Assembly: GCA_024679065.1 (NCBI GenBank)
Contig: JAGIQG010000012.1
Coordinates: forward strand, 64,976,001 to 65,040,000
Direction: 5' to 3'
Length of the DNA stretch: 64,000 nt
Source of the DNA: Sphyrna mokarran
Taxonomy: Eukaryota
A program made the translations under genes and the position numbers. Of the stretch, positions 1-64,000 are shown piece after piece (position 1 is the first letter of the stretch; the number at the start of each line of letters is the position of its first letter). Under the pieces are notes generated by a model, which saw nothing but the letters and a program-made list of their open reading frames with translations, did no database searches and was not told the origin of the DNA.

Positions 1-1159
1 CAGAATCTGGGCTTCTCTGATTTCTGGTAGAAGCTCTTTGTGCTGAGATGGAAACTGAGACTTCAGTCATGAGATTTTGCAGAGGCAGAAGTCCTTTCAC
101 CAACTTCCTTTACAACTCTAACAGCAGACACAGAATGTGAGCAGTTAGCAGTCTACTTCCGGGGGTGTCAGAGGAACTGACACGTCTAGTTAAATTCTAG
201 GCAAAAACTCCCTGATTGAGCTATCAACTGAATCCTTAATCAGGGACATCTTTTGATGGGATCCTTAAACAGGAGCTCAGACTCCAATGGGCCAATCTCA
301 ATGGCTTGATTGAAGTCATTACAGTTCTGTATCATCGTTGGGTTCACAAGTGTGGGAGTGGAGTTAGCCACTACTTACAAACTGGAAAGGATGTGCTCCA
401 AACTTTACACTAGGCCTTGTACAAAGTTGGTGCTGGGTCCTTCTACATTCCATAGGTTTGCTGCCAACCCTCCCAATGTCAAGAGCACTTTGTTGCGCAT
501 AGCCATCAGCCTTTTATGCAAGCCCCCGTCAAAGTGCTCATCTGCGCCAGAATGTACAAGTATCCTACCCTGCCTGGTACTATCCCTCTCCTTGGCCCCA
601 GGTTATTTACGTCTAGTTTCACATCACATGCAGATCAGGCCCTTCATCTGCCCTTCAAAATTAAACACATTTACCAACTGAATTTGTCGATTGATGTTCC
701 AACTTGAATCATTTCTTTTTAAATATATAAAATGATTTCAATGTTTGAAATCCTGTAATGACATGTAGATTTTGGAGAAGTGGTGGGATTGAAGTGGTTT
801 CTATTAAAATATCGCAATTTGCCTGGATTTAAACAAACGCCTCCTGAGTGACAGCCTCTATTAAAGTGAGACAGAAACTATCCATCAGTACCATCACATC
901 GAATACATTTTTCACCATCTATTAATTTCATATTAAATTTATTACTCATGAAAAATGAAAGCTAATTCCCTTGTTAAACATATGGCATTCTGCAGTCAAG
1001 TAATTCCAGCAATAGGACACTGCACTGCCAACTGAGGACCATGGTTCAAATCCCAGCCTTGACTGCCATTCAACCATGCACAGCAGTGATTCTCAAGGGT
1101 TTGCTCAATGTCATCCCGCTTACAATCAAATTTCCCATCGTAGTGAGTCGCTCGGTAAA

Positions 1160-1655
1160 GGGGAAAGGATAGGGGAAGATTAGGAAGAGGGATAGAGGAG
1201 AGTTAGGGGCTCCAGTCCTTATTTGGATGGTGGCACAGTGATTGGCACTGCTGCTTCATTGTGCCAAGGACCCCGGTTCAATTCTGAATGTGAGGGGGAA
1301 GGGGAGAGGGAGGAACAGGGATGGGGAAAGGAGGGGGCTGCGAGTGAAATGGGAAGGATGGAGGGGAGGGGAGGGAGTGGAGGGTGGGATGGGATTGGGA
1401 AGGATAGGGGAGGGGCTGGGGAGAGGGGAGGAAGGGAAGTGAGCCGGAGGGGAGGACAGGGTGGGAGGAGGGAGAGAGTGGGAGGGGAGGACATGGAACG
1501 AGGGGATGAAAGGGAGAAGCGGATGGGGAGGGAGAGACGGAAGGGGAGGGATGGAGAGGAGGGTGGCAGAAGGAGGGGGAGGGGGATGGAGCATGGTGGG
1601 GAGAGGGAGTGTGCCAGGAGGAGGGGAGGGGGTGACCGGGGTTGTGGGAAGGTGA
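1160..1655 (+). repeat. Polypurine (G/A-rich) low-complexity tract
   Basis: Many GGG/GGGG runs separated by A; it produces the Pro/Ser- and Gly/Arg/Glu-rich junk ORFs. Confidence 0.9.
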
Positions 1656-1839
1656 ATGGCACATTTGGGATTTTGTTAACATTATAGAATTTCTGCCACA
1701 CTTCACCCCCATTTGCCTATTCAAACAAGCCTATTGCCCAGATTGCTGGGCAGCTGGCAGCAGGCACACCTCAAATTGGAAGTGGGTATTTCCAATGGGC
1801 AGTAAGATAACCGACCTTATTTTCAGGCCAGTACTGCCC

Positions 1840-2670
1840 CAGTAAAAGGACGTCCCACTTCCTGTGCGAAGAGGAACGTGTGCTTCCACTTTGCTAAGGA
1901 GAAGAGCACCTCCTGGTGCTAAGGGGAAGGTGTGATTCCTCCTGTGAAAGGGGAGGACATGCATTCCCCTCATACTGAGGGGAGAGGGTGCATCCCCTTG
2001 TGTTAAAGTCAGGATGTGCAAATATGAAGATTTGCACCCCCTAGTGCTCATGGGAGGATATGCACCCTCTTGGGCTGAAGGGAGGATGTGCTTCTCCTCT
2101 TCTAATTCAAGCATGTGCACCCTTGTGTTCAGTGGATCATCTCCACCACCTTGTGGTAAGAGGAGGCCGTGCACCCCTGGTGCAAAGGACAGAATGTGCC
2201 TCCTCCTGTCCTATTTGGATGATGTGCAGCCGCTGTGTAAAAGAGAAGTTGTGCTCTCTCTAGGAGAATTGGCACTTCCTTGTGGTAATGAAAAGATGTG
2301 TAGCCCCTTGTACTAAGCGAAAGATCTGCCTTCTCTTCTGCTAATTGGAAGATGTGCCTCGTCCTGTACTAATTAGAGGGCGCCAAGGGGAAGATATGAT
2401 TCCTCCTGTGTAAAAGGAAGAATGTGCAACCCCTTTTGCTAAGAGAATATGTGCAACCCATTTGTGTTAATGTGAGGATGTGCACTCCCAGTGCTCATGG
2501 AAGGATTTACACACCCTTGTGCCAAGAGGAGGATATGCCTCCCGCTGTTCTAATTGGATTTGTGCACCATCTTTTGCTAAGGCAAGGGTGAAACTCCTGT
2601 TATGCTAATCAGATGATGTGTCGCCTCTTCCATGAAGGGGAGGATATGCACTAAGGGATAGTGCACATTA
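1840..2670. repeat. Degenerate ~28-bp minisatellite, left part (approx. CCTCCTGTGCTAAGGGGAGGATGTGCAC)
   Basis: Recurrent gtgctaaggggagga-tgtgcac-cctcct motifs at ~28-bp spacing. Confidence 0.8.
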
Positions 2671-2732
2671 GCAGAATAGGAGACACATCCATCCCTTAAC
2701 ATTAGGTTAAAATCCAACAGGTTTATTTGGAA

Positions 2733-2769
2733 TCATGAGCTTTCGGACCACTGCTCCTTCATCAGATGA
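2733..2769 (-). ncRNA. Minimal type-I hammerhead ribozyme motif in the PLE pseudo-LTR (core intact)
   Basis: Minus strand reads TCAT-CTGATGA-A-GGAGC-AGT-GGTCC-GAAA-GC-TC-ATGA: stem I TCAT/ATGA, CUGAUGA core, stem II with one mismatch, GAAA, vestigial stem III, UC cleavage site. Confidence 0.8.
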
Positions 2770-4047
2770 GTGGAGTGGTAGGATCACAAACACAGCATAT
2801 ATAGACAGAGACTCAATTGCAAGATAATGATTGGAATGTGAGCCATTACAGGTAATCAAGTCTTTACGGTTAGAGACAGTGCGAGTGGAAGAGGGATAAT
2901 GGCAGATTAAAAAGAGGTGTGAATTGTCTCAAGTCAGGACAGTTCGTAGGATTTTGTAATCCCAGGCCAAATGGTTACATGTAGTGTGACATGATCCCAA
3001 GATCCTGGCTGAAGCCGTCCTCATGTGTGCGTGGAACTTAGCTATCAGTTTCTGCTCAATGATTCTGCATGTGGCTATCAGTTCCTGCCTGGCAATTCTC
3101 TATTGTCATGTGTCTTGAAGGCCGCCTTGGAGAACGCTTAACTGAAGATAAAAGGCTGAATGCCTGTGACTGCTGAAGTGTTCCCCAACGGGAACGGACA
3201 CTCCTGCCTGGTGATTGTTGAGCGGTGTCCATTCATCTGTTATCATAGCATCTGCATGGTCCCACAAACAAGCCCTCTGTACGCACAGGATCTGATCAGA
3301 TAAGGGGGAATTCAACAGATACTAACAGATACTGAAAGACGCCATCATAAGAACAGGATATGGCGCTTGACTCATCACTTGACAGTTCTGACATGCCACA
3401 GTGTAAAACCACACTGTCCTCCTCAGAAGATAAACACAGGACAGACAACAGAGTACCCTTTGTCCACCAGTATTTCTCCGGAGAAAAGAAGCTACAATAT
3501 CTTCTTTGGAGCCTTCAATATGTCAGCGATGAAAACAAACATCTCGCCAAGGCCATCCCACACCCCCTACTACTTGCCTTTGAACAGACCATTGTTCACA
3601 GCAAACTGTTCAACCTTCAAGAGAACAGTGGCTATGACACAGCAACCTCTGCAAGACATGCTGGGTCTTCGACACAAATGTCATCATCACACATGAGAAC
3701 ACCATCCACCAAGTATACAGTACACACTCATGCGACTTGGCCAACGTTGTCTACCTCATATGCTACAGGAAAGGATGTCCTGAGGCATGGTACATCAGCA
3801 AGACCATGCAGACGTTACAATAATGGATGAATGGACACTGCTCAACAATCATCAGGAAGGAGTGTCCATTCTCGTTGGGGAACACTTCAGCAATCAAGGG
3901 TATTCAGCTTCCAATATTTGGGTAAATGTTCTCCAGGATAGTCTTCAAAACACACAACAACACAGAATCGCCCAGCAGAAGTTGATAGCCAAGTTCTGCA
4001 CACATGAGGACAGTCTCAACTGGGATCTTAGATTCATGTCACACTAT

Positions 4048-4144
4048 AGATGTAGAGATAGGAACATCGGGGTGGCAGCGCAGGCTCGTTGGGCCGAAGG
4101 GCCTGTTTCCTGTGCTGTTTTGTTCTTTGATCTTTGTTCTTTGT
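4048..4144 (+). mobile_element. CR1 LINE 3' tail nested in the PLE
   Basis: GGGCCGAAGGGCCTGTTTCCTGTGCTG followed by an 8-bp (GTTCTTT-like) tandem tail; PLE sequence resumes afterwards. Confidence 0.75.
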
Positions 4145-4359
4145 TATATGTAATCCCCATCATTGATTGCAAAATCCTACTAACTGTCCTAGCTTGAGAT
4201 AATTCACACCTCTTTAACCTGCGATTAACCCTCTCTCCATTCATATTGTCTGTATTTGTAAAGATTTGATTACATCTAAAAACTCACGTTCCAACTATTA
4301 TCTTGCAATTGAGTCTCTGCCTATCTATATATGCCCTGTTTGTGAACCCACCTCTCCAC

Positions 4360-4396
4360 TCACCTGATAGAGGAGCTACGCTCCAAAAGCTCGTGA
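4360..4396 (+). ncRNA. Degenerate hammerhead ribozyme motif in the PLE pseudo-LTR
   Basis: TCAC-CTGATAGA-GGAGC-TAC-GCTCC-AAAA-GC-TC-GTGA: stems are perfect but the core is mutated (CUGAUAG; AAAA instead of GAAA). Confidence 0.7.
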
Positions 4397-4549
4397 TTCC
4401 AAATAAACCTGTTGGACTTTAACCTGGCATTGTGAAACTTCTTACTGTGCCTATCACAGTCCAATGCTGGCACCTCCACATCATGACCATTCATCCCTTG
4501 GAACAGGAAAGTGCAGATCCTCCACTCAGCAGAGGAGGGTCCCAGATCA

Positions 4550-4740
4550 TGGGGGATGCTGGGACATTGGGTAAGTTTAAGAAATAAGTGGACATAGTTA
4601 AGTAGTGAGGTTTGAAGGGCTATGGTAAACAGGCAGGAAAGTGGAGTTGAGGCTAAGATGAGATCAGCAACAATCGTGTTAAATGACAGAGCAGCCTCAG
4701 GAGGCTAGATTGCCTTCCCCTGCTCCTAGTTCACTTGTGA
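4550..4740 (+). mobile_element. CR1-type LINE 3' fragment
   Basis: AAGGGCTATGG...GCAGGAAAGTGGAGTTGAGG...GATCAGC...CCTGCTCCTAGTTC pattern of shark CR1 3' UTRs. Confidence 0.7.
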
Positions 4741-4759
4741 TGTGGAGATGCTGGCATAA

Positions 4760-5500
4760 TTCACCTGTGTTAAGGGGACGATATGCACTCTTTTTTGCTG
4801 AGGTGGATATGCTCCTTCCTGTGCTGAAGGGGAAGTGTACCAGTCTATTCCAAGGCAAAGATGTGCCTTCTCCTCTGCTGTGCATCTTGCGGTGCTAAAG
4901 AGAGAATGTGTATCCTTTTATACTAAGAGGAGGATGAGCACCTTGTTATGATAAGAGGACAATGTTCCTTCTTTGGTGTTAAGTGGTGGATATGCACCAT
5001 CTTGTACCAATGGAAGGATATGCACCTTCCTCTCCTCAGTGGAGGATCCGCACCCTCCTGTTCCAAGAGATGGATGTACCTACTCCTTTGTTAAGGGGAG
5101 GATGGGCACTCTCCTGTGTAAGGAGATAATGTGTGAAAGCTTCCTGTGCTAATGGCAGAATGTGATCCCTTCTCTCCTGAGGGTAAAATGTGCACTGCCT
5201 GATGCTAAGGAAAGGAAGCACACCCTCCTGTGCTCCGTGGAGGATTCACAGCCTCCTGCTGTAAGGGATGGATGTGTCTCCTCCCCTGCTAAGGAGAGGA
5301 TGTGTCTCCTAAGTAGAGGATGTATACCAACCCTGTTCCAAGGAAAAGATGTGCACCCTCCTCTGCTAAGGGGACAAAGTGCACAATCTTGCACTAAGGT
5401 GGGAAAATGCACCTTCCTGTACTAAGAGGATGGGATGTGAAGCCTGCTGTGCTAAGGGGAGCATCTGCATTCTCCTGTGTTGATGGTAGGGATGCATGCA
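4760..5500. repeat. Same ~28-bp minisatellite, right part
   Basis: Same unit and orientation as 1840-2670, resuming after the Penelope and CR1 insertions. Confidence 0.8.
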
Positions 5501-6044
5501 GCTGGGTGCTGCACATCTCCAAATTGTATGAAGTCAGAAAATTATGAATGAAATCTTTTTTTCGTCTTGAAATGAGTTGAAAGATTGAGGGAGAGAGAAT
5601 AGTTGCTTTCATTATGAAGGTTGTCCAGTTGATTATCCTCTTGAAGTGTTGTGTCCTGCAGAGTGAGGACCGGGGAGAAGGAAAATGAGTTTAGGCTGAA
5701 TAGCTCTTCATAGACTATCTCAGACACCAGAAGCCTGGTGGCTTACTTCTCTCTCAGAATTTTTCCATTAGACTTTTTCCATTTTTAGGGCAACCTGTTT
5801 CCCTGAATGCTTCTAATGTCTATTTCTACCTTCAATTTTCCTGTGTTAATTGACCCTATTTTAGGATCTGAGCAAAATCTTCAAAATCAACTTAAATATG
5901 TATCACTATTTTCAAAATTTAATCATTTAGTCATTCCTTTCCAGGGTAAAAAGTGACCATTGTGAAGTGTTTCTAATCTTGCTTTCAGATATTTTATGAA
6001 TGAAGTACATTTTTGCAAAACAAAATACAACCATTAAATAAAAT

Positions 6045-6120
6045 ATCAAGGAACAAGAACAAAGAACAAAACAGCACGGGAAACAGGCCCTTCGGCCCAA
6101 CAAGCCTGTGCCACCACTAT
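6045..6120 (-). mobile_element. CR1 3' tail fragment
   Basis: GAACAAAGAACAAAACAGCACGGGAAACAGGCCCTTCGGCCCAAC is the reverse complement of the tail at 4090-4144. Confidence 0.75.
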
Positions 6121-6194
6121 GATGTTGTTCTGCAGTGAATTTTCTGCTCAGAGCCTTAACTCCATTGATGGAGGTTACTAAAGGTTGATACATT

Positions 6195-6483
6195 TGAAAG
6201 GTTTACATTAACACCACAACTAAGTTGCTGTGAAAATCCCTTAGTTACCACATTCTGGAACCTGTTCAGATACACTGAGGGAGAATTTAGAATGGTCAAT
6301 ACATCTAACCAACATGTCTTTCAGATTGTGGGAGGAAACCAGAACATCCTCCCCGGAAGAAACGCAAGCTGATACAAGGAGGACATGCAGATTCTACACA
6401 GACAGTAACCCAAGTCAGAAATTGAATCTGAGTCCTTGGTACTGTGAGGCAGCAGTGCTCACCACTGTGTTACCATGCCACCC
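6195..6483 (-). mobile_element. tRNA-derived SINE (HE1-like/V-SINE)
   Basis: Reverse complement of the head GGCATGGTAACACAGTGGTGAGCACTGCTGCCTCACAG and the core GGTTTCCTCCCACA; similar to other copies in the window. Confidence 0.85.
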
Positions 6484-6867
6484 AAAATTGAGACTTCAAT
6501 ATTAATGTTTTTAAGACACACATTTAAAGGGATGGATCCCAGTAAGCCTCCAGATGATTTTATATCTCAGATCTTGTGTGCACATTTGGGGACTGGGCTG
6601 TTGTACTCACTTGAAGCGTAATGAAAATTGCAAACCATAAATCAATGTGGAACTGCATTAATTATTTAAAACTATTGCAATGACCATGATTGATATCTTC
6701 GCCCCACCACATTCATTCTAAAACCCTGAGTGTTTTATGCCAGGAATTTTCTTTCCCAATCCAATGAGCTGCTGAAATGTCTTTCGTGTTTTCGGTGTGA
6801 GACTATCGTACTTAGAAATGTGTTAAAATTATTTGTGAATTCTTTGCCAAACAACTCAGCATTTAGA

Positions 6868-7167
6868 GGTAGCACGGTGGCACAGTGTCTGCTGCCTCAC
6901 AGTGCCAGGGTCCTGATTTCGATTCCAGGCTTGAAGTACTGTGTGGGCAGAGTCTACACATTCTCCCCATGTCTCTGTGGGTTTCCTCTGGGCACTCTAG
7001 TTTCCTCCCACATTCCGAAAAATGTGCTGGTTTGGTGCTAAATTGGCCGTACTAAATTTTCTCTCAGTGTACTCGAATAGGCGCTGGAGTGTGGCAATTA
7101 GGGGATTTTCACAATGCCTTCAATGCCGTGTTAATGTATGCCTACATATGATGCTAATAAATAAACT
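6868..7167 (+). mobile_element. tRNA-derived SINE (HE1-like/V-SINE)
   Basis: GCACGGTGGCACAGTG head, TTCGATTCC B-box, GTGGGTTTCCTC...TTTCCTCCCACA core, AATAAATAAACT tail. Lies head-to-head with the 6195-6483 copy. Confidence 0.85.
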
Positions 7168-7217
7168 CTAATTACTTTGGCACAAAATTTCTTCTTGCAC
7201 TGAAGACAATTGCTGTT

Positions 7218-7236
7218 TGGCCATTAGGTGGCAGCG
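7218..7236 (+). promoter_or_regulatory. CTCF-like motif
   Basis: TGGCCATTAGGTGGCAGCG; 13/14 match to CCASYAGRKGGCRS, with the typical TGG lead-in. Confidence 0.7.
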
Positions 7237-10138
7237 CAGTACCGTTTGAGCTAGGGATTCAGGGGCTGCAACTTCTGAATGTTTTTTCCCCTTGTTAAAG
7301 ACACGCAAAGTTATATGATGCCATGTTTACATCGGCGCCAAAGCAAAGACGGAACAGAAATTACCTCGCAACACCCGCTGGCTCTCATGAAAGCTTTATA
7401 ATGCACAGTGTTCTCAATTGGGGATTTGCATCTCAACCCACTATATCTGATCATCTGTATGTGATGGTGTCTGAGCATTTGTGTGTCTGTGGGGGCGGGG
7501 GAGGGTGCTGCAAGATTGCACATCGGAATAGTGCATGCAATTCGCCAATTGTAAACACTCCCTCTCACCTACAAAAAAATCCAATGGGTTTCTTCAGGGA
7601 TTGTCTCCCCCCGCCATCCTGGGATAAACTTTCCCCCCTACAAACCAGATCAAATTAGAAGTGATAAACTTTCTAAAAAAGGTGGTGGAAATCAGTGAGG
7701 GGCCGGCAGGCTAGTTTTCAGGATCAGGATTAAGCGCTGGGCAGCTGTTTACATTGAGTGACAAACACTGGGATTTAGGGAATGCGGTTTGGTTTTTCAC
7801 TTCTCGAGGCCATTTCACTCCTGGAAACTCCAAGAGTGAAATTGGTCAGCGATGGGCGCCTTTCTCCTGGAAGTCTTAGACTGGCAGTGGTTACATTCCA
7901 AATGGGGAGGGGGGCGGGAGAGGGGAGAGGGGCGAGGGGTGGGGGCTATAATATTTATCCCCCACTGCTTTGACAGCGATTGTAACAACACTCGCACAAC
8001 ACGAAAGAGGTTAGCACCTCCGGCCGAACCTCCTCACTCCATTGTCTGAAACGTATGCAGTCTGAATATGGATGTGCATTTCCCGGTGTGAAGCCTCAGC
8101 TTAGGGGGTCGACTGATGTTCCTCGGCGGGATCTGGGCCGAATTCTTTGAGATCCCGGCTCTACATTCAATCATGAGGCGGGAGTTTGACTTTCTCAAAA
8201 AAATGTATGTTCACCAAATCATCATTGAAACCCTCTTTCTCTTAAATCGCAATTATCTTCGCTTCCCCCTGTGTTTTGTGGTGGAGTGTCCTGTAAAATG
8301 ACCTTTCTGTACACCCAGGTCTATATATTAATTAATGTATATGGGTTTCTGCAGAGTATCGCCAGCGCATGCAGAAATTATTCTTTAGAGAGCTGGAGTG
8401 GGGTTTTTTTTAGCTCGAAACAGAGCAAGTTTAGCTGAGACTGGGGTTCACAGAATCTGATAAATACAAATATTCCCGTACAAAAGTGAACATTTAATTC
8501 TCGCTCGCCCATGCCCGGGATATGAGATTGGGCAAAGCACAAACTCCTCTTCCCTCCCCTCCACCAAAAATCTCCCCGCAAAACACCTATTTTAATAACA
8601 TGGATTTATTTTGGAATGTCCACCGTACGCTATTTACCAGGAATATGGGACGTGGAAGCAAACACTTCGATCGTGGCTGGGACGACATTCTGTAATTCTT
8701 TCTCGCTTGAAAGGTGTCCTTGGATCGAGATCTGTGTCTCTTTTATATCCTTTTGCTGGCTTCAGTCAGAAGAAAAAAATTGACAGTAAATGCACAGGCC
8801 GTTAGATGTAACTGCGTGTAAATCTTATCACAGCCAGAGAAGGGATATCGTCACAGATCAATAGATTTAGACTAATGTATTCATTGCGACTCAAACTATC
8901 TCTAAATTGATTGATGGATCTGGAGTAGAAGGGGTAATTATATTCACGGTGGTTTCGTTGGCAGTTAACTTTTACTGGTTAATTGGGACCGTCTTTTCAG
9001 TTGGAGAAGTACATTTCGGAAATCAGTCGGCCTCAAATCTTTTCCTGGTGAAAATAGCGGGCAGATGGGAAAAACCCAGGATATTTCTTCTGGAGAATTC
9101 CTCTCCGTGCACATTGATAATGAACACTTGGCTTTTTCCAAATGACCATCGGGGTTATGGCCATATTGGAATTCACACAGTGTGAGTGACATTTACACCT
9201 CTCTACATAAGGACACTTTGTGATATATATATATATACATAAGAACACAATGAGCATATAAATATAAAACATATAAATAAGAACGCAGCGATATATATAC
9301 ATATATATAATGTATATATCACTGAACTTCAGCCCTGTCCCTAACGCGCTCATGCTTTCGGTGATAGGGAGTCGGCTCCTCGAATGGATTAGAGTTTGGG
9401 TTTGGTTCAGGCATTTCTGATTTGCGTGTACTAGGAATACGTGTGCAATTCCTGCTTTTCTATTTCAGTTCTGCGATGCAGGATACATTGAAGTGTTCAG
9501 TCATGGCACACACACACACACACCCGGCTATGTTGAAACTGTATCTAAACCACTTGCAGAATATAATTTCTTTCCCATCCTATCTACAGAAATGAAATCT
9601 GAAACTAGGGTAAGAGAGAGATATAACGCAACTACTGAGAGTTCACCCGGCAGAGAGAGAATATATATCCTGGTTTAGAATAAAGAACTCCCTAGATAGC
9701 AATAAAATTGTTGTTGCTTTAGGAGCCACGCAAATCGTCAGGTTAAATAATGATTTGATACCGAGGTGGACATTCTGAGATTAAATGTTGAAATTTCTCT
9801 TTTACTATATGTGTGTCGTGTTCTCGCTATTTTCTGGCAGATCTGACCGCGCAACTTTTCAAACACATATCAATTTCAGTGTGGGGTCATTTCTGAAGGA
9901 ATATTAATTTTATCTCCAGAGTATTTCAGCGGTCGACACGAACGTGTCCACAAAAATCAGTTGACACATTTCCGTACAGACAGAAGCACATAAAAGTACA
10001 GACTGCTTCAGAGTTTGGCAAAAAAAATCTTCCCTTTAATGTGGACATCAACGTGCCGGCATTTTGGTGTTTACCTGGAAGCTGGATATGTTTGCGTTTG
10101 CCTTTTAGTGCCAGGTGAGTTCTGTGTGAAGAGATGTC

Positions 10139-10300
10139 CTGATGTAGAGATGCCGGCGTTGGACTGGGGTAAACACAGTAAGAAGTCTGACAACACCAGC
10201 TTTAAGTCAGGTGAAGACGCAGAGGAGTACCTCGAAAGCTTGTGATTTTACTATCAAATAAATCAGTTGGATTTAAACCTGGTGTTGTCAGACTTCTTAC
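10139..10300. mobile_element. Short fold-back derivative of a Penelope pseudo-LTR
   Basis: Perfect 22-bp inverted repeat, GTAAGAAGTCTGACAACACCAG (10178-10199) / CTGGTGTTGTCAGACTTCTTAC (10279-10300). Similar to the PLE end at 4400-4485. Encloses a hammerhead-like GAGG-AGTA-CCTC-GAAA-GC-TT-GTGA. Confidence 0.8.
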
Positions 10301-10387
10301 AGAGATTGTCCTGCCAGGGGTAGGTAAGGATTGAGGACTGATCCACTGCCCCGCCCCACTCCCCTTCCCCTCTTCTTACTGACTGCG

Positions 10388-10670
10388 GGAGGCAGTAAAG
10401 TATAGTGTTGTCACTGGATTAGTTATCCAGAGATTCTGGAGATCTGGATTCGAATCCCACCAGAGCAGGTAGGAAAATTTGAATTCAATTTTAAAAATGG
10501 AATTAAAAGTCTAATGAGATATAAAACCATTTTCAATTGTCGTAAAAACCCATCTCCTTCAATAATGGGAAGGAAATCTGCCATCATTGCTTGGTCTGAC
10601 CTACATCTGACTTCAGACCCAACGGTCCTCGGGGATGGGTAAGACAGCCCACATCCCATGAATGAGCTTT
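10388..10670 (+). mobile_element. tRNA-derived SINE, second family
   Basis: GATTCGAATCCCACC B-box; GGAAGGAAATCTGCCATC...GGTCTGACCTACAT core; ACATCCCATGAATGA tail. Homologous to 20694-21045. Confidence 0.75.
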
Positions 10671-10675
10671 TAAAA

Positions 10676-10968
10676 ATTTATTTATTAGCGTCATAAGTAG
10701 GCTTACATTAACATTGCAATGAAATTACTGTGAAAATCCCCCACTGGCCACACTCCAGCGCTTTTTTGGATACACTGAGGGAGAATTTAGGATGGCCAAT
10801 ATATGTAATCAACAGGTCTTTCGGACTATGGGGAGGAACCGGAGCACCCACACAGACACGGAAAGAACGTGCAGACTCCTCACAGACGGTGACCCAAGCC
10901 GGGACTCGAACCCAGGAGTCCCTGGCGCTGTGAAGTAGCAGTGCTAACCACTGTGCCATCGTGCTGCC
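10676..10968 (-). mobile_element. tRNA-derived SINE (HE1-like/V-SINE)
   Basis: Reverse complement of GGCAGCACGATGGCACAGTGGTTAGCACTGCT...GGTTCGAGTCCCGGCTTGGGTCAC; CpG-rich, relatively young or unmethylated. Confidence 0.9.
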
Positions 10969-11439
10969 TCAAAAGAAACCTCTCAAAGTGGCAAAGAACC
11001 GCTGCTGTAATTTGGGGAGCAGCACCTCAGCCACAGCCGGCTGTCAGGTCCTTATGTATTCTTGGGTCAGGAGATTTTGGAGCCGGTGTGGCCGAGCTGG
11101 TCGGGAATGCGTGCAAAGGAACTCATTCCTGTTGTGTGAGCTTCCCTTGAAGGCGAACAATGGGTCGGAGTGTTTAGCGACTGAGCCCCAGACAATCGCC
11201 GATTCATTCCGGGAGATGTGTCACCAAAGCCCGAAGAAAAGCTAACATGACATCTGTTTTAATGGTTTCTTGCTAATAAACTCTTATCCAATGGCGTCTT
11301 TGTTGAGACGTCAAAGATTATTTACAGAATCACTCAGTTTCTCAAATTGTTTCCTGATTGTTTCCTCCAGTTCCCGGTAGGGTGGTGCCGAGAAAGATCG
11401 CGGGGACAGAAGGGGAGAGCGCTCCACCTCAGCGGGACG

Positions 11440-11453
11440 CCAGCAGAAGGCAG
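11440..11453 (+). promoter_or_regulatory. CTCF-like motif
   Basis: CCAGCAGAAGGCAG; 13/14 match to CCASYAGRKGGCRS, in a CpG-rich patch. Confidence 0.5.
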
Positions 11454-11899
11454 GACTAATTGTGGAGCCGGAGGGGCAGTTCGAGCGGATTACAGGAAAA
11501 AGTCTGGGGTTTGCTACACAATCAGGCGGGTAAAATCCGTCTATTTTTTTTTTCTCTCTTATACACACACACGGCCAAAAATCAAACTCCAATAAAAACC
11601 CTTCTATCTAAGCCAGCAAGGTACAAATTTATTCACTCTCTCGCAAAACTCACCAAGGCAAATCCACTCTATAGTCATATTCACACTGTCAGACATACTA
11701 AAACAAACTAAGAAAACTGCAAAAACCACACCATACACACACACACACACACAATCACTTCCTCACATTCGACATCAACTGATATACTTTTCTAATGAAA
11801 AGTTAACGACTTTTCAAACGTTAAGTCTGGTTCTTTCAGCACCTGAAAGTATTGCCAGATTTTCCTGTTTGCATTTCAGCAATCGCACACATTGATTCA

Positions 11900-12560
11900 T
11901 ATAACTACATCCTGGTAAGGAAGTTAATACATACAAGTTCATATAAGACCACAAATATGTACATACAATCTCACATACAATTGTAAACTTATACATACAA
12001 TCTCACATATTATCGGAAACTCGGGCATGCAAATTCATATACGATCAAAAAGCACGTACACATAATGTCATTTATACTGTACACGCATACATTCAATATT
12101 ATATGATAAAAGAATCATACATACAATGTCATACGTTCTCAAAAATGTAATGCATACAATCTAATATATGATCACAAGATCATATGTAGAATCTTACATA
12201 TGATTGTGAATTCATGCATACTATTTCATTGATAATCACAAACTTACATAGAATCTCACTTACAAAAACGATGTGCGAACACAGACCTATGCATGCAATC
12301 TCATACACAGACGCCAACACAAACCTATATACACATTGATATAGTCAAGCACATCTTCAGGAACTCAGATATGATCATATACTAATTAAGTTGAAATACA
12401 ATTAAAATGTGAAAGACACAATGATACATCAACCCAAGTTGATCCTCATAATGACACTTCCACATATAGCCACACGAACTCATGCACAAAGTAACACACT
12501 GAAATACAATTGAATTATTTCTTAGAATCACACACATGCAAAGAAATTAAACATCATGCA
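11900..12560. repeat. Highly decayed CA/TA-rich tandem repeat (~31-bp unit containing ATACATACAATCTCACATA)
   Basis: Recurrent catacaatctcacata-like motifs. Confidence 0.55.
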
Positions 12561-13849
12561 CAGATTCAAATGCTCACAGATTCAAATAAACCTGCAAAAT
12601 TAAATCACTAAAATGGACTAAATCAAACTCAAAACTAAAATAATGCTTTGCCATGTGTTGATATATTCACAATTTCAAATATGCCAACATTTCTGCAAAT
12701 GCAGAATCACAACTTTACACATACAATCGCGAATTCAATATGCATAGTCAAATATTCATACCTGCAGATGAAATGGCAAGTTTGGATCTCATATTGAATT
12801 AAGTCAGTGGAGAATAAAATCAGGAGGCATGTTACTATAGCTGGCTGACCCAAACCATTCCTGTTCCCATCGGATGCACTGAGGTGAAAACCAGAACTTT
12901 ACAAGCGGGAAAATGAACTTCTCAAAACCTTGCATATACCAAAGCAATCTCATAAACACAATCACACTCTCATAGATACCAATTTATGCATCAACACTCA
13001 TAGACCCAGAATTTGTGGTGCTAATAATGGTGAGATTGTCGGCAATGTATGTGGTGTTCACATATGCATATTCAATCACAAAATGCTGAAAATTGCTGCC
13101 AGAGATCATTTCCACCTTCATTAAATGCATTGTGGCAGTCGCCACTAATGGAACCAAGTTTGGATTCATTGCTTTGTTGTGAACTTCAATTAAGTTCCCA
13201 TGATTCTAGCAGGCTGCCAAACAAATGTCAAACTATTTTCAATTAGAAGTAGTTGAGTATTTAATGGGTACCAAATCAGATTTACTATTGAAAATAACCT
13301 GAACAAACTCTGAAAAACTATTTTACAAGTATGGAGAACATTTAAAAATCAAAGAGTTTTTTCAAAACATATTGAAGATACATATTTTTTAAAGTTGTGT
13401 TTTCAGAGTTAAGTTCCTCCTTTAATCCCTTGTCTGTGCCCCAGTTTTTATTTTGCATTTGGCACTATGAATTGGGTGTGATTTAGAATTCCATGCTCTT
13501 TGCTTTCTACTTTGCTGTCTGTGTGAATTGTTCAATCTGATTGGTCAATTAGTAAACCCCCCGCCTGCACCATCCTCCTCTGGCTGGACACCACAGATCT
13601 CTTGTAGAAGGTGTCAAATTCAAACTGATGTCAGAGTACAAGAAGTCTGCAGTCTAAATCCTGTTGAAATTTTGTGGCCAATTGTATTCAATGTCAGCAG
13701 TGAGCATCACTCCTTCAATGTTGGTTACAGAACTTGAAAATTAGCTGCATTCATATTCTTATGCACTGATACCAACTCATAGGCTCAATCACATACTTGT
13801 ATACATCTAAGATGCTACAATTAAAAATAGAATATAATACATAAGCCAA

Positions 13850-14280
13850 TACTATGGATACTGGATTTCTGAATAAAAAGCATGAAATATTGGAAATATT
13901 TGGCATGTTAGTCAGCATTCACAAGAGATGTTGAAAGGTCACTAGTGTGAAATGTTAACTTTGACCCTTTCTCCACAAAAACTGCCTGACCAGTTGAATA
14001 TTTCCAGCATTTTCTGTGCAATAAAATACAACCTTTTTGGGCAACATAGCCCAAAGCCTACCATAAATACAAGCCAAATGCTGTAGATGCTGGAAATCTG
14101 AAATAAAGATGGAAAATGCTGGGAAAACATGACTGGTCTGGCAGCATCTGTGGGGAGAGAAACAGAGTTAACCTTTCAAATCTATATGACTTCTTCACAG
14201 ACTCAAAAGGTTAACTCTGTTTTCGTACCACAGATGCTGTCAGATCTGCTGACCTTTCCAGCTATTTCTGTTCTTATTCT
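13850..14280. mobile_element. Two adjacent fold-back elements derived from a second Penelope pseudo-LTR family
   Basis: Arms include a perfect 17-bp pair, AAACAGAGTTAACCTTT (14160-14176) / AAAGGTTAACTCTGTTT (14206-14222), and CAGCATCTGTGG / CCACAGATGCTG. Decayed hammerhead cores lie in the centre. Confidence 0.7.
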
Positions 14281-14789
14281 AAAACATACCATGACCATCA
14301 ATAACTGTATCATTGAATGCTAATTTGAGAACAACACATCATTGATGTAATCTGATAGCAAGTTAAAATGTGTAAAAATCATTTAGGTATTGTGCCCTTT
14401 TCCAGCACAGATGAGCAATTGATCTGTCCTTTCATTTAATGTTGCTAAGCATTGTCATCAGTGTGTATCAATCTGCACAGTGAAGAACTACTGCACCTAT
14501 GTTTAGTTTACTTTTCTCTTTGAGGAGTGTCAATTGTTTTGGTATCTTCTTCCTTCTCCAGTTAGGAATGGTTTATGTGGATGTACTTTTACAAATATGA
14601 GATTGAAGCCATATAATAAATTTTATCTCCACAACATAGTTCTTTCCTGAGTCTCATTTGGTAAAAAGCATTATGTACCTGAGCTCTGAAGACCAGAAGC
14701 TGATCTCAGGTGGAGTGGCAGCAGGGAACTATAACTAGCCGCTAAAAGGGAAAAGTCACAGTTTCAGCCCTCACCCCTAACCTCCTGAT

Positions 14790-15105
14790 TGGGATGGCAC
14801 AATGGTAAGCAATCCTGCCTCACAGCACAAGGGACTCGGCTTTAATTTTGGCCTTGGTTGATTGTGTGAAGTCTGCACGTTGTCCCCATGTCTGAGTGGG
14901 TTTCCTTCAGGTGCTCCAGTTTCCTCCCACAGACCAGAGGTTAGGCCTTGTTAAACTGTCCCTTAGTGCCCTAAGTTATGTTGGTGAGGTGGATTAAGGG
15001 GTCTGCAGATCGGGTAGGGGAGATTGGTTGTGTGTGTGGGCCAGGGTAAGATACTGAGTCAGTGCAAACCTGATGGACTGAATGACCTCCTCTTGCACTG
15101 CAGTG
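14790..15105 (+). mobile_element. HE1-like SINE with CR1-derived tail
   Basis: tRNA-like head, V-type core GTGGGTTTCC...TTTCCTCCCACAG, tail GATGGACTGAATGACCTCCT. Confidence 0.8.
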
Positions 15106-15549
15106 CTTCAATGGTACTGTGATCCAGGTGTGGATATCAGCTGAGGACAGTGCTGGGCTCTTGTCTGATAAATGGCCACAAATGATAATCAAACGCCTAA
15201 AAGGATGTGATACCTTCAGGAAATTATAAAGGAATCAAAGGGAGAAAATTAACGAACTCTTTATGAGAAATAAAAATACATTGGTTAATTTGGTGTAGGA
15301 GTTAAGATTGCTGAGTGTAACCTGCAGAACTGATTCTCATTTTGACACTTTCAAATATCATGCAATCTAGCCACTCATAATTAACAAGATTTTTATCTGG
15401 CTGTGATGCATTCTATTTTATTTTCTTTAATGATGTACTGAAGATGGTGTTCTGGGATGTGTCAGGTGCCATACACAACTGAGCTCTGATAGAACCGGCA
15501 GATAGCACTGAGCACAGCAGCAACAGAGTTCTGTGCATGCAGACAGGTA

Positions 15550-15850
15550 AGTTTAAGTTTATTTATCAGTGTTACAAGTAGGCTTACATTAACACTGCAA
15601 TGAAGTTACTGTGAAAATCTCCTAGTTGCCATATTCCAGTGCCTGTTCGTGTACACTAAGGGAGAATTTAGCACCTAACCTGCACACCTTTCAGACTGTG
15701 GGAGGAAACTCAGAGCACCTGGAGGAAACCCATGCAGACACAGGGAAAATGTGCAGACTCTGCACAGACTGTCACCCAAACTGAGAATCAAACCGAGATC
15801 TCTAGCGGTGTGAGACAGCAGTGCTGACCATTGTGCTGTCGTGCCATCCC
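15550..15850 (-). mobile_element. tRNA-derived SINE (HE1-like/V-SINE)
   Basis: Same family as 10676-10968 (ACAAGTAGGCTTACATTAACACTGCAATGAAGTTACTGTGAAAATC). Confidence 0.9.
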
Positions 15851-16027
15851 TTATCTATGGACACCAGGTTAATTGGGAGCATTCAATTTCTTCTGGCATT
15901 GAAATTATTTCAAATCTTTAACAGCTGCAACATAGGATGTCAGGTAACAAAAACAACATCCTAAACATATTCACAACCAATGGATCAGGTCAACATTCTG
16001 CGCCTTGCCCAATGAGTTATAAACTGG

Positions 16028-16155
16028 TCAGCTTTGACAAAGGATCATTCAGACTCAAAACATTGGCTCTATTCTCTTCACAGATGCTGTCAGGCCTGCT
16101 GAGATTTTCCAGCATTTTTGGCTTTTGTCTCAGATTCTGCAGTATTTTGCCTTTA
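16028..16155 (+). mobile_element. Solo PLE pseudo-LTR fragment with decayed hammerhead
   Basis: TTGACAAAGGATCATTCAGACTCAAAACATTGGCT followed by CACAGATGCTGTCAGGCCTGCTGAGATTTTCCAGCATTTT. Confidence 0.65.
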
Positions 16156-16199
16156 TCAGTCATAAATAATGGACAAATAAGCAACTAACAAGAGAAAGA

Positions 16200-16665
16200 G
16201 TGTATGAACATCCCTATCTTCAATAATGTCAGAGCACAACATGTGCATGCAGAAGATCAGGTGAAAACTATCTTCAGCTCAAAGAACCAACTGAAAGTTT
16301 CTTCTCCAGTTACTTAAGAAGTTACCACCATCACAGATGCCAATCTTTAGCTCATTTCACTCATTCCACATGATACTGAGGAACTGCTGCATACCAAAAG
16401 GGGCTGTGAGTTCTGACCACAACTAGGTTGCAGTGCTGAAAGTCTGTGCTCCAGAGCTTCTAATTTAGTTGTTCTATTTCAATTGCAACATTGGCATCTA
16501 TCTAAAAATGTGGAAAATGGTTGACCAATGCCCAGTCCATAAAAAGTGGATCAAATATAACCCAACTAATTACACTCTTTCTACTACTTCCAAAATTCCA
16601 ATTGTCAGCAAAGTGATGGGAGGAGTTATCAACAGCAATATTAATGCTCTGTTCACCAATGCTTA
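16200..16665 (+). mobile_element. Decayed CR1/L2-group LINE reverse-transcriptase fragment
   Basis: ORF remnant GIYLKMWK...CPVHKK...NPTNY...IVSKVMGGVIN resembles the WKxAxVxPxxKK...NYRPISLL...SKxxE motif at the start of non-LTR RT. Confidence 0.75.
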
Positions 16666-16854
16666 ACTTTAGCAGGAACTCTGAACTTAGTGTGCTGTTA
16701 CACCTCAATGAACAAGGTGTAAATTTTCTAGTGTTTTTTTTCCTGGAGATATCGTAAAAGGGCAAGTTCTTATTCATTCAGTTGACTGCAACTGGTGAAA
16801 ATTTCAGCCAAATATACTCTTTGGGGAAACATAGAATCATTGTAATCAACTTCA

Positions 16855-16960
16855 GGCTTTGATAAAGGGTCATCTGAACTCAAAATGTCAGCTCTTTTCT
16901 CTCCTTACTAATGCTGCCAGACATGCTAAGATTTTCCAGCATTTTCTCTTTTGATTTCAG
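16855..16960 (+). mobile_element. Solo PLE pseudo-LTR fragment with decayed hammerhead
   Basis: TTGATAAAGGGTCATCTGAACTCAAAATGTCAGCT...ATGCTGCCAGACATGCTAAGATTTTCCAGCATTTT; same family as the 16028 copy. Confidence 0.65.
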
Positions 16961-18944
16961 GAACTCAGTGCACTTGTTGACTCCAGAATTTGCTCTCAGC
17001 TTCAGAAGCATAATGCTTACAAATGCTGACAGATTTTCTGTCATTATCAGTGCAGGGTCCAGACCATGATCCCAACAGGGAAGATTGGTTCACCAACTGA
17101 CTGGTCCTCTCTACCATTTCTGAAGTAGCATAACTTCTGTAATAATAGTTTTATTTTCCCAGCCAATTTATTTTCCATTCCCAGAGTTTTCAGACCTTTG
17201 AGTCTGACCAATAGCCTTTTTTGTTCAGTGTCAATGCTCTTTGATATTAAATTTTTAACAGCTCACATGAGATATTATTTCCTTTATGAAGTTAAGAAAG
17301 TTGGACAGACATGTCTTCTTCCATCAGCAATCCATGTTGAATTAACTAGGTTATCATTGTATTATTAGTGGTTATTAATGGCTTTCATATCTTCCCTGCA
17401 CTGGAAAATTATTTTTCCATTATGCATGACATCTACTTCTCTGCACTTTTCTAGATCTCTTGTTTGTCTCTTTGGTTATGCTTTTAAGTAGCTTAAATAG
17501 TTTATTCTTTTACATGATGTGGACAATGTTGGCCAGGCCAGTATTTATTGCCTATCCCTAGTTGCCCTTCAGAACCACTGAAGCCCTGATGTGAAGTCTT
17601 CCCAATGATTTTCCCTCATCTCATTTTCCAGAGGAGGTCATTGTCCTCCTGACATTGCTTTCAATGTACTTCTAAATCCATTTGGACTTCCATTGGTTTT
17701 TACCGGTTTGGTGAGTTTTGCTTTTATCTGGCAAGCCAGCATTATATTTTTAAAGGGAGTCCACTTGTTCTTTACTGAAATGTTGATTTAAAAAAAACGT
17801 TCGATATATCCGTTTGTTTTTAGCTATTCCCCAAGTTACTTTAATTTAATCCTTTTATTTGCTTCCTGATCTTCCAATAACTTTATTATTTTGTTCCCAG
17901 AGATGTTAATGCTTCCATTATCTGGAAATGATTCAAGTACATCTTTGTCACACAGAATCATACAATTCCAAACCATTAAGTTGTCCTGGTTTATTTTTGG
18001 TCGACTGACCCTTCTCTTTGAAATAACTTTTCTGCTCTCACCTTATAAACACAAATACAACACATGCACAACCACAGATTTGTATTGATATCTCAGAAAC
18101 CTATTCGGAAACAAATTCTCACAGCAGATTGTAATATATCCATAGAAGTTGCAAGTCATTTGGCTCACTCAGATCTTAACTGGTATTTACCCTTCATTTA
18201 CATATAACCAAGAACAGCATATCACACTTTCAAAACCTTATGCCCCCATTCTTACTTCATTTTCATTCATGGAATGAGAGATTGAAGTATTTATGTGAGA
18301 GTTGAATAATGATTTAAGAAAACAAGAACAGTTTAAACACAAATTCACAAAAAAGGAAACAGTTTACAAGTAGATATGAAATATTTCCTGCCCAAACACA
18401 CAATTTGTTAAATTGATTTACACTTCCAAAACTAATCTCACCAATCATCAGACACATAACTTAAACTTCTAACATTTGCAAAGATCACTCAGCGACGCAG
18501 CTAATAAATCCATATGTTTAGAAGTATACTGGCAGGATGATATATGAATAGGCAGCAAATATACCCGCTGACATTTAATCACACCTTGTCATATCTTCTC
18601 AACAGAAGAATTCTATATGCATGATTTTCTTGCAGATCTTCTCTACTTGGAGCTGGCAGTTTGCAGTGTCGATGGTAGTCATGATGTGGAGATGCCAATT
18701 TTATATGCGCAATCTTCTTGGAGATCCTCTCCACTTGGAGCTCTCCACATCATATCCTCTCAACCACAAACTTGCTGGCTTGTACAGTGCATGATGATTT
18801 AATGTCTACCTTCAAGAGTGAGTATGTTTCTGGCTGGGCCAGAAATCACACCAGAAAAACGGTAGCTACCAAAAATAGAAATCATGGTCAACATTGTCTC
18901 GTTTCAATTGCCCAATGGGATAGGGGTGGAATTTTCTTCCCATT

Positions 18945-19275
18945 GGGTGGCAAGTGGCACAGAGTTTAGCACTGCTGCCTTACAGCACCAGGGACCCAGG
19001 TTCAATTCCGGCCTTGGGTCACTGTCTGTGTGGAGTTTACACATTCTCCCTGTATCTGTGTGGGTTTTCTCCGGCTGCTCCGGTTTTCTCCCACACCTCC
19101 AAAGATGTGCAGGTTAGGTTGACTGGCTATAATAAATTGCTCCTCAGTGTCAGGGGGATTAGAAAGGTTAAATATGTGGAATTACGGGGATAGAACCTGG
19201 GTGGGATTGTTGTCGGAGCAGACTCGATGGGCCAAATGATCTTTTTCTGAAGTAGGTTCTCTGATTCTATGATTC
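18945..19275 (+). mobile_element. HE1-like SINE with CR1-derived tail
   Basis: TAGCACTGCTGCCTTACAGCACCAGGGACCCAGGTTCAATTCCGGCCTTGGGTCACTG head; GACTCGATGGGCCAAATG and GATTCTAT tail. Confidence 0.9.
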
Positions 19276-19924
19276 ATTGCCCTTAGGTTTTTAATAATTT
19301 TCACTTCACTGCTGAGTCTGCATGGAACCTAGTGGGTAATGAACCTCTTGACCTGATGCATTAGACCGGGGCAATCTGGATGGACCAGCTGGTCTTTTTC
19401 TATCCAGTGTTATTCCATGTGCATAAAAACACTTGAACTCATCAACTCACAAGCATGCATAAAAACACCTACAATCTGCAGAATTCTGAGTACAGACAGA
19501 AACCTACTGGTCTCAGCACATTCAGCCGTGCCAGAAGCAGACCTACATATAGATCTAAACCTATTTAGATTTGGAAGAGACAATTTCATTTTTGGAATTG
19601 TATGTTTGCGTTTTTCTGAGAATGAAATGAAATTAATTTTTTTTAATTGCACAGGTCTGTGCTGAGCATGTACACATGAGAAGAAGGATATCACAGCCAC
19701 CTCACTCTTCAATTGATAGTTACGTTCGACTTGGGGCCAGGTGAGTTGGAATATCACCCGGAAAGGGTTTCTACCATAGTCCCATCTTCACTTTCACCAC
19801 CCCAATTTCGGTGGGATCTGTTGGAAGCATATATGATACTGACCCACTTTATGGACATTTTGAATGAAGATACAAATTTGGGAAATGAATTTTCAAAGTT
19901 ATATTATTGTATTATAAGTATCAT

Positions 19925-20420
19925 AGAAAGAATATTACTGAACTAGAAAGAGGACAGAAAAGATTTACTAGGATGCTACCGGGACTTGGTGGTTTGAGTT
20001 ATAAGGTGAGGCTGGATAGTCTGGGTCTTTCTCCTCTGGAGTGTAGAAGGGTTAGGCGTGATCTTATAGAGATCTATAAAATAATGAGGGGCATAGGTCA
20101 ACTGGATAGTCAATATCTTCTCCCAAATGTACAGGAGTCTAAAACTAGAGGGCATAGGTTTAAGGAGAGATGCAAAAGGGTCCAGAGGGGCAATTTTTTC
20201 ACACAGAGGGTGGTGAGTGCTGGAAGAAGCTGCTAAAGAGGTGAACACAATTTTGTCTTTTAAAAAGTGTTTAGACAGTTACATGGGTAAGACAGGTATG
20301 AAAGGATATGGGCAAAAGCAGGTAATTGGGATTAGTTTAGGGATTAAAAAAGGGATGGCATGGACAAGTTGGACTGAAGGGCCTGTTTTGATGCTGTAAA
20401 ACTTTATGACTCCATGACTG
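19925..20420 (+). mobile_element. CR1 LINE 3' fragment (ORF2 C-terminus plus 3' UTR)
   Basis: LERGQKRFTRMLPGLGGLSYKVRLDSLGL...RRVRRDLIEIYKIMRG...TRGHRFK...FFTQRVV; 8-bp tail ATGACTCC. Confidence 0.92.
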
Positions 20421-20693
20421 TATAAGTTCTATTCCATTTAAGTTATTGCAATAGAAAAGAGTGAGGGTTACTTGTTAGTCCCTGATATCCAGCTCTACCA
20501 GCATGGGAACAAATTTGTCTTTCCTGGTCAGAAAGATTATAGAATTACAGAATTAAGATTATAGAATTCCTGAATAAGTGATGCATTGCACAGGCTACAG
20601 CATGAAGGGAAAATGTTTGAAAATTAAAGTCGCTTGTTTTGCTGGCATCTGATAAACTATAAGAATATTTAACCCAGGGCTAATGCTCCTGGA

Positions 20694-21045
20694 GGGGCAA
20701 TGGTATAATGGTATTATTGCTCAACCATTAATCCAGAAACTCAGCTAATGTCCTGGAAATCTGGGATCAAATTCCTTCACAGCAGATTATGGAATCTGAA
20801 TTCAATATAATATCTGGAATTAAGAATCTGCTGATGACCATGAAACCATTGTCGATTGTTGGAAAAACCCACCTGGTTCACTGATGTAATTTAGGGAAGG
20901 AAATCTGCCATGTTTACCTGGTCTGGCCTACATATGACTCCAGAGCCACAGCCATGTGATTAACTCTTAATTGCCCTTGGGCAACTAGGGATTGGCAATA
21001 AATGCTGGCTGGAAAACAATGTCCATGTCCCATGAATGAATTTTA
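20694..21045 (+). mobile_element. tRNA-derived SINE, second family
   Basis: Homologous to 10388-10670; tail GGGCAACTAGGGATTGGCAATAAATGCTGGC...CCCATGAATGAAT. Confidence 0.8.
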
Positions 21046-21299
21046 AAAAAGCCCCCTCTTCTAATTTGGCAGGACTCTACAGCAGATATGAGAGAGTTTT
21101 CTTCCAACACAGAAGTAATTCTGATTGAGCTCGTCTCATTCTTTCTGGTAATGAGGGAAATGTAAGAGTAAGAGGCTGGGCATGCAAAGGAGAAATCTTC
21201 TATGACTCTTCTCCTGCAAAATAGAAATGACATTTTGGATATTGTTAGAGGGGAATAGCCTCTCAGGGCTGCCAAATTCACTACACCATGGTTGGCTCT

Positions 21300-21547
21300 A
21301 CAGTATAGTTGAAGATTAAAACGTAAGGGAATGCAATAGTTATAGGTATTACTGTAGCTGCAAAAGAGATTCCAGGATGGTATAATGCCTCTCTGTTGAA
21401 GGCTACCTCAGAAAGTCTACATGACATTCTGAAGGGACTAAATAGCTGAGGGTACTCAATACTTACAAAGGTCAGACCAAAGGAAAAGATGATGGTGCTG
21501 CATTGCTGATTAAAGAGGAAATTAATACAATAATGAGGAAAGATATT
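21300..21547 (+). mobile_element. Deleted CR1 ORF1/endonuclease fragments
   Basis: GATTCCAGGATGGTA...GACATTCTGAAGGG (ORF1-like) and GCATTGCTGATTAAAGAGGAAATTAATACAATA (endonuclease-like); probably the same element as 22140-23095. Confidence 0.55.
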
Positions 21548-22080
21548 GGGGGTGATTTTCCAATCCTTCTGCACTGCTTCTATTGCACAGCGGGCCGGAG
21601 ACGCAAGTGGAGCCGTTTTGCAGGTTCCCCGCTGGGCGCCACAGCCTTCGTGCATCTCCCAGCACTAGATTTTTGGCACCTGCAGCTTTGTGCCAGAAAT
21701 GGTGTGGAGCTGCTTAATGTATTCAAAGCCTCATTTGAATATCATTTCAATCCCATTAACAGACTCGGGAATGAAATCTCCAGGCCTGCGAGTCTCCTCA
21801 TCCTCCCTGCCAGGAATGGTTAGTATAGCTCCCCTCCCGACCCCACTGGGGTGAAAAGAGGGCAAGTGAGACCTCCACAAAGGGCTGAGCACTTGGGCAG
21901 TGCCAACCTGACCCCCTGGCATTGCCCAAGCAGCAAAGTCCAGTGCCTAGGGGGCATCTTGGCACTGTCCTTCAGGTATCGGGCCAATGGGGTAGGGCGT
22001 AATGGGGCAGGGCCTGAGAGGGACGGGGTCTCTGGGGACGATCGATGGGGGCAGGTGTCCTGCTGCCATTTGGCATTTGG
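21548..22080. mobile_element. GC-rich non-autonomous DNA-transposon-like insertion
   Basis: Abrupt GC-rich block starting GGGGGTGATTTTCC, a terminus resembling the MITE at 61960. It interrupts CR1 sequence. The right terminus was not identified. Confidence 0.45.
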
Positions 22081-22139
22081 GCTGAGTGACAGAGTGATAC
22101 ATGTGACAATAATAAATCAAATCAAAAAGGAAATCATGT

Positions 22140-23095
22140 TAAGAAAGAAGTGGTGTTGGGGAAATTGATGGGATTGAATAAACCCCCAGGATCTAGTGAT
22201 ATATATTGCAGAATATTTAAGGAAGTGGCCCTAGAAATAGTGGGTGCATTGATGGTCATCTTTCAAGATTCGATAGACTCTGGAACAGTTTCTACAGATT
22301 GGACGGTAGCTAATGTAACCTCACTATTGAAAAAGGGAGGTGGAGAGAAAACAAGGAATTTTAGATCAGTTAGCCTGACATTAATAGTGGGGAAAATGCA
22401 AGAGTCCATTATCAAAAATTTTATAGCAGAGATCTTGGAAAACAGTCATAGAATCAGACAGTCAGCATGGATTTGCAAAAGGGAAATCACATTTGACAAA
22501 TTTACTGGAGTTCTTTGAAGATGCAGCTAGTAGAGTTGATAAGGAAGAGCCAGTTAATGTGGTTTATTTGAACTTTCAGAAGGCTTTCAACAAAGTTCCA
22601 CATAAGAGATTTTTAGCGTGTAAAAATTAAAACATATGAGATTGGGGGTAGTGAATTGAGATGGATAGAAAGTTAGCTGGCAGACAGGAAACAGTAGGAA
22701 TAAACAGGTCTTTTTCTAAGTGGCAGGTAGTGACTGGTGGGGCACCATATGGATCAATGCTAAGGCCTTAACTATTCACAATATATATTAATGATTTAGA
22801 TGAGGGAACTAAATATAATGTCTCCAAATTTGCAGATGACTCAAAGCTGGGTGGGAGGGGGAGCTGTAAGGAGAATGCAAAGATGCTTCAGTGTGATTTG
22901 GACAAACTAAGTGAGTGGGCAAATGAATGGCAGGTGCAATATAAGGTGGGCAAATGTGAGGTAATCCACTTTGGTAGCAAAAACAGGAAGGCAAGTTATT
23001 ATCTCAATGGCTACAAATTGAGAGACAGGAGCGTGCAATAAGACCAGGGTGTCCTCGTACACCGATCAAAGAAGGTAAGTATGCAGATGCAGCAG
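22140..23095 (+). mobile_element. CR1 LINE ORF2 reverse-transcriptase fragment (pseudogenised)
   Basis: IFKEVALEIVGALMVIFQDSIDSGTVSTDWTVANVTSLLKKGG...NFRSVSLTLIVGKMQESII; later [16 protein letters not shown] and SKFADDSKLG (FADD motif); frameshifts present. Confidence 0.93.
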
Positions 23096-26000
23096 ACTCA
23101 CAAACACACACTCACATTGAACTCATACACAGTCTAATACACACTGAACTCACATTCACACAGACTTAGATTGAACTCACAATCATACACTTACAAACTG
23201 AGCTCATACACACACAGACTTACACTGAACTCACACTCGCACAGAATTAAACTGAGCTCATATTCACAGACTTACCCAGAGCTCACAATCACACAGACAT
23301 ATGCTGAGCTCACATTTGCACAAACTTACTCTGAGCTCACAGTCACACACACAGTGAGTTCATACAGCCTTACGCTGAGCTCATACTTGCACAGACTTAC
23401 ATTGAGCTCAAACTTGCACAGACTTACACTGAGCTCAAACTTGCACAGACTTGTACTGAGCTCACACTTGCACAGACTTGTACTGAGCTCACACTTGCAC
23501 AGTCTTACTCTGAGCTCACATTTGTACCAACTTACACTGAGCTCACACTCAGAGACATACACTGAGCTCACACTCACACTACACTGAGCTCACACTCACA
23601 CAGATTACACTGAGAACACACTTGCACCAACTTACATTGAACTCATACACTCATATAGATTTACACTGAGCTCACACTCGCACATACATATTCTGAGCTC
23701 ACACTCACACAGACTTACACTGAACTCACACACACACAGCCTTACACTGAGCTCACACTTGCACAGACTTACACTAAGCTCACACTCACACAGACTTACA
23801 CTGAGCTCACACTCAAGAGAGTTACACTGAGATACATTCACATAGACATACACTGAGCTCACATTTGCAGAAGTACACTGAGCTCACACTCACACAGACT
23901 TACTCTGAGTTCATACTCACAAAGAGTTACACTCAGCTCACACTCACACAGATGTATACTGAGATCACAGTCACACAGAGTTACACTGAGTGAACACTCA
24001 CACCGACTTACGCTGAGCTTACATTCACAAGACTTGCACTCAGCTCAGACTCCCACAGATTTTCATTGAGCTCACACTTGCAGAGACCTACACTGAGCTC
24101 ATCCTTGCATAGATTTAAACTGAGCTCACACTCACAGAGGCCTACACTGAGGTCACACTTGCACAGACTTACTCTGAGCTCATACTCGCAGACTTACACG
24201 GAGATCACCCTTGCACAGATAAACACTGAACTCACACTCACACAGACTTACACTGAGGTCACACTCACACAGACTTACACTGAGGTCACACTCACACAAA
24301 CTTACACTGTGCTCACATTTACGCAGACTTACATTGAGCTCACACTCACACTGACTTACATTGAGCTCATATACAAAGACTTACTCTGATCTCACACTCA
24401 TACAGAATTAAATCAAGCTCACACTGGCAGATTTACATTGAGCTCACACTCACACAGACTTATGCTGACCTCACACTGACGCAAATGTATACTGATTTGA
24501 ACTCACACTCGGTTTTACTCTGAGCCCATGTTCATACAGACTTACACTGAGTTCACAGTCATGAAGAGATACACTGAGCTCATACATGCACAAATGTATA
24601 CGAAGCTCACACTCACACCGGCATACACTGAGCTCACATTCACAAGACTCACACTCAGCTCAGACTCGTACAGACTTACAATGAGCTCACGCTTGCACAG
24701 ACTTATACTGAGTTCATGCTCACACAACCAGGTACACAGACCTCACACTCTCACAAATGTACACTGAGCTCACACTCGCACAAATGCACATTCACACATG
24801 CACACACTGAATTTACACTCCCACAGACTTTTATTGAGCTCACACTTGCACGGACTTACACTGATCTCACACTCACACAGACATGCACTGAGCTCACACT
24901 CACACAAACATACACAGAGCTCACAGTTGCACAGTCCTACAATGAGCTTACACTCACAGAGACTTACACTAAACTCACAAACACACAGCCTTACACTGAG
25001 CTCACACTCACACAAATTAATACTGAATGCACACTTACACAAGTTCACACTTGCACAGACTTACACTGACAAACACACACTCATACAGATTTACATTGAA
25101 TTCACACTCACACAGATTTACACTGAGCTTAGACTTCCGCAGACTTACACTAAGCTCACAGTCATGCAGACATACACTATGCTCACACTCAAACAGATGT
25201 ACACTGAGCTCACACTCACACAGATGTGCACTGAGCTCACACTCACACTGACTTATATCGAGCTTACACTCCTGGACTTGCATTCAGCTCACACTCACAC
25301 AGATTTATACTCGTACTGAGCTCATACTCGCACAGACTTGCACTGAGCTGACACTCACATAGATGTGCATTGAGCTCACACTTGCACAAGCTTACATTGA
25401 GCTTATGCTCACAGCAACTTACATTGAGCTCACACTCACACAGACTTACATTGAGTTCACACTTGCACAGATTTAGACTGAGCTTACTCGCACAGGAGTT
25501 GCACTCAGCTCAGACTCGCACAGATTTATACTGAGCTCAAACTCAGTCAGATGTGCGCTGATCTCAGTGTAGCTCATATTCATACAGACTTAGACTAAGC
25601 TCACACTTGCACTGACTTACACTGAGCTTACACTTACAGGACTTGCACTCAGCTCACATACACAGATTTATACTGAGCTCACACTAACAAGACTTACACT
25701 GAGCTTACCTGCACAAGACTTGCACTCAGCTCACACTCACACAGATTTATACTGAGCTCACACTCACACAGACTTACACTAAGTTCACATTCACTCAGGT
25801 GTGCGCTGAGCTCACAGTTGCACAAACTTATGCTGAGCTTATGCTTGCAAAGCCTTATATTGAGCTCATACTTGCACACACTTATATTGAGCTCACACTC
25901 ACACAGAGTTATACTGAGCTCACACTCACACAAATGTACACTGAGCTCTCACTTGCACAGACATATGCACAGACCTACAATGAGCTCCCACTTGTACAGA

Positions 26001-29000
26001 CATACATTGAACTCATGTTCGCACAGACTTGCACTGAGTTCACACTCATATTGACTTACACTAAGCCCAACCTAGCACAGACTTACACTGAGCTCACACT
26101 CACATAGCCTTACACTAGGCTCATACTCACAAAGACATTCACTGAGCTCACACTCGCACAGATTACACTGAGAACACACTTGCACCGACTGACACTGAGC
26201 TCCCACGTAAAATTACGCTAAGCTCAAATTCACGCAAACTTTCACTGAACTCACACTCACGCAGACATACACTGACTCTCATTACCACAACTTGCATTAA
26301 TCTCACATTAACACTGACTTACACTAAGCTCAGTCACACAGTCATACACGGAGCTCATTCAAACATACATTGAGCTCACATTCACATAGACTTACACTGA
26401 ACTCACACTCAAACACTGACACTGAACTCACACTCACACAGACTTACATTGAGCTCACATTCACACAGATGTACGCTGCCCTCACACTCACACAGATTTG
26501 CACTGAGAGCACACTCACACAGGCTTACTCTGAGCTCACACTCACACGAGCTACAGTGAGATCATACTCTCACAGACTTATGGTGAGCTCACACTCGTGC
26601 AGACTTATGGTGAGCTCACACTCGCACAGACTTATGGTGAGCTCACACTCGCACAGACTTACAGTGAGCTCACACACACACACAGATGTACACTGACCTC
26701 ACACTCACACCACTGTACATTGAGATTACACCCACACAGACTTACATAGAGCTCACACTTGCACAGGTGTACATTGAGCTCACTCTCGCACAGACTTCCA
26801 AAGCTCACACTTGCACTGACTGAGCTTACACTAATTAAACTTGCACTCAGCTCACACTCACATTGATTTATACTAAGCTCATGCTCACACAGACTTATAA
26901 TGAGCCCACACTCACACAGATATGCACTGAGCTCATACTCACACAGATGTACACTGAGCTCATGCTTACACAAACATGCATTGAGCTCACACTCACACAG
27001 ACTTACACTGAGTTCACACTTGCACAGACTTATTCTGATCTCACATTCGCAAAGACTTATACTCAGCTCACACACACAGATTTACAAAATTTTCTTTCAC
27101 AGACATTCAATGAGCTTATACTCGCACAGACTTACACTGAGCTCACACTCGCACAGACTTACACTGAGCTCACACTCACATCAACTGACACTAAGCTCAA
27201 CCTAGCACAGACTGACACTGAGCTCACACTCACCCAGACTTACACTGGCTCATATTCATAAAGACATTCACTGAGCTCACAGTTACACAGATTACACTGA
27301 GAACACACTCACACTGACTTACACTGAGAACACACTCACATGAATTACACTGTGCTCAAACTCACTCAGACTTTGACTGAACTCACACTGGTGCAGAACT
27401 ACACTGACCTCACACACATACGCACTTACACTCAGCTCACACTCACACATACATACACTGAACTCACACTCCCACAGACTTACATTGAACTCACACTCAT
27501 ACAGCCTTACTCCAAGCTTACACTTGCACAGACTTACATTAAGCTCACATTCACACAGACATACACTGAGCTCACACCCACAAAGAGTTACACTGAGATC
27601 ATAATTGCACAAACTTACACTGAGATCACACTCACACAGACTTACACTGGGCTCACAGTTGCACAGACTTACGCTAAGAACACACTCACACAGATTTGCA
27701 CAGAGCGCACACTCACACAAACCTACTCTGAACTCACACCCACATAGTTACACTGAGCTCACACCCATACATAGTTACACTGAGCTCACACCCGTACATA
27801 GTTACACTGAGTTCATACTCACACAGACTTATACTGAGCTCACACTCACAAAGACGTACACTGACTTCACGCTCACACTGCTTACACTGAGCTCACACTT
27901 GCACAGACTTACACTGAGCTCACACTCTCACACACTTACTCTGAGCTCACACTCACACAGACTTACACTAAGCTCACACTTGCACAGATATACACTGAAC
28001 TCACGCTCCCACAGACATGCACTGAACTCACACTTCTACAGACTTACATTGAGCTCACACTCACACAGACTTACATTAAGCTCACACGCACACAGACATA
28101 TACTGAGCTCACATTCAAATAGACTTAAGCTCTGCTCACACTCACACAGAGTTACACTGAGCTCACACTCAAACAGGCTTACACTGAGCTCACAATCACA
28201 CAGACGTATGCTGACCTCATGCACACAGATTTACATTGAGTTCAGACTCACACAGACCTATTCTGAGCTCACATTCACACAGACTTAGACTGATGTCACA
28301 CTCTAATAGACTTACACTGAGCTCACAGTCACACAGAATTAAACTCAGCTCACACTCACACAAATGTACACTGAGCTCACACTCCACAGACCTATACTGA
28401 GTTCACACTCTTGCATGCATATAGTGAGCTCACACTTACACACTTACTCTGAAGTCACACTAACACAGACATACGCTGAGCTCTCACACTTGCACAACCT
28501 TACTCTGAGCTCACACTCACACACTTACACTGAACTCACACTTGCACAGACTTACACTGAGTTCACACTCGCAGATTACCACTCTGAGCTCACACTCGCA
28601 CAGACTTACACTGAACTCACACTTGCACAGACTTACACTGAGCTCACACTTGCACATTACCACTCTGAGCTCACACTCACAAAGACTTATACTGAGCATG
28701 CATTCAAACAGACTGATACTGAGCTCACATCAAGTCTTTCACTGAACTCACTTTCACACACACTTTCACTAAGTTCACACTCACACAGGCTTACCCTGAG
28801 CTCGCACTCACACAGACTTACACTATGTTCACATTCAAACAAGCATATACTGAGCTCACAGTCAGACTTACATTGACATCACACTCACACAGCCTTACAC
28901 TGAGCTCACAATTGCACAGACTTACACTAAGCACACACTCACACTGGCTTACTCTGAGCTCACACACACACAGAGTTATACTGAGATCATACTTGCATAG

Positions 29001-30910
29001 ACTTACACTGAGTTCACACTCACAGAGAGTTACACTAAGTTCGCACAGACTTACACTGAGCTCACATGCATACAGACTCATGCTGACCTCACACTCACAT
29101 AGACGTACACTGAGCTCACACTCACACAGACTTACTGTGAGCTCACACTCACACAGACTTACACTGAGCTCACACTCACACAGACTTACACTGAGCTCAC
29201 ACTCACACAGACTTACACTGAGCTCACACTCACACAGACTAACTCTGAAGTCACACTCTAGACTTGCATTCAGCTCAGACTCGCACAGATTTTCAATGAG
29301 CTCACATTCACAGAACTCACACTTGAACAAACTTACAATGAGCTCACGTTTGCCCAGACCTGCACTGAGCTCACACTCAGAGACTTATATTGAGTGCTCA
29401 TTCACACAGACTTACACTGAACCCACACTCACGTAGACTTACTCAGATCTTACACTCACACAGACTTACACAGAACTCACACTCACACAGACATACACTG
29501 AGCTCACAATCATAAATGTATGCTGCCCTCACACTCACACAGATTTGCACTGAGTGCACAAACGCATACATACTCTGAGTTCACACTCACACAGTCTTAG
29601 TCTGAGCTCACATTTACACAGACTTACACTGAGCTCCCATATTATATTATGAGCTTATATTGAGCTCACACTCACACAGACATACACAGCTCACACTCAC
29701 ACTGGCTGAGGCTTACACTCATGAGGCATGCACTCAGCTCACACTCACACAGACTTACACTGAGCTCACACTCACACAGACTTACACTGAGCTCACATTC
29801 ACACATTCATACATTGAGCTCACACTACACAGATTTACACTGAGCTCACACTTGCACAGACTTACACTGAACTCCCATTCACACAGACTTATATTGAGCT
29901 CACACTCACACATACTTACATAGAGTTCACACTCACACAGACTTACACAGCTCACACTCACACTGACTGAGGCTTACATTCATAAGACGTGCATTCAGCT
30001 CAGAATCACACAGACTTATACTGAGCTCATACTCACACAGACATACATTGAGATAATGCACAGATTTACACTAAGTTCACACTCACACAGCCCTGCAATG
30101 AGCTTGCACTCATACAGAGTTAAACAGAACTCAGTCACACTTACATTGAATTCAAACTGTCACAGACTTTCACCGAGCTCATACTCACACAGATGTACAC
30201 TGAGTTTACACTCACACACACTTACACTGAGCTCATGCTCGCGCAGACATACACTAAGCTCACACTTGTGCAGACTTAGTCTGAGCTCACACTTGCAAAC
30301 ATTTACACTGATCTCGCACTTGCACAGCCTTAAATTGAGCTCACACTTACACAGACTTACACTGAGCTCACACTCACACAGTCTTACATAGAACTCAATC
30401 TCGCAGACTTATACTAAGCTCATACACAGAGATCACTCTCCCACAGACTTGCCCTCACACTCACACAGACTTACACTAAGTTCACACTCGCACAAATGTA
30501 CACTTAGCTCACACTCTCATAGACTTACTGTGAGCTCACACTCACACAGACTTACACTGAGCTCACACTCACACCAACTTACATTGAACTTACACTCACA
30601 AGAATTACATCTCAGAACTCACATGCCCGAAAACCAACTGAGGTCACGCTGATGCAGACTAACTCTGAGCTTACACTCACACAGACTAATTCTGAAGTCA
30701 CACTCATAAAGAGTTGCACTGAGCTGACACTCGCATAAACATATACTGAGCTCACTCTCACACCAACTTACATTGAACTTACACTCACAAGAATTACATT
30801 CATCTCAGACTCATTTAGACTTATACAGAGCTCACACTTGCACAGATTTACTCTAAGGTCACACTAACACAGACTTACACTGGGCTTACAGTCACACAGA
30901 CTTATACTGA
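23095..30910. repeat. 27-bp minisatellite (consensus CTGAGCTCACACTCACACAGACTTACA), roughly 290 copies
   Basis: Direct reading of tandem units, with a near-perfect run at ~29110-29240. It translates as 9-aa repeats TELTLTQTY / HRLTLSSHS / CECELSVSL. Copy number is span divided by 27. Confidence 0.97.
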
Positions 30911-32525
30911 ACTCATACTCACTCACACTAAACTTACACACTCACACTGAGCTCACTCACACTCACTTGCTATGTACTCATTGACAATCACTCATACTGA
31001 GCTCACTCACACTCACTCACACTGACCTCACTACGCTCTCTCACACTGAATTCGCTCACATTTATCACACTGGACTCACACACTCACATTGAGCTCACTC
31101 ACACTGAGCTCACTCACACTGAGCTCACTCACACTCACAGCTCACAAACACTCATTCACACTGAGCTCACTCACACTCACTCACACTGAGCTCACACACT
31201 CACTCACACTGAGCACACTCACATTCATTCACAATGAGTTCACACACATTCACACTGACCTCACTCACGCTCACTCACACTGACCTCACTCACACCCATT
31301 CATACTGAACTCATTCACACTCACACTGACCTCACTCACACCCATTCATACTGAACTCATTCACACTCACACTGACCTCACTCACAGTCTCTCATACTCA
31401 ACTCACTCACACTCTCTCACACTGACCTCCCTCATACTCTTGCACACTAAGCTCACACACTCATTCACAATGAGTTCACATACATTCACACTGAACTTAC
31501 TCACACTGAGCTCACTCACTCTCACTCACAGAGTTCACTCACAGTCACTCCCACTGAGCTCACTCACACTCACTCATATTGAACTCATTCACACTCCCAC
31601 TGAGCTCACTCACACTCCCACTAAACTCACTCACACTCACTCACACTGAGGCCATGTCATTGAGCATCTTTAAGACAGAGAAAGATAGATTCTTGATTAA
31701 TAAGTGGATCAGGGGTTATGGGGAAAAGGAAGGAGAATGAGGATGAGAAAAATACCAGCCATGATTGAATGGCAGAGCGGACTCAATCAGCCAAGCAGCC
31801 TAATTCTGCTCCTATGGGTCTTTGGTCTTATGGTCTTTTCTTCTTTATGAATGGGAAAAGAATAGCATAGCACGCAAGAAACAATACTTTTCACTGCATA
31901 CTAATATATGTGACAATAATAAATTCAATCAAATCAAATAACACTCATTCTTAGCTCATTCACCGGCACACTCAGATTGAGTTTACACACTGACTCACAG
32001 TAGCTCACTCACACTCATTGTTGCACTGAGCCCACAATTCATACCCACAGTACTCATTCACTCAATAAGCTCACACACTCACACTTTTCACCCTCTCACC
32101 TGAAGTTACACTGAGCTCACTTTCACTCACAATCACTGAACTCATATTCACTCACTCTGTGTTCACTCCTACTCACTCTCACTTGGCTCCCTCACACTCA
32201 CATTGAACTCATTCACACTTACCTCACAGAGTGTTCCCTCTCGTACAAAAGTTATACTAAGCTCACTCATATTTACAGTTGCATGAGCCCACACAGTGCA
32301 CTCACTCCCAACCACTTACTTAGCTCCCTCATGCTCACAATAATCTCACTCACACTGAGTCCCCTCACACTCAGCTCACTCCCACTCAGCCCCCTCACAC
32401 TGAACTCACTCACATTCACAGTAAACGCCCTCACACTCACACTGAGCTTCCTCACATTCACACTGAGCCCTCTCACACTCACACTGAGCCCCCTCACACT
32501 CACACTGAGCCCTTTCACACTCAAT
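30910..32525. repeat. Variant continuation of the array with shorter units (15, 21 and ~25 bp) around the same CACACTGAGCTCAC core
   Basis: CACACTGAGCTCACT repeats at ~31085-31135 and CACACTGAGCCCCCTCACACT repeats at ~32430-32520; interrupted by LINE tails. Confidence 0.9.
31650..31940 (+). mobile_element. Two LINE 3' tails (CR1-type, then a (AATCA)n-tailed type) inserted in the satellite
   Basis: GATAGATTCTTGATTAATAAG...GGGGTTATGGGGAAAAGG...CCTAATTCTGCTCCTATG-GGTCTT repeats; then TACTTTTCACTGCATAC...TGTGACAATAATAAATTCAATCAAATCAAAT (same tail at ~22100-22125). Confidence 0.8.
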
Positions 32526-33090
32526 TTCACAGTTTATTTTTAAAATTATTTATTAGTCTGAAGTAGACTTACATTCACAATGCAGTTATTGCATTAGCTG
32601 TCAGAATTACATTTACACTGGGATGACTCCCATACATTCCCATTCCCATTCAGATTATTCATTCCCATTCACAATGATCACATCTTCTTTCACACACCCT
32701 TAATCTGATACCATTCACCCAAATTCTCCTGCACTGATTTATTTTGTTGTAGACTCATACTCAACTGAGCTGGATAATATCAATTTTGACTACAATCATT
32801 TACTCTGAATTACACTTCAATTTGCATTCAGTTACTACAATACTGGATTTATGTTACACATCAATACTTTGAGCTAACCAAGGCATATTCTGCCGATATG
32901 CACTCACTGCTACAATAACACAAATGCAATTATTCTTCTCTTATCTTTGCTGATTACCTTGACCAATACACACCGATGGTCACAAGTACACCGTGTTAAT
33001 TCACACAATGTTATCACTGCATGGATGTGTCACATGCTTTCACTGTTAAAACCAAGTTTGTTGACACATGCTTAACATTAGTACAACACC

Positions 33091-33107
33091 ACTGAAGGTG
33101 GCAGTGT
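33091..33107 (+). promoter_or_regulatory. Weaker CTCF-like motif
   Basis: ACTGAAGGTGGCAGTGT; 11/14 match with an intact AGGTGGCAG core; lies at the edge of the transposon-free domain. Confidence 0.4.
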
Positions 33108-34844
33108 AAATGGAGCTATGTGGGACATGAGGAATTCACTCTCAGGGTTAGTGGTTGAGATAAAACTGGGTTGGTTGTCGAATGAATAGTTGAAAGAGGG
33201 AAACGAGAAGAGGACAGATGAAGGTACTTAGAAAAATTTGCAGGCTGACTGATTAGATTGAATAGCTGCTTCCATGTTGCAAGTTCCTTGAATCGTGAGT
33301 CCACTTGAGCAGCCGAAGTGAACTGATACTCTCTGGAGGAGGCTTCGCCGTCAGTTCCGGAGCTTGTTTGTGCCTTTTCCCGGATTAGTTTCGCTGCGAT
33401 GCGAAGCTGAAACTACTTTGGAGGGGAAATGCTAAACTTGTTAAGATGCATAATGACACACAGAAATGCGAACCGAGCTGCAGATTTTTCAGAGGTTACA
33501 ATCAGCTCACTGACAGTGACATGGATCCCCCCTCTCACTTGAGAGCTGATGGCTTGAGTCAATGAGATGGAAAGAGGCCCACAGACTCCAGGCGGCTGCA
33601 GTGCCCAAGACCCTCACATGAGCAAGATTAGCGGCAGATAGGGTATTCTTTATCCACACAGACCAACCGGATCCAGAAAAGCCGGGTCAGTAACAAGGGT
33701 CATCAAAGTGGGAAACGATAAAGGGCAAATATCGTTGCTTAGTGAGATTACAGTTGTATCAACTTGGGGAAAGGTTGGGGACATGGTGCTTTCTCCTGAT
33801 TTCTCAAGCTGCTGAACAGCTCATCCCAAAAATCTTGCCAAGTTGGGCAGCGTAGACACTAGCGATATGCGGCAGAGTAACTCTCCGCGTTTAATAGAAC
33901 ATGTAGGAATGGACCAGAGAAAGATCGAGGGGACTTCTAAAGGATAATGTCCGGAAAGGAACCAGATTCGCAGCCGCAGGCAGGCAGCACGCTCAGAAAC
34001 ACATCTCCCTCCTGCATAAAAACGGATCAGGCTCTAGAATCATAAAGTACACCTGTATTGTTTGCGGAAGCATTCATCGTCTTACATTTTGCACACGCAC
34101 CCGAACAGAACATCAGTGTTACACAAAACTGGCAGTTGCCCAGTAAGTGGGTACTTGTTTTCTGGATAAATGAGTTGTTGCACACGCCACACAAATCATT
34201 CTCCCAGACAAGTGGGGTCAGAGGCATGCCTTCCGGTTAAGTGATTAATCAGGTAGAGACATGCGGTGGTCGGATTGTGAGAATCATACAAGCGGATATT
34301 ACAATATCTACTTAAGCATAAGCCTTTGAATTATAAATTCGCATTGCATTACAGAAAGCCAATCGGCCCACCGTATCTCTGCCAGCTCTTAAAAGACCTA
34401 TTCACTAATTCTCCTCACCTGTTCTTTTTTCCAAAAGCTTTTGCATCGTTGTCCTCAGGTAAAAGACAAATAAAGAACCGAGATTGGTCCGTTCAGCGCA
34501 CTCTGGTACATCCAGAAACAAAGGTGTGGAATTATAATTCGAACACACGCATATAAACATTTACACACATAGACACAGTGCACACATACACATTCACACT
34601 CATCTGCAGGCGAAACTCCAGGCTGTTGATCTCACAGCAATGAGTGAGATAGGAATATTTTGTTTGCAAATGACAGGAAATAGGAGAAGTGCAATATTAG
34701 AAATTCGCACGATAAACCTTCGCGATTATTTTGTCGAATCAACGATATAAAAGAGAAAAAATAGTGGCCTGGCCTAACCACTTTTATCCATAGGACGGGA
34801 AGTTCGTGAACTGTAAGTTTTCACACATCCTTCTGTATTCCCAC

Positions 34845-35027
34845 ACACGTGCAGACATATACATACACAAATATGCACGCACATATGCAGAACAGACATG
34901 CACTTTCACACCCATATACATACACTTACGCACACTTATCCACACATACACACATTAACACACATACATACACACACATATCAATATATATACATACACA
35001 CACACATACACACACGCATACAAACAC
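34845..35027. repeat. Imperfect (CA)n/(TA)n microsatellite
   Basis: Direct reading. Confidence 0.85.
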
Positions 35028-36349
35028 AGGCAGTTGGTAATTAATAGATAGAGCAAATGAATTAGAAACAGTGGAGTGGCGATCACGAAATAATTCATTC
35101 GTTGTAGAACACATATTTTTAGCCTGTTTAGAGACTTCACTAATGCAAATAATGCAACTAACAAGTTAAATGAGTGATAAGTGGGGGGAGGGGTAAGGGG
35201 GGATTAACTAGTGGAGCGAAGGAGGCAAATTGAACAGGTTGTCCACAAACTCAACAGCGAAAGCACATAACTTGTCCAGACTGTACATAGAAACATCCAG
35301 ACATTTAATAGACGTACACATTGTTGACAATCACAAGTGACTTTCCAAAAGTATGTACCATTTCAATAATGCTAAGGACATGTATGTATGATACAATATA
35401 TAGCTAACTATCCACGTTATTATCCAGTAATGCATGTTTCTGTTTACATATCCCAGTTTATATCGAAATGGCATTCAGCTAATGTGTCTCTTAGACCTGC
35501 CTAAATAGGTACTATTTCAAAACAAGACTACATAAAATGGAACTATTAGAGCCCTGAACCCAATGCACTGGCAGCGTAAGTGCTGAAATGTGCTGTAATG
35601 TTTAACACTTCAATTTGTTGATGTATTATGCATCATCTAACATGACTTCTAAAATATGGGCTCGGTCGTCACTGTGCAGGCAGTTTCCTGATCCCGTTTG
35701 AAAACTAAATTATGTATCCAACTGATACGGACTTGCCCTTCCAGTAAAGTGAAACGCGTAAGCAACTAAAATGATTTAATGATTATTCGGCCGTAACTTC
35801 ACAATCAGGCCAAAGGCTCCTTTTTATCACATTTTGGACAACTGTCCCCACATAGTTAAAACTAATCTCGGGGAAATCGTAAATGGATCGATATATAATA
35901 GTTTGAACACATTAATACCAACGTGCTGACTGTATATCAAATAAAACACTAATTAATTATTACTTAACAATAAATTCCATCAGGTTTAGGAAATATTGAT
36001 AATACACTTTTCAGTTGGCAATTGACTGGAGCCAAGTTTAAATTATGGAACACACTTTTATCTCTATGCTAAGGCACTAAGCACACGCGTGTGACACCCA
36101 TATTTGCTATGTTACTAAATATGAACAAAATCACATGGGCAATTTCAACAAGCAAAGAATTTATGGTATTTGAAAATGTAGATACACGCATTTAAAGAAA
36201 ACTACATCGGTGGAAGTCCTATTTAATTGCGTACTCCTTCAGTTTAATTTGCTATCTTTGAGTTAATTACTATTTATGAAATTGAAATTAAAAATGGATA
36301 AATGGCATGCGTCCCTTTTAATTATTTTACTGCCAGGGCCGATAGCTAA

Positions 36350-36350
<1 letters not shown>

Positions 36351-36384
<34 letters not shown>

Positions 36385-36385
36385 G
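36351..36385. repeat. (GT)n microsatellite
   Basis: Direct reading. Confidence 0.9.
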
Positions 36386-37454
36386 ATTCGCCTAAGATTA
36401 CTATCAGCAGCCGAAGCTACAAGCAGCTAATCAAAACAATCAGGAAACTTGGCAATTAATGATGAACGAATGTACTAATCATTATATCATCCTGCTGAGA
36501 ATGTCAATGTAATGATGATGATATATCGGTTATGACGGTAAATACGAACCTGACAGTAACATTTTACAGCCACCGCTTGGATATGGTCCAATATTCGCAA
36601 ACTAATCTTCAATTACACACAAAGCGAAGTGACTGAAAAGAGAAAAACGGCCTTGCCTTTGAGGAACAGAAATATGAATCCCACAGTTTAAACTGCCATC
36701 TACAAAGGCGGGTTTAATTCCACCTAATCCACAGAGAGAATTGGAAGTTTTTTTAAAAAAAACCTTCTGAGAATGCCTCGAAACAGAACGAATATTCTGT
36801 CAATTTCCTTCCCTTAAATGAAGATAAATTAATTAATCTGTTGTTGTGGCCTTTGCTTGTCTGGGGTTCCCATTCATCCCAGAGAGGTCACGATCCCATC
36901 TGCCTATGACAACAAATCAAAGTTCAAATGGGCGGCTTATGTGGCAGTTGATCCTGTATCATAGTCTTTCGTGATCCTTCAATTACTATTTAATAGAATT
37001 ACAGTTTTAAATCCAAATAGTCTTAAAGAATGTTTTTCTCTATTATCAGGAAACAGTGAACGAGTAACAAGTACCGAATGCACCGTGTAGTGCACTGCGG
37101 GGAACTATCCATTGACAGGTCACACAGCTCCTGATGTCCAGTGCTCCAACTTACCACCACATGTTCTACGCTATATTAATTACTTATATTTAAATCCTCC
37201 GAAACTTTCTAAATACTCTAATCGTTTCTTAAAAACGAATAATCATTTGAAATAGACATTCCTGCGATTTGCACAGAACGGGTGCAAAAGCCGGGAACCA
37301 TAGAAAACATTCCCGAATTCCTCAAATATGATTCTACGTTCTCCAAATTCCTGTATTATCACTCAGAGAGGCACGCTGTCTGAGAAAAGTAACACGTTTC
37401 TATAATGTATAACAATTAGCCGAGGGGAGGACGGGGTGAGAGTGAGATTGGGGA

Positions 37455-37476
37455 GGGGGGGGGGGGGGGGGGGGGG
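37455..37476 (+). repeat. Poly-G run (22 nt)
   Basis: Direct reading. Confidence 0.9.
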
Positions 37477-50950: not shown

Positions 50951-53559
50951 TGAGTTGACATAATCATATATTTGATTTAACCATTAATTGGTGTGACCAT
51001 ACATCCCCACCCCTCACGTCCCAGCCCCCACCCCTACCCCTCTCAACCGCCACCTCCCCCGCCACAAACCGTTCCAAAACTCAAAAATGGCCAGGACCTT
51101 TTGTCACGTCAGAAACTAGAAATAAACATATTTAGTTCGAATGGAGCACGTATTTCACAATTTCTGATCACAAGCCTTAAGCCACTTTTTTTTTCATCCT
51201 GTTTCCTTTCCTGGTATTTATTATAACCGATATCTTCCTTGTAATTAAGGACCAGTGACTTCATTATTGCAAATATTTCTTTGCCACTGCAATGGACACC
51301 ACCTTTAGCAAGTGTATCATTGTAGCTTTCTTGATGGGGTGGAGGGAGAGGGGGAAGTTTCTTGGTAAACTGAACTTCGGCCCGGCTTCCACTATACAAG
51401 GAAAGGATCTTTCTGAATCATACTGAATCAGTTAGTTGTTGCCATTATTGGCACATGAGCAGATCGATGTCATAATGCTTTATTGTTATGGTTACAACTA
51501 TTGTATAGTTACACATGCCATTTAAGAATCAAAAGTCTGGGTGACAGCATAGAATTAAAAACATAACAACAGCGTTTTCCACTTCTTTCTCGATGCGCTG
51601 GCTGGGTTACTTTCTTAGAAGGGTAGCGGGACACATCTTCTGCATAAAGGCGGACGGAAAGACTGGTTAATTTTACACAAAAGTGTAGACGATCTTTCGG
51701 GGAGAACTAGTTTCAGGAGCTTCCCTCATTGACTGCCATTCATTTGAACTTAGGTGCTAATTCAACTAGTCCTCCAGCTATTCCCCTATGGGGGGAGGGT
51801 GGGCGGGCGGGGGGGATGTTCTTTAAAATCTATCGTAAATAATACTTGCATGCAGTTGGAAAAGAGAAAGGTCTGTAAAGTGTGTCGGATTTTGAGGGGG
51901 AAAAATAGCCTCGCTTCTCATTGTTCTTCATGTCAATTGAAAGTGTGTTTTTCTTCAACACAATAGATTATTGAAACCACATGTTTCACTTACCGTAGTT
52001 GCCAAGTATTAATATGATGAATTATGACAAGCCTCGAGCTAATTATATTCTATTTTATACACCAACAGTATCTCAGCATCAACGTACCACTGCATCCCTT
52101 GTGCACATTGTTGCTTCTATCCCGATGTGGTAAAAGCTCGGAGGGTAAACTGTTGATTCGTTCAACCATCACCCAAAGGGCTGTAGGAAGGAGGCAAACT
52201 ATATCTGTCACGCTGCAAATCTAATTTAACCTCAAATTATACGCCCGTGCTATCTGGCCAAACGTGATGGTAGATGGTGAATTGCAATCAACTCAATAAA
52301 CCGTCGCCCTTTTAGTTGCAGAACAGCCGGAGTGACTTCCAATAGCGGTATATAAACTTATGTCAAAAATATGTTGATGCTTTTTATGGGATAAGTATTG
52401 GGATTGGGAAGGAATGCGCAGTTTTTCACCCAGAGTTCGATGTGACTCACAGGTGTATTGTTTTGTTTATTCAGAGAGCACACTCTGTCAACACGCTGAA
52501 GAAGGAAAATGCTTTTCAAATCAAATAGAAACTACAGATGGCAGTGAAGCCATGTTTAGTAATCGCCAACTTTAACGCTACTGCTTGATAAAGCTGATAC
52601 TGCATCCCACTCTCCACTCAGCTCTGATGAGTTTCCATCGCCTTCACACCAGCATAGACAATGGATTTGAAACATGAAGTACCAGGATGATCAACAAGTT
52701 TGAGTGTGTGCAGCTTTAGCGCTACTGTGAATATTTGCTGAAAGCACAGCATTCTCGGTTACCTAATAACATATGATGGTTGTTATATGCGAGCTTGGTG
52801 CCAAGTACCTGTCGGACATGCTAAGTGTTGCGAGTTACTACAAGTTTGAAGTTTCAGTCTGTTACATTAGGGTCAGAAAACATGCTTCGGCTAATTATTG
52901 GAGCAAAGTAGCAGAATTTAGGAACCCCTTTACCCGTTCTCAGCTCTCCAAAGAAATTGAATGTTAGCAACCCCTGTTGTTCATTTGTTTAACGTCTGCC
53001 ACTTAGGATTGCAATAATTAAAGATCATTTTTTTCTGTTCACCTGTACAAACCTAAAGCTTCCTGCCTGCGGTAGGTCCATGCATTTGCCATGCATTTTC
53101 TGTTAACCCATTTGGAGATATATTGAAATTTGTGTCACGCGGATAAATTAGCATAATGAAGATGAGGCGGATAATCAATTTTCAGCTCAAATGGTGGAAA
53201 GTCTGAACAGGTTCGTTTGTGGAAAAGTCCTGTGTGTTTCTGCGGCACTGGATGCGCTTCACCAGCTGCTATTTGAATAAATCGGTTTTGCTCGTGTTTA
53301 CAAATTTATACATACAATTTATCCACTTATCCGGCTTGCTATCTCTCTAACTTTCAACTATGTAAACACAAATGACCTGTTACATGTTAGCATAGGCTCC
53401 AAACAATATTATAATAAAGCGTGTTTAATAATCATTATCAAGATACACTGTTCCTTGTAACAGTATGCCAAAGCATATAAAAAGCAGAGCTGATGTTTAT
53501 ATTCTTGTTCTGTCTATTTCACTTCGTGTCTTTCTGTTGCTTTTCTCTCATCTGCACAT

Positions 53560-54200
53560 CTGTTTTTCTTTTGAAAGCATCTAAGCAATGTGCCTCAACC
53601 ATTTCGTGCGGTAGTGTATTTCATTCTAACCCTCACTGAGTCAAGGGTTTCTCTTTATTTTCCTACTGGATTATAGGAGTACCTATCGTGTATTTGACAC
53701 TCCTAGTTTTCGATTGTCCATTATTAGAAATATTCTCTTCGCATCTATCCTCTCCACCCCATGCATAATTTAGACTCCCTCACCTGTACGACTTTATATT
53801 AAAAAAAAACTCTTGACCCATTCAATCTTTTCCAATTGTTGCAATCTCAGAGTTATTGCAACATCCTTGTCAATCTTTTCTGCGCTTTATCCAATGCTTC
53901 TGTCATTTTTATGCCGCGGAGATCAGACCTGTACTCAATACCCTAAGTGCGCACTGCGCAGGGTTCTAGACAAGTTTAATTTTGAATGATCTTCCTCTAG
54001 AAATAAGTATCAGTGATCTGTTAGCAGTTGTTATTCCTTGCTTACACCCAATGTTACTTTTTAATTATTTTATTCCCAGATCCTGTTACTGTGCTACCTC
54101 TCATGTATTTTCTTATGTTCTAAGGTGGAGGTGATAAGACCTGACAAAGTACACCACCTCACATCTATTGTTAAAGATCATTTGGCAAATCTGACAATAG
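53560..54200 (-). mobile_element. Old, decayed CR1 LINE fragment
   Basis: Reverse-strand remnants such as CAACATCCTTGTCAATCTTTTCTGCGC...CCTGTACTCAATACCCTAAGTG match the CR1 ORF2 C-terminal region. Confidence 0.65.
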
Positions 54201-54759
54201 GTTGCATTCTTTCCAGCTGCTAGAGTGCGCTTCCCTTCCCCCACCCACAATACCCCCCGTCACCATCTCTCCCCAGTGGGTTAGCAGTGAAGGCAAATAT
54301 GAATTCGATGACATTATTTGGAAATCCCAGATTCGCCCACAAATTATCCACTTTGCTATTTAATAAGCCATGTAACCCAATCGGGCCTTCCAGACATGAA
54401 AAACATAACGCACTTGTGTTAGTATGTGTGCGTTAATAAGGATTGTCCATTCTTTTGCATCACCGACCTCATTACTCAATACTGCAATCCGTTCACTTAC
54501 AGGCATGTGAGCAAGTGTGAGTTTGGGAATAGTTAATGTGTGTCCAACCGACGGTTTGTGAGGGGCCTGTGTGTGTCATTGAGTAAATGAGTGGGTTGTG
54601 AACCTATGCGTAAGTGGGAATCTGTGCGTACGACCAGTTGCAATGGGAAGCACGTGGTGCCCAGAGACCCATTTTGGCTTTTGGTATTGCATTTTGATCC
54701 ACCGCTGGCCTTACTGCTGTTCTATACGTTGTTCTATACCTTACTGTTGTTCTGTACGT

Positions 54760-57060
54760 AATTTGGTCCTGTATTTAATATTTTGGCATTGCACTTTACA
54801 TTTTGGTATTGCATTTGATAGTTTGCTGTTGTGGTTGACGTTTTGGTATTTGGTATTTTGGTCTTATATTGGGAATTTTGATATTATACTCGGTATTTTG
54901 GTATTGTATTGGGTATTTTGATATTGTATTTGATATCTGGAGATTATATTTGATATTTTGGAATTGTATTTGAAATCTTGGGACTGAATTCGGCATTTTA
55001 GTATTGTACTTATTATTTTGGTATTGCATTTGATACTTGGATATTATGTTTGATATATTGGTGCTTTGGTATTATATTTGGCATTTTGGTATTGTATTTG
55101 ATATTTTGGAGTTGTATTTGGTATTTTGGCATCTTGGTATTGCATGTGTTATTTTGGCATTGGGTTTGGTACTTTGATATTTTGATATTGTATTTGGGAT
55201 TAAATTTCATATTTTGGTATGGTATTTTAGTATTCTATTTTAATATTTTGGCATTGGTATTGTGTTGGACCTTTTGGCATCTTGGCATTGATATTGTGTT
55301 GGACATTTTAATATTTCTGCATTGTCCTTTGTATTTTGGCATTTAACATTGTATATAATATTTTGACATTGTGTTTGGCATTTTGGTATTATATCTGGTA
55401 GTTTGGTATGTTATTTTGTATTTGGCACATTGATAATTTATTTGGTATTCTGGTATTGTATTTGGTATTTTGCTGGTGTATTTGGTATTTTGACATTGTG
55501 TTTGGTGTGTGATTTTCTAGCGTTGTGTTTGGCATTTTGGTATTGTATTTGCTATTTTGGTAGATTGTATTATAGCTGGTATTTTGGTGTTTGGAATTAT
55601 ATTTGGCATTTTGGTTTTGTATTTGGTATTTTAGTATTTTACTGGTATGTTGGCATTATCTTTGAAATTTGGATCTATATTTCGTTTTTGCTCTAATATT
55701 TAGTACTTTGGTACTGTATTTGATACTTTGGCATTATATTCAGTATTTTGGTTTTGGTTTTGTACTTGATATTTTGACATTGTATTTGGTACTTTGTTAT
55801 ATATTTTTGGCATTTGGTATCATTTTGGAATTTTGATATTGTGTTTGGTTTTGTTTTGGGCATTTTGGTACTGTATTTGGTATTTTATTTGGCACTTTGA
55901 CATTGCGGTATTTTGGTATTGCATTTTTTAAATTGTATTTGGATTTTTGGCTTTGCATTTGGTATTTTGTTATTATATTTCTCATTAAAGTTTGTAATTA
56001 GTATGTTAGCATCATAATAGGTATTTTGGCAATGAATTGGTGTTTTGGTATTGCACTTGCATTTAGGTGTTGCATTTATTAGTTTGGAATTTTGGTATGA
56101 TACTTGGCACTATAACATTGCATTTTGTATTTTGTTATTCCATTTGGTATTTTGGTACTTTTTATTTCCATGTTTACTTAGTATTTGATATTACATTTGG
56201 CATTTATGTAATGTATTTGGTATTTTGGCACTCTGGTAATATGTTTGATATTTTTAAATTGTACTTGGTTTTTTCAAATTGTATTTGGTATTTTCATATT
56301 TTATCTAGGATTGCATTTGGTATTTTAGTAATGTTAATATTTTGATATTGTACTTGTATTGCATTTGTTATTACATTTCGTATTACATTTGGTATTTTGG
56401 TATTATATTTGGTATTTTGGTATTGCATTTGGCATTTTTGCATTTAGTATTTTGTTGTATTTTGGTATTTGGGTGTTGCATTTGGGTATTTTGTATTATA
56501 TTTTGTATTTTGGTATTGTATTTTGCATTTTGGTATTTGGTATATTTGGTACTTTTTTGGGGTATATTAGTATTGTGTTTAGTACATTGGTATTTGCTAA
56601 TTTGGCATTGTATTTGTTATTTTCTATTGTATTTGCTATTCTGTTATTTTGTTACTAAGTTATTGTATTTGATGTTTTGACATTTTGGTACTGTACTTGT
56701 TGTTTTGATATCCGGTATTTTTATAGTGTATTTGTTTTGGGAGTATTTTGGCCCTGTGGTATTTTGGTATTATGTTTGTTATTTTGGCATTGGATTTGGT
56801 AAAGTATTTCGTATTTTACTATTTTGTATTGTAGTTGACATTTTGGCATTTTGGTCATGTACTTTGTGCTGTATTTGGCATTTTGATGTTGTGTTGATAT
56901 TTTGGCATCGTTTCTGGCATTCTGGGAATGGATTTGGTGGTTTGATATTTTAGTCTTATTTTGACACTGAAATTTTGGTATTATGTTTGGGTTTTTTGCA
57001 TTGGGCATTTTATTATTATAGTTAGTATTTTGGTTTTGTATTTGGTGTTTTGTTTTGCCC
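54760..57060. repeat. Degenerate ~20-bp T/G-rich minisatellite (approx. GGTATTTTGGTATTGTATTT)
   Basis: Recurrent TTTTGGTATTG(T/C)ATTTGG over ~2.3 kb; it gives the W/Y/F/C/I-rich junk ORFs. Confidence 0.92.
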
Positions 57061-57429
57061 TTAGGTATCCTTACTGCTGTTGTATACGTTGATCCCAAAT
57101 TCCTGAAGGGTTGTTTCTTGTTCACGCACTTTGTGAGAAAACATTGATCCTGTGGTAAAATTTTCTGATGTTTGTATTGTCCTGTTATTCATGCATCATT
57201 CTCAGTAATAGCACGTTATTCAGTACTCATCTTGTTTTAGAAAACAAAATTATGCATTTTAATGAGATACGAAATTTCTAAATTTCAAACGCAGTGAGCC
57301 CTTTTCACATTCTTGTATTGAAGTAACCACCAAACTTCCCAAAATGAAGTCTATCTGAGCCATAGACATTGATGCAATGTGAGAAATTCTCACGATAATG
57401 CGATAAAGACTAGATAACACTATAGCGCT

Positions 57430-57550
57430 CCCTCAACCCTGCAGCATTCCCTTAACGCTGCACTGAGAGATCAGCCTTGATATCGTAATGGAGTATCATC
57501 TGAACCCACATCCTCTGATTGAAGGGAAAAGATGGTACCAAAGGAACCAT
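57430..57550 (-). mobile_element. Decayed DeuSINE (SacSINE1-like) head fragment
   Basis: GCAGCATTCCCTTAACGCTGCACTGAGAGATCAGCCTTGAT...GGAGT...TGAACCCACATCCTCTGA resembles the reverse complement of that family's tRNA-derived head. Recognised from memory, not aligned. Confidence 0.5.
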
Positions 57551-58819
57551 GTTTAACTACTGAATGTAGAATCATATTTAAAAAGCTAACGTTGAGTATG
57601 GCAAATAAGTCCAGGCTATTTGACGTTGAGTGCATGATTGTGCAACCGGCCTTCGAACACGAGTTGTTCTAATTGTAGTGGCACACAGACATGTAAGACT
57701 TTCCAAGTCTAGTTAGTTCTAAAGGAATTACGAATGCCTCCGTAGATGTTTAAATTGTAAAGTAGCTTTATATATTTGTTGTTATATCCCACCAGACCAG
57801 TCAGTTTAATTCCAACATTAATTCACAAACAGACAATCTTTCAATACATTTATCAATAAATGAAAAGAAGAGTTTCACATATTTAAACGTGGCACCATCT
57901 GTTGATTGTCATTCAAAGTTGGCAAAACATGTACAAGACGCTAACTATGGCAAGGCAGGAAGGTTACCGCAGATTTGCCTGTGAGTCCAATGGTAATTCT
58001 GTCAGTGATGCACAAAATGGTTTTTGGAGCACATTGGTAGGCAGGTATACAAGATAGATAGGGAGATAGCTGTTTAACTATGTTTTCCGATACTTCATAG
58101 TTATGCTATCTTGTCTTCTGCAGCGGCTGAGGAAGTAATGTCTGGATAGCTTTTCAGTTTGATTAAATTGCCAGAAGGAAATATCATCTCTTCAGATACG
58201 TCTACAGCTAGGACCCAAAACAATCACAATCTTTATACTGGCGCATAGCACGTATAGAAACGGAGCAACCACAATGCATTTACCACATTCTTTCCTAGTT
58301 AATTCGGATGCGGGGTGTGGGGTTGAGAGGCGGGGTAGGATGGGAGGGTCTCCATGAGGATGATAGGATTGGGGCAGGTGCTGAAGAGTTGTGCTTCAAC
58401 TTTCTGTTCTCATTGTTAATCCAAGACGCGTTGTATTAGGAACGCAGGTTTATTGTGGCATTTATTCCGAAGACTTGCACTTCTTCAATCGAGATTTGCT
58501 TCTCCTTGTACAACAAGAGTCACTGCAGAAGATAGACGGCGTTTCCTTCTCTTCACTGTGAAGGAGACTGCCTGATATGAAGTAACACGCATACATAAAC
58601 AGTCCATGTTACATTATTGTGCGAATCAACCCAAATCCAGCAACTCGGCTCAAAATGAAACGTTTCACTGATTCGGATTATTTCTTTTGACTTAACAATA
58701 TTTATTGAATGAATAGAGATTGCAATCCCATACGACTTTGTGACGTTTCACAAAAACCTGTTGGAGTTCGTTAATCGTATGTCACATGCAAAAAAAAACT
58801 TCACGTCCATACGTAGCGC

Positions 58820-59500
58820 AGGAACATGCTCATACAGTGCACAAAAACATAGCACTCTTGAAGCACAGTGATAAAGCCGATAAGGATGGACTGCAATATA
58901 TAATATGCTATTGTAATACTCAAATGCACAGGCAGCACAGAAACTTCTAAAACACATACTATGCAGAACGATAACACACATCCACAAATAAAGCATGCAC
59001 AGTGGCAAGAAGGATAATGCAAGTCCAAACAAAACATGCAATCTAAATATATATTCAGTAACAGATACACACATCAAAACAGAAACAGCAAACTATCAAC
59101 CACAAATATGTACAATCATAATGCAGAAACGTAATACACTCACAACTCAAGCACATACAAAGGCAACATATCTCTCCAAAAGAGAAGAAACATAATGCAT
59201 GAATCTATACTGAGAGACACAGAACGCTCAAACAACACAGCTAAACCCAATAAAAAAATCAATAACATGTAGGCGGACACACATATGATGGACTGAGTGG
59301 TCTTTTTCCATGCTGTACGATTCTGATTAACAATACAAGGTGCACAAATGCAACACGCAAACTCATACAACCAAGTAAAAAAAAGCGTATGCAAATAGAC
59401 GCAATATACAGGCGCAATAAGCAACTCGAAGACACACATTGACATAACACTTCAACACAAGTTGAACACTGGAATACATAGCAGTACGCATAGACACTAA
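58820..59500. repeat. A/C-rich low-complexity tract
   Basis: Strong A+C skew; decayed CA-type repeats. Confidence 0.6.
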
Positions 59501-59539
59501 ATACAAATTGGAAGGGAAATATTTATCGAACTTTTGCTG

Positions 59540-59730
59540 TAGATGATTGGTGGATCATTCCTTACCAAAAACAATACTGGAAACAGAATCCATAACAGCT
59601 TTGTCAAGAGAATTGGATATATATTTGGAAAGGAAAAGTGGGAATCGATAAAGGGAATTTATAAAGTAATGGGACGAAATGGTTAGCTGTTTCGGAGGAA
59701 GGGCCGAATGATCTCCGCCTGTTCTTAAAA
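59540..59730 (+). mobile_element. Decayed CR1 3' fragment
   Basis: TCAAGAGAATTGGATATATATTTGGAAAGG...GAAGGGCCGAATGATCTCC tail pattern. Confidence 0.6.
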
Positions 59731-61414
59731 TTCAGATGAGACTAACATATTGGATACGTGATTACAAAAAATACAAAACAACGCAAATACAGAACCCACA
59801 TACAACAAACATGTGCAAGACAAAAGATGCATATGGAACGCAGAACCAGGATATACAAACATACGTGTATCAAATATGAGGAAAGCCACGCAAAACACAA
59901 CAATTTTTCACAGAAAATGTGATACGAATATCATAATGAGCCACTGCCACGGTGGATACAATTGGTCGGAGAAACATAATACATAGCCATAAGCACACAT
60001 TATGTGAATAAAACAATCATAACTCTTAACTGACTGACTGCGTCTCGTTAAACTGTTATCACTTTTTGAGTCAACGAACCGTTAGTAATAAGATTTGTTA
60101 GTGTTCCTAACAAGCTACTCTATCTTGAATGCTGATCTCGAAACAGTCGCGAATCTACTTACTGAATATGGTCCGAGAGCAATGCTCCTCTAAAAGTAAT
60201 TATGGGGAATATATTTTACTTCCGAATCTTTATCCTAAGGTCACTTTGGAAAGAATCGCACTCGCCGCGCCATTAATGGTGTGATAAAACCTACACAGGT
60301 ATTTGATAGCGTAGTTATAGTGGGCGATTTCTGTTACAGTGTGCCTCGCTATGGCGTGCCAGGAGCTCGCAGCTCTGAGTCTAATGGTCAAATATTGCGG
60401 AGAAGAAAACGAGCGACACTATCTGTTACAGCGGCAGAGAACCCACACTGGCTTCAAATCCAAACAAGAATCTGCACCTGAGACTAGTATCGCAGAAGTA
60501 TTCGAGGCATCAGATAGACACGACGAACGTCTTCCGAAGTTCGGCACAACTTTTCGCCCCTTCGCTCTTCTTCCTTAAAGCAATGGTGGCTGGGAAGGGA
60601 CGCGGAGTGGGGGATGGGATCAGGAGCCAACACTTGTGCACTAAGTAATGTCTTATTGATTTGCATGATATGGATCTTGTAATTTTCTGGTAGGGCTTCA
60701 TTAGTTGGACTAGTGGAATAGTTCATAAAACTCCCCGTCCAAGACATAACAATCGACTAAGATTTGTTAAGATTGATAATCTGGGACTGTTCAAAATGCT
60801 TAACCCTGATTGACTGGAGCGGCCTATTTACAAGTCCCAGACTTGCCTACTTGACTGTTGGAGGACAATATTACTCCCATTTGGTTGGGCACAACGAGAG
60901 ATTTGTCCTCAGTCCCCTGTAGAGGACGCTGTCCTTAGCGCAGGCATCCGGCTCCTCAGCCCCACACCGCTCCCCTCCTGCCAACCACTTCCTACCCTCC
61001 ACCCCCACCAACGCCCCCTCCCCCGCTCCTCCCCCCAACCTGAACACCTGTGCGCTGTGCCTCAGGCAGTACATGTTTGCCAGCCACTAGCCGGAATTTC
61101 TGCCAGTATAATTTGGGGCCAGCAATTATGATTAGTGCAAAAATAATGCTGGTTCCAAGCTAACTTCAACTTATCCAGTTGAGTTTCTTTTAGAAATCAC
61201 ACGCATTGAAAGGGTCACATTTTTGAACACAATGATGAGACATTGAAATGCCCAAAGCACGGCGCATGAATCGGCCGGGAGTTTGACCTTTTGCCCTAGG
61301 AGCCTTCAGCCATTGTCTAATGCAAGGTAGAAAGATGCAGGCCCAGTCAGATCATCTCCTTGTGCTTCACATAAAACCGTGATCACTTTAGTGAAGCCAC
61401 AGACATATCCTCAT

Positions 61415-62610
61415 GTCTAAATACGAATATATGAAATAGGCGGAGAAATTGGCCATTCGGCTCTTCCAGCCTGCTACATCATTCAAGAAGGTCATGGCTG
61501 TTCACTTTCCCATCAATCCCTATAACTTATGATTCCCTTGATCAACAATAATATATCCACTTCCGCCTTAAAAATATTCAATGACCTCGCCTCCACTGCT
61601 TTGTGAGGCAGAGTTCCAAATATTCACAATCTTCTGAGATAAAGAAATTTCCTTCATCTCTGCCCTAAAAGGACGTCCTCTAAGTTTAAAATGATTGCCC
61701 CCGGTTCTGGACTCAGCCACAAAAGGAAACATCTTTCCACGTTCACCTTCTCAAGACCGTTCAGAATCTTATTTACTTCAATCAAATCACCCTCACTCTT
61801 CCAAACCCCAGCGAAAACAAGCCCAGTCTGTACAACCTTTCCTCATAGGAGAACTTGCTCATTCCAGATCTCAATTTAATGAACCACTTGTGAATCACAT
61901 TACATGCATTTATTACTTTCCTTAGATAAGGGAACAAGGCTGCACACATCTGAGATGTGAGGTGGGGTTTTCAGGCCACGCTCTCCCTGAAACCGGAAAA
62001 TCCCATCCGAGATCAACGGACCTTTCCATGGTCTGCCCCTTGCCCGCTACAATTGCAATGGTGGATTGAATCGGAAAATTCACCTTGTGATCTCACAAAT
62101 GCCCAATATAACTGAAGCACAGCATTCTTACTTTTATGTACAATTCATTCCTAATGAAGGATAACATTCCGTTAACCTTCTTAATTACTTACTATTCCTG
62201 CATACTGACCTTTTGTGACTCATACATTAGAGTAATGTCCTGCTTGCCAAAATGAAGAACTTTACATTTCCCGATATTATACTTCACCTGCCAGGTTTTG
62301 TGCTCATCCACTCATCCCACCTCTATCTATCTGCAACGTCCTTATGCCCTCTTTCTTTCCTATCTATCTTTGTGTCATCTGCAAATTTGCTTACTGTGCC
62401 AAAGATCAAAGATTCCCCTCATCCAACTCAGACCTCTGTGGGTCTCCACTGGTCACATCCTACCAATCAGAAAAGGACCCATTTATGCATACTCTGTTTT
62501 GTGCCAGCCAATCAATCGTCTATCCAGGCTAATATGTTACCCCCTGCACCACGAATTTTAGTTTTCTCCAATAACCTTTGATGTGGTACTTTATCAAATG
62601 CCTTCTGAAA
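61415..62610 (-). mobile_element. CR1 LINE 3' portion (RT remnants plus 3' UTR)
   Basis: TGTGTCATCTGCAAATTTG (KFADDT on minus), ACTTTATCAAATGCCTTCTGAAA (FQKAFDKV), and the 3' tail GAAATAGGCGGAG...GGCCATTCGGCTC. Confidence 0.9.
61960..62085. mobile_element. Small MITE nested in CR1
   Basis: Imperfect terminal inverted repeats AGGTGGGGTTTTC / GAAAATTCACCT with TGTG(A) on both sides; CR1 sequence is continuous once the insert is removed. Confidence 0.6.
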
Positions 62611-63479
62611 ATAGACACGTGTAAACAATGAACAGCGTGAATATTATCAAATCTCTAACCTAAAGTGAAAGAAACTATTAGGTTCATGAATTAAACTCTT
62701 GGTAAGCGGCAGTGAAATGGACGCGGCATTATATTCGAATAACAGCATTAGCTGCCTATAAAGTTCTTCACACGCACTCGGGATTTAACGTTTTGGCATG
62801 GTATAAACTTGTGGTGGTAAAATGAAGATCAATTTAGGTAGCTAAGTGTTTCATGTTTTCTTTGTGATGATCTGTGTATGCTGGCCAATTAATTTAGAAA
62901 GTAATACATCAACTTGCATGCAAAATATTTAAGATTTTCTGGAATTTACGTTCAAGTTAAGCAGTTCACAACTGTTGGGTTGATGAAACTTGAAGCTACT
63001 ATTCAGGATGAAATCGAGTTATTGATCCAATCTCCCTGTACAAATGTTCAATTACTTTCTATCATTCAATATTTAAGTGATAACAGTTTTATTGTAAATG
63101 TATCATCCAAGGCATTTAACCACACCGGCTCATTCCTCTCAACATGCCTTATCTAGCAGTTTGACACATTTCAACTGGTTTGGATGACAACGCATTGTTC
63201 ATACAATCAACTTTATTTATTTCTCCATTTCTGACCGCCTATCTTTCATATGTATGGGATACACGGTGTTAGAGAGCATTCAAAACAATGCGAGGATTAC
63301 AAAAAAGAGCAATATTTCTCAAGTGTTCCCTTTAAATACCAATTACTTCAAAGTTTTATTTACTTTTCACACAACTTTAATGATGTTACATTTTTCATAA
63401 CCAGGCTGCGCGATAACAAATCTGCCATGTGTGTTACATAGTGAAACCCACCCTCCATCCTTAACCCTCCCACTCTCGC

Positions 63480-63665
63480 CCCACACACATACAACACACA
63501 CATATATATATACACATGCACAACACACCCACCACACACGCACCTATATAACACACATGTAACACACACATATGCAACACATACATTTACAATGCACACA
63601 TAGGTAACACACAAGCACAACACATACATTTGCAACACACATGTAACACACACAACACACACATA
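63480..63665. repeat. Imperfect (CA)n repeat
   Basis: Direct reading. Confidence 0.85.
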
Positions 63666-63670
63666 TCTTT

Positions 63671-64000
63671 TATAAGAAAGATGTGGAGGCATTGGAGAGG
63701 GTACAGAGGAGGTTTACCAGGATGTTGCCTGGTATGGAGGGCAGGTCCTATGAAGAGAGGTTGAAGGATTTGAGGTTGTTTTCGTTAGAAAGGAGGCGGC
63801 TAAGAGGGGATCTTATTGAAGCATATAAGATGATTAGAGGTTTAGATAGGGTGGACAGTGATAGCCTTTTTCCTAGGATGGAGAAAGCTAGCACGAGGGG
63901 ACACAGCTTTAAATTAAGGGGTATGAGTTATAGGACGGATATCAGAGGTAGGTTCTTTACTCAAAGAGTGATTAGGGAGTGGAATGCCCTGCCTGCAGCT
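63671..64000 (+). mobile_element. 5'-truncated CR1 LINE ORF2 C-terminus, frame open to the window end
   Basis: YKKDVEALERVQRRFTRMLPGMEGRSYEERLKDLRLFSLERRRLRGDLIEAYKMIRGLDRVD...TRGHSFKL...GRFFTQRVIREWNALPAA; 110 codons without a stop. Confidence 0.93.

Follow-up and report, generated by a model that had tools for sequence, protein, structure and literature searches.

Minimal hammerhead ribozymes (min-HHRs) were described by Cervera and De la Pena in 2014 as a class carried in the pLTRs of metazoan Penelope-like elements, with roughly 4,000 copies in the coelacanth and 9,000 in Xenopus (PMC4209133). As monomers these motifs gave no detectable cleavage, and as dimers or trimers their activity was low (PMC4209133). 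The role of the Penelope hammerheads is called unclear by Craig et al. 2021, who place endonuclease-bearing (EN+) Penelope-like elements with a CX2-5CxxC linker in the Neptune or Nematis clades (PMC8557442). Type I hammerheads related to those of Penelope end repeats, like the one studied here, are also reported from non-LTR retrozymes, which one cartilaginous fish has; among Xenopus dimer elements in the same preprint, 1 of 9 cleaved in vitro (bioRxiv 10.64898/2026.07.22.740005).

The 64,000-nt stretch of Sphyrna mokarran DNA analyzed here (the window) carries a motif of the class already published in 2014 (PMC4209133). It lies in one arm of an inverted insertion, far downstream of a homeobox gene, and the features used below are as follows.

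2733..2769, minus strand: minimal type-I hammerhead motif, with an intact core, U-A in stem I where the family has C-G, and a G-G mismatch in stem II
4360..4396, plus strand: sister hammerhead motif, with perfect stems and a broken core (G8, A9 and G12 changed)
2698..3261, minus strand: left arm, an inverted, 5′-truncated copy of the element 3′ end, comprising the C-terminal part of the endonuclease and the end repeat
3262..4485, plus strand: right arm, a longer 5′-truncated copy comprising the end of the reverse transcriptase (RT) region, a Cys linker, a presumed GIY-YIG-type endonuclease and the end repeat
4048..4165, plus strand: unrelated repeat, labelled SINE-like, that interrupts the right arm and has an inverted relative at 6043-6126
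2686..2697, plus strand: left target-site duplication of 12 bp, 11 of whose 12 letters match the right copy
4488..4499, plus strand: right target-site duplication of 12 bp, flanking the insertion at 2698-4485
42284..44968, minus strand: SIX-family homeobox gene, given for context; its exon 2 extends to 42284, and the motif follows 39.5 kb downstream

Read off the window sequence on the minus strand, the 37-mer at 2733-2769 is UCAU-CUGAUGA-A-GGAGCAGUGGUCC-GAAA-GC-UC-AUGA. In hammerhead numbering it runs C3-U4-G5-A6-U7-G8-A9, an extra A and G10.1...C11.1, followed by G12-A13-A14-A15.1, G15.2-C16.2, U16.1, C17 and a 4-bp stem I, with cleavage predicted between 2737 (C17) and 2736. The motif thus has the CUGANGA / GAAA / UH core, together with both the unpaired nucleotide between A9 and G10.1 and the G10.1-C11.1 pair. 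Helix III is absent, the AGCU palindrome (15.1-16.1) is present, and helix I (UCAU/AUGA) is within the 4-5 bp expected. A hammerhead descriptor matched the window once, at this position, and gave 0 matches in 200 dinucleotide-block shuffles, which rules out a chance match. By contrast, Rfam hammerhead families gave no match at E<=10 in 1-10000 or 2650-2850, so that the prediction of an earlier note on this DNA, that standard annotation would miss the motif, holds for Rfam. The same note had described the motif as catalytically intact-looking, with all core nucleotides retained. The minus-strand letters confirm the core; stem II is not intact, as a C>G change at 11.4 creates a G-G mismatch and leaves 3+1 pairs around it. 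This mismatch was found in 0 of 30 flank-anchored family copies.

The shared anatomy with the published min-HHRs is extensive. Both have a type I core, a 4-bp helix I, the extra nucleotide between A9 and G10.1, the G10.1-C11.1 pair, a palindrome in place of helix III, an end-repeat location and a predominance of single truncated copies, and opposite-strand motif pairs such as that at 2733-2769/4360-4396 are likewise described in PMC4209133. The spacing of the pair differs (1.6 kb here, compared with about 100-700 bp in PMC4209133), as does helix II, which has 5 bp in the shark family and 7-8 bp in Schistosoma (PMC4209133), with only the 3+1 pairs left at 2733-2769. In the sections of PMC4209133 consulted, sharks are not named, although its supplements may list shark motifs. 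Literature searches found neither a description of a shark Penelope hammerhead family nor a study of the kinetics of stem II mismatches.

The two arms are inverted, so that the element 3′ end occurs twice, head-to-head, between the 12-bp target duplications. Homology to 89 other loci placed the element bounds at about 2698 and 4484 and the arm junction at 3261/3262. The motif lies on the sense strand of the element, 3′ of the endonuclease stop and within the end repeat, and its attribution in the earlier note to a Penelope-like element as a minimal type-I hammerhead is therefore upheld. The left arm, whose endonuclease piece contains stops and frameshifts, ends 35 nt past the motif; the right arm, similarly broken by stops and frameshifts in its coding part, carries a tail that extends about 50 nt further. 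Within the family this layout is usual, as 28 of 38 neighboring motif pairs (90 loci) share the orientation. Because the 12-bp duplication flanks the whole unit, it points to both arms having likely arisen in a single insertion event. An inverted 5′-truncated copy adjoining a main copy, with a one-sided tail, is also a feature of the elements in PMC8557442, in which the extension is 30-40 bp rather than about 50 nt. The earlier note was also correct that the sister copy combines perfect stems (UCAC/GUGA in stem I and a perfect 5-bp stem II) with a broken core (G8>A, A9>G and G12>A); this copy, however, sits on the plus strand, in the other arm of the inverted repeat. A dimer of 2733-2769 with its sister was rejected, as the two are on opposite strands. 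We also rejected a non-LTR retrozyme on its layout, since the arms here are inverted and contain ORF remnants: retrozymes consist of tandem units in head-to-tail order that lack an ORF (bioRxiv 10.64898/2026.07.22.740005), whereas the insertion at 2698-4485 is head-to-head with endonuclease remnants.

Several features identify the host element. Its pieces in the window match L111, a relative elsewhere in the genome, by tblastn at 35-65% identity, and the L111 DNA is 74% identical to the right arm. A 460-aa frame of L111 scores as RVT_1 (E 1.8e-9), so an RT upstream in the same element is seen through this relative. The Cys linker reads C-x4-CxxC in L111, and its CxxC part is found in the window. 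A VY..YIG-type motif with Cys/His residues in the window translations is, we presume, that of a GIY-YIG-type endonuclease. The four broken element pieces of the window gave no significant Pfam match, including none to GIY-YIG, and when a degenerate frame of another locus (L079) was searched against PDB sequences, only spurious hemocyanin matches resulted. Judged by these sequence features, the host of the motif is an EN+ Penelope-like element. It shares with the EN+ elements of PMC8557442 the order of RT, Cys linker and C-terminal endonuclease, here presumably of GIY-YIG type, and by the definition given there its CX4CxxC linker points to Neptune or Nematis as candidate clades; unlike those elements, it is present in the window as broken 3′ parts only. 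Decay has gone less far in L111 itself (L111:2131-5771), a Penelope-like copy whose two RT frames, of 460 aa and 413 aa, are in an inverted arrangement.

We compared both arms with the family majority. The left arm differs at 21 of 250 non-CpG sites and the right arm at 26, with 3 changes in common, which puts the divergence from the family majority at 8-10% per arm; a direct comparison of the two arms shows 46 differences in 263 sites. Of 4456 candidate places in the genome, 40 were scored, and the closest of these share 86-91% identity with the left arm. The insertion at 2698-4485 is an old one whose coding parts are defunct.

The motif is one of hundreds of family copies in the genome. A pattern anchored on the flanks only, and thus not selected for the core, had 313 genome matches, of which 30 were retrieved. 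All core letters were present in 13 of these 30 copies, and the core together with G10.1-C11.1 in 6; in a hand count of the 100 matches listed of the 313, the corresponding numbers were 36 and 20. The CUGANGA/GAAA geometry is present in the family majority. Intact cores are thus common in the family, and with its stem II mismatch the reported copy is not the unusually intact one that it had seemed to be. The expected chance of keeping the core at the divergence of the left arm is 0.16, and with some 16-20% of copies keeping their cores, the intact core at 2733-2769 would be a matter of luck. G12, the general base of the hammerhead (PMC6155905), is changed in 10 of 30 copies, a rate shared with position 1.1 of stem I (10 of 30) and like that of the remaining CpG sites. 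In the same 30 copies the divergence at non-CpG sites of the core is 6.0%, compared with 7.3% at non-core sites. From these rates, the genomic copies appear to be under no clear selection on the core, with G12 decaying at the neutral CpG rate, a picture that applies to the family and not to selection at the locus itself.

Among 30 loci chosen solely for an intact motif (L031-L060, which include the duplicate pair L042/L043), 22 had no family sequence (a local score of 21 or less) beyond about 7 nt upstream of stem I, and copy starts, mapped by homology to other loci, pile up at 4356-4358. Most copies thus seem to start where the uncut motif starts, a point that may correspond to the 5′ end of the template RNA. 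The motif copies L042 and L043 lie 2 kb from each other on opposite strands and have identical upstream 30 nt, which suggests a local inverted duplication.

The earlier note had read stem I, UCAU/AUGA here and UCAC/GUGA in the sister, as a paired change that preserves base pairing. For a genome-wide test we used a pattern in which 2.1, 1.1 and one loop site could each take either of two letters and the rest was of family type. The resulting 238 copies were thereby selected for an intact core, a perfect stem II and family-like sequence, and the reported copy is excluded by its stem II change. At 2.1/1.1 these copies carry C/G in 141 cases, C/A in 65, T/G in 22 and T/A in 10: T at 2.1 occurs in 32 of 238 copies, with A at 1.1 alongside in 10, and A at 1.1 occurs in 75 of 238. 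The T/A combination is as frequent as expected from the single changes (10 observed, 10.08 expected; odds ratio 0.99, Fisher p=1.0). The G>A change at 1.1 is a CpG change that usually breaks the pair. Among the 238 copies there is therefore no compensatory covariation at 2.1/1.1; on these counts each of the two stem I changes is a frequent transition that arises independently of the other, and the supposed paired change is a coincidence that lends no support to maintained function. Related subfamilies, at L111:1908(-), L124:8275(-) and 9085(+), and L121:5373(+), have the same core and AGCU with other stem I and II sequences, which suggests real covariation between subfamilies, unlike within the family.

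Folding predictions rank the motif well below a family-type copy (L041). The stem II hairpin is predicted at -1.7 kcal/mol, compared with -5.8 for L041, the monomer fold at -4.1 compared with -10.0, and the double-hammerhead dimer at -7.3 compared with -19.7 kcal/mol for the family type. With 15-130 nt of flank, the predicted probability of the hammerhead pairs is 0.00 for 2733-2769, as upstream sequence captures the 3′ strand of stem II. The model is also harsh on good family copies: stem II exceeds 0.5 in 23 of 30 with 15-nt flanks and in 12 of 30 at 130 nt of upstream flank, where both stems do so in 2 of 30, and the family-type double hammerhead is likewise not the predicted energy minimum of the dimer. 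These energies therefore rank copies and cannot prove inactivity. Since the catalytic letters, the G10.1-C11.1 pair, the bulged A, the palindrome and the three core-adjacent stem II pairs are present, some cleavage in a stripped, forced construct would be plausible.

Together, these findings describe a motif with the anatomy of a Penelope min-HHR that fails the tests applied here for an active or selected one. It is the minimal hammerhead of an abundant Penelope-like retrotransposon, left in an old head-to-head insertion, and very probably an inactive, neutrally decaying relic. While the element was alive, the motif likely dimerized via its AGCU palindrome and so processed element RNA, in line with the proposal of PMC4209133. 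A single insertion event likely produced the two arms, which have drifted since, the left arm keeping its core by luck but losing a stem II pair. RNA crossing the site is predicted to form no ribozyme fold, with the 3′ strand of stem II or the whole motif paired elsewhere.

Two other readings leave host function aside. One would make the U-A variant of stem I a distinct active subfamily and the source of the left arm, which we regard as hardly credible. Although T/A with an otherwise perfect motif occurs in 10 genomic copies, and related subfamilies with other stems exist (L111 and L124), its frequency is the product of the single changes, so that the idea of stem I covariation as a subfamily trait fails across the 238 copies, and the pair-breaking C/A is 6.5 times as common (65 compared with 10). 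In addition, the right arm, which belongs to the same insertion, carries C/G, and the closest relatives of the left arm noted above are of mixed states. The other reading is residual activity without function, in which a stray minus-strand transcript with its start within the element (after 3262) would now and then pair with another family transcript through the AGCU palindrome and be cut in trans. The intact core, the hundreds of family copies as possible partners and the low in vitro activity of dimeric min-HHRs (PMC4209133) speak for it. However, with 15-nt flanks a local misfold is predicted to be 6.3 kcal/mol more stable than the hammerhead (-11.2 compared with -4.9), a heterodimer with a family-type copy would place a C-A mismatch beside one cut site and reach only -10.6, compared with -15.6 for two separate monomers, and the left arm is 5′-truncated. 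We consider such cleavage unlikely.

A role in host gene expression depends on the surroundings. The gene at 42284..44968 has Pfam SIX1_SD and homeodomain matches, and is presumably SIX3. A convergent SIX-family gene, presumably of SIX1/2 type, lies about 120 kb away on the other side of the motif. For a motif on the strand of SIX3 and between two convergent SIX genes, one reading is exaptation to cleave or terminate SIX3 read-through transcripts running towards the neighboring gene. Domesticated hammerheads do exist, in amniote introns and the rodent Clec2 3′ UTR (PMC6155905). Like 2733-2769, those of the RECK intron and Clec2 are on the sense strand near a host gene; they are located within transcription units and show cross-species conservation (PMC6155905), whereas this motif is intergenic and in a decaying repeat. 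The cleavage of SIX3-sense transcripts envisaged in the earlier note is also disfavored by distance and by predicted structure, as the SIX3 stop is 39.5 kb from the motif and is followed within 7 kb by 12 poly(A)-like hexamers, and in a modeled minus-strand RNA (4600->2600), such as SIX3 read-through would produce, 32 of the 37 motif bases are paired to antisense sequence of the sister arm, mostly at a probability of about 1. With no covariation and a mismatched stem II, and with its nearest same-strand partner core-broken, exaptation is extremely improbable. That partner lies 31 kb downstream: in a search of the window and 50 kb beyond the window start, the stretch between it and the motif, like the window itself, yielded no other same-strand family copy, and the nearest one with an intact core is at 44 kb. 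Were the motif still to cut minus-strand RNA between SIX3 and the convergent gene in trans with family hammerhead RNA, as a working terminator, a transposon ribozyme would be terminating transcription in a developmental gene cluster; we hold this to be very improbable. Reads from one low-share run of uncertain kind (2400-4700) comprised short family-level pieces only, with none on 2400-2630, and are uninformative for the locus.

The relic reading makes 2733-2769 ordinary transposon debris, and the locus itself is of little importance. In a large repeat family decaying at CpG sites, chance is expected to yield both a core that looks intact and a single seemingly compensatory pair, so that neither is evidence of activity. 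Cleavage in vivo, if it occurred, would make this a rare exapted Penelope ribozyme beside a developmental gene. For the question of what these hammerheads do, the family-type motif is a better substrate than 2733-2769: the core, stem II and the three inner stem I pairs are complete in at least 173 of the 238 copies (141+10+22).

Further features were seen around the locus. The genome holds six SIX-family genes, comprising the convergent pair around the window (G000:C224:64858482), three clustered on C557 (G000:C557:23481365-23665085) and one on C949. Minisatellite arrays lie on both sides of SIX3, at about 23000-32700 (27-bp, then 21-25-bp units) and at 54750-56600 (20-bp units). The insertion sits in a degenerate 28-bp tandem array (about 1850-2700 and 4490-5500), with an inverted segment around the site. 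Finally, a very short head-to-head stub of a related element occupies 10119-10307, with its tail on the minus strand and a degenerate hammerhead end on the plus strand.
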